Origin: Eledone cirrhosa
Lineage: Eukaryota
DNA length: 64,000 bases
Reading direction: 5' to 3'
Assembly (NCBI GenBank): GCA_964016885.1
Contig: OZ024743.1
Coordinates: 232,376,001 to 232,440,000, forward strand
A program made the position numbers and the translations under genes. Numbering within the stretch: position 1 is the first letter of the stretch; every line of letters begins with the position of its first letter. The notes beneath the pieces were generated by a model. The model saw only the letters and a program-made list of their open reading frames with translations, searched no databases and had not been told where the DNA came from. Shown here one piece after another: positions 1 to 64,000 of this stretch.

Positions 1-2952
1 TAATAATAATGTTAATGGTAGGAACAACGACAACCATAATAACAATAATAGCACACACACAACTATGACGATAGATATAATGACAACCTCTTAGAGAAAC
101 TATTCTTCAACCCAGCTGACAAATCATATCAGATGAGTAAAATTTATCCTACGAGGTTACCCTTTAATAAAAGGGTTTGTATACCACAACAAATAGATGA
201 CGAGACAGAGGCACAGTTCACCATGGCTAGAAATAAGATTAAACAAATAGTAGACCGATATACTAAGAGACAAAGCAGGCCAGAGGTCCAACAACTTGGA
301 AGGAAACCTGTAGAAGGCTTAGTTAGCCTCAAGCAGCGCACAAGGGATGGTGAGGTAGTATGTCTACCCTCAGATAAGTCTGGTAGCATGTCAATAGACA
401 GCATGCCGAACTACATCAAGGCTATGCAACACCGCATCACCAAACACGAGCGAAATTACACAACAAACACACGAGGAGAGAGAGAAGATCCTCAACGCGC
501 ACATGATGATGTAGACCGACATCCTAAAGCAAGCAGTCGCACTGCCAACAATTTCCAGGCGTCTAACAATGACATACCACCCTTCTATGGGCTCCGCAAA
601 GACCATAAGACAGTCGACGACCCGAAAACAGAACCACCAACAAGACCTGTATGCGGAGTCAATATCGCTATCAACTACCGGATCTCCTACTTCCTCTCAA
701 TGGTTATACGCCCCATAATGAAGATGTCCCCAGATGTATGTGACAGTACAGAGGACCTCCTCAGCAGAAACAGTGAGTGCAACAAAAACAAAGACCTATC
801 CAACTGCATAATAGGCAGTATGGACGTGGTATCCCTATATTCCTCCATTAACATTGATTTTGCGGTGGAAAAATGTGTGGAGATGATCAGTGAGAGTGAG
901 GTGGTGTTCTGCGACATTGACACAGATGATTAATCTGGGCCTCCTACTTAGACTTATCTATGAGACCAACAACCTAGACAGCCATGGCCTTAGCCGTTTC
1001 TGCCCCAGTAGACCCATAAGAGGTAGACCCTCCACCCCCCACCATAACCTCAATGGCAAAAATGACTCCCGTGGGAAGGTGGTTGGGTGGACCAAAGCCA
1101 TACGGACCCCCCAAAACAATGATCAGGTAAGAAAAATGTTCACGCATACAATAGGGGCTAGTATTAAAACTACGCTAAAGAGCCACATATTCAAAAGATC
1201 TACACCCAAAATGAGGGAGCAGCAATTGGCATCAGCATAGTTGGTGACGTTGCTAAACTTTTTATGGTATGGTGGGAAAGGAGACTCAAAGATCTCCTTG
1301 ATGAGAGGTCCATAGATCTCCTCATGTACTCTCGTTACGTAGACGATATTAATATATTAATAAGGACACCCCCACAAGAGAGTACTAACAAGTATGAGCT
1401 AGAATGTTGCACAATGGAAAGCATCCAGCAGATAGCTAACTCCATACACCAGAGTATAACTGTAACTATCGACTATCCTTCCAAACAACCTAACAGTAGA
1501 CTACCTGTATTAGACACAGAACTCTGGATTAACACTATAGACGAGAGGGCCCAAATTCTCCACTCACACTACACTAAACCCATGGCCTCCAAATACCTGA
1601 TACTCAAAAACTCAGAAATGTACAGTAGTGCTAATTTAATATTCTGATCGCAGACTTGGTACGAGTGATGAAGAACGTGTCCCGCATGTGCGACCCAACA
1701 GAAATGGAAAGACACATCCAATACTTCATCAACCGCATGCAGTACTCTGCCTACAACCAAAGAGGCAGAATCAGAGTATACAAAGGAGCCACGGAGAAGT
1801 ATAAGACCCGCATAGAACTGGACATGAAAGGAATTTGCCCATTATACAGGAACAAATCATGGAATAGCTTAGATAGGGTTAAACATAAGATAGGGAAAGC
1901 CACCTCATGGTACGACAACCAGAGATACCAGAGTGTGATGTTCGTGGAAGCTACCCCTGGAGGGAAATTCGATAACCAGTGTAGAAAGGCCCCGAGAAAG
2001 ACTCACTTAAAGATTAAAGTGGTAGAAAAGCCAGGAACTACCATAAAATCCCTGATCAGCAAAACATACCATTTTAAGAAAACCCACTGTACTAATAGGA
2101 AATGTGTTATATGTAAAGTAACCCCCCAGATAAACTGTAGAACTTGAAACGTAGTCTATAGCATAAGATGTACAGAGGGTACCTGCAGAAACATGACAAC
2201 AACATACATAGGCGAGACAGCTCGTAGCATAGTTGAAAGGATAGGCCAACACTGGAGGGAGCTAAAAGGACGAAAAAACGGTTCAGTACTATACCAACAT
2301 GCTAGACAACAACATGACGGTAACATAGACAACATAGAAATTAAAATAATATCTAAACATAGAAATGACCCAGCAGATAGGCAAATCAGAGAGGCCAGTA
2401 AAATAGAGCTTAGAAGACCAAAGCTAAACAGAAACAATGAATGGAATAAAAACAACACCCAAACAAACAATACTGACTTAAGAGAAATATAAAGAAATAA
2501 ATAAATATATATATACACAAGCACAATAACAACAAACACATATAAACACACACTAGTAAACTAAGATAGAATACAATAACCAAAAAGCAGTCACCCAAAC
2601 GCGAACACACACCAAACACTATACACACACGCAAACGCATGCGCAGAGAAGAAGACAAAAATAAATAGACAAAATTAAAATGGCGTAGATATACAATACA
2701 ACAGGAGGAACATAATAGTACCACTGACGATGTTGCAGATGTGCAACGAAAGAACTTTGTTAGACTATATATATGTGTTTATATCTATACTATATCTGTA
2801 TTTTTGACTGTTGGTCAGTCAATGGTAAACCTTGAGGACCGAATGAATTAACTGATATAAAAGATACAGAAGAGAAAAGCACCCAAACAGTGAGTGTGTT
2901 CTGTTATTAATTCTGGCAATATAATTATAACAATGTGACCCTCCCCAAGTAA

Positions 2953-2957
<5 letters not shown>
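1..2957 (+). mobile_element. Penelope-like element (PLE family A), frameshifted RT + GIY-YIG endonuclease with 3' pLTR
   Basis: ORF pieces 133-933 (PSDKSG, PPFYGLRKDHK, GSMDVVSLYS), 1264-1647 (YSRYVDD, LPVLDT), 1656-2147 (CxxxxCxxC) and 2193-2492 (YIGETARSIVERIGQH...REA...LN, GIY-YIG). Ends in (TA)n; hammerhead in the 3' repeat. Confidence 0.93.
2715..2768 (+). ncRNA. Type I hammerhead ribozyme motif, family A (partly decayed)
   Basis: CTGACGA-t-GTTGCA gatg TGCAAC-GAAA. Stems I and III are imperfect. The same motif is at 29376-29429 (+) and 42217-42270 (-). Confidence 0.7.
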
Positions 2958-2990
<33 letters not shown>

Positions 2991-3287
2991 ACTAGAAATA
3001 GATTGACATATATATATATATAAAATAATCATATGGAACAATCACAGGGAATAAATTGTAAAGTATGCAAGCACACATGGCTAGGTATGTAACCAATTAA
3101 AGTTTAACTAGAACTTCAAATATAGATACCTTTTAAAATGATTAATCTCCTTTGTATATATTTCTTTAAATAAAAAATATATTTCACCAATTAATCACTA
3201 AATCACTGTAGTCAAATCCTGGATGGTGACCAAAGGAGAAGAAATAACTATCTAATTTTGGATATATATATATACAAATATATATAG

Positions 3288-3348
<61 letters not shown>

Positions 3349-3488
3349 GATGGGTAAATTGTAGTTACTAGCGTCCACATTGGTCGTAGCACTCGATGCT
3401 TTTACTGTCTCCCTCTGGTGCTCCAAGTTAAATGCGGCCGTATTTTGCAGAGTGTATATAAAGTAAGAATGTATATATATATATATAT

Positions 3489-4019
3489 ATGGGCGGGATG
3501 GAGGGCGTTCAACGGCATAAGGGTTGTGCTCAAGGGGAGGTTGGACAAGACCACTCGAGCAAACCTCTTCAATAGCACAGTTTTACCTGCAATGTTATAT
3601 GGCAGTGAAACTTGGGCTACAACGAAGAGAGAAGAGCAGAGGCTGGTAACGGCTCAAAGAGCCATGGAGAGATCAATGCTAGGAATCTCGTTGAGAGAGT
3701 ACATCAGGACCGAAGTCATCAGATAGAAGTCCGGCGTGAGGGACGTCATCGCGGAATATATGCGCAGCAGGTTCAGATGTGCTGGACACGTCGCCCGGTT
3801 CACCGATAATCGGTGGACCCGCGCAGCTGCCGAGTGGTACCCAGGCGAGCGGAAACGACCACTCGGAAGGCCTCCACGAGGGTGGACTTACGATTCTAAG
3901 AATACGATTGGGAATACATGATTGAGTAAAGCACGATCCAGAGAGAAATGGACGGCGTGCTGTACCAGCGGCGCTGAATGGACGCCCGACAGACTGGCGG
4001 TCAAGGTGATCAAGGTGAT
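3489..4019 (+). mobile_element. 5'-truncated RTE-clade LINE 3' fragment
   Basis: Translation RANLFNSTVLPAMLYGSETWATTK...AGHVARFTDNRWT...KRPLGRPP; short tandem tail (caaggtgat)2; flanked by (TA)n. Confidence 0.85.
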
Positions 4020-4034
4020 ATATATATATATATA

Positions 4035-4663
<629 letters not shown>

Positions 4664-4727
4664 GTGCAAAATTGGACGGGAACGAAAACAGAGAGGCAGA
4701 CAAATAAAGGTTTATTAGGATTACGCT

Positions 4728-4774
<47 letters not shown>

Positions 4775-5133
4775 TTGGAGGGTCAAGCTACGAGGTATAT
4801 ATATTCTTTAATGTTCTTTTTTCAAATGTACTCATACGCATACACACTCACACATGTGTGCGTGTGTATACATATATACATATATGTATATATACATGCA
4901 CACACTAATACACTTACACTATCACGTACCCTTAAATAAACAGTACATGATATGCCATTTGGGCAGCGAAGTGTATAAAGAAAATATTTACATTTTTTTC
5001 CGAGAACACAGGTGCTCAAACAGGAAATTCACACGAATTTCTAAACAGAAACATGCACTAAGTGTTATATTATAGACTACAAACGTACATATACAAACAT
5101 ACACACACATACACACATCTATCTATCAAAGAA

Positions 5134-5184
<51 letters not shown>

Positions 5185-5247
5185 CTGTATAATGTATATA
5201 TATATAATACACACACACACACAAATATATATACATCTACATATATA

Positions 5248-5315
<68 letters not shown>

Positions 5316-6320
5316 TATATTTGTAATAAAATGAATATATATATATATATTCATATATTTGTAATGAAATGAATATATCTATATATATATATGCATATGT
5401 GTATGTTCATATGGTGTATATGGTTGTATATTGGAGTATATGTGTGTGTGTATGTGTAGATGGATTGATGGATGGTTGTGTGTACTCGTATGTATAAGTA
5501 AATATAATTCTCGGAGGACGAAAGATGCAATAATAGTGAAACACTTTATATAAGAAATTTGACTCTACCAACAGTATTGTGACCTTTCATGTGTAAACGT
5601 TTGTTGTTATTTGTTATCTAACAACCATCACACATGTATATCATTTATATATATATATATATATATATCCGTGTGTGACAGAGAGAGAGAGAGTGTGTGT
5701 GTGTATGTGTGTGCAGGGAGTGAGAGAGAGGGGGATATGTATTTATTTATTTATGTATTTGTTATATATACTTTGTTGTTACTGCATACTCATGTGTTGG
5801 TTTAACCTGCCTCCTATTATGTTACTTCTCAAAGTAAATTTATTGGTGTTTTAACAAATAAAGCATAGTCCTATCATGTCACCATTTCTGCAACGTATAG
5901 AGCAGGAAAAGATATGCTTTCTCAGATATAACTAAAACTGTTAGTTCACATGCATCTACATGATATCGCTTTATCTCCTCTAACTTGGCATTTCGACATA
6001 TATGGATTGATGAAATAATTACTAAACTAGGCATAATATTATATCTGATATAACCCATATCAACGTAGCAACAACGCACTGACATCGCAGAAATACGTAT
6101 AACTGAATAAATTTAATTATGTAATAAGACAACACTGTTTTAATGTTCATTTGTATAAAGAGACATCCGTTGTGTTCTGCGTAATCCCATATCAGTATTG
6201 GATACATACAACCAACGTGGAGTGTTTAATTCCGATTACGCCGTAGAGGATGGATTGAAATGGTGCAAACATGACACTCACAATCTAATAAACACTTAGA
6301 TAAAGACAACTTAGATAAAG

Positions 6321-6389
<69 letters not shown>

Positions 6390-6467
6390 TATATTATATT
6401 TTGAGATTAAACTCTCAGTCGTTTACAATAAATCAGCTCCAAGAAAGGGGCATTTCCGAGCAGTTAA

Positions 6468-7153
6468 ATACATTAATATATATGATAAACACAAAACGTG
6501 TTTACATTGTAACAGACAAAGTTAGCTATCAATGAAATAAACTAATTAAAGTGAATACAATTTGTCTGTCTCGATATAAGTCAATAAAGAGAATCGAAAT
6601 GGAATTGAAATAAAAAGTGAAATATCCAAATCTTCTGCGCTTATCAACAGGAATCCAGTAAAATTAGTAAATTAGTAAATTTCACCATCAAAAATTTTGC
6701 AGGTCTGACTACACGTGTGTGTAGCCAGGCCAAACTAGCCGTCCCGCATTCCCGGTGCTAGAAATAACAGCCGTTTATGCGGGATTAAAGATCAGCTCTA
6801 CAGTTAAGGAGCAATATACTATATTATATTTTACTGGATTCCTGCTGATAAGCACAGAAGATTTGGATATTTCACTTTTCATTTCAATTCCATTTCGATT
6901 CTCTTTATTTTTCAATTCATGTACCATCGTTGCGAAACATATTTAGGTTTCGAAGTTCAAATTCATCTACGGAGCGGGTTTGGATTTTGAAATTTAGATT
7001 TGTCCAGGAATCACGGCCTTTGCCAATATAAGCTTGTCTTTATTGACTTATATCGAGACAGACAAATTGTATTCACTTTAATTAGTTTATTTCATTGATA
7101 GCTAACTTTGTCTGTTACAATGTAAACACGTTTTGTGTTTATCATATATATTA

Positions 7154-7160
<7 letters not shown>
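6468..7160. repeat. Nested inverted-repeat element between (TA)n tracts
   Basis: Outer arms ~6468-6590 / ~7036-7160 and inner arms ~6585-6665 / ~6828-6908 are near-perfect reverse complements. Confidence 0.85.
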
Positions 7161-7242
<82 letters not shown>

Positions 7243-8163
7243 GACGGGTAGATAGATAGACAGATAATATGGACCCAGGATACACAGATATATATATATA
7301 TACATGTTCGTGTACAATCAAAAGAAAAGAACAATCAACACATATGGAAGATGAAAATAATTATATTAAGAGTTTGACATATTTTTGCATTACCAAAGGG
7401 TCTGTGGCAGTAGATATGATCAACGTTTTACAGATACAATCTATATAAAAATATGTAAAATGTGAAACGGAGAAACTGGTGAACCGGCATTGTGGGATTA
7501 CGTGATGTTAATTCCGCTACTATAACACCATATCATAAGATGGTTGATTGAGCTTCATCGCCTACTTTAACATAGTTGATAGTTGTCTGTAAGTATTATT
7601 TTGTGTATCTGGCGTTGCTACAATATTATTGTTTATATCATTCTACTATGTCAGTTGCTGGTGTGACTTTAGCTTAGGGTTAAGAAGAAGTGTTCATCTG
7701 CTGAAGGCAGCCATGTGCTAGATTTTGGCGTTAAATAGGTGACGAAATGAATCTATTGTAAGATAAAAATCAACGGTCTGTTCTGCAATCTTCTTCCCGG
7801 TTCCCGACCAACAAATTTCTCTCGCAAGATTTACTGTTGTTGATATTGTACATGTTGCTAATCTTCCAGATATCGACGAATGTCATTGTGACTGAGGATG
7901 TTGTTGTTGCTGTTGCTATTGGACTTGTTGCTAATGTTACAGATTGTGATGCAAGTCATTATTAATACTGTTGTTAAGGACAGTATTGTTAGAGAGTGGG
8001 ACATTATCCTTTGCGGCATATAGTTACGGCCCTTTAAATTTTAAGTTTAAATCGCGCTGAGATTAGCTCTGCCTTTCATCCTTACGGGGTTGATAAAATA
8101 AAGCACCAGTAATGCACTGGGGTTGATTCAATCGACTTTCCAAAATTATTAATAATGTTGTTA

Positions 8164-8380
8164 GGGCGGTGGATTGGCAGTATCGGTAGAGCGTCGGACA
8201 CGATGATTTACGGCCCTCTCCGGTCTGAGTTCAAATCCCGCCGAGGTTAACTTTGCCTTTCATCCTTATGGGGTCGATACAATAAAGTACCAGTCACGAA
8301 CTGGGTTAATTTAATCGACTTTCCCCTCCCCAAAATAATTGCTGGCCTTGTGACTATATAAGAAACTATTATTACTATTG
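8164..8380 (+). mobile_element. tRNA-derived SINE with Deu/Nin-like central domain
   Basis: A box tggcagtatcggtag, B box gagttcaaatcc, core gcctttcatccttatggggtcgatacaataaagtaccag, (att)n-like tail. A partial copy lies at ~8020-8150. Confidence 0.85.
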
Positions 8381-8657
8381 TTCTTGTTGTTAATGTCACA
8401 GATATTGATAATGCTGATGTTGTAGTTTCTTTGTAACTATATATATATTTATTCATTAGGCTTATGGTGCCATGAAACAAGAATTTAGAATTAATCAAAA
8501 TAAATTGTTGCTATGTCCATACATTGTGTTTTTCCCATAATCAAGACTGCAGTATTTTTAAAGAGAAAAATCAACAGATTCTTGGAACGTTCATATTTTC
8601 TGAGACAGAGAGAGAACATGGGAACATCCTAGCAGAGGATAAATAAGAGGTTGTAAT

Positions 8658-9012
8658 CAGGACTGGAATTAGACCTTAGGGTGGAGGCACTTAAATTTTT
8701 TTGGGGGGTTTAGGGCACTTCAGTAAATCCCCCCCCCCTACCACCACCCCGACCACCACCCCACCCCACCCCCATATACAAATAGAAATAGAATACACAG
8801 CAAACCTCCAGTTTTATATGTAAACGTCAGCTTGGCACAAATAATTAGAATTGTAAAGTTATACATACAGGATTTAAATTCAAAAAATATAACCCTTCTA
8901 AAACTAACAAACAGCAGAGGGCACAAATAAACCGGTACGGCCGCCGCTGGTGCCCCCCTCTGCTGGGGACCTTTGCAATTGCCTCCTTTACCCCCCATTA
9001 AATCCGGCCGTG
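8658..9012. mobile_element. hAT-type MITE
   Basis: Degenerate TIRs caggactggaatta / taaatccggccgtg; 8-bp flanks gttgtaat / gttatgat (6/8 identical, probable TSD). Confidence 0.6.
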
Positions 9013-9259
9013 GTTATGATATTCAGTACGTTCGTCAACGCATGGGTAATCTAACCAATTTCGGAAATATATCTATATTTTGAAGTGTACATGAAATTGT
9101 CGAGATAGTTACCCAGCCTCATTTGGTTTTGTCATTTGCCTTGTTATTCACCAAAACCGAGATGCAACAAAGCTATAATAACCCTCTTCCCGACACACAA
9201 GCACACACACACAAATATATATATACATATATGTTTTTATATATATATGTGTGTGTGTT

Positions 9260-9338
<79 letters not shown>

Positions 9339-9359
9339 GTATATATATATATATGTATA

Positions 9360-9473
<114 letters not shown>

Positions 9474-10212
9474 TATATACATATATATATACACACAAAC
9501 ACACACAGCACAAACAAACAATTAAAAAAATACGCGCAACCACACATGCACAATTTTAATAACTTGACAGAACGTACCCACAGTGACCCCCAAACTAGTT
9601 AAAGGGATGCATATAAGAATATAGGCATTTAAGGCTGTTTATAGTTTCATATATTTATTCTAGTTGCTTTCTTAGATTGAGTATTTGTTTCTTACATACC
9701 AAATCCACGACAGATTAGCTAAACGTAAACAAATGAAATTAGAAAGGATTAAAGAAAATAAACGGAGGTTGATTGCTGTCCACATATTGTATGACGGGGG
9801 CGAACATTTGAAAAGATGGGGCAGCCTTTGATTAAAAGAATAGGGATGTTTATTTTGTTTTTCATAAACCCTCTCATCTTCAATTACGTTTGTCATTCAC
9901 AGAAGTCTGGTGAATATTCTGCCATACATACCAATCTTGAAACTAGAGTAGAGAGACTGCTTACATGGTTTTTAATTTCTTTACAAAATAATAGCTTTCG
10001 GTGTGACTGGGCACATATGTGTAAGGGATGTGAAAAATGGGATAAAAATCCTTAGCTTCTATCTGAAGCAGATTAGCGAGTGTAAATAAAGAGAGCAGGA
10101 TTCAGTGAGATTTGAAACCGCTTCGGCATTTTGAGTTGCAAAATTGAGCTGATTTATTGATTAAAAAACACATTTTCATACTTCCTGCTATTTGTTTCTT
10201 TACTGCTTCATA

Positions 10213-10415
10213 AATCCCGACGAGGTTAGCTTACGGGGTCGATAAAATAAAGCACCAGTAATGCACTGGGGTCGATTTAATCGACATTCTTCTCCCCCAT
10301 ATTGTTGGCATTGTGCCTAAATCTGAAACCATTATTATGTACGTAAAATAACTGTTTCTACTTTAGGCACAAGGCCAGCAAAATCCCCAGTTCATTACTG
10401 GCACTATATTTTATG
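10213..10415 (+). mobile_element. SINE fragments (same family; a + copy then a short - copy)
   Basis: aaatcccgacgaggttag...cggggtcgataaaataaagcaccag...gcattgtgcctaaa, then the inverted tttaggcacaaggccagcaa. Confidence 0.75.
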
Positions 10416-11083
10416 AAAGTTGATCCCTTGTAAAAGATGACACACTGTTTTTTGCTAAAAAGAATTCAGAATTTGAATTTTTATATATATCATGTGTATA
10501 AGTCGACCTTAGTCTGTCAAGATTTCTCATGCAGGCTATCATTCTGAATATAAATGTTACGATGTGGAATTTAATTTTTCTACATTATCATAAGTTGATG
10601 TAAGCAAGTGAAAATATTTCTGAGATACACAAACTTATTTATGGTTTTAGTAGTAGCAAGTGTAATTTGAACCATAGAATTGTCGGTTACAGTAATTCAT
10701 TATATTTATTTACTTTTTTATTATTATCATTATAATTATTTTATTTTTTTAATTTAGATACTATTTCAGCTTAATCATTCAGTATATAAAAACAAATAAA
10801 AAATAAATAAAACTGTCTAGAGAATTGGTACTTCGCAACAGTGTAAACTGCAAACCCTATCCTTTCTGCAAATCCAACGACTCCTTAACAAATGTAGTAC
10901 AAGAACAAGCAAAACTAGTCTGTTAAGAGTCATTAAAAAATTAAAATATCCACTCTGCAATAATGCATTGGGTAATGAGCCATCAATTATGATTTCTTCT
11001 CATTATATAAATGGGAGCATAAAAAAATTATATATATGTGTGTGTATGTATATATGTATGTATATATATACACACACACACAC

Positions 11084-11164
<81 letters not shown>

Positions 11165-11792
11165 AAGACAGAGATGGACAGAGAGAGATAGACAGATAAA
11201 TATGTACATGCAAACGTACTTGTATATTTATATATATCTATTCATCTATCAATCTATATATACACACACACAAACACTTATATATATGTGTGAATCACAC
11301 AGTTAGTAATAACAAGCGTGGGGAAATACGTATTCACATTCACTGCACAAAGTGCAAGCGTACACACCCATGACGAGACCAGCACACACAAACAGACAAG
11401 TGTGTGCTGAGACTGTCTCAATCATATTTATTCCAACAACCACTTTGCCTCTGATTTTATTCCGCCATTCCTCCATTATCACTGCTCCGCCCTCCTGCCA
11501 TTTAGTCTTATAATGTATAACAGCGACATATAGCTGTCCCCCTGGCACAAAACGAATGTCGGCAGTAATTTACATGTCAATAGAATTATCTTTATATTTT
11601 TATATATTTAGCACTTTATTTGAATATGTATGCATGTATGTATATAGGCATATATTTATTTATGTATATTCATATATATATATATATATATAATGCGTAT
11701 GTGTATTTGCGTAGACATATATATATAGACATACACACACACACACATATATATATAAATATATATACATATAACGCGTCTGTATATTTGTG

Positions 11793-11835
<43 letters not shown>

Positions 11836-11984
11836 ATATACGTGTGGGGGATGTAGTTGAGTGAGTGAGAGAGTGTATATATATGTGTGTGTATGCATGC
11901 CTATGTACAGACACACAGACATTAACACGCATACACAGCAATACCTCTCCACTTATCTACATATCGCATTTTCTCAAATATTAT

Positions 11985-12120
11985 TTACGTCCCTTTACGA
12001 TCTGAGTTCAAATCCCGACGAGGTTAACTTTGCCTTTCATCCATACGGGGGTCGATAAAATAAAGTACCAGTAATGTACTGGGTAATTGCTGGCCTTGTG
12101 CCAAAAGTAGAAACCATTTT
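11985..12120 (+). mobile_element. SINE 3' part
   Basis: ctgagttcaaatcccgacgaggttaactttgcctttcatcc...gctggccttgtgccaaaagtagaaacc. Confidence 0.8.
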
Positions 12121-12441
12121 TTACAATGATCGACCATCACAACGACAACATTTGAAATTTTCAATTTTCACAATCGGATGTTCACAGTTGTAGAGTCAGG
12201 GGTAAATCTTCAAAAAGACTGCAATTGGAGGCCAGAGACTCTAGCGTAATAGTTAACCTACTCAACCAGCGACAGATACGGGAATCCATTCCTCATAGGT
12301 CTCTCGGTCGCCATATATGTATACTAATGTCTGAAAACAAAACAAAAATGTGAAACTGGCTTGGGATTATAATTGCTTATAAAATGAAAAATATAAAAAC
12401 TGATTAAAGAAGACCCCCTAGAGCATATTCAGCCCCAAATG

Positions 12442-12528
<87 letters not shown>

Positions 12529-12541
12529 TATCTATCTATCT

Positions 12542-12615
<74 letters not shown>

Positions 12616-12661
12616 TGAATTATAAATACATATATACATATATATATATATGTATATATAC

Positions 12662-12898
12662 TTGTTTTGCGAGGTTTTTGATATGAAATCGTGTGTCGAA
12701 ACAAATATTGCTATATCTATATTATATCTGTATTTTTGACCGTTGGTCAGTCAATGGTAAACATTGAGGACCGAATGAATTAACTTTGGAGATATAAAAG
12801 ATACAGAAGCGAAAACCAACCAAACAGTGAGTGTATTCTGTTATTATTTTTGGCAATATTATTACTACAATATGAGCCTCCCCAAGTATAACAATATT
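12662..12898. mobile_element. Rearranged solo pLTR fragment of PLE family A
   Basis: 12725-12895 matches 2790-2957 (+); 12662-12715 matches the pLTR end in inverted orientation (compare 41972-42030). Confidence 0.75.
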
Positions 12899-12924
12899 TA
12901 TAGATATATATTTATATATAATAT

Positions 12925-13010
<86 letters not shown>

Positions 13011-13198
13011 TGTCTGACCCGAATTTTCTTGGTCGTTTTTTCGGCTGTGCGAGTGATTTGAAGCATTGTCTCAGTGTGTTGGTATTTAAACGTTAGTTAT
13101 AGCTCTGGTTTATCCAAACTATTGAGCACTTTGCCACGCATTTCGAAGATTGCGTTTCGTTATTTCGTGGGCCGAGATTCCGATTCTCGATAATTTAT

Positions 13199-13229
<31 letters not shown>

Positions 13230-13263
13230 TGCCTCCCTGTTTTGTTCCCGTCCAAATTTGCAC

Positions 13264-13295
<32 letters not shown>

Positions 13296-13390
13296 TTTTG
13301 AGTTTATGTTGGTTGTATACCAACACCTCAGTATACAGGCTGGAGCACTCGACGTAGTGCGCAGGTTAGTGTGGTTACTCCGGAGTAGTG

Positions 13391-13590
13391 TAAAATAAAG
13401 TTAAATAAAAGTCAAATGATTAAAATTTAGCTTCGTTTATTACTGCTATATATATTTCAGTGACAGCCATCTTTGGCTGTGACCTCTTCAAACTGCCTGA
13501 AGAGGTCACAGCCAAAGATGGCTGTCACTGAAATATATATAGCAGTAATAAACGAAGCTAAATTTTAATCATTTGACTTTTATTTAACTT

Positions 13591-13597
<7 letters not shown>
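13391..13597. repeat. Perfect ~100-bp-arm palindrome carrying a hammerhead
   Basis: Arms 13391-13490 / 13498-13597 with spacer aactgcc. Confidence 0.92.
13492..13546 (+). ncRNA. Type I hammerhead ribozyme, family B (intact)
   Basis: ACTGC-CTGAAGA-GGTCACAGCCA aaga TGGCTGTCACT-GAAA-TATATA-TA|GCAGT. All core nucleotides present; stem III ATATATAT is palindromic. Confidence 0.9.
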
Positions 13598-13658
<61 letters not shown>

Positions 13659-13999
13659 TCACATATATATATGTCGAAACGACCGGGGCTCAGCCGTCGG
13701 TCTTTCTGAATCTTTTCCTATTACCAACTCTACTTCCCCAAGTATCGAGTACTCTGGTGCGTTATTGTCCACCTGGTATCTTACCACACCCTCTTTGTTT
13801 ATATATATACATATGTATATATGTTTATCCTGGGCTCTACGGGGATAACTACGGTATGTATGTTACACAATACATACCATGGTATATCTATATATGTATA
13901 TATATACTATCGCTGGGATGGACACGTGTTAAACTTGCTCGGTAAGTTTTGTTTAAATGTCCTTAGAAATTTGTCATTGTGAACTTTTAATTTTATACC

Positions 14000-16900
14000 A
14001 ATTTGTAGAAGGACTGACAGGTCAAATTTTGATCTGGTCAGTCCTCCAAAATATCGTGCCCCTCAGGGCAAAAACATCCAAAATATTTTTGAAAAACAGT
14101 ACATTTTAAAAAGAAATTGCCGAAGCACCTACTTCTTTGCCAAAACAAGAAGATGGGAAGGGAAAGTCATGCCTACTTGACCAGCAGGTAGTAGCAGACA
14201 TGGACAAAAAAGGCCAACATCATCGCCTCAACATCTAGAAGTGGAACAAGCTTCAGCTGCTTGTAAGCAACTGAACACGCCTGACGTCACAAACGTCACA
14301 TGTATCCACACACAGAAGGATATATATGTAGCAAACACTTCCTTTCGTAAAGAAATGGAAATCACACAACAAAAATTGAAAATAACAGCCCACAACAGAC
14401 ACCAAAAAATACAGAAAATGAAAAAAATGAAAACACATCCAACAATACCAATCAAAAGGAAAAAATTGTCAACACAAACACCAAAGAAAATACAAACAAC
14501 AGTGACAACAACAACAAGAAAGACAACAACAGCAAAATTTCTTTTGTTGATACAGTAAAAAAAACGGAAATATTTCAACTTTTGGATTTAACCAACGCGA
14601 AACAAAAGTTGGAAGAAGCTAAACAATATGTGACTTTTGGACCCAATGGGTCATTTAGCATAAATTCACCACAAGAACTAAGGAGAGAGAATGCCCTGCA
14701 AATGCATAAAAAAACCCAGCTCAACTATCTCAGAGTGAGATTGAGCTAGTTTTAAGGAACCACATGGATAAGATTTTATTCATTCAGAAAGCCAAACTTT
14801 TCGGCAGCATCTTGGCGCTAATGAAAAACAACATAACAGCACAAAAATATTCCATCGCGCCCATTGTGTCCACCCATTTTATATTTTTCCCTACATACAT
14901 GGGAAAAAGAACGCAAAAAATAAAAATTACATGCATAAGATCCAAAGTAGATATTTGCTGGACACTTTATGGCCTAATTGACTTTGAACAAGACATTTTG
15001 ATCTCAGTAGGAAAATCCTCCAGAGATATATTTAGTGGGACTAGCGTCGAAATTCTGGTGCAGATCAGCCCAGAATGTATAATGACAATCCCACAGAGAG
15101 TACCTCTGGATGGACAGACCTACATAAACATTTCGGTTGAGGGTAGGCGGCCCGCATGTTACCACTGCGCAACTAGAGGTCACCTAAGGGCTGCCTGTCC
15201 TCAATTGACAAAAAAAAAACCACTTTTACCAACACCACAAATAACAACACAACCACCACCACCACCACCACCACCACGACAAGAAAAAACAACAGCGAAC
15301 ACTATCCCACCCAACCCCTCCCCACCCAAAACAAATACAAAAACACACACAGACACTACAGAACCCCAAAGCATACCCCTACCCATCAACACGGATGAGG
15401 AACCCCTATCGACGGCACCCAGCGGCGATGAGGAGGAACCCTTCAAAACCTGCAAAAACATCTGGATCTCGCAACATAGACGGTACATTTGGACCCGGAG
15501 GGTCGACTAGTGGTTCTGGACCTTGGCAGTGGGGAAGGCGGAGCGTTTAGATTGGTAGCCGTCTACGGCCCTTTCGCGTCAATGCGGTCGGACTTCTTCC
15601 ATCGTCTGGAGACTTTTCTAGGGACGTCCCGCTCCTTGCTATTAGTGGGGGACTGGAATGGTATCCTAGATGCAAGTTGGGACTACGTAGGGGCCTGTCC
15701 CGATAGAGAGGGGTGTAATAGCCTCAAAGGGTTAATCGGTCGATTTGACCTGGCCGATAGATATCGACTAGATTTTCCGACTGCGCCAACCTGGACTTGG
15801 GCAAACCGCAGCGGATCATCTAGGTCGTACCTAGATAGGTTCTTAGTTAGAAATAAGGATAAGGACTTTTTAAGTTGTCCAAAAATGCGCATGGTTGGCT
15901 ATTCAGACCACAAGTTAGTGACCTGCATGGTCAGCCTTAACAGAACGCATAGACAGGGACCCGGTTACTGGAAGCTCAACTTGTCCTTACCGGCAAGTAA
16001 GGCTTACAGGGACCGGATTAGCACTTTAGTTAATGAGCGGTTGACGGGCGCCATCGTCAACAGCAGGTGGTGGGGATCTCTCAAAAGAGAGATTAGAGTA
16101 GTCTCTATAGAATTTAATAAGGAGTTAGCCTCAAATATAAATAGGAAGGAAAGGGAGTTGGTAGATAGTGTAGAAGAGGCAATTAGAAGCGGTGACGTGG
16201 CCAGAGTGCTAGCGTCGAGAACGGCCCTGGGCCAGTTCTTCGACGCGAAACACGAACGCTGCATCGTCCGAAGCAAAATACGTGCTCTGGGAAACGAGCA
16301 CATAGAGAGGGTTGGGAACGAACCCGGCTTTGGCGGGGCCCTGATCAACTTGGATCAATCTAAGGCGTTCGATAGGGTCGACCATGGTTACCTGGATGCG
16401 GTGCTAGCGGCGGCAGGCTTCGGACCCGTTTTCAGGGGCTGGATCAATACCATACACAGCAGCGGCATCTGCTCTAGGGTCAAGGTGAACGGCTACCTCT
16501 CGGAGCCGTTCGAAATCGCGCGGTCCATCCGACAAGGGTGCCCTCTCTCCTCCCTTCTGTATGTAATGACTCTAGAGCCACTGCTGCGGAAGTTGGAGTT
16601 GTTGCGGGGCATCCCGTTGGAACCGGGATTGCGGAAAGCGGTGTCGGCCTACGCCGATGACGTAACAGTAATGGTGTCGACGGCCTCGGAAAACGGGGCG
16701 ATCGGCACCTTACTGGAGGAGTACGAAAGGTTTACAGGGGCTAAGATGAACCGGGACAAGTCGATCGGTCTGCAACTCGGCACGTGGAGGGGCAGATCGA
16801 TGCGCTGGACGGAGGGCCCGGTGAAGTTGCTCGGGGTCTGGTTCGGACCAGACCTCCAGGTGGAGAAGATCTGAGGTGAGGTAACGAACAGGGTGTTTGC

Positions 16901-18268
16901 ACTGACCCAGAAGTGGGCCGAGTGCAAACTGTCCCTGAATGGTCGGGCGGAGGTGGCGAACACTTATATAGCGTCCGTCAACTACTACCGCCTGACCGTC
17001 GTGCTTTGCCCAAGAGAAACGCTCACCAAAATGGAGGGCGCACTCTTTCAATTCCTTTGGAAGAAGCGGGCTCCTATGGTGAGGAGATCCATCTGCTGTC
17101 AACACCCTTCGAAAGGAGGGCTGGGGATGCCGTAGCTAATGATACGTAAACACGCATTAAGGCTACGGCACCTCCAGGTATTCCTCACCGGTCAACCGGT
17201 GTGGGCCCCGTTTGTGAGGCGAGCCTTTCTCAGACTTGTCTCGCTCACCGAGCTGCAATCCTGGGTCAAGCAAAGACCGAGAAAACTGGGCGCCTTTCAC
17301 ACCGAGTGTGCCCAGGCACTCACGGCTCTCTGGCAGGCGGACTCGGCTGTCAGTGGAGAATCCACCTCGTCATTTTATAGAGGGCTGGTGGTTAGCAGGT
17401 GCGGCGACGCGCTCGGAGAAGCCCTAGGCATGGAGGAAGACGAACTGGCCAACCTGTTCGGTAGGACATTCAGCCCAGGACTCATAGATAATTTCCAGAT
17501 GTCCCTGGCTTGGCAGTGCTACCGAGGGGCTCTGCCCGTTCGAGAAAGTCTCTACAGACACAGGCGCCCGGGTAGGGACTCTTCGAAAAAGATCTGTCCC
17601 AGATGCGGGTGTGACGAGAAAACCGTTGCACACGCATTGGTACACTGCTCGGGCATTGCCGATCTGTGGGGCTATGTCGAACAACTGCTGTCAAGGGTGG
17701 GACCGATCCGGTTGACCAGCGAGTCTATTGTAACGATCAAGCCGCCTCCCCTCTTCAAAAACGAAGGAGAGGCGGTGTTTCTGTGCGTAGTAGCCATGGC
17801 GAAAGAGGCTGTATGGTGGACGCGTCTGAAAGGACTGAGGTCAGACACCTTTCTCTTTGGCCAACAACTGGTCCGTTTCTTCCGATATCATTTCGGAAGA
17901 AGGATCAGGATGGAGAGAGAGGTACTGCACCCCAGCCGTTTCTATTAAAGATGGGTGAAAGTGGGGAGAATGGCCTGTGTGAATGGGCCTTCACTCTACA
18001 TCAGACTGTAGGTGAGAAAGATGAAAGATCATGGGAGCACACTCTCTCTGTGCTCCTGAGGAGAAGGGTTGCACACTTCTTTCGGGGGGGGGGGGGTGCG
18101 ACCCCCCAAGGCGCCTCCTCCCTATTGAGGATTTTGTTTTTCAATTTATTTTTGTTATATTTTATATTTTATATTTTTATATTTTGTTATTGCCTCACCC
18201 TTATGTAAACTTCCCCCATTGTACTTGTCCCACTCTTTGATGGCCTGGTGGCAAATAAAAATAAAGTT
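14000..18268 (+). mobile_element. L1/Tx1-clade LINE, degenerate (ORF1 with CCHC knuckle; ORF2 APE + RT + C-terminal zinc motif)
   Basis: ORF1 piece CYHCATRGHLRAAC; ORF2 VGDWN, SYLDRF, SDH, YWKLN, LDQSKAFDRV, IRQGCPLS, AYADD, GGLGMP, CPRCG...HALVHC; U-rich 3' UTR and aataaa at ~18254. The 5' boundary is approximate. Confidence 0.92.
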
Positions 18269-18539
18269 ATATATGTATAAATAGATAGATGGATCTAGAG
18301 AGAAAGAGAGAGAGTGACAGACAGACAAAGAGTGAGACAGAGAGAGAGACAGAGAGATCAGTGTTATGATGAAATATGATATCTATATGTGTATATCTAG
18401 ACGACGTATATAAGTGACACGATGGAAGGAATATATTGATAAGCATATGTGAGAAGTATGTTTGACTGTTGCGCCTATATTTATATATATATATGTATGT
18501 GTGTGTGTGTGTGTGTGTATGTATGTGTGCGTGCGTGTG

Positions 18540-18595
<56 letters not shown>

Positions 18596-18681
18596 AACAT
18601 ACAGACATAAATGCACACACACGCAGAATATATATACATGTGTGTGTGTGTGTGTATGAACGCATACACACATAGATGACC

Positions 18682-18734
<53 letters not shown>

Positions 18735-18744
18735 AACATATATA

Positions 18745-19260
18745 TATAAATCGAAAAAATGAAACGAAATTTCATTTCTCACTCTGTCACTCTGTTACTT
18801 AAATATAAGTATCTATACGTACATACATATATATATACAGACGTACAGTAGTATGTATACATATACATACATGCACACATATATATATGTACGTATGGAT
18901 TTTCCGAGCATCTATTACAATGCTCAGCCGTTAATATGCATAAGGAAAGGATATACTTTCAGGCGTTCAATCATCTGGCAGGAAGGTATAAGGTGCTGAC
19001 GATAGCTAATAAGTTTGAAACTAGTACATCGTTCCTTTGTCAGTGTTGAACTAAAGGGCAACAATGGTTGCTAAACACTGTACGGCTTAATTCGGGATGT
19101 TTGTTTACAAACAAACCGAGCTTTATAATAAATGCTCGGTAAATCCATACGTACATATATATATATATGTGCATGTATGTATATGTATACATACTACTCT
19201 ACGTTGTATACATATATGTATGTACGTATACATACTTATATGTATATATATATATATTTT
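18745..19260 (+). mobile_element. Family C hammerhead repeat, single unit preceded by an inverted segment
   Basis: 18923-19260 matches the units at 23.4 and 24.1 kb; 18745-18920 is the reverse complement of the unit 3' part. Confidence 0.8.
18992..19030 (+). ncRNA. Minimal type I hammerhead, family C
   Basis: GGTG-CTGACGA-tAGCTaataAGTTt-GAAA-CTAG-TA|CATC. Confidence 0.8.
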
Positions 19261-19438
19261 ATATATACAAACATATATAATATTAAGGATACTATTTATG
19301 ATTATGTATATATTAAACTTTTTATAGTTATGTATATTTTAAACCTTAAACAGTGAAGGTCAGTAATGTATTACTACCTTATTAAATGTAAGATAAATAG
19401 CTCAATGTAATAACATCAGTTGTTCTACAGAGCAGTTA

Positions 19439-19637
19439 TATAGAATTCACAAGAATCAAAGCTATGTTCAAAGCATTTGTTCACTTACAATTGTTTCATC
19501 CAAACCTAGAGGAAAGGAGGTCAATTATATGAGCAAACATTGAAAAATGCTCCGAAGATACCAAACCTAGGTTTGGATGAAACAATTGTAAGTGAATAAA
19601 TGCTTTGAACATAGCTTTGATTCTTGTGAGTTCTATA
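19439..19637. repeat. Inverted repeat (71-bp arms) with hammerhead family D
   Basis: Arms 19439-19509 / 19567-19637. Confidence 0.88.
19548..19594 (+). ncRNA. Type I hammerhead, family D (U4>C core variant)
   Basis: TGCT-CCGAAGA-taCCAAAC ctag GTTTGGat-GAAA-CAATTG-TA|AGTG; stem III ACAATTGT is palindromic. Confidence 0.7.
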
Positions 19638-19639
19638 CA

Positions 19640-19702
<63 letters not shown>

Positions 19703-20020
19703 ATGTATGTATATGTTTGTATTAATATTTTGTCATATCCCTACACTGTTTCCTAATAAATATAATTTTATTGTTCCTCGGTGTAAGGAGGGCGTGAACT
19801 GCAATCTTGATACTTCGAACCGATCTCATACGATCAGTTCTTCATGTAAAACCTATCATTTTTAATATTTATGCATTTAGACATTCTTGTTTTTGTTATA
19901 TACTTTTCTCCTGCTTCTTCCTTGTTAGTGTTCAACCTACGTCTATATTTCTATTTAACTGCATATCAATCCACACACGCCAATTGATATGTATATGTAT
20001 ATATATATATACATATATAT

Positions 20021-20075
<55 letters not shown>

Positions 20076-20122
20076 TATGTATACACATATACATATATCT
20101 ACACATATATCTACATATACCT

Positions 20123-20156
<34 letters not shown>

Positions 20157-20203
20157 GAAGAAGAAGAAGAAGAAGAAGAAGAAAAAAAAGAAGAGAAAAA
20201 AAG

Positions 20204-20246
<43 letters not shown>

Positions 20247-20310
20247 CATATATACATACACACATAAATACACATACTCTCGCACATATACACACACATA
20301 CATTAATAAC

Positions 20311-20347
<37 letters not shown>

Positions 20348-20433
20348 GCAATAATAATAATAACGACAACAACAATAATAATATACATATTCATATATAT
20401 ATACACACACACGCACGCACATAAGCATATCTA

Positions 20434-20546
<113 letters not shown>

Positions 20547-20552
20547 TAGCAA

Positions 20553-23198
20553 CTAACAGTGCTGCGATCGAATGTGGCTTTTTAGCCCAGCCAATGATCT
20601 AAAATGTCTTGCACAGAGTCGGCAACCAAAACATTCACTGGGAATAGTCGGCTGTGGTTGGAGTTCGTGTACTTTTGCATGTCGCTTGAGCCCTCCTGCT
20701 GATTTACATTCTCTACCACATGTTTGGCAAGCATGATGAGTAGCATCTCCAACAGCAGCCTGGTAGTCAACCACTGGTCTTACTTTATGACTGCGAAGAT
20801 GACTTTCGAGTCCAGCTTTGCTTAGGCAGAGTCTCGCACAGACGCTGCATGTCAGCATCACAGGAGGACCCTCGCCGTCTGGAAGTGCAACAGCAATGCC
20901 CTTCCTCACGTCCCGCTTTACTTTCTCGTGTGCGATTCGAGATGCCTCAAAGGCAACTTTTCCCTCATATACAGTCTTTCTCCATTTATTACGATCAGCA
21001 GCAATATTTTCCCATGCAGAGATGTTAGCGTCTTTCAGAGAGGCTTTCAGGGAATCCTTATAACTCTCTTTTTGTTTATGTGGCGGTCGTTTTCCTTTAA
21101 CCAACTCTCCATAGAAGAGTTGTTTTGGTATTCTAGAATCCTTCATCCTGGCAAGGTGACCACTCCAACGGAGTCGTTGCTTAAGCACAAGAGCTTCTAT
21201 ACTGTCACACATAGAGCTTTCCAAAATCTCGACATCACTGATGTGGTCCCTCCAGTGAACGCCATGGATCCGTCTGAGACACATCTGATGGAAACGCTCC
21301 AATTGCTTAAGGTGGCATCGATATGTGACCCAGGTCTCGCAGGCATAAAGAAGACAAGAGAGTACACATGCCCTGTACACCTTTACCTTTGTCCTCCTGC
21401 ATATGTCTCGCCGACCCCAGAGTCGCCTTTCTAGCTTTCCGAAAGCATCACTTGCTTTCCTAATCCTAGGTGAGATTTCACTGTCAAGGTTGCCGTATCG
21501 ATTGACAGTGCTTCCCAGGTAGACAAACTGATCAACCACTCCAAGTCGTCTGCCATACACATAGATGTTTGGTTCAGTGTACTGCTTACCAGGGGCAGGT
21601 TGGTACATGACGACGGTTTTCTTGAGACTGACAGTCAAACCCAGGGCAGTGCAAGCGTCAGAAAATACATTCAAAATGTGCTGCATATCACTCTGTGTGC
21701 GCTACAAGATCGCAATCATCTGCATACAAGAGGTCTCTTATGACTGATGTAAATACTTCTTGTCTTCGCAGCAAAGCGCCTGATGTTAAATATGCTGCCT
21801 GAGGTTCGATATCGGATGTAAACACCATGCTCGCAATTCCTGAATGCAATACAGAAAACCATTGCAAAGTATATGGCAAACAGGGTCGGTGCTGGAATAT
21901 CCCCCTGTTTCACTCCATTTTTTACTGAGATAGGCTCCGACATGTTACATTCGACATTAACCCAAGCCTTCATGTCGTCATGGAAAGATCTAACTAAAGC
22001 AAGGAACTTATCAGGGCAACCAAGTTTCTGGAGAACCTTCCATGATGCATCTCTGTTGACAGTATCAAAAGCCTTTGTCAGATCGACAAAAACCTGATAC
22101 AGATACAAGCCTTGTTCAATGCACTTCTCCTGGAGCTGTCTAGCTGAGAAGATCATATCAGTAGTGTGGCGTCCAGCACGAAAACCAGATTGACTTTCAG
22201 GAAGGACACAATCTGCAATGTGTGTCAGCAGACGGTCCAGAAGCACCCTACATAAAACTTTCCCTACGATAGAAAGCAATGATATACATCTGTAGTTCCC
22301 ACAATCATTCCTGTTACCCTTTCCCTTGTACAAGACCACCATTACTGCATCTCTCCAGTCCTCAGGCACGGATTCATTAACCCATATCTTTCCAAACAAA
22401 GAGTGAAGATGTTGCAGGAGTCTCTCACCACCATATTGTAGGAGCTCAGCATGTATGCCATCCATACCTGGAGATCTTCCACTGTTCAGCTTCGAAATAG
22501 CCACTGCAACCTCCACAAGCGTCGGAGGTTCTGCGAGAGCTACTTTCACAGGACTTTCCGGAATGAGATTGAGGAAATCTTCACTGACGACAGACGGCTG
22601 ATTCAAAAGATCATCAAAGTGCTCTCGCCACCTTTGTAGAATTCCCTGTGAGTCACGAAGAAGTTCTTTGCCATCTTTGCTGCGAATCGGTGTCACCAGA
22701 GAAGAAGACGGTCCATAAACCTCACGCAAGAGACTGTACAACAGCTTTGTGTTATTGCAATCAGACGCAGTTTGTATCTCACCAGCCTTCTCACTCCACC
22801 ACTGATCCTTCATCTGAGAAAGACTCCGCCTAACACGTGATTTTACATCCCTGAGCTCCTCATGCAACGTATTCCTCTCCTGTGGTTTTGCCGTCAAGTA
22901 GCGTGACAGAGCACGCCTCTTATTAGCCAACAAGTCTTCTATATGTACATCATTCTCATTAAACCAGTCCTGATGTTTTCTCTGCACCAATCCCAGAACA
23001 CGTCTGCGTACATCATAAACCGACTTTTTAAGGGTCGGCCAATCCTCACCAAGATCTGCAGCCTGCATCTCTTCTTCCAATGTCCTCTTCACATTTTTAT
23101 CCTTAAGACGAGCAGCATTCAATCTTTTGGGCAGGGCAACACCAGGAGCCCGGATTTTACGTTTGGTGATTAGATTCACTTTTGCGCGTACCAGGCGT
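20553..23198 (-). mobile_element. RTE-clade LINE copy 1, 5'-truncated and frameshifted, with 3 C-terminal C2H2 fingers
   Basis: RSPGMDGI, LPESQSGFR, FVDLTKAFDTV, GVKQGD, LLYADD, YLGS, LRWSGH; CSVC..HLRSH, CQTC..HAKVH, CRLC..HIRSQH. Confidence 0.95.
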
Positions 23199-23469
23199 GC
23201 ATATATATATGTGTGCCTGTATGTATATATATACATGCTACTGTACGTCTGTATACATATATGTATGTACGTATACGTACATACTTACATTTAAGTAAGT
23301 GCCGTACTAAGAGTGAGAAATGAAATTTCGTTACATTCTATTCCATTTATCGTTTTCGGTGCGCCCGGCCGACTGAACTCACTCGATATGCAAATTAGGC
23401 TGCTCAGCCGTTAATTTTCATAAGGAAAGTATATACTTTCGGACGTTCAACCATCTGGCAGAAAGGTAT

Positions 23470-23512
23470 ACGGTGCTGACGATAGATAATAAGCTTGAAA
23501 CTAGTACATCGT
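23470..23512 (+). ncRNA. Minimal type I hammerhead, family C
   Basis: ACGGTG-CTGACGA-tAGATaataAGCTt-GAAA-CTAG-TA|CATCGT (one stem II mismatch). Confidence 0.8.
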
Positions 23513-23733
23513 TCCTGTGTCAGTGTTGAACAAAAAGGTGACGTGGTTGCCTAAACACTGTACGGCGTAATTCAGGCTGTTTGTTTACAAACGAACAAAC
23601 CGAGCATTATAATAAATGTTCGGTAAACTGATACGTGCATATATATATATGTGTGTGCCTGTGTGTATATATATACATGCTACTGTACGTCTGTATACAT
23701 ATATGTATGTACGTATATATACATACTTACATT

Positions 23734-23784
<51 letters not shown>

Positions 23785-24206
23785 GGAAAAGAATGAAACG
23801 AAATTTTATTTCTCACTCTAATCAGCGTGAAACTAGTACATCGTTCCTGTTTCAGTGTTGAACAAAAAGTTGACGATGGTTGCCGAACACTGTACGGCGT
23901 AATTCGGACTGTTTGTTTTCAAACAAACCCAACATTATAATAAATCTTCGGTAAACCCATACGTACATATATATATGTGTGCATGTACGTCTGTATACAT
24001 ATATGTATGTAGGTATACATACTTATATTTAAGTAACAGCCGTACTAAGAGTGTGAAATGAAATTACGTTTCATTCTTTTCCATTTATCGTTTTCGGTGC
24101 GCCCGGCCGACTAACTCACTCGGTATGCAAATTAGGCTGCTCAGGCGTTAATATGCATAAGGAAAGTATATACTTTCAAACGTTCAATCATCTGACAGAA
24201 AGGTAT

Positions 24207-24249
24207 ACGATGCTGACGATAGCTAATAAGCTTGAAACTAGTACATCGT
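24207..24249 (+). ncRNA. Minimal type I hammerhead, family C (intact)
   Basis: ACGATG-CTGACGA-tAGCTaataAGCTt-GAAA-CTAG-TA|CATCGT; perfect 6-bp stem I and palindromic ACTAGT stem III. Confidence 0.9.
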
Positions 24250-25030
24250 TCCTGTGTTAATGTTGAACAAAAACGCGACGATAGTTGCCGAACACTGTAC
24301 GGCGTAATTCGGGCTGTTTGTTTACAAACAAACCGAACATTATAATAAATGTTCGGTAAACCCATACGTACATATATATATATATATGTGTGCATGTATG
24401 TATATATATACATACTACTGTACGTCTGTATACATATATGTATGTACGTATACAGACTTACATTTATATATATATATATATATGTATGTATTTATATATT
24501 TATTTTTATATATACAAATACATATACATATCTTTCTCTATATATATATGTGTGTGTGTGTGTGTGCGTGTGTGTGTATGTGTGTGTGTGTGTGCATATA
24601 TGTGTTTGCGTATAGGTATGCATGTATGCACTTATGTGTGTTTGCATGTATGTATGCCTGCATCTAATAATTTTTTTATCTACATACCTTCCTACTTATC
24701 TCTCGCCCCCTCCTCTCTTTTCCTCCCTCTTTCCCTTGCCCCTATCTCTCCCTCTCTTTCCCTCCCTCTCTCACTGTATGTACTCATATATCTTTCTGTC
24801 GCTTTATATATTAATCCATCACTATGGCGTGTCAGATTGATGAAGTTATAATCTGTTGCTTCAATTCACCCCGACATTTCTCCACGTCTCACACAGAACC
24901 GAGAAACATTCACATAAACACACACGAGTATGTACATAAAGACAAAGACAAATGCGTGTGCCTGCCTGCGAATGCGTGTGTGTGTGTGTGTGAGTGTATG
25001 TGTGTGCATATATGTATGTGTGCATGTGTG

Positions 25031-25061
<31 letters not shown>

Positions 25062-25076
25062 ATATATATATATATG

Positions 25077-25119
<43 letters not shown>

Positions 25120-25739
25120 GTGTGTGTATGTGTGTGTGTATATATATATATTTATCTGTGTGTGTGTGTATATAGTAGTGTGTGTGAGTGTGTATATATA
25201 TATGTGTGTGGGCATATATGTGTGTGTGTATATATATATATTTATCTGTGTGTGTGTGTGTGTATATAGTAGTGTGTGTGAGTGTGTATTTTTACATATA
25301 CATATGGACACACTCACACACACACTAATATAGATATTTATAAACACAAAACGGTTACACAGATTAATAAAACTAACTACACACATGCATAAAACAAATT
25401 CATATACACCTACCGACACATACACATGCTTAGCTAGAAGCACACAAACATTCACAGTTTGAGACATACTGACATCGAATATGTTCGGACCACACCACAC
25501 ACCTTTCCATCAGTTCCCTACTGTTATATGAATCCGATGAGTCAGACGAAAGGTCAGGCTCCCCTTAAGAACCCGGATGTCAATAATTCCACGTCTATTA
25601 ACCGCTCGGCTTCTTGGTTTGAAGATCGGCCAAGAGTTGCAAACCCAACTACACCACTCTACGTAACCCTTGCCCACACCCCGTCCACAAATACACGCAT
25701 ACGCACAAACACACACACACATATATATATGTATATATA

Positions 25740-25797
<58 letters not shown>

Positions 25798-26434
25798 CCA
25801 TGCACACACATACATACCGACACTTGTATACAAACATACATATATACATATATACATACATACATACAAACATGCATGCATTCACATCATACATATATAT
25901 ACATATGCATGCATGCATACATACACGCTTACATACATACACACACGAAACACCTCACCACGCTCTGACTGATTTACAGTCATCAATGTTATACTGTTAT
26001 TACTACTACTACTACTACTACTACTACAGAAGAAGAAGAAGAAGAAGAAGAAGAAGAAGAAAATGATTTCTATATTAAACACACAGGGTTCACACGAAGA
26101 AAACATTAAAGAAAACACAGGCCTGTACAGTGTGAGTTTTATGTGGGTGATGGGTTGTTTAACAAAAACTAAACAAGTAAACATTTGTAAAATCAAACAA
26201 AACAAATTCCCAAATAGGAAGAGACATCCGATATTCATTCGTGGATAAATGTCACATAATACCACGGTCACCCTTGCCTCTACAGTAAATGCCCTCTCGC
26301 AGTTGTCCTCCTCGGATTTACAGGTGCACGCTCAGAGCAAGCCCATTCACTGGAACCAGGCTCGCCACTCTCAGCCACCTATCTACAAACTGGCTGGAAG
26401 GTAGAACTATTTCTCCACAAGAAAAACAATTATA

Positions 26435-26632
26435 ATAATGGTTTCTTATATAGGCACGAGGCCAGCAATGTTTGGGGGGGGGGTCGATTAAATGGACCCC
26501 GGTGCGTGACTGGTACTTTATGTTATCGAACCCGTAAGGATGAAAGGCAAAGTTAACCTCGGCGGCATTTGAACTCAAATCATAAAGGGCCGTGAGTTCA
26601 AATCTAGCCGGGGTTAACTTGCCTTTCATCCA
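26435..26632 (-). mobile_element. SINE copy (-) plus an adjacent inverted fragment
   Basis: ctggtactttatgttatcgaacccgtaaggatgaaaggcaaagttaacctcggcggcatttgaactc is the reverse complement of the SINE core. Confidence 0.8.
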
Positions 26633-28134
26633 TGATTATAATGAACCCCTAATTTGACAGAGACCTAGACATTTTGAAGACGCAGATATTAGGAGGATGG
26701 GGAGAAGGAGATGAAAGGTGAGTAAGAGGGTGATCAGAAGGGGAGGGGAAGGTGACTGGAGGAGAGGAGACAGGTGAAGAAGAGGGGGAAGGACGGTGGG
26801 AGATGTTGTGTTGAAGAGTGAGGAGGGGGGAATGAGGAGGAACAAGAGCTGAGGAGTAGGAGGTAGAGGGTTGTCTTTCTCATCATGATCATGGCCATGA
26901 TAAGCCATATAATTCCGTAACGTGGAGGAGAGGAATATAGGTAAATACCAGGATTTGACAGACCGCTTCCTTACCATGTAGGTCGCCGTTGAGACCCCTG
27001 TGTCCTCAGCCCCCGAACTGCAATTTCTCACCACAACATCGAAAAGAGTGCATTCCGCCTGGGGAAGGAGCTCCATGAGTTAGAGTCACTAATGCAGCGG
27101 TGGTCTGACTATTCTCCGTAAAAATACCTACAAATTATTTTCGGGTATGCTTTTTCTAGATCTGGTTTCCTTTACTTTCACTGTTTAATTTTATTTTTAT
27201 TTTTTCCTTCGATATTTTTCTTTATTCTTAATATGTAAACGTAGATGATTTATAAATTTCTTTTATTTCTAAATATATTGTATATGAACTTTTCTTTGAC
27301 TACAAAATAATCTAAACTATCTGACTCCCTAGAAGATATACTACCCTAATATTTAGGTGAAAGCCTATAGTATTTTAAATCAGCCACCATATTATAGATA
27401 TTTTATTGACACCGCATGTCTGAAACTGAGATAACTAGAACTTGCAAGGAACGTGCCTTAATTTAATGAGAATATACAAGTCGGCACATTTAGTTATACT
27501 GTTTTTGTCGACTATATCGAATTCAGTACATTGCTGTTTGGTTTATATTGACGCCTGAATGTTGAGAAGCAAAATTCAATCACCTCAAATTGTAAGAAAC
27601 ATGCTTTACCCCTCCGTTTCCTCATATTTATTGCTTTCATAGTCCTTTCCCTTACTTTTCCATACAGTCAGATCTGTCTTTCTTCCTTACTCCTTCTTCA
27701 TTTTCTCATTACTTAATGTTGCGTTTATCTTTCTTCTTCGTATTTATTTATCTTTTCAAAATAAAAGTTTACTGTTCGAAAAAAATAACTAAGTATTGCG
27801 GTGCATTTTTCAATCTACCATATTCTAATTTATTTCTAAATTTAAGCTCAACTACAATCAGCATTTTAAGCTTTTCCTTGGTAAAGTAAGGATTTTCCTG
27901 ACGGGAGCTATGACAAGCTTTTGGCCTTATCACCAACCCTCTGGCTTTCATTTCCCCCCTTCATAATCTTTAAATATGTCTTACTTGGTATACACCTCAT
28001 TCTACTCCCTCCCATCTTCATCCTTCCTCTCATCCAGACACGTTCATCCTTCTTTAGCACATGACCAAAACAATCCATTTCTTGAACTGATAAAATAAAA
28101 GTTATGAAATAGAATGCTGACTAATTAATATAAT

Positions 28135-28350
28135 ACGGTGGATTGGCAGTATCGGTAGAGCGTTAGAGAACATGCTTTATGGCATAGAGTTACGGCCCTT
28201 TGCGTTCTGAGTTCAAATCCTACCGACCTAAGCTTTGCCTTTCATCCTTACGGGGACAATAAAATAAAGTATCAATAATACACTGGGGTCGATTTAATTG
28301 ACTTTCCCCAAAATTGTTGGCCTTGTACCTAAATCAGAGACCAATATAAT
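28135..28350 (+). mobile_element. SINE copy
   Basis: cggtggattggcagtatcggtagag...gagttcaaatcc...gcctttcatccttacgggg. Confidence 0.85.
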
Positions 28351-29019
28351 AAAGGAACGTGAATAAACAATATATTGCCTTTGAAATAAAAGAAAATTAT
28401 AAAGAACAAACGAGCAAGAAATAAAGAGGTACGAAAGACCGGTAACTGTGATATACACAAAGGGAAAATTATAGAACACACACAGAGTCACATACAAATA
28501 GAATTCTTTTTGTATTCAGTATTTAGAAAGTATTATCAGACGGGGTAAGAGAGCATTCAACGTCTAACCAGGATTATAAAAGCCTATCGAAATAATAAAA
28601 CATTAATTAAGAAGGTTCTGACGTCAGCTACGGATTGAATTATCAGTAAAAAGAGACAATGGAAGACTTCATTTGAGACTGTGTCCACGGGCATGAGCGG
28701 ATAAATAGCTATAACTTCTTGGCAGAATGCTGAGACCCACACATCAAAGTAGAAAATATATAAGTATAAACACGCATCAAATTCAGGATATGAAAATGGC
28801 TACAATACTGTGGAACATTTCTGGTGAGGCTGGCTGAGAGATCAAAGCAAAATCTTGGTTTCATAGTCAAAGACAAAGGAGAAATGCTGTAACACAAAGT
28901 ATCAGGTGGAAGAAATAAGAAAATACAACAATGGCTTCCATCATAGATAGGCACAAGGTTACATATTTTTTAAACGAAAACATATATATATATATATATA
29001 TAGGAACAGGTATGATCCC

Positions 29020-29140
29020 GACCGCTTGAGCTTTTCTGTCGGGGTCATACTTGTTCCTATTATCCACTCTACTACCCTAAGTATTGAGTACTTTGGTGCG
29101 TTATGGTCCATCTGGTTCCTTACCACATTTCCTTCGTTAT
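29020..29140 (+). repeat. Dispersed short repeat (family L), also at 13673-13800 and 61150-61463
   Basis: Shared cctattatccactctactaccctaagtattgagtactttggtgcgttatggtccatctggtt; all copies end in (TA)n. Confidence 0.8.
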
Positions 29141-29152
29141 ATATATATATAT

Positions 29153-31456
<2,304 letters not shown>

Positions 31457-31491
31457 GGTGTTAAAGTTTGCTTGAAGCATTGTGAAATGTG

Positions 31492-31832
31492 TAAAATACG
31501 TAGTTAAGAAAGCCACAACAATGCAGAGGGAAATCTCGAGGTAGGAAGTGAATGATAGATAGGAGAAACAGGAGAAAGTGAAAATTGTCTTAACGACATC
31601 ACAACTTTCTTCGCTTGGCCTGTTCCCCCCCTTTTGGAACTTTCCTCCGTTGATGGGCGTGAGCCCGAAATATTGGGATTAAATCTCCACTAAGGTAACC
31701 CTTCTACCTTTGTTTTGTTTTCATCTTTGTCTCTCTCAATTTTCACTTTCTCCTGTTTCTCCTATCTATAATTCACTTCCTACCTCGAGATTTCCCTCTG
31801 CATTGTTGTGGCTTTCTTAACTACGTATTTTA
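31492..31832. repeat. Inverted repeat (~95-bp arms) enclosing a decayed hammerhead-like motif
   Basis: Arms 31492-31587 / 31737-31832; ccgttga-t-GGGC gtga GCCC-GAAA at 31647-31670. Confidence 0.8.
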
Positions 31833-31845
31833 TATATATATATAT

Positions 31846-31904
<59 letters not shown>

Positions 31905-31912
<8 letters not shown>

Positions 31913-32300
31913 AATACAATAACAAGGACGATTGGTTACTCCTTCATTACGTTTATTGGTTGGTGACGTGCGTTTCGCCACTGATCAGCTCAAGGTTCGA
32001 TCTGTATCGTTCTGACCTGACTCTGTAGTCCGCGGCTCGTCATATCCCTACCATTACTAGGGGTCTATCGAGCAGCGGACTAAGAAGTTGGGACAGGTCG
32101 ATACGCATCGAATCTTGAGGTGTTCAGTGGGGAAACGCGCGTCACCAACCAGTAAACGTAATGAAGGAGTAACCAATCGCCCTTGTTATTTTATTTCACT
32201 ATAATACACTCTGTCTCGCTCGACACGGAAGTGAACCTAAACATCGAGTTCTCACCCGGGTGAACATACAGTAACTGCAAGTTACACTCCCTGGATATAG
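31905..32300. mobile_element. Palindromic element with extended-stem-II hammerhead (family F)
   Basis: Arms ~31905-32050 / ~32057-32203; GGT-ctatcga-GCAGCGGA...TCAGTGGG-GAAA-CGCGCG-TC|ACC at 32062-32146; homolog at 44525-45000. Confidence 0.78.
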
Positions 32301-32340
32301 ATATATATATATATAATAAATTTGAAGACTGAATTTGTTA

Positions 32341-32380
<40 letters not shown>

Positions 32381-33094
32381 TATACACATACACACATATT
32401 AAAAATATATATATATGTGTAATATATATATATAAAGGAGTGAAGAATAACATGGATCAGCTATACAGTAGGGTTTATTCCAAGTATTTACAAATGTTTC
32501 ATTGGCGTGGTGTGTCTAAAAAGTACTATCTGTAGTGCTACCATGACAATCGATTTTAAGTAGAGTTCCTCCAGCGAAATTGTCAAAATACTAGTTCGGT
32601 ATTGTTGGAACAATACATTTATACCAATAATAGCTTGAAAAATAACATTAACAATAATAAGAAGAAAAGCATAACGAGATGAGGGATAGTGAGATAATGG
32701 TATGAAAAAATAACAAGGAAAAGGGTGATACGAAAAGACAATAAGATAAAAATAAAAACAAAAATCACATAAAGTAAAAATTGAAAGTAAAATAACAAGT
32801 AGAAAATTACAAAATATAGAGTGAGGATACAAAATAACATGAGATAAGTATATAGATATGCATACAGGCGTTAGGATAAAAGAGTTGTGGACAATATAAT
32901 AAAGAAATAACAGAAGGACAAGTAGATTCAAAGATATTTTGAGAGATAAAGGCTTAATAGGTGATGATGCAGTAGGGGTGTAGATTGAGGGTGACAATGG
33001 CAATAATGGATGATTGATATCGTATGTGATATATATATTATGTATATATGTGTGTGTATATGTGTGTGTCTGTGTGTGTGAATATGTGTGTGTG

Positions 33095-33175
<81 letters not shown>

Positions 33176-33405
33176 CTTATGTTAGGCTGTTCACCAATGG
33201 GTAGAAACGGTGGTTCGGGTTGATGAATGATGAAGCAACAAATTAATTAAAGCACTCAACGTAATGCAAACCATCCATCGTAGATGTGGTATACAATGGT
33301 TGGTGCAGGATCGGAGTAAAGTATTCATTAAAAGAACACCAGAAGGCCGGACTGGAAAATTTTATTTAGAATTTTAATATAAATATTATATATATATAAA
33401 GGTGG

Positions 33406-33810
<405 letters not shown>

Positions 33811-33817
33811 TATATAT

Positions 33818-35134
33818 GCCATGAAGATTATATAGGTCAAAATAAACTCACACTCAGACAATTCATCACCAACCATGACGAAACCCTACCACAAGCCAGA
33901 TACCACTCAGTGCACATCTAGACATATGCGCACCGATAAGACACCCAAATTCCAAGTCTTCCCACTTTATCTTTGCGCTGACAATACAACAGAACAAATA
34001 CGAAAAATATGGAAAATATGTTTATTCAAAAATATAGACCAGCATTAAATATAGTTCAATATAAATTATGTTAACACCATAACATGCTAACCATCCAAAC
34101 AGACACATACATACACACACACACATACATACACACACACACATAACACCTTCTATATTCGAAAATAAAAACGAGAACTAAATAAACCTTAACATACGTT
34201 AATAATCTAACACCTTAACATGCTAACCATACCCCCCACACACACATAATTTCCTCCCCCATTTCTACTAACGGAATCATTTTACTATACACACACACAC
34301 AAATATATATTCTCTCTATCTTAAAATGCTAACCATACTCCCACACACACATACACGCACACATATAACACCCATACACACACAGATAACTCCCTCCCCA
34401 ATTTCTACGAATAGAATCATTTTCCTACACACACACACAGACACAAACACACACACACACCAGCACAAATAAAAATACATATCTCTACTTTCTTTATTTC
34501 AATAGAAAGTTTGAATTTTGACACCTCAGCACATCAGCCATACTGACTGAACCAGAACAATTCTCCCCATCCCTTTTTTTTTTTACCATTATCTTTTGTT
34601 TGGCACAAAATTCTCTAAATGGGTACAAAAAAATCCCAAATACGGGCGCGAAATTTAATGTACTTGTTCACGTGACAGTCATAATTTCATTTATAACCAA
34701 TCAAATTACATTTATAAAAAACTTTTCTGAACCACTCTTTTAAGTAAAAATAAACTCAAACACAAACTGGCGCGAAAGTTGATGTGCTTATTGACGTGAC
34801 TGCATCAACCAGCCCAATTTCACTCTTATATGAAAAAACAATATGTGCCCGCCCCCCTTTTTTTAACGGCAAATATAATAAGAACTTAGTATCTCGAGCC
34901 ACTTTTTTCCATGTAAAACATAAGTAGCATTCGAACACCAACCAGCTGCAAGAAAAACCACAAAGCCTCCATCTCAATTCTACTTTTGAAAAGCACAAGA
35001 GCTGCGAAACCGGTAAAGGAACAAGATAAATATTCTTCAAAAGACTCCAGTTTTATTTTCGATTTCATCTTTTTTCCTTATACTTTCACTCGTGTAGGAC
35101 ATCTCGGTTTTTTTCCTTTTGTAAAAAAACCCTC

Positions 35135-35135
<1 letters not shown>
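33818..35135 (+). mobile_element. 3' fragment of a PLE (decayed GIY-YIG end, tandem-repetitive UTR, decayed hammerhead)
   Basis: HEDYIGQNKLTLRQ... at 33820 and FIQKYRPALN at 34021; CTT-ttgaaaa-GCA caagagc TGC-GAAA-CCGG-TA|AAG at 34983-35018. Confidence 0.65.
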
Positions 35136-35224
<89 letters not shown>

Positions 35225-35368
35225 CCAAAGTGTATATGGTTCGTTGATTATTCAACGAATATAATTTTAAAATAGATTAGAAGCACTAGTTGTTGATGAA
35301 ATAAATCACTACCACTACTGGAATTGAATAATCAAAACCGTAGCGGTATGTCGCATATCCAATCTCTC

Positions 35369-35437
35369 ATATATTTTATCTGATGAAAACGTACTTAAAC
35401 ACCATTGTACCTTTGAAATATATATAATAAAATATAT
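35369..35437 (+). ncRNA. Type I hammerhead, family H (intact), in a ~280-bp island between (TA)n
   Basis: ATATATTTTAT-CTGATGA-AAACGTAC..GTACCTTT-GAAA-TATATA-TA|ATAAAATATAT; 11-bp perfect stem I. Confidence 0.9.
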
Positions 35438-35559
35438 AATTTGGTTATGAGAATATTTTTCATTTATTAATATTTCGAATGATATTATATATATATATTG
35501 ATCATATCCGTTCAACTGCCAAAATGCTCTAGAGATGTCTGCTTAACATCATATACACT

Positions 35560-35935
35560 ATACAGATTAAGTTGCATCTTGAGTCTGGTTCCTCTGCCTG
35601 GTCATCCTCAGGTAGCCGTGTTTCGGGGTATGTGACAATATCCAGTTGATACCAATAGAACTTTTACAGATGAGAGCAGTTCGATGATAAGGATGATTTG
35701 AGCCTGCTAAATCCAATAGTTTGTATACGTTCCAGGACGTAATTTTCAAAGGCGTCATCAAAGCTGTATTCTGTCGTAGATTTGTCTTATTAGCCATTTC
35801 CTTTTCATTACAAGTATTTTCCCCGCATAATTGAACCACTAGTTGCTGACAAGCTGAGCTATAGGCAAGCTTTCTATAGACGACCTTTTCTAGGTTTCAC
35901 CCGCTTAGCAGGCTATCTCTGTGATACTGCCTACG
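35560..35935 (-). mobile_element. Decayed 5' fragment of an RTE LINE (APE N-terminus)
   Basis: LKITSWNVYKLLDLAGSNHPYHRTALI resembles LGCWNVRTLLDRDSLERPERRIALV of the 54-kb RTE. Confidence 0.65.
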
Positions 35936-36048
35936 TTTGGAAACAAAACGACCAATAAGCAAAGTTATATTAATGGCATTAAATAATGGATACTTAATGT
36001 ATGGCTAAACAGGTGGTTTTAGGCCAGTTATTTGTCCGTGGGTGTCAA

Positions 36049-36188
<140 letters not shown>

Positions 36189-36189
36189 T

Positions 36190-36247
<58 letters not shown>

Positions 36248-36267
36248 CACACACATATATATATATT

Positions 36268-36439
36268 CAGGAAAAGATCCGTTATAACGAATACCATTAT
36301 AACGTATTTTTCAACAAAACGAATTTTTTTCAATCTCGGCCATACGCTCAATGTGCGAGGTCGATCTCGTTATAGAGAAATTTTTCATTACAACGAATTA
36401 TTTTTTATACCCCATGAATTTCGTTATATTGGAATTTTA

Positions 36440-36442
<3 letters not shown>
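36268..36442. mobile_element. pogo/Tigger-like MITE
   Basis: Degenerate TIRs caggaaaagatccgttataacgaa / ttcgttatattggaattttactg in a TA context. Confidence 0.65.
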
Positions 36443-36512
<70 letters not shown>

Positions 36513-36566
36513 CATATATATATATACGATATTAATAAATGGACACTATATTTATAAAACCATATT

Positions 36567-36631
36567 TATTTCATTATACATATTTCAGGGATACCAAATT
36601 AAATTATGGTATGCCTTCATCAGACAAAATA
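36567..36631 (-). ncRNA. Type I hammerhead, family G (sense to the PLE)
   Basis: Reverse complement reads TATTTTGT-CTGATGA-AGGCATACCA..TGGTATCCCT-GAAA-TATGTA-TA|ATGAAATA. Confidence 0.87.
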
Positions 36632-39600
36632 CAATATATAACAGTTTTACAAATAAGCTTTGACGTACCCTATTAAAATGCAACCATTGTTTTTGGAAGC
36701 CATCCGGATAGTGATTTGTTTATATTACTTTAATAAGTCATAATGTTAAGGACAATTAGAAAAAGACGGAGAGAAAGAAAAAAACGTGGAGAAATATCGG
36801 AGAGAGAGAGATGCATGGAGAAAAAAGAAAGAGATAAATAAAGACAGGAGGAAAGGAAGAAAGAAGAAAAAAGGAAGAAATAAGAAAAACAGAGGAAAGC
36901 AACAGAGAGATATTAAGTCAACAGACAGATAGAAAAACTCAAGAGAGAGAAATATTATATAGAGAGAGAGGGAGATTATAAAAACTTTACGTCATGTCAT
37001 ATTAAGTTGAGTTAACAATTCATATGAAATGAATAATAAAAATATAAATATTAATATTCATGAATGAGACATAGATATATAATATGAGAAATTAAACATT
37101 GTTTAATAATGACTATATGTTTAGTTTAAACCTTGAGATCAATATACCAAAATTTGGGTTTAATCTCCAAAATGTACACATTGCTAGAGAAGTCAGTATC
37201 TCAGGCAAAGACACACAAATATATATATATATATACACGCACGTCCTAAAAATAGAAATTATATTTACTCAAGTCAACAAAATAGACATATAAAACGCAG
37301 ACGATTTCTCTTAATCACTGCTATACATTCCTTGTGTTATAAAAAGTTCACAGTATATATACATAAATATATACGATTAACATTCATGTCTTCATATATA
37401 TGATTACCATTCATGCATTTAACATTTTGTTAAAATTATGCATATCTGCAATCCAAACTGCGTGGTTATGCAACATAACTCTTACCCACACATATACATA
37501 CACACACACATATACATATACACCTATATATGTATAAATAAATATCTGCGTGCGTCTTCACGCATCACTCATGTATACATACAGACATATATACAATCAT
37601 AAAAAACCTATAACACTTTTATATGCATGTTAATACACACATAGACATTTGTATAGAGATAATCAAATATCAATATATTACTAAGGATTATACTTTGGAA
37701 ATATAATTATACCAATATAAATTTAAAATACCAAAGGATTATATTTTGGAAATACAACTATATTAATATAGTCAAAAGGACAAACGAATTCTAGAAATGT
37801 CAAAGCATTAAATATCTTTAAAACACTATAGAGTATCTTAAGTTAAAATAATATGTTTCATATATTTAGTATAGAAAATTATCCTACTTATATTTCAATC
37901 AAGATATTGAAAGGGTAGACTTATGAGAATTATGAGAAGCTATCAGAATCAAAGCAAAACTAATAAAAACAAATAAAAATAAAAATAAAATAAAAGTTAA
38001 ATAAATATTATATCAATATAATTTAAAAATTAAAAAATTAAAAAATTTCAAAATTTCAAAAAAAATTTAAAAAAATTTAAAAAAGTTTTAAAATTCAAAA
38101 ATTTAAAAGATTTAAAAAACCCAAGGATTCTACAGATATCCTTTTATTTAGTATAGAAATTTATCCTACGTATATTTTATTTAAGATATTGTAAGTATAG
38201 ACATTTTAAAGTAGTTTATTATATCTATGTTTATATTTAGGAAGAAAGTTTAAAAAGAAAAAGGTGAAGGAATCTAATGATTTATCGACAGGTTTTATAT
38301 ATTAACTAAATTACTTAATTAATTATACTACATTTTAAATTTATATTTATATTTAAACGTTGAGTTCAATCTATGTCTGCAGCAACTGAATAAATTGTTC
38401 CTTAAATTAATGGAATTTTTGGACTTTAATTTAAAGAATATTTCTTCAATACAAAGATCACAATTTTCTGAAGAGGAATTAAAAGGAATAGCTTATAATA
38501 TTCCAAGTCATCGAATATTTAACATTGTCTCGTTTTAGGTCCCATAGTAGGCTAGATAGCGAAGTTGAAGATGTTTTGTTTGGATCTGTGAAAGAATTTT
38601 TATGATTATTGAAGCCAAATTTAAATTCAGTAGAGGTAGAACCAACATAGTTAAATGAATTTAAATTAGTTTTAACATTACAATTGTACACTACATTTTT
38701 AGCTAAGCAGTTGTTATTTAACGGACAGTTATATTTATTTCTACAGTTACAGTTATTCAATTGAATATTGCTTGGGTTATTATTGGTATTTTGGTTAGGT
38801 TTTAATTTCTATTATTAATTCTATTAATATTTTGTGCTAAATTTTTGGTGGACGAGTAAGTTAATTTTATAGTGTGTCTATTAAAAATTGAGTAATATTT
38901 ATTTGTTCTAGGGAAGCGTTTGTCAAGAGCTTTAAAGAATAGTTTAGCAATAGGGGTTTTAATATTTAGTGAGAAAGGGGGAGCAAACCATAATATGTTT
39001 CTAGTTCTATTTCTTTTTCGGCTTTTGGAATTATTGTAATGTTTTCTATTATAGTTGCTAAAGTTGTTACCATAATTAAAATTGTTATTATTTTGGTTAG
39101 TTTGCTTATTATTATTATTATCAATGTATTTAATTGCATTTCTATATCCAGCTCTACCTAACGCTTCGTTGTAATACTGCGCTTTTTCATCAAATATATT
39201 TTTATTAGATGAAATTCTTAAAATTCTTTCTTGAACATATTTTTATTAGATGAAATTCTTAAAATTCTTTCTAGAACAGAGTTCACTATAGTATTTTTAA
39301 CAGATCTGGGGTGATTAGAGTTAAAATTAACATAATTCAAGTTCTCATTTAGTTTGTGAAATGGATAATGAAGACATGTGTTGAGATTTAGTGTTACGTC
39401 AAGAAAATTGACTATTTTATGGTTATTCTCTATTTCTACTTGTAGATTAAGGTAATTAAAAAATTGTATAATTTGTTTTCTTTTCCTATTTAGTTCACAG
39501 CTATTATTTTGTATAGGTAAAAGCATGTCATCCCGATATAAGCCTCCGGTTACACCTGGTATTTTTCTATGTAGCGAATTAATTATAAATAGGCCCACAA

Positions 39601-40654
39601 GGTCCGTTACCTGAGCTGAGTCTGATGATCCCAGCGTTATGTCGAAATTATTATTTCTATCTGCCCTAGTCCAGAGTTGGTTATTAAATTCTATCAATGT
39701 TTTCCTTGCCGATAATATAATGTGCATTTCATTGCAAATTAGGTCTGTATGTTTAAACGTAATTTAGTGCCTTATTCAGTAGATTAGGAGTGATAGATGA
39801 ATAGTAGTTAGCAATATCCAGCTGAATAAACTTATTATTATAGTTATATTTAATTTCTTTAAACCAATCGATAACCTCACTAGTCTCTTTCCATAATTTT
39901 AAGTAAGATAAATTAGGAAAGATTTAATTTGTTGTATTACCCTGTCTAGAATATTTTTGCTAAGTTTGCCCAGGTCAGATTTAGATGGTGCATTTAATCT
40001 GACTGGTAAATCATTTTCAAAGTTTCTTTTGTGATCCTTCATATTGATCTTAGGTTTCCTAGGCATGAAGGGTTGTGTTTTATTCTCAATGTCTAATTCA
40101 TGCATTATACAAGATGCATCTGTATTCAGTTTTTCAAGTTCGTCGTTATTTGCTACCTTGTACTTTTTCCTTAGTTCTTTCAATATAAGGTCGTTATACA
40201 TGTCCCATTCATGAATATTAATATTTATATTTTTATTATTCATTTCATATGAATTGTTAACTCAACTTAATATGACATGACGTAAAGTTTTTATAATCTC
40301 CCTCTCTATATAATATTTCTCTCTCTTGAGTTTTTCTATCTGTCTGTTGACTTAATATCTCTCTGTTGCTTTCCTCTGTTGTTCTTATTTCTTCCTTTTT
40401 TCTTCTTTCTTCCTTTCCTCCTGTCTTTACTTATCTCTTTCTTTTTTCTCCATGCATCTCTCTCTCTCCGATATTTCTCCACGTTTTTTTCTTTCTCTCC
40501 GTCTTTTTCTTTCTCTCCGTCTTTTTCTAATTATCCTTAACACTATGACTTATTAAAGTAATATAAACAAATCACTATCCAGATGGCTTCCAAAAACAAT
40601 GGTTGCATTTCAATAGGGTACGTCAAAGCTTATTTTTAAAACTGTTATATATTG

Positions 40655-40719
40655 TATTTTGTCTGATGAAGGCATACCATAATTTAATTTGGTATCCCTG
40701 AAATATGTATAATGAAATA
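40655..40719 (+). ncRNA. Type I hammerhead, family G (inverted pLTR copy)
   Basis: Same motif as 36567-36631. Confidence 0.87.
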
Positions 40720-40884
40720 AATATGGTTTTATAAATATAGTTTCCATTTATTAATATCGTATATCTACTCCAAATACTTGTCGAGTGCTTTATATCAGTT
40801 ATAAAAATATTTACTTGTTGTATCCCAACAATTTTAAATAGAACTTTTGCATATATATATATATATATGCTTGTATAGCCATAT

Positions 40885-41156
40885 AAATGATGGCTGCGCC
40901 CTCGTTATCGAGTATGGCCATTCCACGATATAACATTATTAATAATTATTAATGCACTCGTTCAATGCCTGTGTGTGAAGATATTTTTTAAAGTGAGGAA
41001 AGACTGTGCACTGAGCCAATCCCACTCTCTGAGCGACAGTAGATATGACCCGAAAAGAAGAAAAGATCAACATCATCGATAACTACTGAGCCGCAGGTTT
41101 TATATCGGAGTAATCCCAGTTTCCTGAGTTGCCTTCTCCTAGAAGAATGTCCTGAC
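40885..41156 (-). mobile_element. Short non-autonomous RTE-related element (5'UTR-like part joined to a 3'-end-like part)
   Basis: 40930-41156 matches 54447-54673; 40887-40928 matches 50571-50612; contains the RTE 5'UTR-like motif tctaggagaagg...aaaacctgcggctc on the - strand. Confidence 0.7.
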
Positions 41157-41249
41157 ATACATACACACATACATACATACATACATACACACATACATAC
41201 ATACATACATACATACATACATACATACATACATACATACATACATACA

Positions 41250-41280
<31 letters not shown>

Positions 41281-41412
41281 TGCCGGAATTGCCTGATTAT
41301 TAATATTTTATTAAATGCCGTAAAAATTCATTCTGCTTCTTTCGCGCCAGCCTAATATTTTTACGTCTATCTTGTTGACTAGGCTGACGGAGCATCATTA
41401 TTTATGTTTGCA

Positions 41413-41606
41413 TGGCGGTGGATTGGCAGTATCGGTAGAGGATCGGGCGCCATGCTTTGACGCATAGAGTAGCTGCCCTTGCCATTCTGAGTTCAAATCC
41501 CGCCGAGGTTAACTTTGCCTTTCATCCTTATGGGGTCGATAAAATAAAGTACCAGTAATACAATGGGTAATTGCTGGCCTTGTGCCAAAAAGGTAGAAAC
41601 AATTAT
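41413..41606 (+). mobile_element. SINE copy
   Basis: Full A box, B box and central core. Confidence 0.87.
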
Positions 41607-41736
41607 CTATGTTTGCATTGCCGAATATTTGTATTCCTATAATTGTGTGATGTGTAACTCCGCGTGTTTGAGTGTGTGGGTGTATGTGTGAATATATGTC
41701 TATGATTCTATATATTTCGCACATAATTATAATGTC

Positions 41737-41834
<98 letters not shown>

Positions 41835-41919
41835 CACACACCCTCACACATATATACACATACACACACACATATATATATATATATATATTTACGTATG
41901 TATATGTGTGTATGTATAA

Positions 41920-41961
<42 letters not shown>

Positions 41962-41971
41962 CGGCGATGAA

Positions 41972-43893
41972 TTAGTTTTGCGAGGTTTTTTATATGAAAT
42001 CGTGTGTCGAAACAAATATTGTTATACTTGGGGAGGGTCATATTTGTGTAATATTGCCAGAATTAATAACAGAACACATTCAGTGTTTGGTTGGTTTTCG
42101 CTTTTCGCTTCTGTGTCTTTTATATCGGTAATCTAATATACTCGGTCCTCATGTTGCCATTGACTGACCGACGGTCAAAAATAATACAGGTACAATATAG
42201 ACACAAACACATATATATAGTTTATCATAAATCTTTCGTTGCACATCTGCAACATCGTCAGTGGTGCTATTGTTTCCTCCTGTTGAATTGTATGGCTACG
42301 CCATTTTTATTCAGTCTGTCTATATATTTATTTATTTATTTGCTTGTTTGTTTATTTTATTTTGTCTTCTTTGCGCATGCCTTTGCGTGTGTGTATAGTG
42401 TTTTGTTTGATGTGTGATGTGTGTTCGTGATTGGGTGACTAACGTGTGTTTATGCGTTTGTTGTTATTGTGCTTGTGTATCTATTTATTTATTTATTTAT
42501 TTATTTATTTTAATTTAGTTTATTTATTTATTTATTTTATTTTATTTTATTTTATTTACTTATTTATACTTCTCTTAGGTCAGTGTTTTTTGTTTGGGTG
42601 TTGCTGTTATTCCATTCATTCTTTCTGTTTAGTCTTGGTCTTCTAAGTTCTATTTCACTGGCTTCTCTGATTTGCCTATCTGCTGGGTCATTTCTATGTT
42701 TAGATATTATTCTAATTTCTATGTTGTTTATGTTACCGTCATGTTGTTGTCTGGCATTTTCATATAGTACTGATCCGTTTTTTCGTCCTTTTAGTCAACC
42801 CCCCCCCCCCCCAGTCTTGGTCTATCCGTTCACCCATGCTACGAGCTGTCTCACCTATGTATGTTGTTGTCATGTTTCTGCAGGTACCCTCTGTACATCT
42901 TATGCTATAGACTACGTTTCTAGTTTTACAGTTTATCCGGGGGTTTACCTTACATATGATACATTTCCTATTGGTACAGTGGGTTTTCTTAAACGGGTAG
43001 GTTTTGCTGATCAGGGATTTTATGGTGGTTCCTGGCTTTTCTACCACCTTAATTTTTAAGTGGGTCGTTCTCAGTGCCTTTCTACACTGGTTAGCTAATT
43101 TCCCTTCGGGGGTAGCGTCCACAAACATGACACTCTGGTATCTCTGGTTGTCGTAACCATGAGGTGGCTTTCCCTATCTTATGTCTAGCCCTATCTAAGC
43201 TGTTCTATGATTTGCTCCTGTATAATGGGCAAATTCCTTTCATGTCCAGTTCTATGAAGGTCTTATACTTCTCCATGGCTCCTTCGTATACTCTGACTCT
43301 GTCTCTTTGGATGTAGCCAGAGAATTGCATGCGGTTGATGAAGTGTTGGATGTGTCTTTCCATTTCTGTTGGGTCGCATATGCGGGACACATTCTTCATC
43401 ACTCGTACCAAATCTGAGATCAGAATATTAAACTTAGCACTACTGGACATTGCTGAGTTTTTGAGTATCAGGTATTTGGAGGCCATGGGTTTAGCATAGT
43501 GTGAGTGGAGAATTTGGGCTCTCTCGTCTATAGTCTTAATCCAGAGTTCTGTGTCTAATACAGGTAGTCTATTGTTAGGGTGTTTGGAAGGGAAGTCGAT
43601 AGTTACAGTTATACTCTGGTGTATGGAATTAGCTATCTGCTGGATGCTTTCCATCGTGCTACGTTCTAAATCAAACTTGTTAGTGCTCTCTAGTGGGGGT
43701 GTTCTTATAACTATATTGATATCGTCTACATAACGAGAGTACATGATGAGGTCTATGGACCTCTCATTAAGGAGATCTTTACGTCTCCTTTCCCACCATA
43801 CCATGAAAAGGTTGGCAACATCACCAGCTATGCTGACGCCGATGGCTGCTCCCTCAATTTGGGTGTAGATCTTCTCGTTGAACTTAAATATGT
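41972..43893 (-). mobile_element. PLE family A copy 2, 5'-truncated
   Basis: ORFs 43205-43909 (QIEGAAIG, YSRYVDD) and 42760-43128 (VVYSIRC..YIGET) are closely similar to 1190-2500; pLTR with hammerhead at 42217-42270. Confidence 0.93.
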
Positions 43894-43943
43894 GTATGTA
43901 TGTATGCATATATATATATATATATATAGATGAGATTCTACAG

Positions 43944-43983
43944 GACTAGAAGTGTTTCATTCTTTAGAAATCATCAGGAATCA
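43944..43983 (-). ncRNA. Possible small hammerhead relic
   Basis: Reverse complement gattc-CTGATGA-tTTC taaa GAAt-GAAA-cact-TC-tagtc; core boxes intact but stems I and III are weak. Confidence 0.4.
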
Positions 43984-44524
43984 GGAATATATATATATAT
44001 ATATATATAATAAAAGGACGATTTGTTATGCCTTTATTACGTTTACTAGCAGAAAACCACCCTAAGCGTGGTTTTCTGCTAGCATGTGTTGTTTGCATAT
44101 TGATATTATACACAAATATATATATGCATGTAAATAAAATCGTAATTGACAATATACACAGAAATTGAACGAAGACTGTGTTACACTGTCGTATGTAATC
44201 AGTAATGTAATGCATGATCTTTTAAAAAAAGACGATATTATATATAAACTGCATTAGGAGAAAATTAGTGACGGAAATATATGCGATTATAAGTGTTATA
44301 ATATGACGGCCGCTAACCGGAAGTGTTGACATTTCACAATTTTAAAGAAGTGAATCTTTGAATAAGCTATAAAATATATTTAATCAACAGCCACGAAATT
44401 TAGTAGATAAATTATATAATATTCATTCAAAGTAATCCAACTTATTTGACAAACAGGGTAAAAAAATATATTCTGGATGCAGTCCCGCACTCCTTTCTTT
44501 ATTATAGTTAAGATTGAGTAGTGA

Positions 44525-45000
44525 CTCCGGAATCAAAAGCTCGTTGGACCTCTGCTGTAGTAATGACAGAATGTTCGAAGAGATTTTGATTCCAGAGTCG
44601 GGCCAGATCGATACAGATCGAACATTGAGTTGATCAATAGCGAAACGCGCGTCACAACTCAATAAACGTAATGACGGCATGACAAATCGTCCTTTTATTA
44701 TTATATCTACACCATAATGCGGTGGATTGTCAGTATCGGTAGAGGGTCAGACGCCATGCTGTTCAGCATAGAGTTAGGGCCCTTATTATCTGATTTCAAA
44801 ACCCGCCGAGGTTAACTTTGCTTTTCATCCTTACGGGGTCGATAAAATAAAGTACCAGTAATACACTGCGATATTTGCTGGCCTTGTGCCAAAACTAGAA
44901 ACAATTACTATATCTACACCTCTTTACAGACTGAAAACCACGCGTCGAGTCCTCACTCGCGTGAACCTACAGTAACTGCACGTCACACTCCCTGTATATA
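44525..45000 (+). mobile_element. Family F element (hammerhead 44572-44656) interrupted by a SINE (44718-44910)
   Basis: TGT-tcgaaga-GATTTTGA...TCAATAGC-GAAA-CGCGCG-TC|ACA; 3' part gtgaacctacagtaactgca..cactccctg is shared with 32260-32295. Confidence 0.75.
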
Positions 45001-45039
45001 TGTGTATGTGTGTGTGTGCGTATATATATATATGTGTGT

Positions 45040-45089
<50 letters not shown>

Positions 45090-45276
45090 GTAGCGAGAAA
45101 GATCCCGTTCAACAGTTTATATGTAGTTCCTTAATTTCCGTCTCACTCCTTTCTGTTCGTTTCCGTTGTTGCCATATACAGGTGGGGAAGGGAGTGGAGC
45201 AACAGCAATCCAGAGCAGGAAACTGAACCCCTTGTATTATTTTATGTGTGCGTGTGTATGTGCACATAAATATATT

Positions 45277-45334
<58 letters not shown>

Positions 45335-45674
45335 CATATATATATATATTTGTGTGTGTGTGTTTTGTGTTTGTGAGTATGTGCGCTGTTTATGTCCGCC
45401 TCCAGAATTAATGATCAATATTCTCATTCCAAGAATTCCACACAAGCAATTCATTCCTGAACCTCACCTTGTTCTCATATCTTCTCTCTTCCACTCCCTC
45501 ACACACGCCATATGCATCTCTGTCTCTGTGTGTACGTGTGTTTTTTCCTGTGTGCATGTATATTTATATATATATATAACCAAAGATTAATATGGTTCAT
45601 TGATTACTTAATGAATACAGTTTTACAATAGATTAAAAGCACTCAACAATGATTAATATTCCTGGAGTTTTAAT

Positions 45675-46016
45675 ATTATTCAAAATATTAACAAATGAAG
45701 ATATTCACATAATCAAAATATATGCTTTATTATATATATTTCGAAGATACTGTGTTGTTGTTTTTTCAGTACGTCCTCGTCAGATTAAATATATGATTTG
45801 ATATATGACATACATCTACAGTTTTGATATTTCAATTCCAGTACTGCCAATACTGTAATTGAAATATCAAGACCGTAGAGGTATGTCATATATCAAATCA
45901 TATATTTCATCTGACGAGGACGTACTGGAAAAAAAAACACAGTACCTTCGAAATATATATAATAAAGCATATATCTTGATATGTGAATATCTTCATTTGT
46001 TAATATTTTGAATAAT
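45675..46016. repeat. Palindrome (~165-bp arms) with two outward-facing family H hammerheads (45720-45793 -, 45901-45972 +)
   Basis: CTGACGA-GGACGTACT..AGTACCTTC-GAAA-TATATA-TA on the + arm (AGTATCTTC on the - arm); apex ~45848; homologous to 35223-35500. Confidence 0.9.
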
Positions 46017-46033
46017 TATATATATATATATAT

Positions 46034-48000
46034 ACCACCTCCCAACAACACTTAATAATGAACATACCTTACTAGTAACCTTTGATGTCATCAATTTATA
46101 TTCCAATATCCCACACAACCTAGGTATAGAGGCAATACAATTCTGGATGGAAAATTTCCCTAGTGAACTCCCACAGCGCATCCCTAAAGAATTTGTGTTG
46201 GAGGGACTCAAATTCATCTTGGAAAATAATTTCTTCAGATTCAATGCCAAATACTACAGACAGAAATCTGGGACTGCCATGGGCACGAAAGTGGCCTCCT
46301 CATACGCCAACCTTGTCATGGGATATTGGGAAACCACTCTCTACCACAAAGTTATAGACAAATACGGCAACCACTTCTACCAACACATAGAAAATAACTG
46401 GAAGAGATATCTGGACGACTGCTTCATCCTCTAGCATGAAAGTATAGATAGACTGTTTGAGTTTAAAACCCTTCTGAATGGACTCAACACAAACTTACAA
46501 TTCACAATGGATTACAGCCATGAACAACTCCCTTTCCTCGACATCCTCATCAAGAAAACAAGCAACAAAATAGAAACAGACATATACTACAAACCCACAG
46601 ACTCCAAACAATACCTTCCATTCAACTCGTGCCTCCCTAGACACACCGAAATGGTAAATCCTTATAACCTAGCCAGAAGGATCTGCACAATAGTTTCAGA
46701 TAAATACACATGCAACACACGACTAGAAGAATTAAAAAACACACTTATCAGCAGAAACTACCCACCATCCCTAATCACCAATGGATTCCAACGTGCCCTA
46801 AAACTAGATATCCAGGAACTAGGACACCCCAAACCCAGGAATGAACGGCAACAAAAAGCTCTACCATACATCTCCACACACAACCCCCTCAACAATGAGG
46901 CATTCGACACCATCCTCTAGAACATTCCTTTACTAAAAAGAGACTCAAGAATGAACAAAATCCTCCAAACACACAACATCATAAAGAGCAAAAGACAACC
47001 TAAATCCATAAAAAACATCCTCACACAAGCCAAAATCCAACAAACCCTCACAATGAACCCTATAGTAACAAAATGCGACAGGCCCAACTGTGGTATATGC
47101 ATAAATCTAATAGAAGGTTCAACATTCCATTTTAAACAAGGACAGCGTTTCACAGTTAAAACAACTTTACAAGTGCATCTGAAACCCTCATCTATGTTTT
47201 AACCTGCTCAGGTTTTCAAGAGCACTACATAGGACAGACAAAAAACAGCCTCCATCAACGTATGACCGGCCATACATCACAAATTAAAATACAGGAATTC
47301 AGAAAGATTGCATTTAGTGAACATATCGACAATTGTGCTCACAACCAACATCCAAACTTTAAAATGTTCCCTATTTATAAATTCATAGAGAACGCTACTT
47401 TCATCCAACGTACCAATAAGGAAACATATTTCATTAACAAATTCCAACTCCCACTTAATGCTCTAAAAATCGGACCAATCTAAAACTGCAACAAACAATC
47501 AAACATTTACAAGAGTTACCTCCCTCACACCCTACCTAATCATTTTTCTTAAATAAATTAAATATCATCCAGCAAGAATTGCTTCCCCCTGCATATTAAC
47601 TCTCTAAAAAGGGAAATCATATCAGACCTCAGTCCACCATTTGCCTCCACCATGGAATCATGGATCAACTAAGCACTCTTGCTATATTAACACATTTTGA
47701 TCTGCTTAACTTCAAGAACTATGCCTGTAAATAACATTATTTGTTCTTCCACATTGACTTTTTATGCTCTACATTGTGCACGTTTTTTTCCTTTTTCTTT
47801 TTTCTTTTTTCTTTTTACTTCATAAACCTTGTTTGTAAATAACATTATTCTTTCTGCACCTTCTGTTTAACGTGTGTGACACCACACTAATATATTTCAC
47901 TAACATTTGATAATGCATAAAAACGCTGAAACCGGTAATAGACAATTATTAAATATATAAATAGATAAATAAATGCCATTGTTAAATAATAAACAAATCA
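46034..48000 (+). mobile_element. Penelope-like element (third coding family), 5'-truncated
   Basis: LVTFDVINLYSNI, QKSGTAMGT, WKRYLDD, LPFLDI, YYKPTDS, CxxxxCxxC, HYIGQT..LHQRMTGH; decayed hammerhead ttgataa-tgc..gct-GAAA-CCGG-TA at 47903-47942. Confidence 0.92.
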
Positions 48001-48127
48001 ACTAATACCTTAACACTTCACACAAAGTAAAACATTTCGTTTTGATCATTTTCTAACCCAGAAAAGAGAGGGATATATATATACAAATATAAATTCAGCG
48101 AGAATCGTATATATATATATATATATA

Positions 48128-48179
<52 letters not shown>

Positions 48180-48315
48180 ATGTATATATGTGTGTGTGAG
48201 TTTGTGTGTTTGTATGTGTATGTATTTATACCACTCTGGTTGTGTATGTGTGCTTGTGTACGTTTTTCTGACACTCTTTATGTGTGTATCTGTCCATGTA
48301 CTTACATGTCTATTA

Positions 48316-48416
<101 letters not shown>

Positions 48417-49679
48417 GTGTGTGTGTGCGTGTGTGTGTGAGCGTGTATGTGTGTCTGTTCGTGTTTGTGTGTGTATGTGTGAGAGAGAGAGACTGAATAT
48501 GACCATATTTGTATAGCCTCCATTAACTGGTTGGTCGGTTGATTCATTCTTATATCCCTTTCCTTCATCTTCCTCATTAAATGAATATCATTATTGGTTA
48601 GGGTTCTTTTAACAAATCCAGTACATTGCAAATTAGAAATACGAGAGTGAAACTGACACCCCATGTCCTTTCACTTTCCAAAAGAGGTCCTAACATCTAA
48701 GTATCAAGATATATAATATAACACTTTAAACTATTGTTTGTTTTATATTTATATTTCTTACATTACTCTACTTTATTTTTCATTCTTTTATTTCTAATTT
48801 ACATTATATCCGCTTTCCCAAAATAATCCTTGCCACATATCTCACAATGCCTTATATAAAATAGACTGCGTAACATCATTATTGTACCAGCTATTATTTT
48901 GTTGTTGTTCTTCTTGTTATTCTTTTTGTAATTAGATTTTTTTAAATTTATTATTGGTTTCGATTTGTTCCCTCGTTCTAACCCATCCTCTTTGCTTGCT
49001 CCCTCCCACTATTCCTTCCAACCGTGTCTTAACCGTCCTTTCTACTACGTATACAAAAGGGTCTCAGATATGTAATGTTATGAGTTGAAAACATTCTATT
49101 AAACTAGATTACTCATCTATTCAATAGAGAATCATTCCCTAGGGGGATTTTAAACTGTTAATATATCAACAAACAAGGTAGACAACCCATGTTAATCAAA
49201 TAACTAATCAATATACTCTATAAACCGAATCACATCAATCTGCAGCATCATTATTTTCCAAATATTTCAATTAATTGAATTTATTGGTGTTACCTCCCTT
49301 ACACAATGACTTTAACAAAAGAACACTCTCAACAGGTCTGAGGTCACAAACAATACAATCATACATACAAATGATTATATCCTCAACACAGAAAATATTC
49401 TGGTATAAACGAAAGCTCCAGTAGATTGGGTGTATCAAAATATGGTGGAATCTCCACTGCCGCAAGAAATAATTCATGTGAGTTGTCTAGAAGCATAAGA
49501 AATCAAAATAGAGCTACCGTTAATACAAGAACGTGGTTAAATATAACAACAGAAGATAAAATATCAGTACACACAACTATACAATATAAACCAGTGAGGG
49601 AGAATGATTTAATGCATAGTTTCTACTTACGCCTGATGACATCTCATGTGGACTGTCATCGATGAACAAAACTTTAGAA

Positions 49680-49813
<134 letters not shown>

Positions 49814-50389
49814 TATGTATGTGTGTGTGTGTGTCCATCTATGTATGTATATATTGCATGTGTGTGTATGATTACATATGTGTGTGTACATATGTTATAC
49901 ATACGTACAAACATGCATACAACTATATACACTTACATGCATTCAAGCTCGTTGCAATTCGATTTAGAGTAACGCTATCGTTTGATACTTAAGCAAAACA
50001 ACCAATTACGTTTTTAGTCTTGTTATGGCCAGTCATGTCGGAGATCGCGAAAATGTTACATATCAAGTAATCCCTGGTATTCAAGATTTTTAAGTGAGGA
50101 AAGGCTTTGCACAGAGCCAATCCTACTCTCTGAACATCAAATGCATTTACCCAAAATGTAGAACTGGTATACATCATTGGAGGCAAACGAAGTCGCAGGT
50201 TTTATATCAGAGTGACCTTCTCCTAGAGAGATGTCTTAATGAAGACTAGGAGTCTATCGATCTACAAATCTAATATACTTTATTGAATGGCCGTTGACAC
50301 TCCTGAGTTCCCCTCCCTTTGAATACATAAATACATTCATACATACATACATACACACATACATATATACATACATGCACACCTATATA

Positions 50390-50465
50390 TTGGTTCGTTA
50401 AGTATGAAATTTGTAGAAATTTGTTTTTTGTTTATCGATTTCTACAAATTTCATACTTGACGACA
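50390..50465. repeat. Short inverted repeat (~26-bp arms)
   Basis: tcgttaagtatgaaatttgtagaaat ... atttctacaaatttcatacttgacga. Confidence 0.75.
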
Positions 50466-50661
50466 CAATGCATGCATGCATACATACGTCATCATCATCT
50501 GGTCGTACATAAACATTCATACATACATGCATACATTCAAACATACATACATACATACATAATTACATACATGATGGATGCCCCCTCATTATCGAGTATG
50601 GCCATTGCACGAGGAGAAAAAAAATAAATAAATAAATAAAAAATAAAATTTAAAAAAAAAG

Positions 50662-50696
<35 letters not shown>

Positions 50697-50752
50697 CACA
50701 CATACATACACATATACACACACACACATATACACACACATACATTAATAAC

Positions 50753-50790
<38 letters not shown>

Positions 50791-50899
50791 CAATAATAAT
50801 AACGACAACAACAATAATAATATACATATACATATATATATACACATACACGCACACACATAAGCATATCTATACACACACACACACACACGATAGCAA

Positions 50900-53800
50900 C
50901 TAACAGCGCTGCGATCGATTGTGGCTTTTGAGCCCAGCCAATGATCTAAAATGTCTTGCACAGAGTCGGCAACGAAAACATTCACTGGGAATAGTCGGCT
51001 GGGGTTGGAGTTCGTGTACTTTTGCATGTCGCTTGAGCCCTCCTGCTGATTTACATTCTCTACCACATGTTTGGCAAGCATGATGAGTAGCATCTCCAAC
51101 AGCAGCCTGGTAGTCAACCACTGGTCTTACTTTATGACTGCGAAGATGACTTTCGAGTCCAGCTTTGCTTAGGCAGAGTCTCGCACAGACGCTGCATGTC
51201 AGCACCATAGGAGGACCCTCGCCGTCTGGAAGTGCAACAGCAATGCCCTTCTTCACGTCCCGCTTTACTTTCTCGTATGCGATTCGAGATGCCTCAAAGG
51301 CAACTTTTCCCTCATATACAGTCTTTCTCCATTTATTACGATCAGCAGCAATATTTTCCCATGATTCAGCAGAGATGTTAGCGTCTTTCAGAGAGGCTTT
51401 CAAGGAATCCTTATACCTCTTTTTTGGTTTATGTGGCGGTCGTTTTCCTTTAACCAACTCTCCATAAAAGAGTTGTTTTGGTATTCTAGAATCCTTCATC
51501 CTGGCAAGGTGACCACTCCAACGGAGTCGTTGCTTAAGCACAAGAGCTTCTATACTGTCACACATAGAGCTTTCCAAAATCTCGACATCACTGATGTGGT
51601 CCCTCCAGTGAACGCCATGGATCCGTCTGAAACACATCTGAGGGAAACGCTCCAATTGCTTAAGGTGGTGTCGATATGTGACCCAGGTCTCGCAGGCATA
51701 AAGAAGACAAGAGAGCACACATGCCCTGTACACCTTTACCTTTGTCCTCCTGCATATGTCTCGCCGACCCCAGAGTCGCCTTTCTAGCTTTCCGAAAGCA
51801 TCACTTGCTTTCCTAATCCTAAGTGAGATTTCACAGTCCTTCCCAGGTAGACAATCTGATCAACCACTCCAAGTCGTTTCCCAGACACATAGATGTTTGG
51901 TTCAGTGTACTTCTTACCAGGGGCAGGTTGGTACATGACAACGGTTTTCTTGAGACTGACAGTCAAACCTAGGGCAGTGCAAGCGTCAGAAAATACTTCA
52001 AAATGTGCTGCATATCACTCTCTGTATGCGCTACAAGATCGCAATCATCTGCATACAAGATGTCTCTTATGATTGATGTAAATACTTTTGTCTTCGCAGC
52101 AAAGTACCTGATGTTAAATATGCTGCCTGAGGTTCGATATCGAATGTAAACACCATTCTCGCAATTCCTGAATGCAATACAGAAAACCATTGCAAAGTAT
52201 ATGGCAAACAGGGCCTGTGCTGGAATATCCCCCTGTTTCACTCCATTTTTTACTGAGATAGGCTCCGAAATGTTACCTCTGACATTAACCCAAGCCTTCA
52301 TGTCGTCATGGAAAGACCTAGCTAAAGCAAGGAACTTATCAGGGCAACCAAGTTTCTGGAGAATCTTCCATAATCTTCCATCTCTGTTAACAGTATCGAA
52401 AGCTTTTGTCAGATCGACAAAACCTGATACAGATCCAAGCCTTGTTCCATGCACTTCTCCTGGAGCTGTTTAGCTGAGAAGATCATATCAGTAGTGCCAC
52501 GTCCAGCACGAAAACCAGATTGACTTTCAGGAAGAACACAATCTGCAATGTGTGTCAGCAGACGGTCCAGAAGCACCCTACATAAAACTTTCCCTACGAC
52601 AGAAAGCAATGATATACCTCTGTAGTTCCCACAATCATTCCTGTTACGGATTCATTAGCCCATATTCGGTACGGATTCATTAGCCCATATCCTGCCAAAC
52701 AAAGAGTGAAGATGTTGCAGGAGTCTCTCACCACCATATTGTAGGAGCTCAGCATGTGTGCCATCCATACCTGGAGATCTTCCACTGTTCAGCTTCGAAA
52801 TAGCCACTGCAACCTCCACAAGCGTCGGAGGTTCTGCGAGAGCTACTTTCACAGGACTTTCTGGAATGAGATTGAGGAAATCTTCACTGACGACAGACGG
52901 CTGATTCAAAAGATCATCAAAGTGCTCTCGCCACCTTCGTAGAATTCCTTGTGAGTCACGAAGAAGCTCTTTGCCATCCTTGCTGCGAAGCGGTGTCACC
53001 AGAGAAGAAGACGGTCCATAAACCTCACGCAAGAGACTGTACAACAGCTTTGTGTTATTGGAATCAGACGCAGTTTGTATCTCACCAGCCTTCTCACTCC
53101 ACCACTGATCCTTCATCTGAGAAAGACTCCGCCTAACACGTGATTTTACATCCCTGAGTTCCTCATGTAACGTATTCCTCTCCTGTGGTTTTGCCGTCAA
53201 GTAGCGTGACAGAGCACGCCTCTTATCAGCGAACAAGTCTTCTATATGTACATCATTCTCATTAAACCAGTCCTGATGTTTTCTCTGCACCAATCCCAGA
53301 ACACGCCTGCCTACATCATAAACCGACTTTTTAAGGGTCGGGCAATCCTCACCAAGATCTGCAGCCTGCATCTCTTCTTCCAATGTCCTCTTCACATTTT
53401 TCTCCTTAAGACGAGCAGCATTCAATCTTTTGGGCAGGGCAACACCAGGAGCCCGGATTTTACGTTTAGTGATTAGTTTCACTTTTGCGCGTACCAGGCG
53501 GTGGTCCGTCCAGCACTCAACTCCACGAAGAACACTAACGCACTGCACATCCTGTCTGTCACGCATCCTGACTAGGACGTAGTCCAAAAGATGCCATTCC
53601 TTAGATGCAGGATGCATCCATGTGGTCTTGAATTTGTTCTTTTGTTGGAACATGGTGTTGGTAACACACAGATCCAGCTCCTCACACATCTGCAGCAGGA
53701 GCATACCATTGTTGTTACACTTTCCCACCCCATGCCTTCCGATTACATTCCATGTTTTAAAATCCCTACCCACTCTAGCATTAAAGTCACCAAGCACGAT

Positions 53801-54400
53801 GACTTTGTCTGCCTGAGGGATATTTCTTAAAACATCTTTCAAGGCATGGTAAAAGGACATTTTTTCTTCATCGACAGAATTCATAGTTGGAGCATACACA
53901 CTCACCAGGGTAGCATATCTTCCTATGTCATGGACATAAGACGCTCACTAATCCCTACTGGGAATTCTTCTAATTTATTCACAAGTACAGTCTTAACAGC
54001 AAATCCTACCCAGCCTCTCTTCTGGTTCCTTCATCTCTTCCTTTCCAGAAGAATGTATATTCTCAACAAAATTCTGTAAGATGACCATCTCCAGCTAACC
54101 TCGTCTCAGATAAAGCCACGATGTCAAGATCGTAACGTCGAAGCTCCTTTGCAACAAGAGCGATCCTTCGTTCAGGACGCTCCAAGGAATCCCTGTCAAG
54201 CAGCGTCCGTACGTTCCAGCAGCCAAGACTAAATGCCTTGTTTGGCTCTATTACAATGGCACGATGACGAGCGGGCCCAGGCTGTGATAACCTGGGGCCC
54301 CTGCCCTTATTGCCAATTATCTTTTTTGTTCCAGAACCTAAATTGCCAATTATCTCTTTTATATTGTTCTGGAACATCATTGAATTGGGAAAAAAAAAAA
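50900..54400 (-). mobile_element. RTE-clade LINE copy 2, near full length (APE + RT + 3 C2H2), frameshifted
   Basis: WNVRTLLD, ALSETR, SVYAPT, LGDFNARVG, LDY, TDH, then the same RT and zinc-finger region as copy 1. Confidence 0.95.
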
Positions 54401-54890
54401 AGAAAAGAAAGTAATAATAATAGTAATAATAATAATAATCATAGTAGAACACTATTAATAATTATTAATGCACTCGTGCAATGCCTGTGCGTGACGAATA
54501 TTTTTAAAGTGAGGAAAGACTGTGCACTGATCCAATCCCACTCTCTGAGCGACAGTAGCTATAACCCGAAAAGAAGAAAAGATCAACATCATCGGTAACT
54601 ACTGAGCCGCAGGTTTTATGTCGGAGTTAACCCAGTTTCCTGAGATGCCTTCTCCTAGAAGAATTCCCTGACAAGGGCTAGGGGTTCTTCACTCCCAGTG
54701 GTTTAACTGCGCGATCGGGCATCCAGCCCGATTATCTCTGTCTCCGCGCAAAAAACAAAAAAAAAATCACTTATTGACACTTATACGTACGACATACACA
54801 CACGCGCATACATATGCGCGCACACACACGCATACATACGCGCGCACACAGCAACACTCATACATACCAACACACACACGCTACTCACTT

Positions 54891-54936
<46 letters not shown>

Positions 54937-55044
54937 CCGTCATTACTGATACAAGATTACAAGATTATGTCAACTGTTGACTGTCAAGAGTTTGTATAGT
55001 TGAAGCCGATCGTATTACAGTCCAGTATTATTATAATTGCTTTA

Positions 55045-55195
55045 CAGCATAGAGTTATGGCTCTCCACGCTCTGAGCTTAAATCCCGCCGAGGTCAACCT
55101 TGCCTTTCATCCCCACGGAGTCAACAAAAGAGAGTACCAGTGATGCGCTGGGCCAGTCGCTGGATCCCTGCCAAAAGCAGAAAAATTATTATTAA
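55045..55195 (+). mobile_element. Diverged SINE copy
   Basis: aatcccgccgaggtcaaccttgcctttcatccccacggagtcaacaaaagagagtaccag. Confidence 0.7.
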
Positions 55196-55775
55196 AATTG
55201 TTTTCTTAAGGCCCGGTCGCTGGTGATGGTGATGGCGGCGGTGGTGGTGGTGATGGCGGTGGTGGTGGTGGTGGCAGTTGATGTTGTTGTAGTGTTGTGT
55301 GCGTTTTGTTATTTTGAGTTTTTTTTTTTTTTTGTTTTTTTTTGTTTTTTGTTTTTTTTTATCTTTTGATGCCGCTGTTGTTGTTGTTGTAAATGTTCAT
55401 TTTAGTTCATTCTGAAGCTGTTGTTGCTGTAAACATTAGTGCCGGTGTTGTTGTTGTAGATGTTGGGGTTGAAATCTGGTCGTTTGACTGAGTGATGTAT
55501 ATACACACATATACATACATATATATATATATATACACATTCAACAGAGAGTAGAGAATTTGACAACAGGTCGATGACTTTAGTCTAGATAGGGTAATGA
55601 CACGTGATGGTGGGGAGAGAGTGTAGACGTTATTGTCGTGGCGGGGGACAGTGAGATATATCTAGTTCATTTGACCATTTTCTTCTTTTTGCAAAATTTG
55701 AATGTTAGCCATACATACATACATACATACATACATACATACATACATACATACATACATACATACATACATACA

Positions 55776-55806
<31 letters not shown>

Positions 55807-55949
55807 TGCCGGAATTGCCTGATTATTAATATTTTATTAAATGCCGTAAAAATTCATTCTGCTTCTTTCGCGCCAGCCTAATATTTTTACGTCTATCTTG
55901 TTGACTAGGCTGACGGAGCATCATTATTTATGTTTGCATGGCGGTGGTA

Positions 55950-58935
55950 TAAACAATTGAAAATTTCCCTCAACGAAAATTTCCCTCAACGAAATCTTCC
56001 AGAGAGAAATTAATTCATGCTGATCGTATTAAAACGACAATATTAAAAAAAAGAAGAAATAATGAAACGTGTTATTAAGGAAATAGGGGATGAATATTTA
56101 CGACGGATAAAAACCCCAACATTTTGGCAAATCAACGCCTGTTTAACAAGAACAAAACACCACTAAAAATACCATCATATATAACTAATATAGAAAAAAG
56201 ATTGTTGACTTACGAAAAACCATAGGATATGTGACAATGCTCCTTACATGCCATCAAACACAAAAAACCTCACTCCTCACGCAACAAAGAGTGAAAAATT
56301 AAATAGAGACGATGTTTGGTAACAGTAGAACCAGAACTCTCCAATATAAGCTGATCACCCTCAAACAACAATTGAGAGCTGTTAGCGAAAAACGCCGATA
56401 CCTGAAGAAGGTAGATGAAAGAAAAGTGCTTAATAAAAGAAACCAAATATCAGTATATAGAGATATGAATGGCAAAATAATAAGTGTCACTGAGGCCCCA
56501 TCCCAGAAAGACATGGATTCCTTTTGGGGAAAAATATGGGATGAAAAGAAGAATTTCAGCCAAGATGCAGTGTGACTAAAAGAAATCTGAAAGAACTATT
56601 GCTCCTACACTACAACAAAACATACGAAATAAGTGAGGGTACCCTTGAGACTGTGATAGGAAAACTCCAAGATAAGAAAACACCAGGAAGAGACATGATT
56701 GTCGGCTACTGGTACAAAAACCTGATATTCTATCGGAGGTTTCTTACTGACCTCTACCAAAAACTTCTTAAGGGAGATACACTTATACCAGAATGGTTGA
56801 CATTAGCACAAACATTACTGGTCCCCAAGAACAAAGACACCCACTTGGCAAAAAACTACCGACCCATTGCATGCCAGCACCTGATGTATAAGATATATAC
56901 AGCCTGTCTGAACCTATTCCTCCAAGATCACTGTGAAAATAATAACATCATCACAGATGAACAAGCAGCTGGAAAGAAAAGTGTTTGGGGGGTGTGCTGA
57001 ACAACTCCTAATCAAGAAAACTGCGATGTCGGAGGTGCGATAACTTAGCGGGAATATGGCTACAGTCTGGCTGACCTACAGGAAACCTTTCCAATCTGTT
57101 CCGCCCTCTCGGATGATAGAGGCCCTCCGACTTGCTAAAGTCCCAGAAATTATTGTCAGAGCCATGGAGATGCTGTCTTCTGCTTGGGCTACTATCCTAA
57201 GGTTAAAGACAGAGAGGTAGGACTCTATTTTCACTGATAAAATAAAATATTGCAGGGGTATATTTCAGGGGGACAGTCTCTCTGTGATATTATTCATCTT
57301 GTCATTAAACCCCTAAGACTTTTCTGCTCAAGAAATGTGAGGGATACATCATTGGCTCACAGGAGGACAGAAATAAGAACCTAAACCATAATTTCTTTGT
57401 AGACGATCTGAAACTCTATGCCAAGAACATGGATGGGATGAAGAAACATCTTGACCTGGTTACAACGTTCTCAAAGGATATAGGAATGGAGTTTAGCCAA
57501 GATGAATGCTTATACATGACTGTAAAGCGGGGAAAAACAACAACCCAAACTAGCAACATTGTCATCAATGGCCTAACTATTTCCCCGATATCTGATGAGG
57601 ACTGCTACAGATACCTGGGGATAGATGAGAACATATCCTATAATGGTATCTGTAATAAGGAACACGTAACCAGGGAATACTACACCTGATTAAGAAAGAT
57701 CTGGTCATCGGAACTCTCTGCGCAAAACAAAACAGTGGCTCACCTGTTTGCTGTGCCTGTCCTAACACCAACGTTTGGAATACTCAATTGGACGATAGAC
57801 GAAATCCGAGCAGTTGATGTTGGAACTCGAAAAATACTAAACAACACCGGAAACTTCACATCAACAGTGACATAAACCGCCTTTACCTGAAACGTAAGCA
57901 GGGTGGCAGAGGCCTAACATCAGTCCAGGCAACATTTGAATGTCGCATCATATCTCTCCGACAACATCTACGAGCCTCGAAGCGTAGGAGCCCGTTTCTC
58001 GAGCTATTCTATCTGCATGAAACAGATAAGATCATGAGATATTCCCTGTGTGATAATCAAAAATTCACACTCAGAGAAGTCGCTCAGCAGTGTCGCAATG
58101 AATCCATGGATGAAAAACTGCATACTTATCAGCAAAAAATCATGCATGGATATGTTGCCGGGAAGCTCCAGAGTGAGAGTAATATAGATAAAGAAAGTAG
58201 TCTATCTTGGACCAAAACCGCTATATTGGCTCCCACTTTGAAGGATACGCTTTTGCAATCCAAGAACAGGAGATTAGCACGAAATACCTGATTCACAAAA
58301 GAGATAGGGATGCAGGCAAAACACCTCGATGTGATAACAAGTGTAGACTCTGCAGAACTAACATCAAGGAAATCACCCATGTCATCAGCAGCTGTCCAAA
58401 GATGTCATCGCGGTAATATCTACCTATGAGGCATGATATAGTAGCCAAAACACTGTACAATGGAGTTCGAAAAAAAAATAGCCCCGAAAATAAACACATT
58501 AAAAGCTACAGCAATGTGGAAGACATCAATGTACATAATATGAAAGAGTACTGGTGGAATGTTCCAGTAAAAACCCCAATAAAATGCAGGCATAACAGAC
58601 CAAATATTATATGGGACAGGGAGAAGAAATCATGCACAGTAGTGGAAATTAGCTACCCAGTAGATGCCAATATATTAGCAAAGATCAGTGAAAAGGAGAA
58701 TATTTATGCAGAACTGATGAGAAATCTGCTGATACTCCACACTGATTACACTTCAGATTTATGCCTGTGATTATTGGGGCACTGGGATATGTTAGTAACT
58801 GCCTCAATACAAATCTTGAGAAGCTAGGCACAGGAACAGAAAGAACACAATTAGTTTGGAAACTACATGTACAATCCATTAATGGAACAGTAAAAATATG
58901 TAAAACATTCCAAAAACTGTGCATCTAATAACTGC
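55950..58935 (+). mobile_element. R4/Dong-like non-LTR retrotransposon (RT + CCHC + restriction-like endonuclease), pseudogenised
   Basis: KTPGRD..GYWYK, NYRPIAC, GIFQGDSLS, FFVDDLKLY, YRYLG, CRLC...THVISSC, RHD, RPNII..DREKK..VVEISYP. Confidence 0.9.
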
Positions 58936-59199
58936 ATATACACATGTACAGATGCAAAGCATATACACATGCACACATACAACTCAAAACATCCACATCC
59001 ACACATACAATAACATCCATATCTACACATGCATGCATACATGCATATCTACCTAGTTGATATTGTGTAAATTCCAATGAGAGTCTTGTGTCTATGTTAG
59101 AAACCGACTCTCTCTCTCTATTAGTAAAACTTTGTGAAATTATAAAACCAGAACATACATACATACATACATACATACATACATACATACATACATACA

Positions 59200-59233
<34 letters not shown>

Positions 59234-59879
59234 CATACATACATACATACATACACATACACATTATAGCTTTCCAACAAAGCAGAGCTATAAACAAGCA
59301 TATATTTATTCGTAAATTTGCCTTTGCATATGTAAATTTATCAAAATGAAATAAACATGTGTGCATATGTGTGTCTGTGTATGCATGCGTGTGTGTGTGT
59401 GCATATGTGTGTGCGTGTGCATGTGTGTGTGTGCAAATGTGTGTGTGTACGTATGTAAATATTTGTGTTTTTTCGATATCTTCCCGTTTAAATCAGAAAA
59501 TGATGCATTTATCTTCTTCAATAATATATTCATCATTTTATAGAGAAGTACACAGAATGCCTATAGAATGAGCAAAAAATACAACTTCGTTTGCTTTGTT
59601 TTCCACAACGTATTTAATATTCAGAACTCGATGCTCCTTATTTACTATTGTTTTCTCTACATAGAACAGGTGGACTGCTGTGTTACTCTTGTCGCTTATA
59701 TATTCCCATTGTTGCTCTGGAATGAAATGGGATGGTCCTACAAATATTTCGACGATGATTTATCTGGTTTATCGATCAACAAAAAAGTCTATCTGTGAGA
59801 TTAAATTCATCGTCAACTGATGAAGTGAGCGTTCCTCAGACAAAGCTGTCTGATGAATATATATATATATATATATAAG

Positions 59880-60036
<157 letters not shown>

Positions 60037-60056
60037 ATATATATATATATAGAGAG

Positions 60057-60744
60057 AGAGAATTTAGTATATCTACTAACATATGCGTACAGATGTACGC
60101 TCATGCTAGCAAATACACAGGTTATGTGATAGTACCTAGGTGGTTCAATGCAGGAGGATGCAGAACAATAATATAAAAGACGTAAAATAAGAACATTTTA
60201 AAAAATTAACTTACTTACTAAAATTTTCACTCCAACTAATTAGTTTCTGCAATGGGATAAAGACAGTTACGTAATAAACTGTCGAGAATTCATTGCGTCA
60301 TCAGGGAGTCTATTCTCAGCTAAGTCTCCAGGCAATGCGCGGACACTGGGGACTCATATAAAAATAATAATAATTCGGTAAATGGAACAGCTAGCGGGGA
60401 CTGGATTCCATGCACTGAAAATCTCGCTGTCACTGGTCAAATGGCAGATTCTAAAGAATCAATCACATGACACTGAGGCTAGTCGGTAGGAGTGGGATGG
60501 TAAGATGACAGAAGCCTACTAAGACACCAATAAATTAGTAGTGGTTTTGGCAGGTTTGCACGACAAATAAATAATTTGGAGATAAATATAGAGAATTTAG
60601 TATATCTACTAACATATGCGTACAGATGTACGCTAATGCTAGCAAATACACAGGTTATGTCATAGTACCTAGGTGGTTCAATGCAGGAGGATGCAGAACA
60701 ATAATATAAAAGACGTAAAATAAGAAAATTTTAAAAAATTAACT

Positions 60745-60747
<3 letters not shown>
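60057..60747 (-). mobile_element. Non-coding 1.3-mer of a 533-bp unit (terminal direct repeats) with hammerhead family J
   Basis: 60057-60214 is repeated at 60590-60747; flanked by (GA)n and (TA)n. Confidence 0.88.
60229..60309 (-). ncRNA. Type I hammerhead, family J, extended stem II
   Basis: Reverse complement ACTCC-CTGATGA-cGCAATG[..GACAGTT tattacgt AACTGTC..]CATTGCa-GAAA-CTAATTAG-TT|GGAGT. Confidence 0.85.
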
Positions 60748-60777
<30 letters not shown>

Positions 60778-60784
<7 letters not shown>

Positions 60785-61107
60785 AACAAAAGATGGTTAA
60801 AGGAGTTCCATGTATTTTATTATGCGCATTTCAAAAACAAATATCATCATGCAATAATATTTGTGTTTTCATCAGATAAAACAGGAGGACATGATATGAA
60901 GGCTAAAAAACACTTCTGGATAGTTCAGTTTTAAATCAACATATCATATGTTGATTTAAAACTGAACTATCCACAAGTGTTTTTTAGCCTTCATATCATG
61001 TCCTCCTGTTTTATCTGATGAAAACACAAATATTATTGCATGATGATATTTGTTTTTGAAATGCGCATAATAAAATACATGGAACTCCTTTAACCATCTT
61101 TTGTTCT

Positions 61108-61112
<5 letters not shown>
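60778..61112. repeat. Palindrome with two family K hammerheads (60813-60883 -, 61007-61077 +)
   Basis: TGTTTTAT-CTGATGA-AAACACAAATATTA..TGATATTTGTTTTT-GAAA-TGCGCA-TA|ATAAAATA; arms nearly perfect; apex tcaacatatcatatgttga. Confidence 0.93.
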
Positions 61113-61152
<40 letters not shown>

Positions 61153-61460
61153 CCGTTTCGACAGCTATTTCTGGAAATAGTCGTGGAAACGGCTTGAGCC
61201 CTGCTATCGCTGTCAAATATTTTCCGACATATATATATATGAAAACGTATGACCGCGACGACAGAGTTCAAGCCGTTTCGACGGCTATTTCTGTACTAAA
61301 TAGTCCAGAAATAGGCGTCGAATTAGCCAGAAATAGCCGTCCAAACGGCTTGACCTCAGCCGCCGGGGTTATACTTTTTCCTATTACCCACTCTACTACC
61401 CTAAGTATTGAGTACTCTGGTGCGTTATGGTCCATCTGGTTCCTTATCACAATTCCTTCG

Positions 61461-61564
<104 letters not shown>

Positions 61565-61810
61565 ATATTAAATAAATGGAAACTATATTTATAAAACCAT
61601 ATTTATTCTATTATATATATTTCAAGGGTACCAAAGTTTTGTTACCCTTGAAATACATATAATAGAATAAATATGGTTTTATAAATATAGTTTCATTTAT
61701 TTAATATGATTGAATATTATACTACAGAAAACTTGTTGAGCGCTTTGAATCAGCTATAAACATTTACATTTGTTGAATTATCAACAAATTAAATATCCCT
61801 TTTGCCTATA
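61565..61810. mobile_element. Family G-related pLTR fragment folded back inside hammerhead stem II
   Basis: Palindrome 61565-61707 centred on ttcaagggtaccaaagttttgttacccttgaa; the right side continues like 40690-40850. Confidence 0.82.
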
Positions 61811-62107
61811 TATATACATGGGGAGAGAGATAGTGATGTTCATACTTGGAAAATAAAGATGGTGTTAGTAGAAATATAAGCATATACATATTGAAGCTAA
61901 TGCCGACATTGTTATTTAATGACAATATCATATAGCTGAAGCAGGGTTACTAAAGAATACACTAGACTGTGTCTAATAACAACCACTAAGAAAATTTTCT
62001 AAGTCGTCATGTAACATGTAAGAAAACAATACAAAATTGATAATACATAGGAATATGGAAATGTGGAAATATATATATATATATATATGTGTGTGTGGGG
62101 GGGGGGG

Positions 62108-62145
<38 letters not shown>

Positions 62146-62185
62146 CATATATATTATAAAATATATATACATATATATACACGTG

Positions 62186-62219
<34 letters not shown>

Positions 62220-62283
62220 CATAATATTATATATATATACATATATATACATATATATATATTTATATACATATACATATATA

Positions 62284-62367
<84 letters not shown>

Positions 62368-62371
<4 letters not shown>

Positions 62372-63020
62372 TGAAGAATGGCGTGCTGCGTTGTTGCGGA
62401 CGTAAACATATGAATAAAAGTAGACCAAGAGATAAAATGTCCTCATCAGTAGTCTGCTGATTATCGTTGGTATTTCGACGCATTAAAGACTAGATACTTA
62501 AAATCAGTGCGAGCGATAACTCAATTAAGTTATCGGGACAGTGGGAAAACACAGGGAGGAAACAAACACATGGTACTAATTCAACGTAAAGAGAGGAAAA
62601 CAGTGACAAGTCAATGAATCCTGTGGGCTTAAGTCCGACAAATCAAATTGACGAGGAGAAATAGACACGTCCGAGCCGCGAGAAGATTGAGAGAGGAAAG
62701 AAATTCAAGCAGGTCAGACGGGAGGAAGTGAGAGAGCGGGAGAATAAGAGAGGGAATGAGTGAAAGTGTGAGGAAGAGGCCAGCCAACAGTGAGTGACCA
62801 GCAGCGGGAGTAGAGGAAGGCAAGAGGTGAAGGCGAGAGAAAAGGTGATAGCTGTAAGGTGACAGAAAAAATACAAACCACAGCGAAGGAAAAAAATATG
62901 TGAATGAAGAATGGCGTGTTGCGTTGTTGCGTATATGAACATAAGAATAAAAATAGACCAAGAGATAAAATGACCTCATCAGTAGTCTGCTGATGATCGT
63001 TGGTATTTCGACGCATTAAA
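62368..63020 (-). mobile_element. Second copy of the 30.8-kb direct-repeat element (period 533 bp)
   Basis: 62368-62486 is repeated at 62901-63020; the internal part is homologous to 30900-31265. Confidence 0.87.
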
Positions 63021-63077
63021 TATATATATATATAAATATATATATAAATATATACATATACATATATCTATCTATAC

Positions 63078-63157
<80 letters not shown>

Positions 63158-63245
63158 GTAGGAGGTGAGTTTTATTGTAGTACTATAAAGCAATGCAGAT
63201 ATCGGATAAGAAGCACTCTACAGTTTGTAGGACGGGAGTATACAT

Positions 63246-63585
63246 AATATATAAGATCAAAAGATGGTTAAAAGAGTTCCATGTATTTTATTATGCGCAT
63301 TTCAAAAACAAATATCATCATGCAATAACATTTGTATTTTCATCAGATAAAATAGGAAGACATGATATGAAGGTTAAAAAACACTTGTGAATAGTGCAGT
63401 TTTAAATCAACATGATATGTTGATATAAAACTGCACTATTCACAAGTGTTTATTAACCTTCATATCATGTCTTCCTATTTTATCTGATGAAAACACAAAT
63501 GTTATTGCATGATGATATTTGTTTTTGAAATGCGCATAATAAAATACATGGAACTCTTTTAACCATCTTTTGATCTTATATATTA
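63246..63585. repeat. Second family K palindrome (hammerheads 63284-63354 -, 63476-63546 +)
   Basis: Same structure as 60778-61112 with copy-specific substitutions. Confidence 0.93.

Positions 63586-64000
<415 letters not shown>

Follow-up and report, generated by a model that had tools for sequence, protein, structure and literature searches.

A likely non-LTR retrozyme family of Eledone cirrhosa with a PLE as its probable carrier in trans

Results

Two stacked insertions lie at the locus

The window, meaning the whole 64,000-nt stretch of E. cirrhosa DNA analyzed here, has predicted hammerhead cleavage sites after positions 23506, 23838 and 24243, where a sequence-only reading had placed them. 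GAAACTAGTA ends at each of the three and also at 19026. Full type I hammerhead cores start at 23476, 24213 and 18996; no core was found for the site at 23838, from which that reading had rightly reported the ribozyme 5' half to be missing. It had taken the region for three head-to-tail monomers. Instead, we find two independent insertions, each of its own subfamily, with (TA)n and a 39-nt end piece in inverted orientation between them.

Insertion 1 (23196..23734, + strand; 99% to the L051 subfamily) is 5'-truncated, spans about 1.25 units and stops at a 3' end, termed A, followed by (TA)n. Its type I hammerhead motif (23464..23516, + strand; core at 23476, predicted cut after 23506) has a stem II weakened by one C>A. 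The insertion is joined head-to-head, with a 2-nt overlap, to a 5'-truncated RTE-like LINE. At its 3' end, insertion 1 shares a (TA)n target tract (23735..23780) with the inverted arm of insertion 2. This arm (23781..23819, - strand) is 39 nt long and begins at a second 3' end, B. The sense arm of insertion 2 (23818..24465, + strand) overlaps it by 2 nt, begins 20 nt before a cut site and runs for about 1.5 units to 3' end A, beyond which is another (TA)n tract (24466..24483). It is 92-96% identical to the L008 subfamily, with 95-96% overall but 92% in the first turn.

At the start of this sense arm is the 3' half of a hammerhead (23818..23848, + strand; site after 23838), the core and the 5' strand of stem I being missing, and (TA)n plus the inverted piece stand between this site and the one at 23506. 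An intact type I motif follows (24201..24253, + strand; core at 24213, predicted cut after 24243). The last two cut sites are indeed 405 nt apart, but 405 nt is not the unit of the family as had been proposed: the cut-to-cut unit here (23839..24243, + strand), predicted to be highly self-paired, is a variant of the ~430-nt monomer, 429 nt less a 24-nt deletion in an AU-rich hairpin. The "tail" (24025..24086, + strand), a stretch of about 60 nt that separates the preferred 3' ends A and B, is here internal to the tandem.

The dispersed copy noticed earlier is present at 18.7-19.2 kb. Its inverted arm starts from 3' end B beside (TA)n (18746..18925, - strand), and its sense arm (18921..19244, + strand), 96% identical to the L067 subfamily, has a hammerhead core at 18996 with the cut predicted after 19026 and runs out into (TA)n at 3' end A. 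In our preferred reading, the window holds three products of the proposed two-armed insertion into (TA)n. The locus had been put forward as a source of monomers or circRNA. It is a poor candidate because it lacks two consecutive complete hammerheads, the arrangement that marks a locus as "active" in the accessible part of 10.64898/2026.07.22.740005.

The repeat is an abundant, ORF-less family

A strict pattern for the type I hammerhead with an intact core matched 15,577 times genome-wide and not once in the reversed control. The number is far above chance, and the hammerhead and repeat unit are real. In 59 monomers from loci other than this one, the cut-to-cut unit is usually 418-472 nt, with ~430 nt typical; monomers of the youngest subfamily are longer (456-569 nt) due to TA expansion. 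The longest ATG ORF in three doubled monomers was 51-102 aa and GC was 0.35-0.41 in 2-kb bins, in keeping with the short non-coding unit of non-LTR retrozymes (about 150-450 bp, GC below 50%). Some copies are tandem units with consecutive complete hammerheads: of 71 insertions in an unselected stretch of contig C1, 7 have a tandem pair 400-480 nt apart.

None of 113 family copies has an attached ORF. A tblastn search of their 1.5-kb flanks, with three PLE protein families as queries, found an endonuclease match upstream in the same sense in 0 of the 113. This result bears on an alternative raised in the sequence-only reading, that the copies are tandem, 5'-truncated pLTRs of an unseen autonomous PLE. 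The three protein families used as queries leave some room for such an element, the insertion architecture described below matches PLE insertions, and Xenopus retrozymes are related to pLTRs (10.64898/2026.07.22.740005, accessible part). Against it, besides the endonuclease result, long copies run 5' into the previous monomer and 3' into the next, for up to 7.5 units, and several subfamilies plus a sister family have evolved as ORF-less circles of sequence. We therefore disfavor the pLTR explanation and consider it highly improbable.

The Rfam scan gave no match at the gathering score. Below it was a weak HH9 match at 24195-24266 (21.3 bits, E 0.024), and TA-hairpin miRNA models dominated the E-value scan. 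The unit was absent from the Tandem Repeats Finder output. A polymerase III origin was considered and rejected: words resembling A and B boxes precede the hammerhead at a spacing of 43 nt but neither fits the consensus, end B is beyond a T-run, and ARAGORN found no tRNA gene within 18000-25000.

The hammerhead fold is conserved

The hammerhead has a 6-bp helix I and a short palindromic helix III (ACUAGU), as in the canonical type I (PMC4209133, accessible part). Across 28 pairs in 19 distinct family copies, 97.7% of cells are paired, and one pair has changed on both sides. Between this family and its sister, both sides differ in 6 of 16 pairs; the core, loop II and the palindrome are unchanged. 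Since these six double changes keep stems I and II paired in an element with no ORF, we conclude that the ribozyme fold is under selection.

A double hammerhead is predicted to fold at -20.4 kcal/mol, versus 2 x -1.8 for monomers with helix III. Isolated 86-91-nt hammerhead segments folded no better than shuffles in three of four cases. Folded as circles, all seven monomers tested gave z scores of -5.5 to -8.5, and of -2.2 to -5.6 with the AU hairpin left out. The predicted circle is highly self-paired, as in other retrozymes. Placement of the family among the non-LTR retrozymes is supported at the family level.

Insertions carry a PLE signature

We examined 144 insertions, the top matches of five queries and as such biased to long, young copies. 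The sense 3' end is A in 68, B in 65 and elsewhere in 11, with (TA)4 directly after it in 127 of the 144 versus 9.5% of random windows. An inverted arm is present in 72. The two arms use opposite 3' ends in 51 of the 53 classifiable insertions (Fisher p 6e-13). All 12 opposite-strand neighbors are head-to-head. While 5' ends are random and inverted arms vary in length, the two 3' ends leading into (TA)n are fixed. Targeting of (TA)n, reciprocal head-to-head arms and two fixed 3' ends are seen directly in the DNA. So are the 5' truncation, partial tandems and head-to-head inverted 5' copy of PLEs, and their optional tail at one end only, here in the form of two 3' ends. The tail, the inversion and two internal RT starts have been described for PLEs (PMC8557442, PMC3846280, PMC11167929). 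An ORF-bearing PLE family surveyed at 30 loci likewise has two ends, 45 nt apart, and reciprocal arms in eight of eight cases. Reinsertion of an ORF-less non-LTR retrozyme family by a PLE enzyme, suggested in the sequence-only reading, is supported by this architecture. Of the 72 inverted arms, 27 pass the cut site and 45 fall short, with none stopping within 5 nt; the template was copied straight through the cut site.

The same ends bear on whether the repeat spreads as DNA, like a satellite or MITE, without an RNA step and with the hammerhead as a relic. Tandem arrays and inverted ends do exist, and some arrays expand as DNA. However, 54 of the 71 insertions in the unselected stretch of contig C1 have a single hammerhead motif. 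Random 5' ends, fixed 3' ends, variable inverted arms and RNA helix covariation also argue against spread as DNA, which the end statistics already largely refute and which we give almost no weight.

Mobilization of a SINE-like RNA by a LINE, with inversions arising by twin priming, is also very unlikely. The RTE-like LINE adjoining insertion 1 would be one such carrier, but the family has nothing in common with the RTE 3' end sequence and only 2 of 113 copies have an RTE match next to them. Two internal ends are found in place of a poly(A) or a single 3' end. Twin priming gives non-overlapping pieces, unlike the two arms here, which contain the same 3'-terminal sequence. LINEs are nevertheless named alongside PLEs as possible carriers of retrozymes in the accessible part of PMC7229834.

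A search for the partner of the family returned no homologue. The monomer showed no significant similarity to the 3' regions of four PLE families, with no score clearly above shuffles, nor to sequence downstream of 36 endonuclease matches, and tblastn of PLE fragments from the window against the 113 loci found none. The young PLE "D" lies within about 1.5 kb of three of the four initial youngest-subfamily arrays. As a partner it was a post hoc candidate and was rejected, lying as near to only 3 of 29 other loci, against 9 of 145 in older sets. A PLE carrier is likely but putative, with no homologue of the family among the four PLE families compared.

Young arrays and the template

The sister family is very young and has two-armed arrays of up to about 23 near-identical monomers. 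In one two-armed insertion (6.9 + 12.9 units) all 18 full monomers are identical, and reciprocal end use holds in all 15 classifiable two-armed insertions. Divergence between turns in the youngest subfamily is 6.3 per kb within an insertion versus 15 per kb between insertions. Turns of one insertion in older subfamilies share 20 rare variants versus 494 unshared, and this sharing did not separate a circular from a linear template. The variant of the array with 18 monomers is present at four further loci and is therefore not private to its locus, so the array may have had a long linear source. Growth as DNA is visible in some arrays. In L247 a diverged dimer is repeated and the breakpoint is not at the cut, and in one sister-family array a variant recurs with period 3 in one of the arms. 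Unlike monomers occur inside some young arrays (L305, L313), and the last turns of both L313 arms share a variant absent from the turn before.

These arrays are relevant to a reading with the same element and PLE enzyme but another template, namely the uncleaved linear transcript of multimeric arrays that are re-extended by DNA duplication, the hammerhead being incidental. We regard this as a serious possibility that falls somewhat short of probable. DNA-level duplication in L247 and the C28 cluster, unlike monomers in young insertions, the variant shared by the last turns in L313 and the sister-family variant at five loci are all consistent with it. In addition, hammerhead mutants left insertion by an anole PLE unchanged in vitro (PMC11167929). 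A linear template does not account for stems I and II, which stay paired despite six double changes from one sister family to the other in an element without an ORF to release. Arms of 11-13 near-identical monomers would also require equally long sources, and no identical array exceeds 13 monomers among the 39 scored of 263 candidates. We favor a circular template.

Discussion

We consider it highly probable that the family is an ORF-less hammerhead element which a PLE moves in trans. Like the metazoan non-LTR retrozymes of coral, mussel and axolotl, as given in the accessible part of PMC7229834, it has an ORF-less unit of a few hundred bases with one canonical type I hammerhead, low GC and a self-paired predicted circle. 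Among axolotl hammerheads, HHR_Amex1 has a similar weak palindromic helix III and HHR_Amex2 a similar U-U at the helix II base. Metazoan retrozymes are described there as tandem repeats, whereas the copies here are mostly dispersed (TA)n insertions of 1-2 units; two fixed 3' ends and head-to-head arms receive no mention in that part of the paper. Circles and cleavage were demonstrated for those elements, while here they are predicted. Vertebrate retrozymes considered PLE derivatives (10.64898/2026.07.22.740005, accessible part) also occur as hammerhead monomers, dimers and multimers in a PLE-rich genome, with the same proposed carrier. Their case rests on co-occurrence and pLTR homology, ours on insertion architecture, with no pLTR homologue among four families.

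The family shares 5' truncation, partial tandems, an inverted 5' copy, an optional one-end tail, a terminal-repeat hammerhead, a (TA)n preference and two internal RT starts with endonuclease-bearing PLEs (PMC8557442, PMC3846280, PMC11167929). It differs in lacking an RT-endonuclease ORF, and none of the 113 copies searched showed the arrangement of an autonomous PLE, with an RT plus GIY-YIG ORF between terminal repeats. Its tail is also longer (~60 versus 30-40 nt), and in place of a minimal hammerhead it has a canonical one with 6 bp in helix I. Non-autonomous Chlamys elements such as MRC1 are ORF-less PLE passengers with multicopy head-to-tail insertions as well; most Chlamys lack the canonical hammerhead that this family has, and their passengers generally share 3' sequence with an autonomous family (PMC8557442). 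By description, the family is also unlike two tandem hammerhead satellites in being mostly interspersed. In one, Schistosoma Sm-alpha, the repeats are processed to monomers. Those of newt satellite 2 are processed in the same way (PMC7229834, accessible part).

For the full reading, in which a PLE would move a likely non-LTR retrozyme in trans from a circular template, we judge the case evenly balanced. In this model, dimer-to-multimer copies would be transcribed, and the transcript would be cut as a double hammerhead through the palindromic helix III ACUAGU, with the monomer ligated into a circle. The PLE enzyme would cut both strands of (TA)n. Site A would serve as the start of one cDNA and site B, some 60 nt farther downstream, as that of the other. 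Each cDNA would travel round the template until its synthesis aborted, and their 5' ends would then join via an overlap of a few bases. Two published results count against the full reading. Uncleaved RNA is the main substrate of an anole PLE in vitro (PMC11167929), and eight of nine Xenopus retrozyme dimers showed no cleavage (10.64898/2026.07.22.740005, accessible part). More tentatively, and with less than an even chance, a retrozyme lineage of two sister families, holding hammerheads in the tens of thousands, may still be amplifying by rolling-circle RT of 430-470-nt circRNAs, with a dimeric PLE-type enzyme priming from (TA)n break ends at two fixed sites on the circle.

For the return of animal retrozymes to the genome, PLEs became candidate carriers through co-occurrence and shared hammerheads (PMC7229834, PMC7761336 and 10.64898/2026.07.22.740005), and in Xenopus additionally through pLTR homology (10.64898/2026.07.22.740005, accessible part). 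A literature search covering few subscription papers found no report of such an architecture for a retrozyme. In E. cirrhosa, an ORF-less hammerhead family itself bears the PLE insertion signature, alongside an ORF-bearing PLE with the same signature. Its two start sites are used reciprocally almost without exception, in agreement with one PLE that in vitro initiates RT at two sites and cuts both strands (PMC11167929). The very young subfamilies offer ready templates for asking whether circles are the substrate. If the proposed mechanism is true, these insertions would be a direct genomic record of both the two-site mechanism of PLEs and a circRNA template.

Organization of the hammerhead locus

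The window spans positions 232376001-232440000 of contig C4 in a 3.0-Gb assembly. The motif GAAACTAGTA ends in it at 19026, 23506, 23838 and 24243, the last three being exactly the sites after which the sequence-only reading had predicted cleavage. A motif scan placed the starts of complete type I hammerhead cores at 18996, 23476 and 24213. The same reading had described a head-to-tail trimer, which gives way here to two separate insertions. In a self-search, the 3' end of the element recurred in inverted orientation at 23779-23819, downstream of a (TA)n tract. The order along the locus is therefore insertion 1 (23196-23734; 1.25 units), the (TA)n that follows it, then insertion 2, in which an inverted arm of 39 nt precedes a sense arm of 1.5 units (23818-24465) ending in (TA)n. 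Compared with six subfamily representatives, each named for a copy elsewhere in the genome, insertion 1 is nearest the L051 type (99%), insertion 2 the L008 type (92-96%), and the copy at 18.9 kb the L067 type (96%). The last spacing is indeed 405 nt, but this is a deletion variant, the 429-nt unit less 24 nt of AU-rich hairpin, rather than the monomer length; cut-to-cut monomers at loci outside the window measure 418-472 nt (n = 59).

Two RTE-like LINE copies with C-terminal C2H2 fingers are also present (20477-23197 and 50824-53500, both minus strand; 93.8% identical), the first cut at 23197, its junction with insertion 1. Other types of LINE-like reading frame, both decayed, lie at 14710-17948 and 56545-58770 (both plus strand). 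Upstream of the hammerhead, at 24140-24192, are A-box-like and B-box-like words with tRNA-like spacing; both deviate from the consensus, and no tRNA gene was called there.

The window locus has no two consecutive complete hammerheads and therefore does not count as active under the criterion in the available part of 10.64898/2026.07.22.740005. We infer that a double hammerhead would in principle allow the half-site at 23838 to be cut by the intact core at 24213, but the window copies are probably spent products rather than masters.

The predicted ribozyme

In the predicted catalytic motif, a 6-bp helix I leads into a UAU/U internal loop, the core reads CUGACGA, a U-U lies at the base of helix II, whose loop is AAUA or AACA, and the palindrome ACUAGU provides helix III. 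According to the accessible text of PMC4209133, this is the canonical metazoan type I form, active as a dimer. Folding as a double hammerhead gives -20.4 kcal/mol; a monomer gives -1.8 when helix III is closed and -7.2 when it is open. Pairing is kept in 97.7% of cells within the main family, with four pair types at one helix I pair, which is modest evidence alone as related sequences may outscore the tool's shuffles without structure. Between the main family and a second, sister family, 6 of 16 pairs are changed on both sides (at most 2 in slid controls), all six representing one deep split, not independent events across many lineages. In Rfam, the motif matched only HH9, below threshold. Folded as circles, seven monomers had z scores of -5.5 to -8.5, the ends being closed by helix I in five and partly in two. 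The main family's youngest subfamily has, in addition, a long-range helix into the tail with a compensatory C-G to U-A change.

Abundance and a sister family

A strict genome-wide pattern (helix I, core and helix III) gave 15,577 matches and its reversed control none. A looser pattern gave 14,249, counted on the forward strand only, its reverse count being inflated through a variable gap. Main-family copies at at least 80% identity occur in 7 of 60 evenly spaced 10-kb stretches. On contig C1, the initial 100 strict matches fall into 71 insertions: 54 have a single motif, nine are simple head-to-head pairs, and seven contain a tandem pair 400-480 nt apart. The family is therefore mainly interspersed, with dimers and multimers a minority.

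A pattern with another helix II uncovered the sister family (5,469 matches; control 14). Its 465-468-nt unit is homologous to the main monomer throughout (score 197-219; shuffles at most 47). It is very young, with two-armed arrays of up to about 23 units at loci including L338/L339 (C1:30.83 Mb), L340/L341 (C1:56.39 Mb) and L342-L354; no copy was found in the window or a 600-kb genome sample.

That sample holds 35 hammerhead-like motif matches, four from the main family. Motifs of several unrelated families lie in the window at 13497, 35380, 36623, 39622, 40663, 43977, 60875, 61015, 63346 and 63484, and the repeats at 60.7-61.2 and 63.2-63.6 kb carry one per strand.

Reciprocal two-ended insertions

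We mapped 144 insertions onto the repeated monomer (best matches of five queries, minus five duplicate loci and one self match). The 3' end of the sense arm falls at site A (unit positions 199-225) in 68 of them, at site B (257-276) in 65 and at other positions in 11; the 5' ends are dispersed, without clustering at the cut. An inverted arm is joined head-to-head in 72, often overlapping by a few bases. Of the two-armed insertions, 53 could be classified, and in 51 of these the two arms differ in the site used (A/B 29, B/A 22, B/B 2, A/A 0; Fisher p = 6e-13), the other 19 being unclassifiable. A (TA)4 run lies just beyond the sense 3' end in 127/144 and beside the inverted arm in 56/72; random windows have it in 9.5%. 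Likewise, 17 of 28 sister-family loci are two-armed, and all 15 classifiable are reciprocal.

As a control, the window's ORF-bearing Penelope-like element (PLE) family has two 3' ends 45 nt apart, both into (TA)n, and 8/8 terminal inverted arms at 30 loci are reciprocal. The PLEs described in the available parts of PMC8557442 and PMC3846280 form partial tandems, carry a 5' copy in inverted orientation, have a tail of 30-40 nt at one end and prefer (TA)n. In the available part of PMC11167929, a PLE protein is shown to cut both strands and extend them, and reverse transcription begins at two internal sites bounding the tail.

Attachment of the copies to an RT ORF, left possible by the sequence-only reading, was not borne out: none of 113 copies has an endonuclease match directly upstream in sense, a PLE protein match lies within 1.5 kb of 17, and long copies run on into adjoining monomers on both sides. 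The monomer gave no alignment above shuffle level with sequence downstream of 36 endonuclease matches or with four PLE 3' regions, except for scores that exceeded the shuffle maximum marginally, by a few points.

Several PLE families were observed alongside. The control family, of which the window has two copies with RT and endonuclease fragments (52-2960, plus; 43945-42016, minus), has a (TA)n target and, about 235 nt ahead of the first of its two 3' ends, a hammerhead-like core. Two more PLE-like families are fragmented (39763-36519, minus; 46012-48100, plus), the latter with RVT_1 and GIY-YIG matches. A young, abundant PLE, 'D' (L269:1-1876; L154:8160-10000), has two 3' ends in (TA)n and a hammerhead-like motif with CAGAAGA replacing CUGANGA.

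Circular or linear template

Among the 72 inverted arms, which the queries did not select, 27 pass the cut, 45 end earlier and none stops within 5 nt of it. The template was therefore continuous across the site, as would be a circle or a multimer left uncleaved. Copies of the main family's youngest subfamily (L266-L269, L276-L317) are 99-100% identical, and many of its insertions have 3-11 units. After removal of 14 pieces (junk, old or duplicate) and of the TA hairpin, 115 turns from 28 insertions were compared; within an insertion they differ by 6.3 per kb, versus 15 between insertions. Shared minor variants number 4.8 per kb versus 0.19 (0/200 permutations), a within-insertion similarity driven mostly by three insertions. 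In one sister-family insertion (6.9 + 12.9 units) all 18 full monomers are identical, and in another (11.3 + 11.6 units) three variants are common to all 20; such near-identity across long two-armed insertions is a prediction of rolling-circle copying.

Against it, the variant of the 6.9 + 12.9-unit array occurs at four other loci, a diverged dimer is duplicated at the DNA level in L247, and variants are periodic in several arrays, with period 2 in five (L247, L266, L305, L306, L347) and period 3 in two (L241/L242; L340). DNA duplication explains the L247 pattern; dimeric circles may lie behind the others. Uncleaved RNA is also the main in vitro substrate of the anole PLE in the accessible text of PMC11167929. 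A circular RNA template thus stands at about even chances, and a linear multimer is a tentative but serious alternative.

Relation to known retrozymes

The main family fits all testable features of the non-LTR retrozymes in the available part of PMC7229834, except for tandem completeness at the window locus. PLEs have been proposed as retrozyme carriers, without insertion-level evidence in the accessible parts of PMC7229834 and PMC7761336; for vertebrates, co-occurrence and pLTR (PLE terminal repeat) homology were added (10.64898/2026.07.22.740005, available part). The words hammerhead and ribozyme are absent from the accessible part of an octopus repeat annotation (PMC13282606). Our literature search, which covered main texts, found no report of a reciprocal two-ended architecture for a retrozyme; supplements may list the family. 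The main family records the proposed PLE-carrier mechanism in the genome with unusual clarity.
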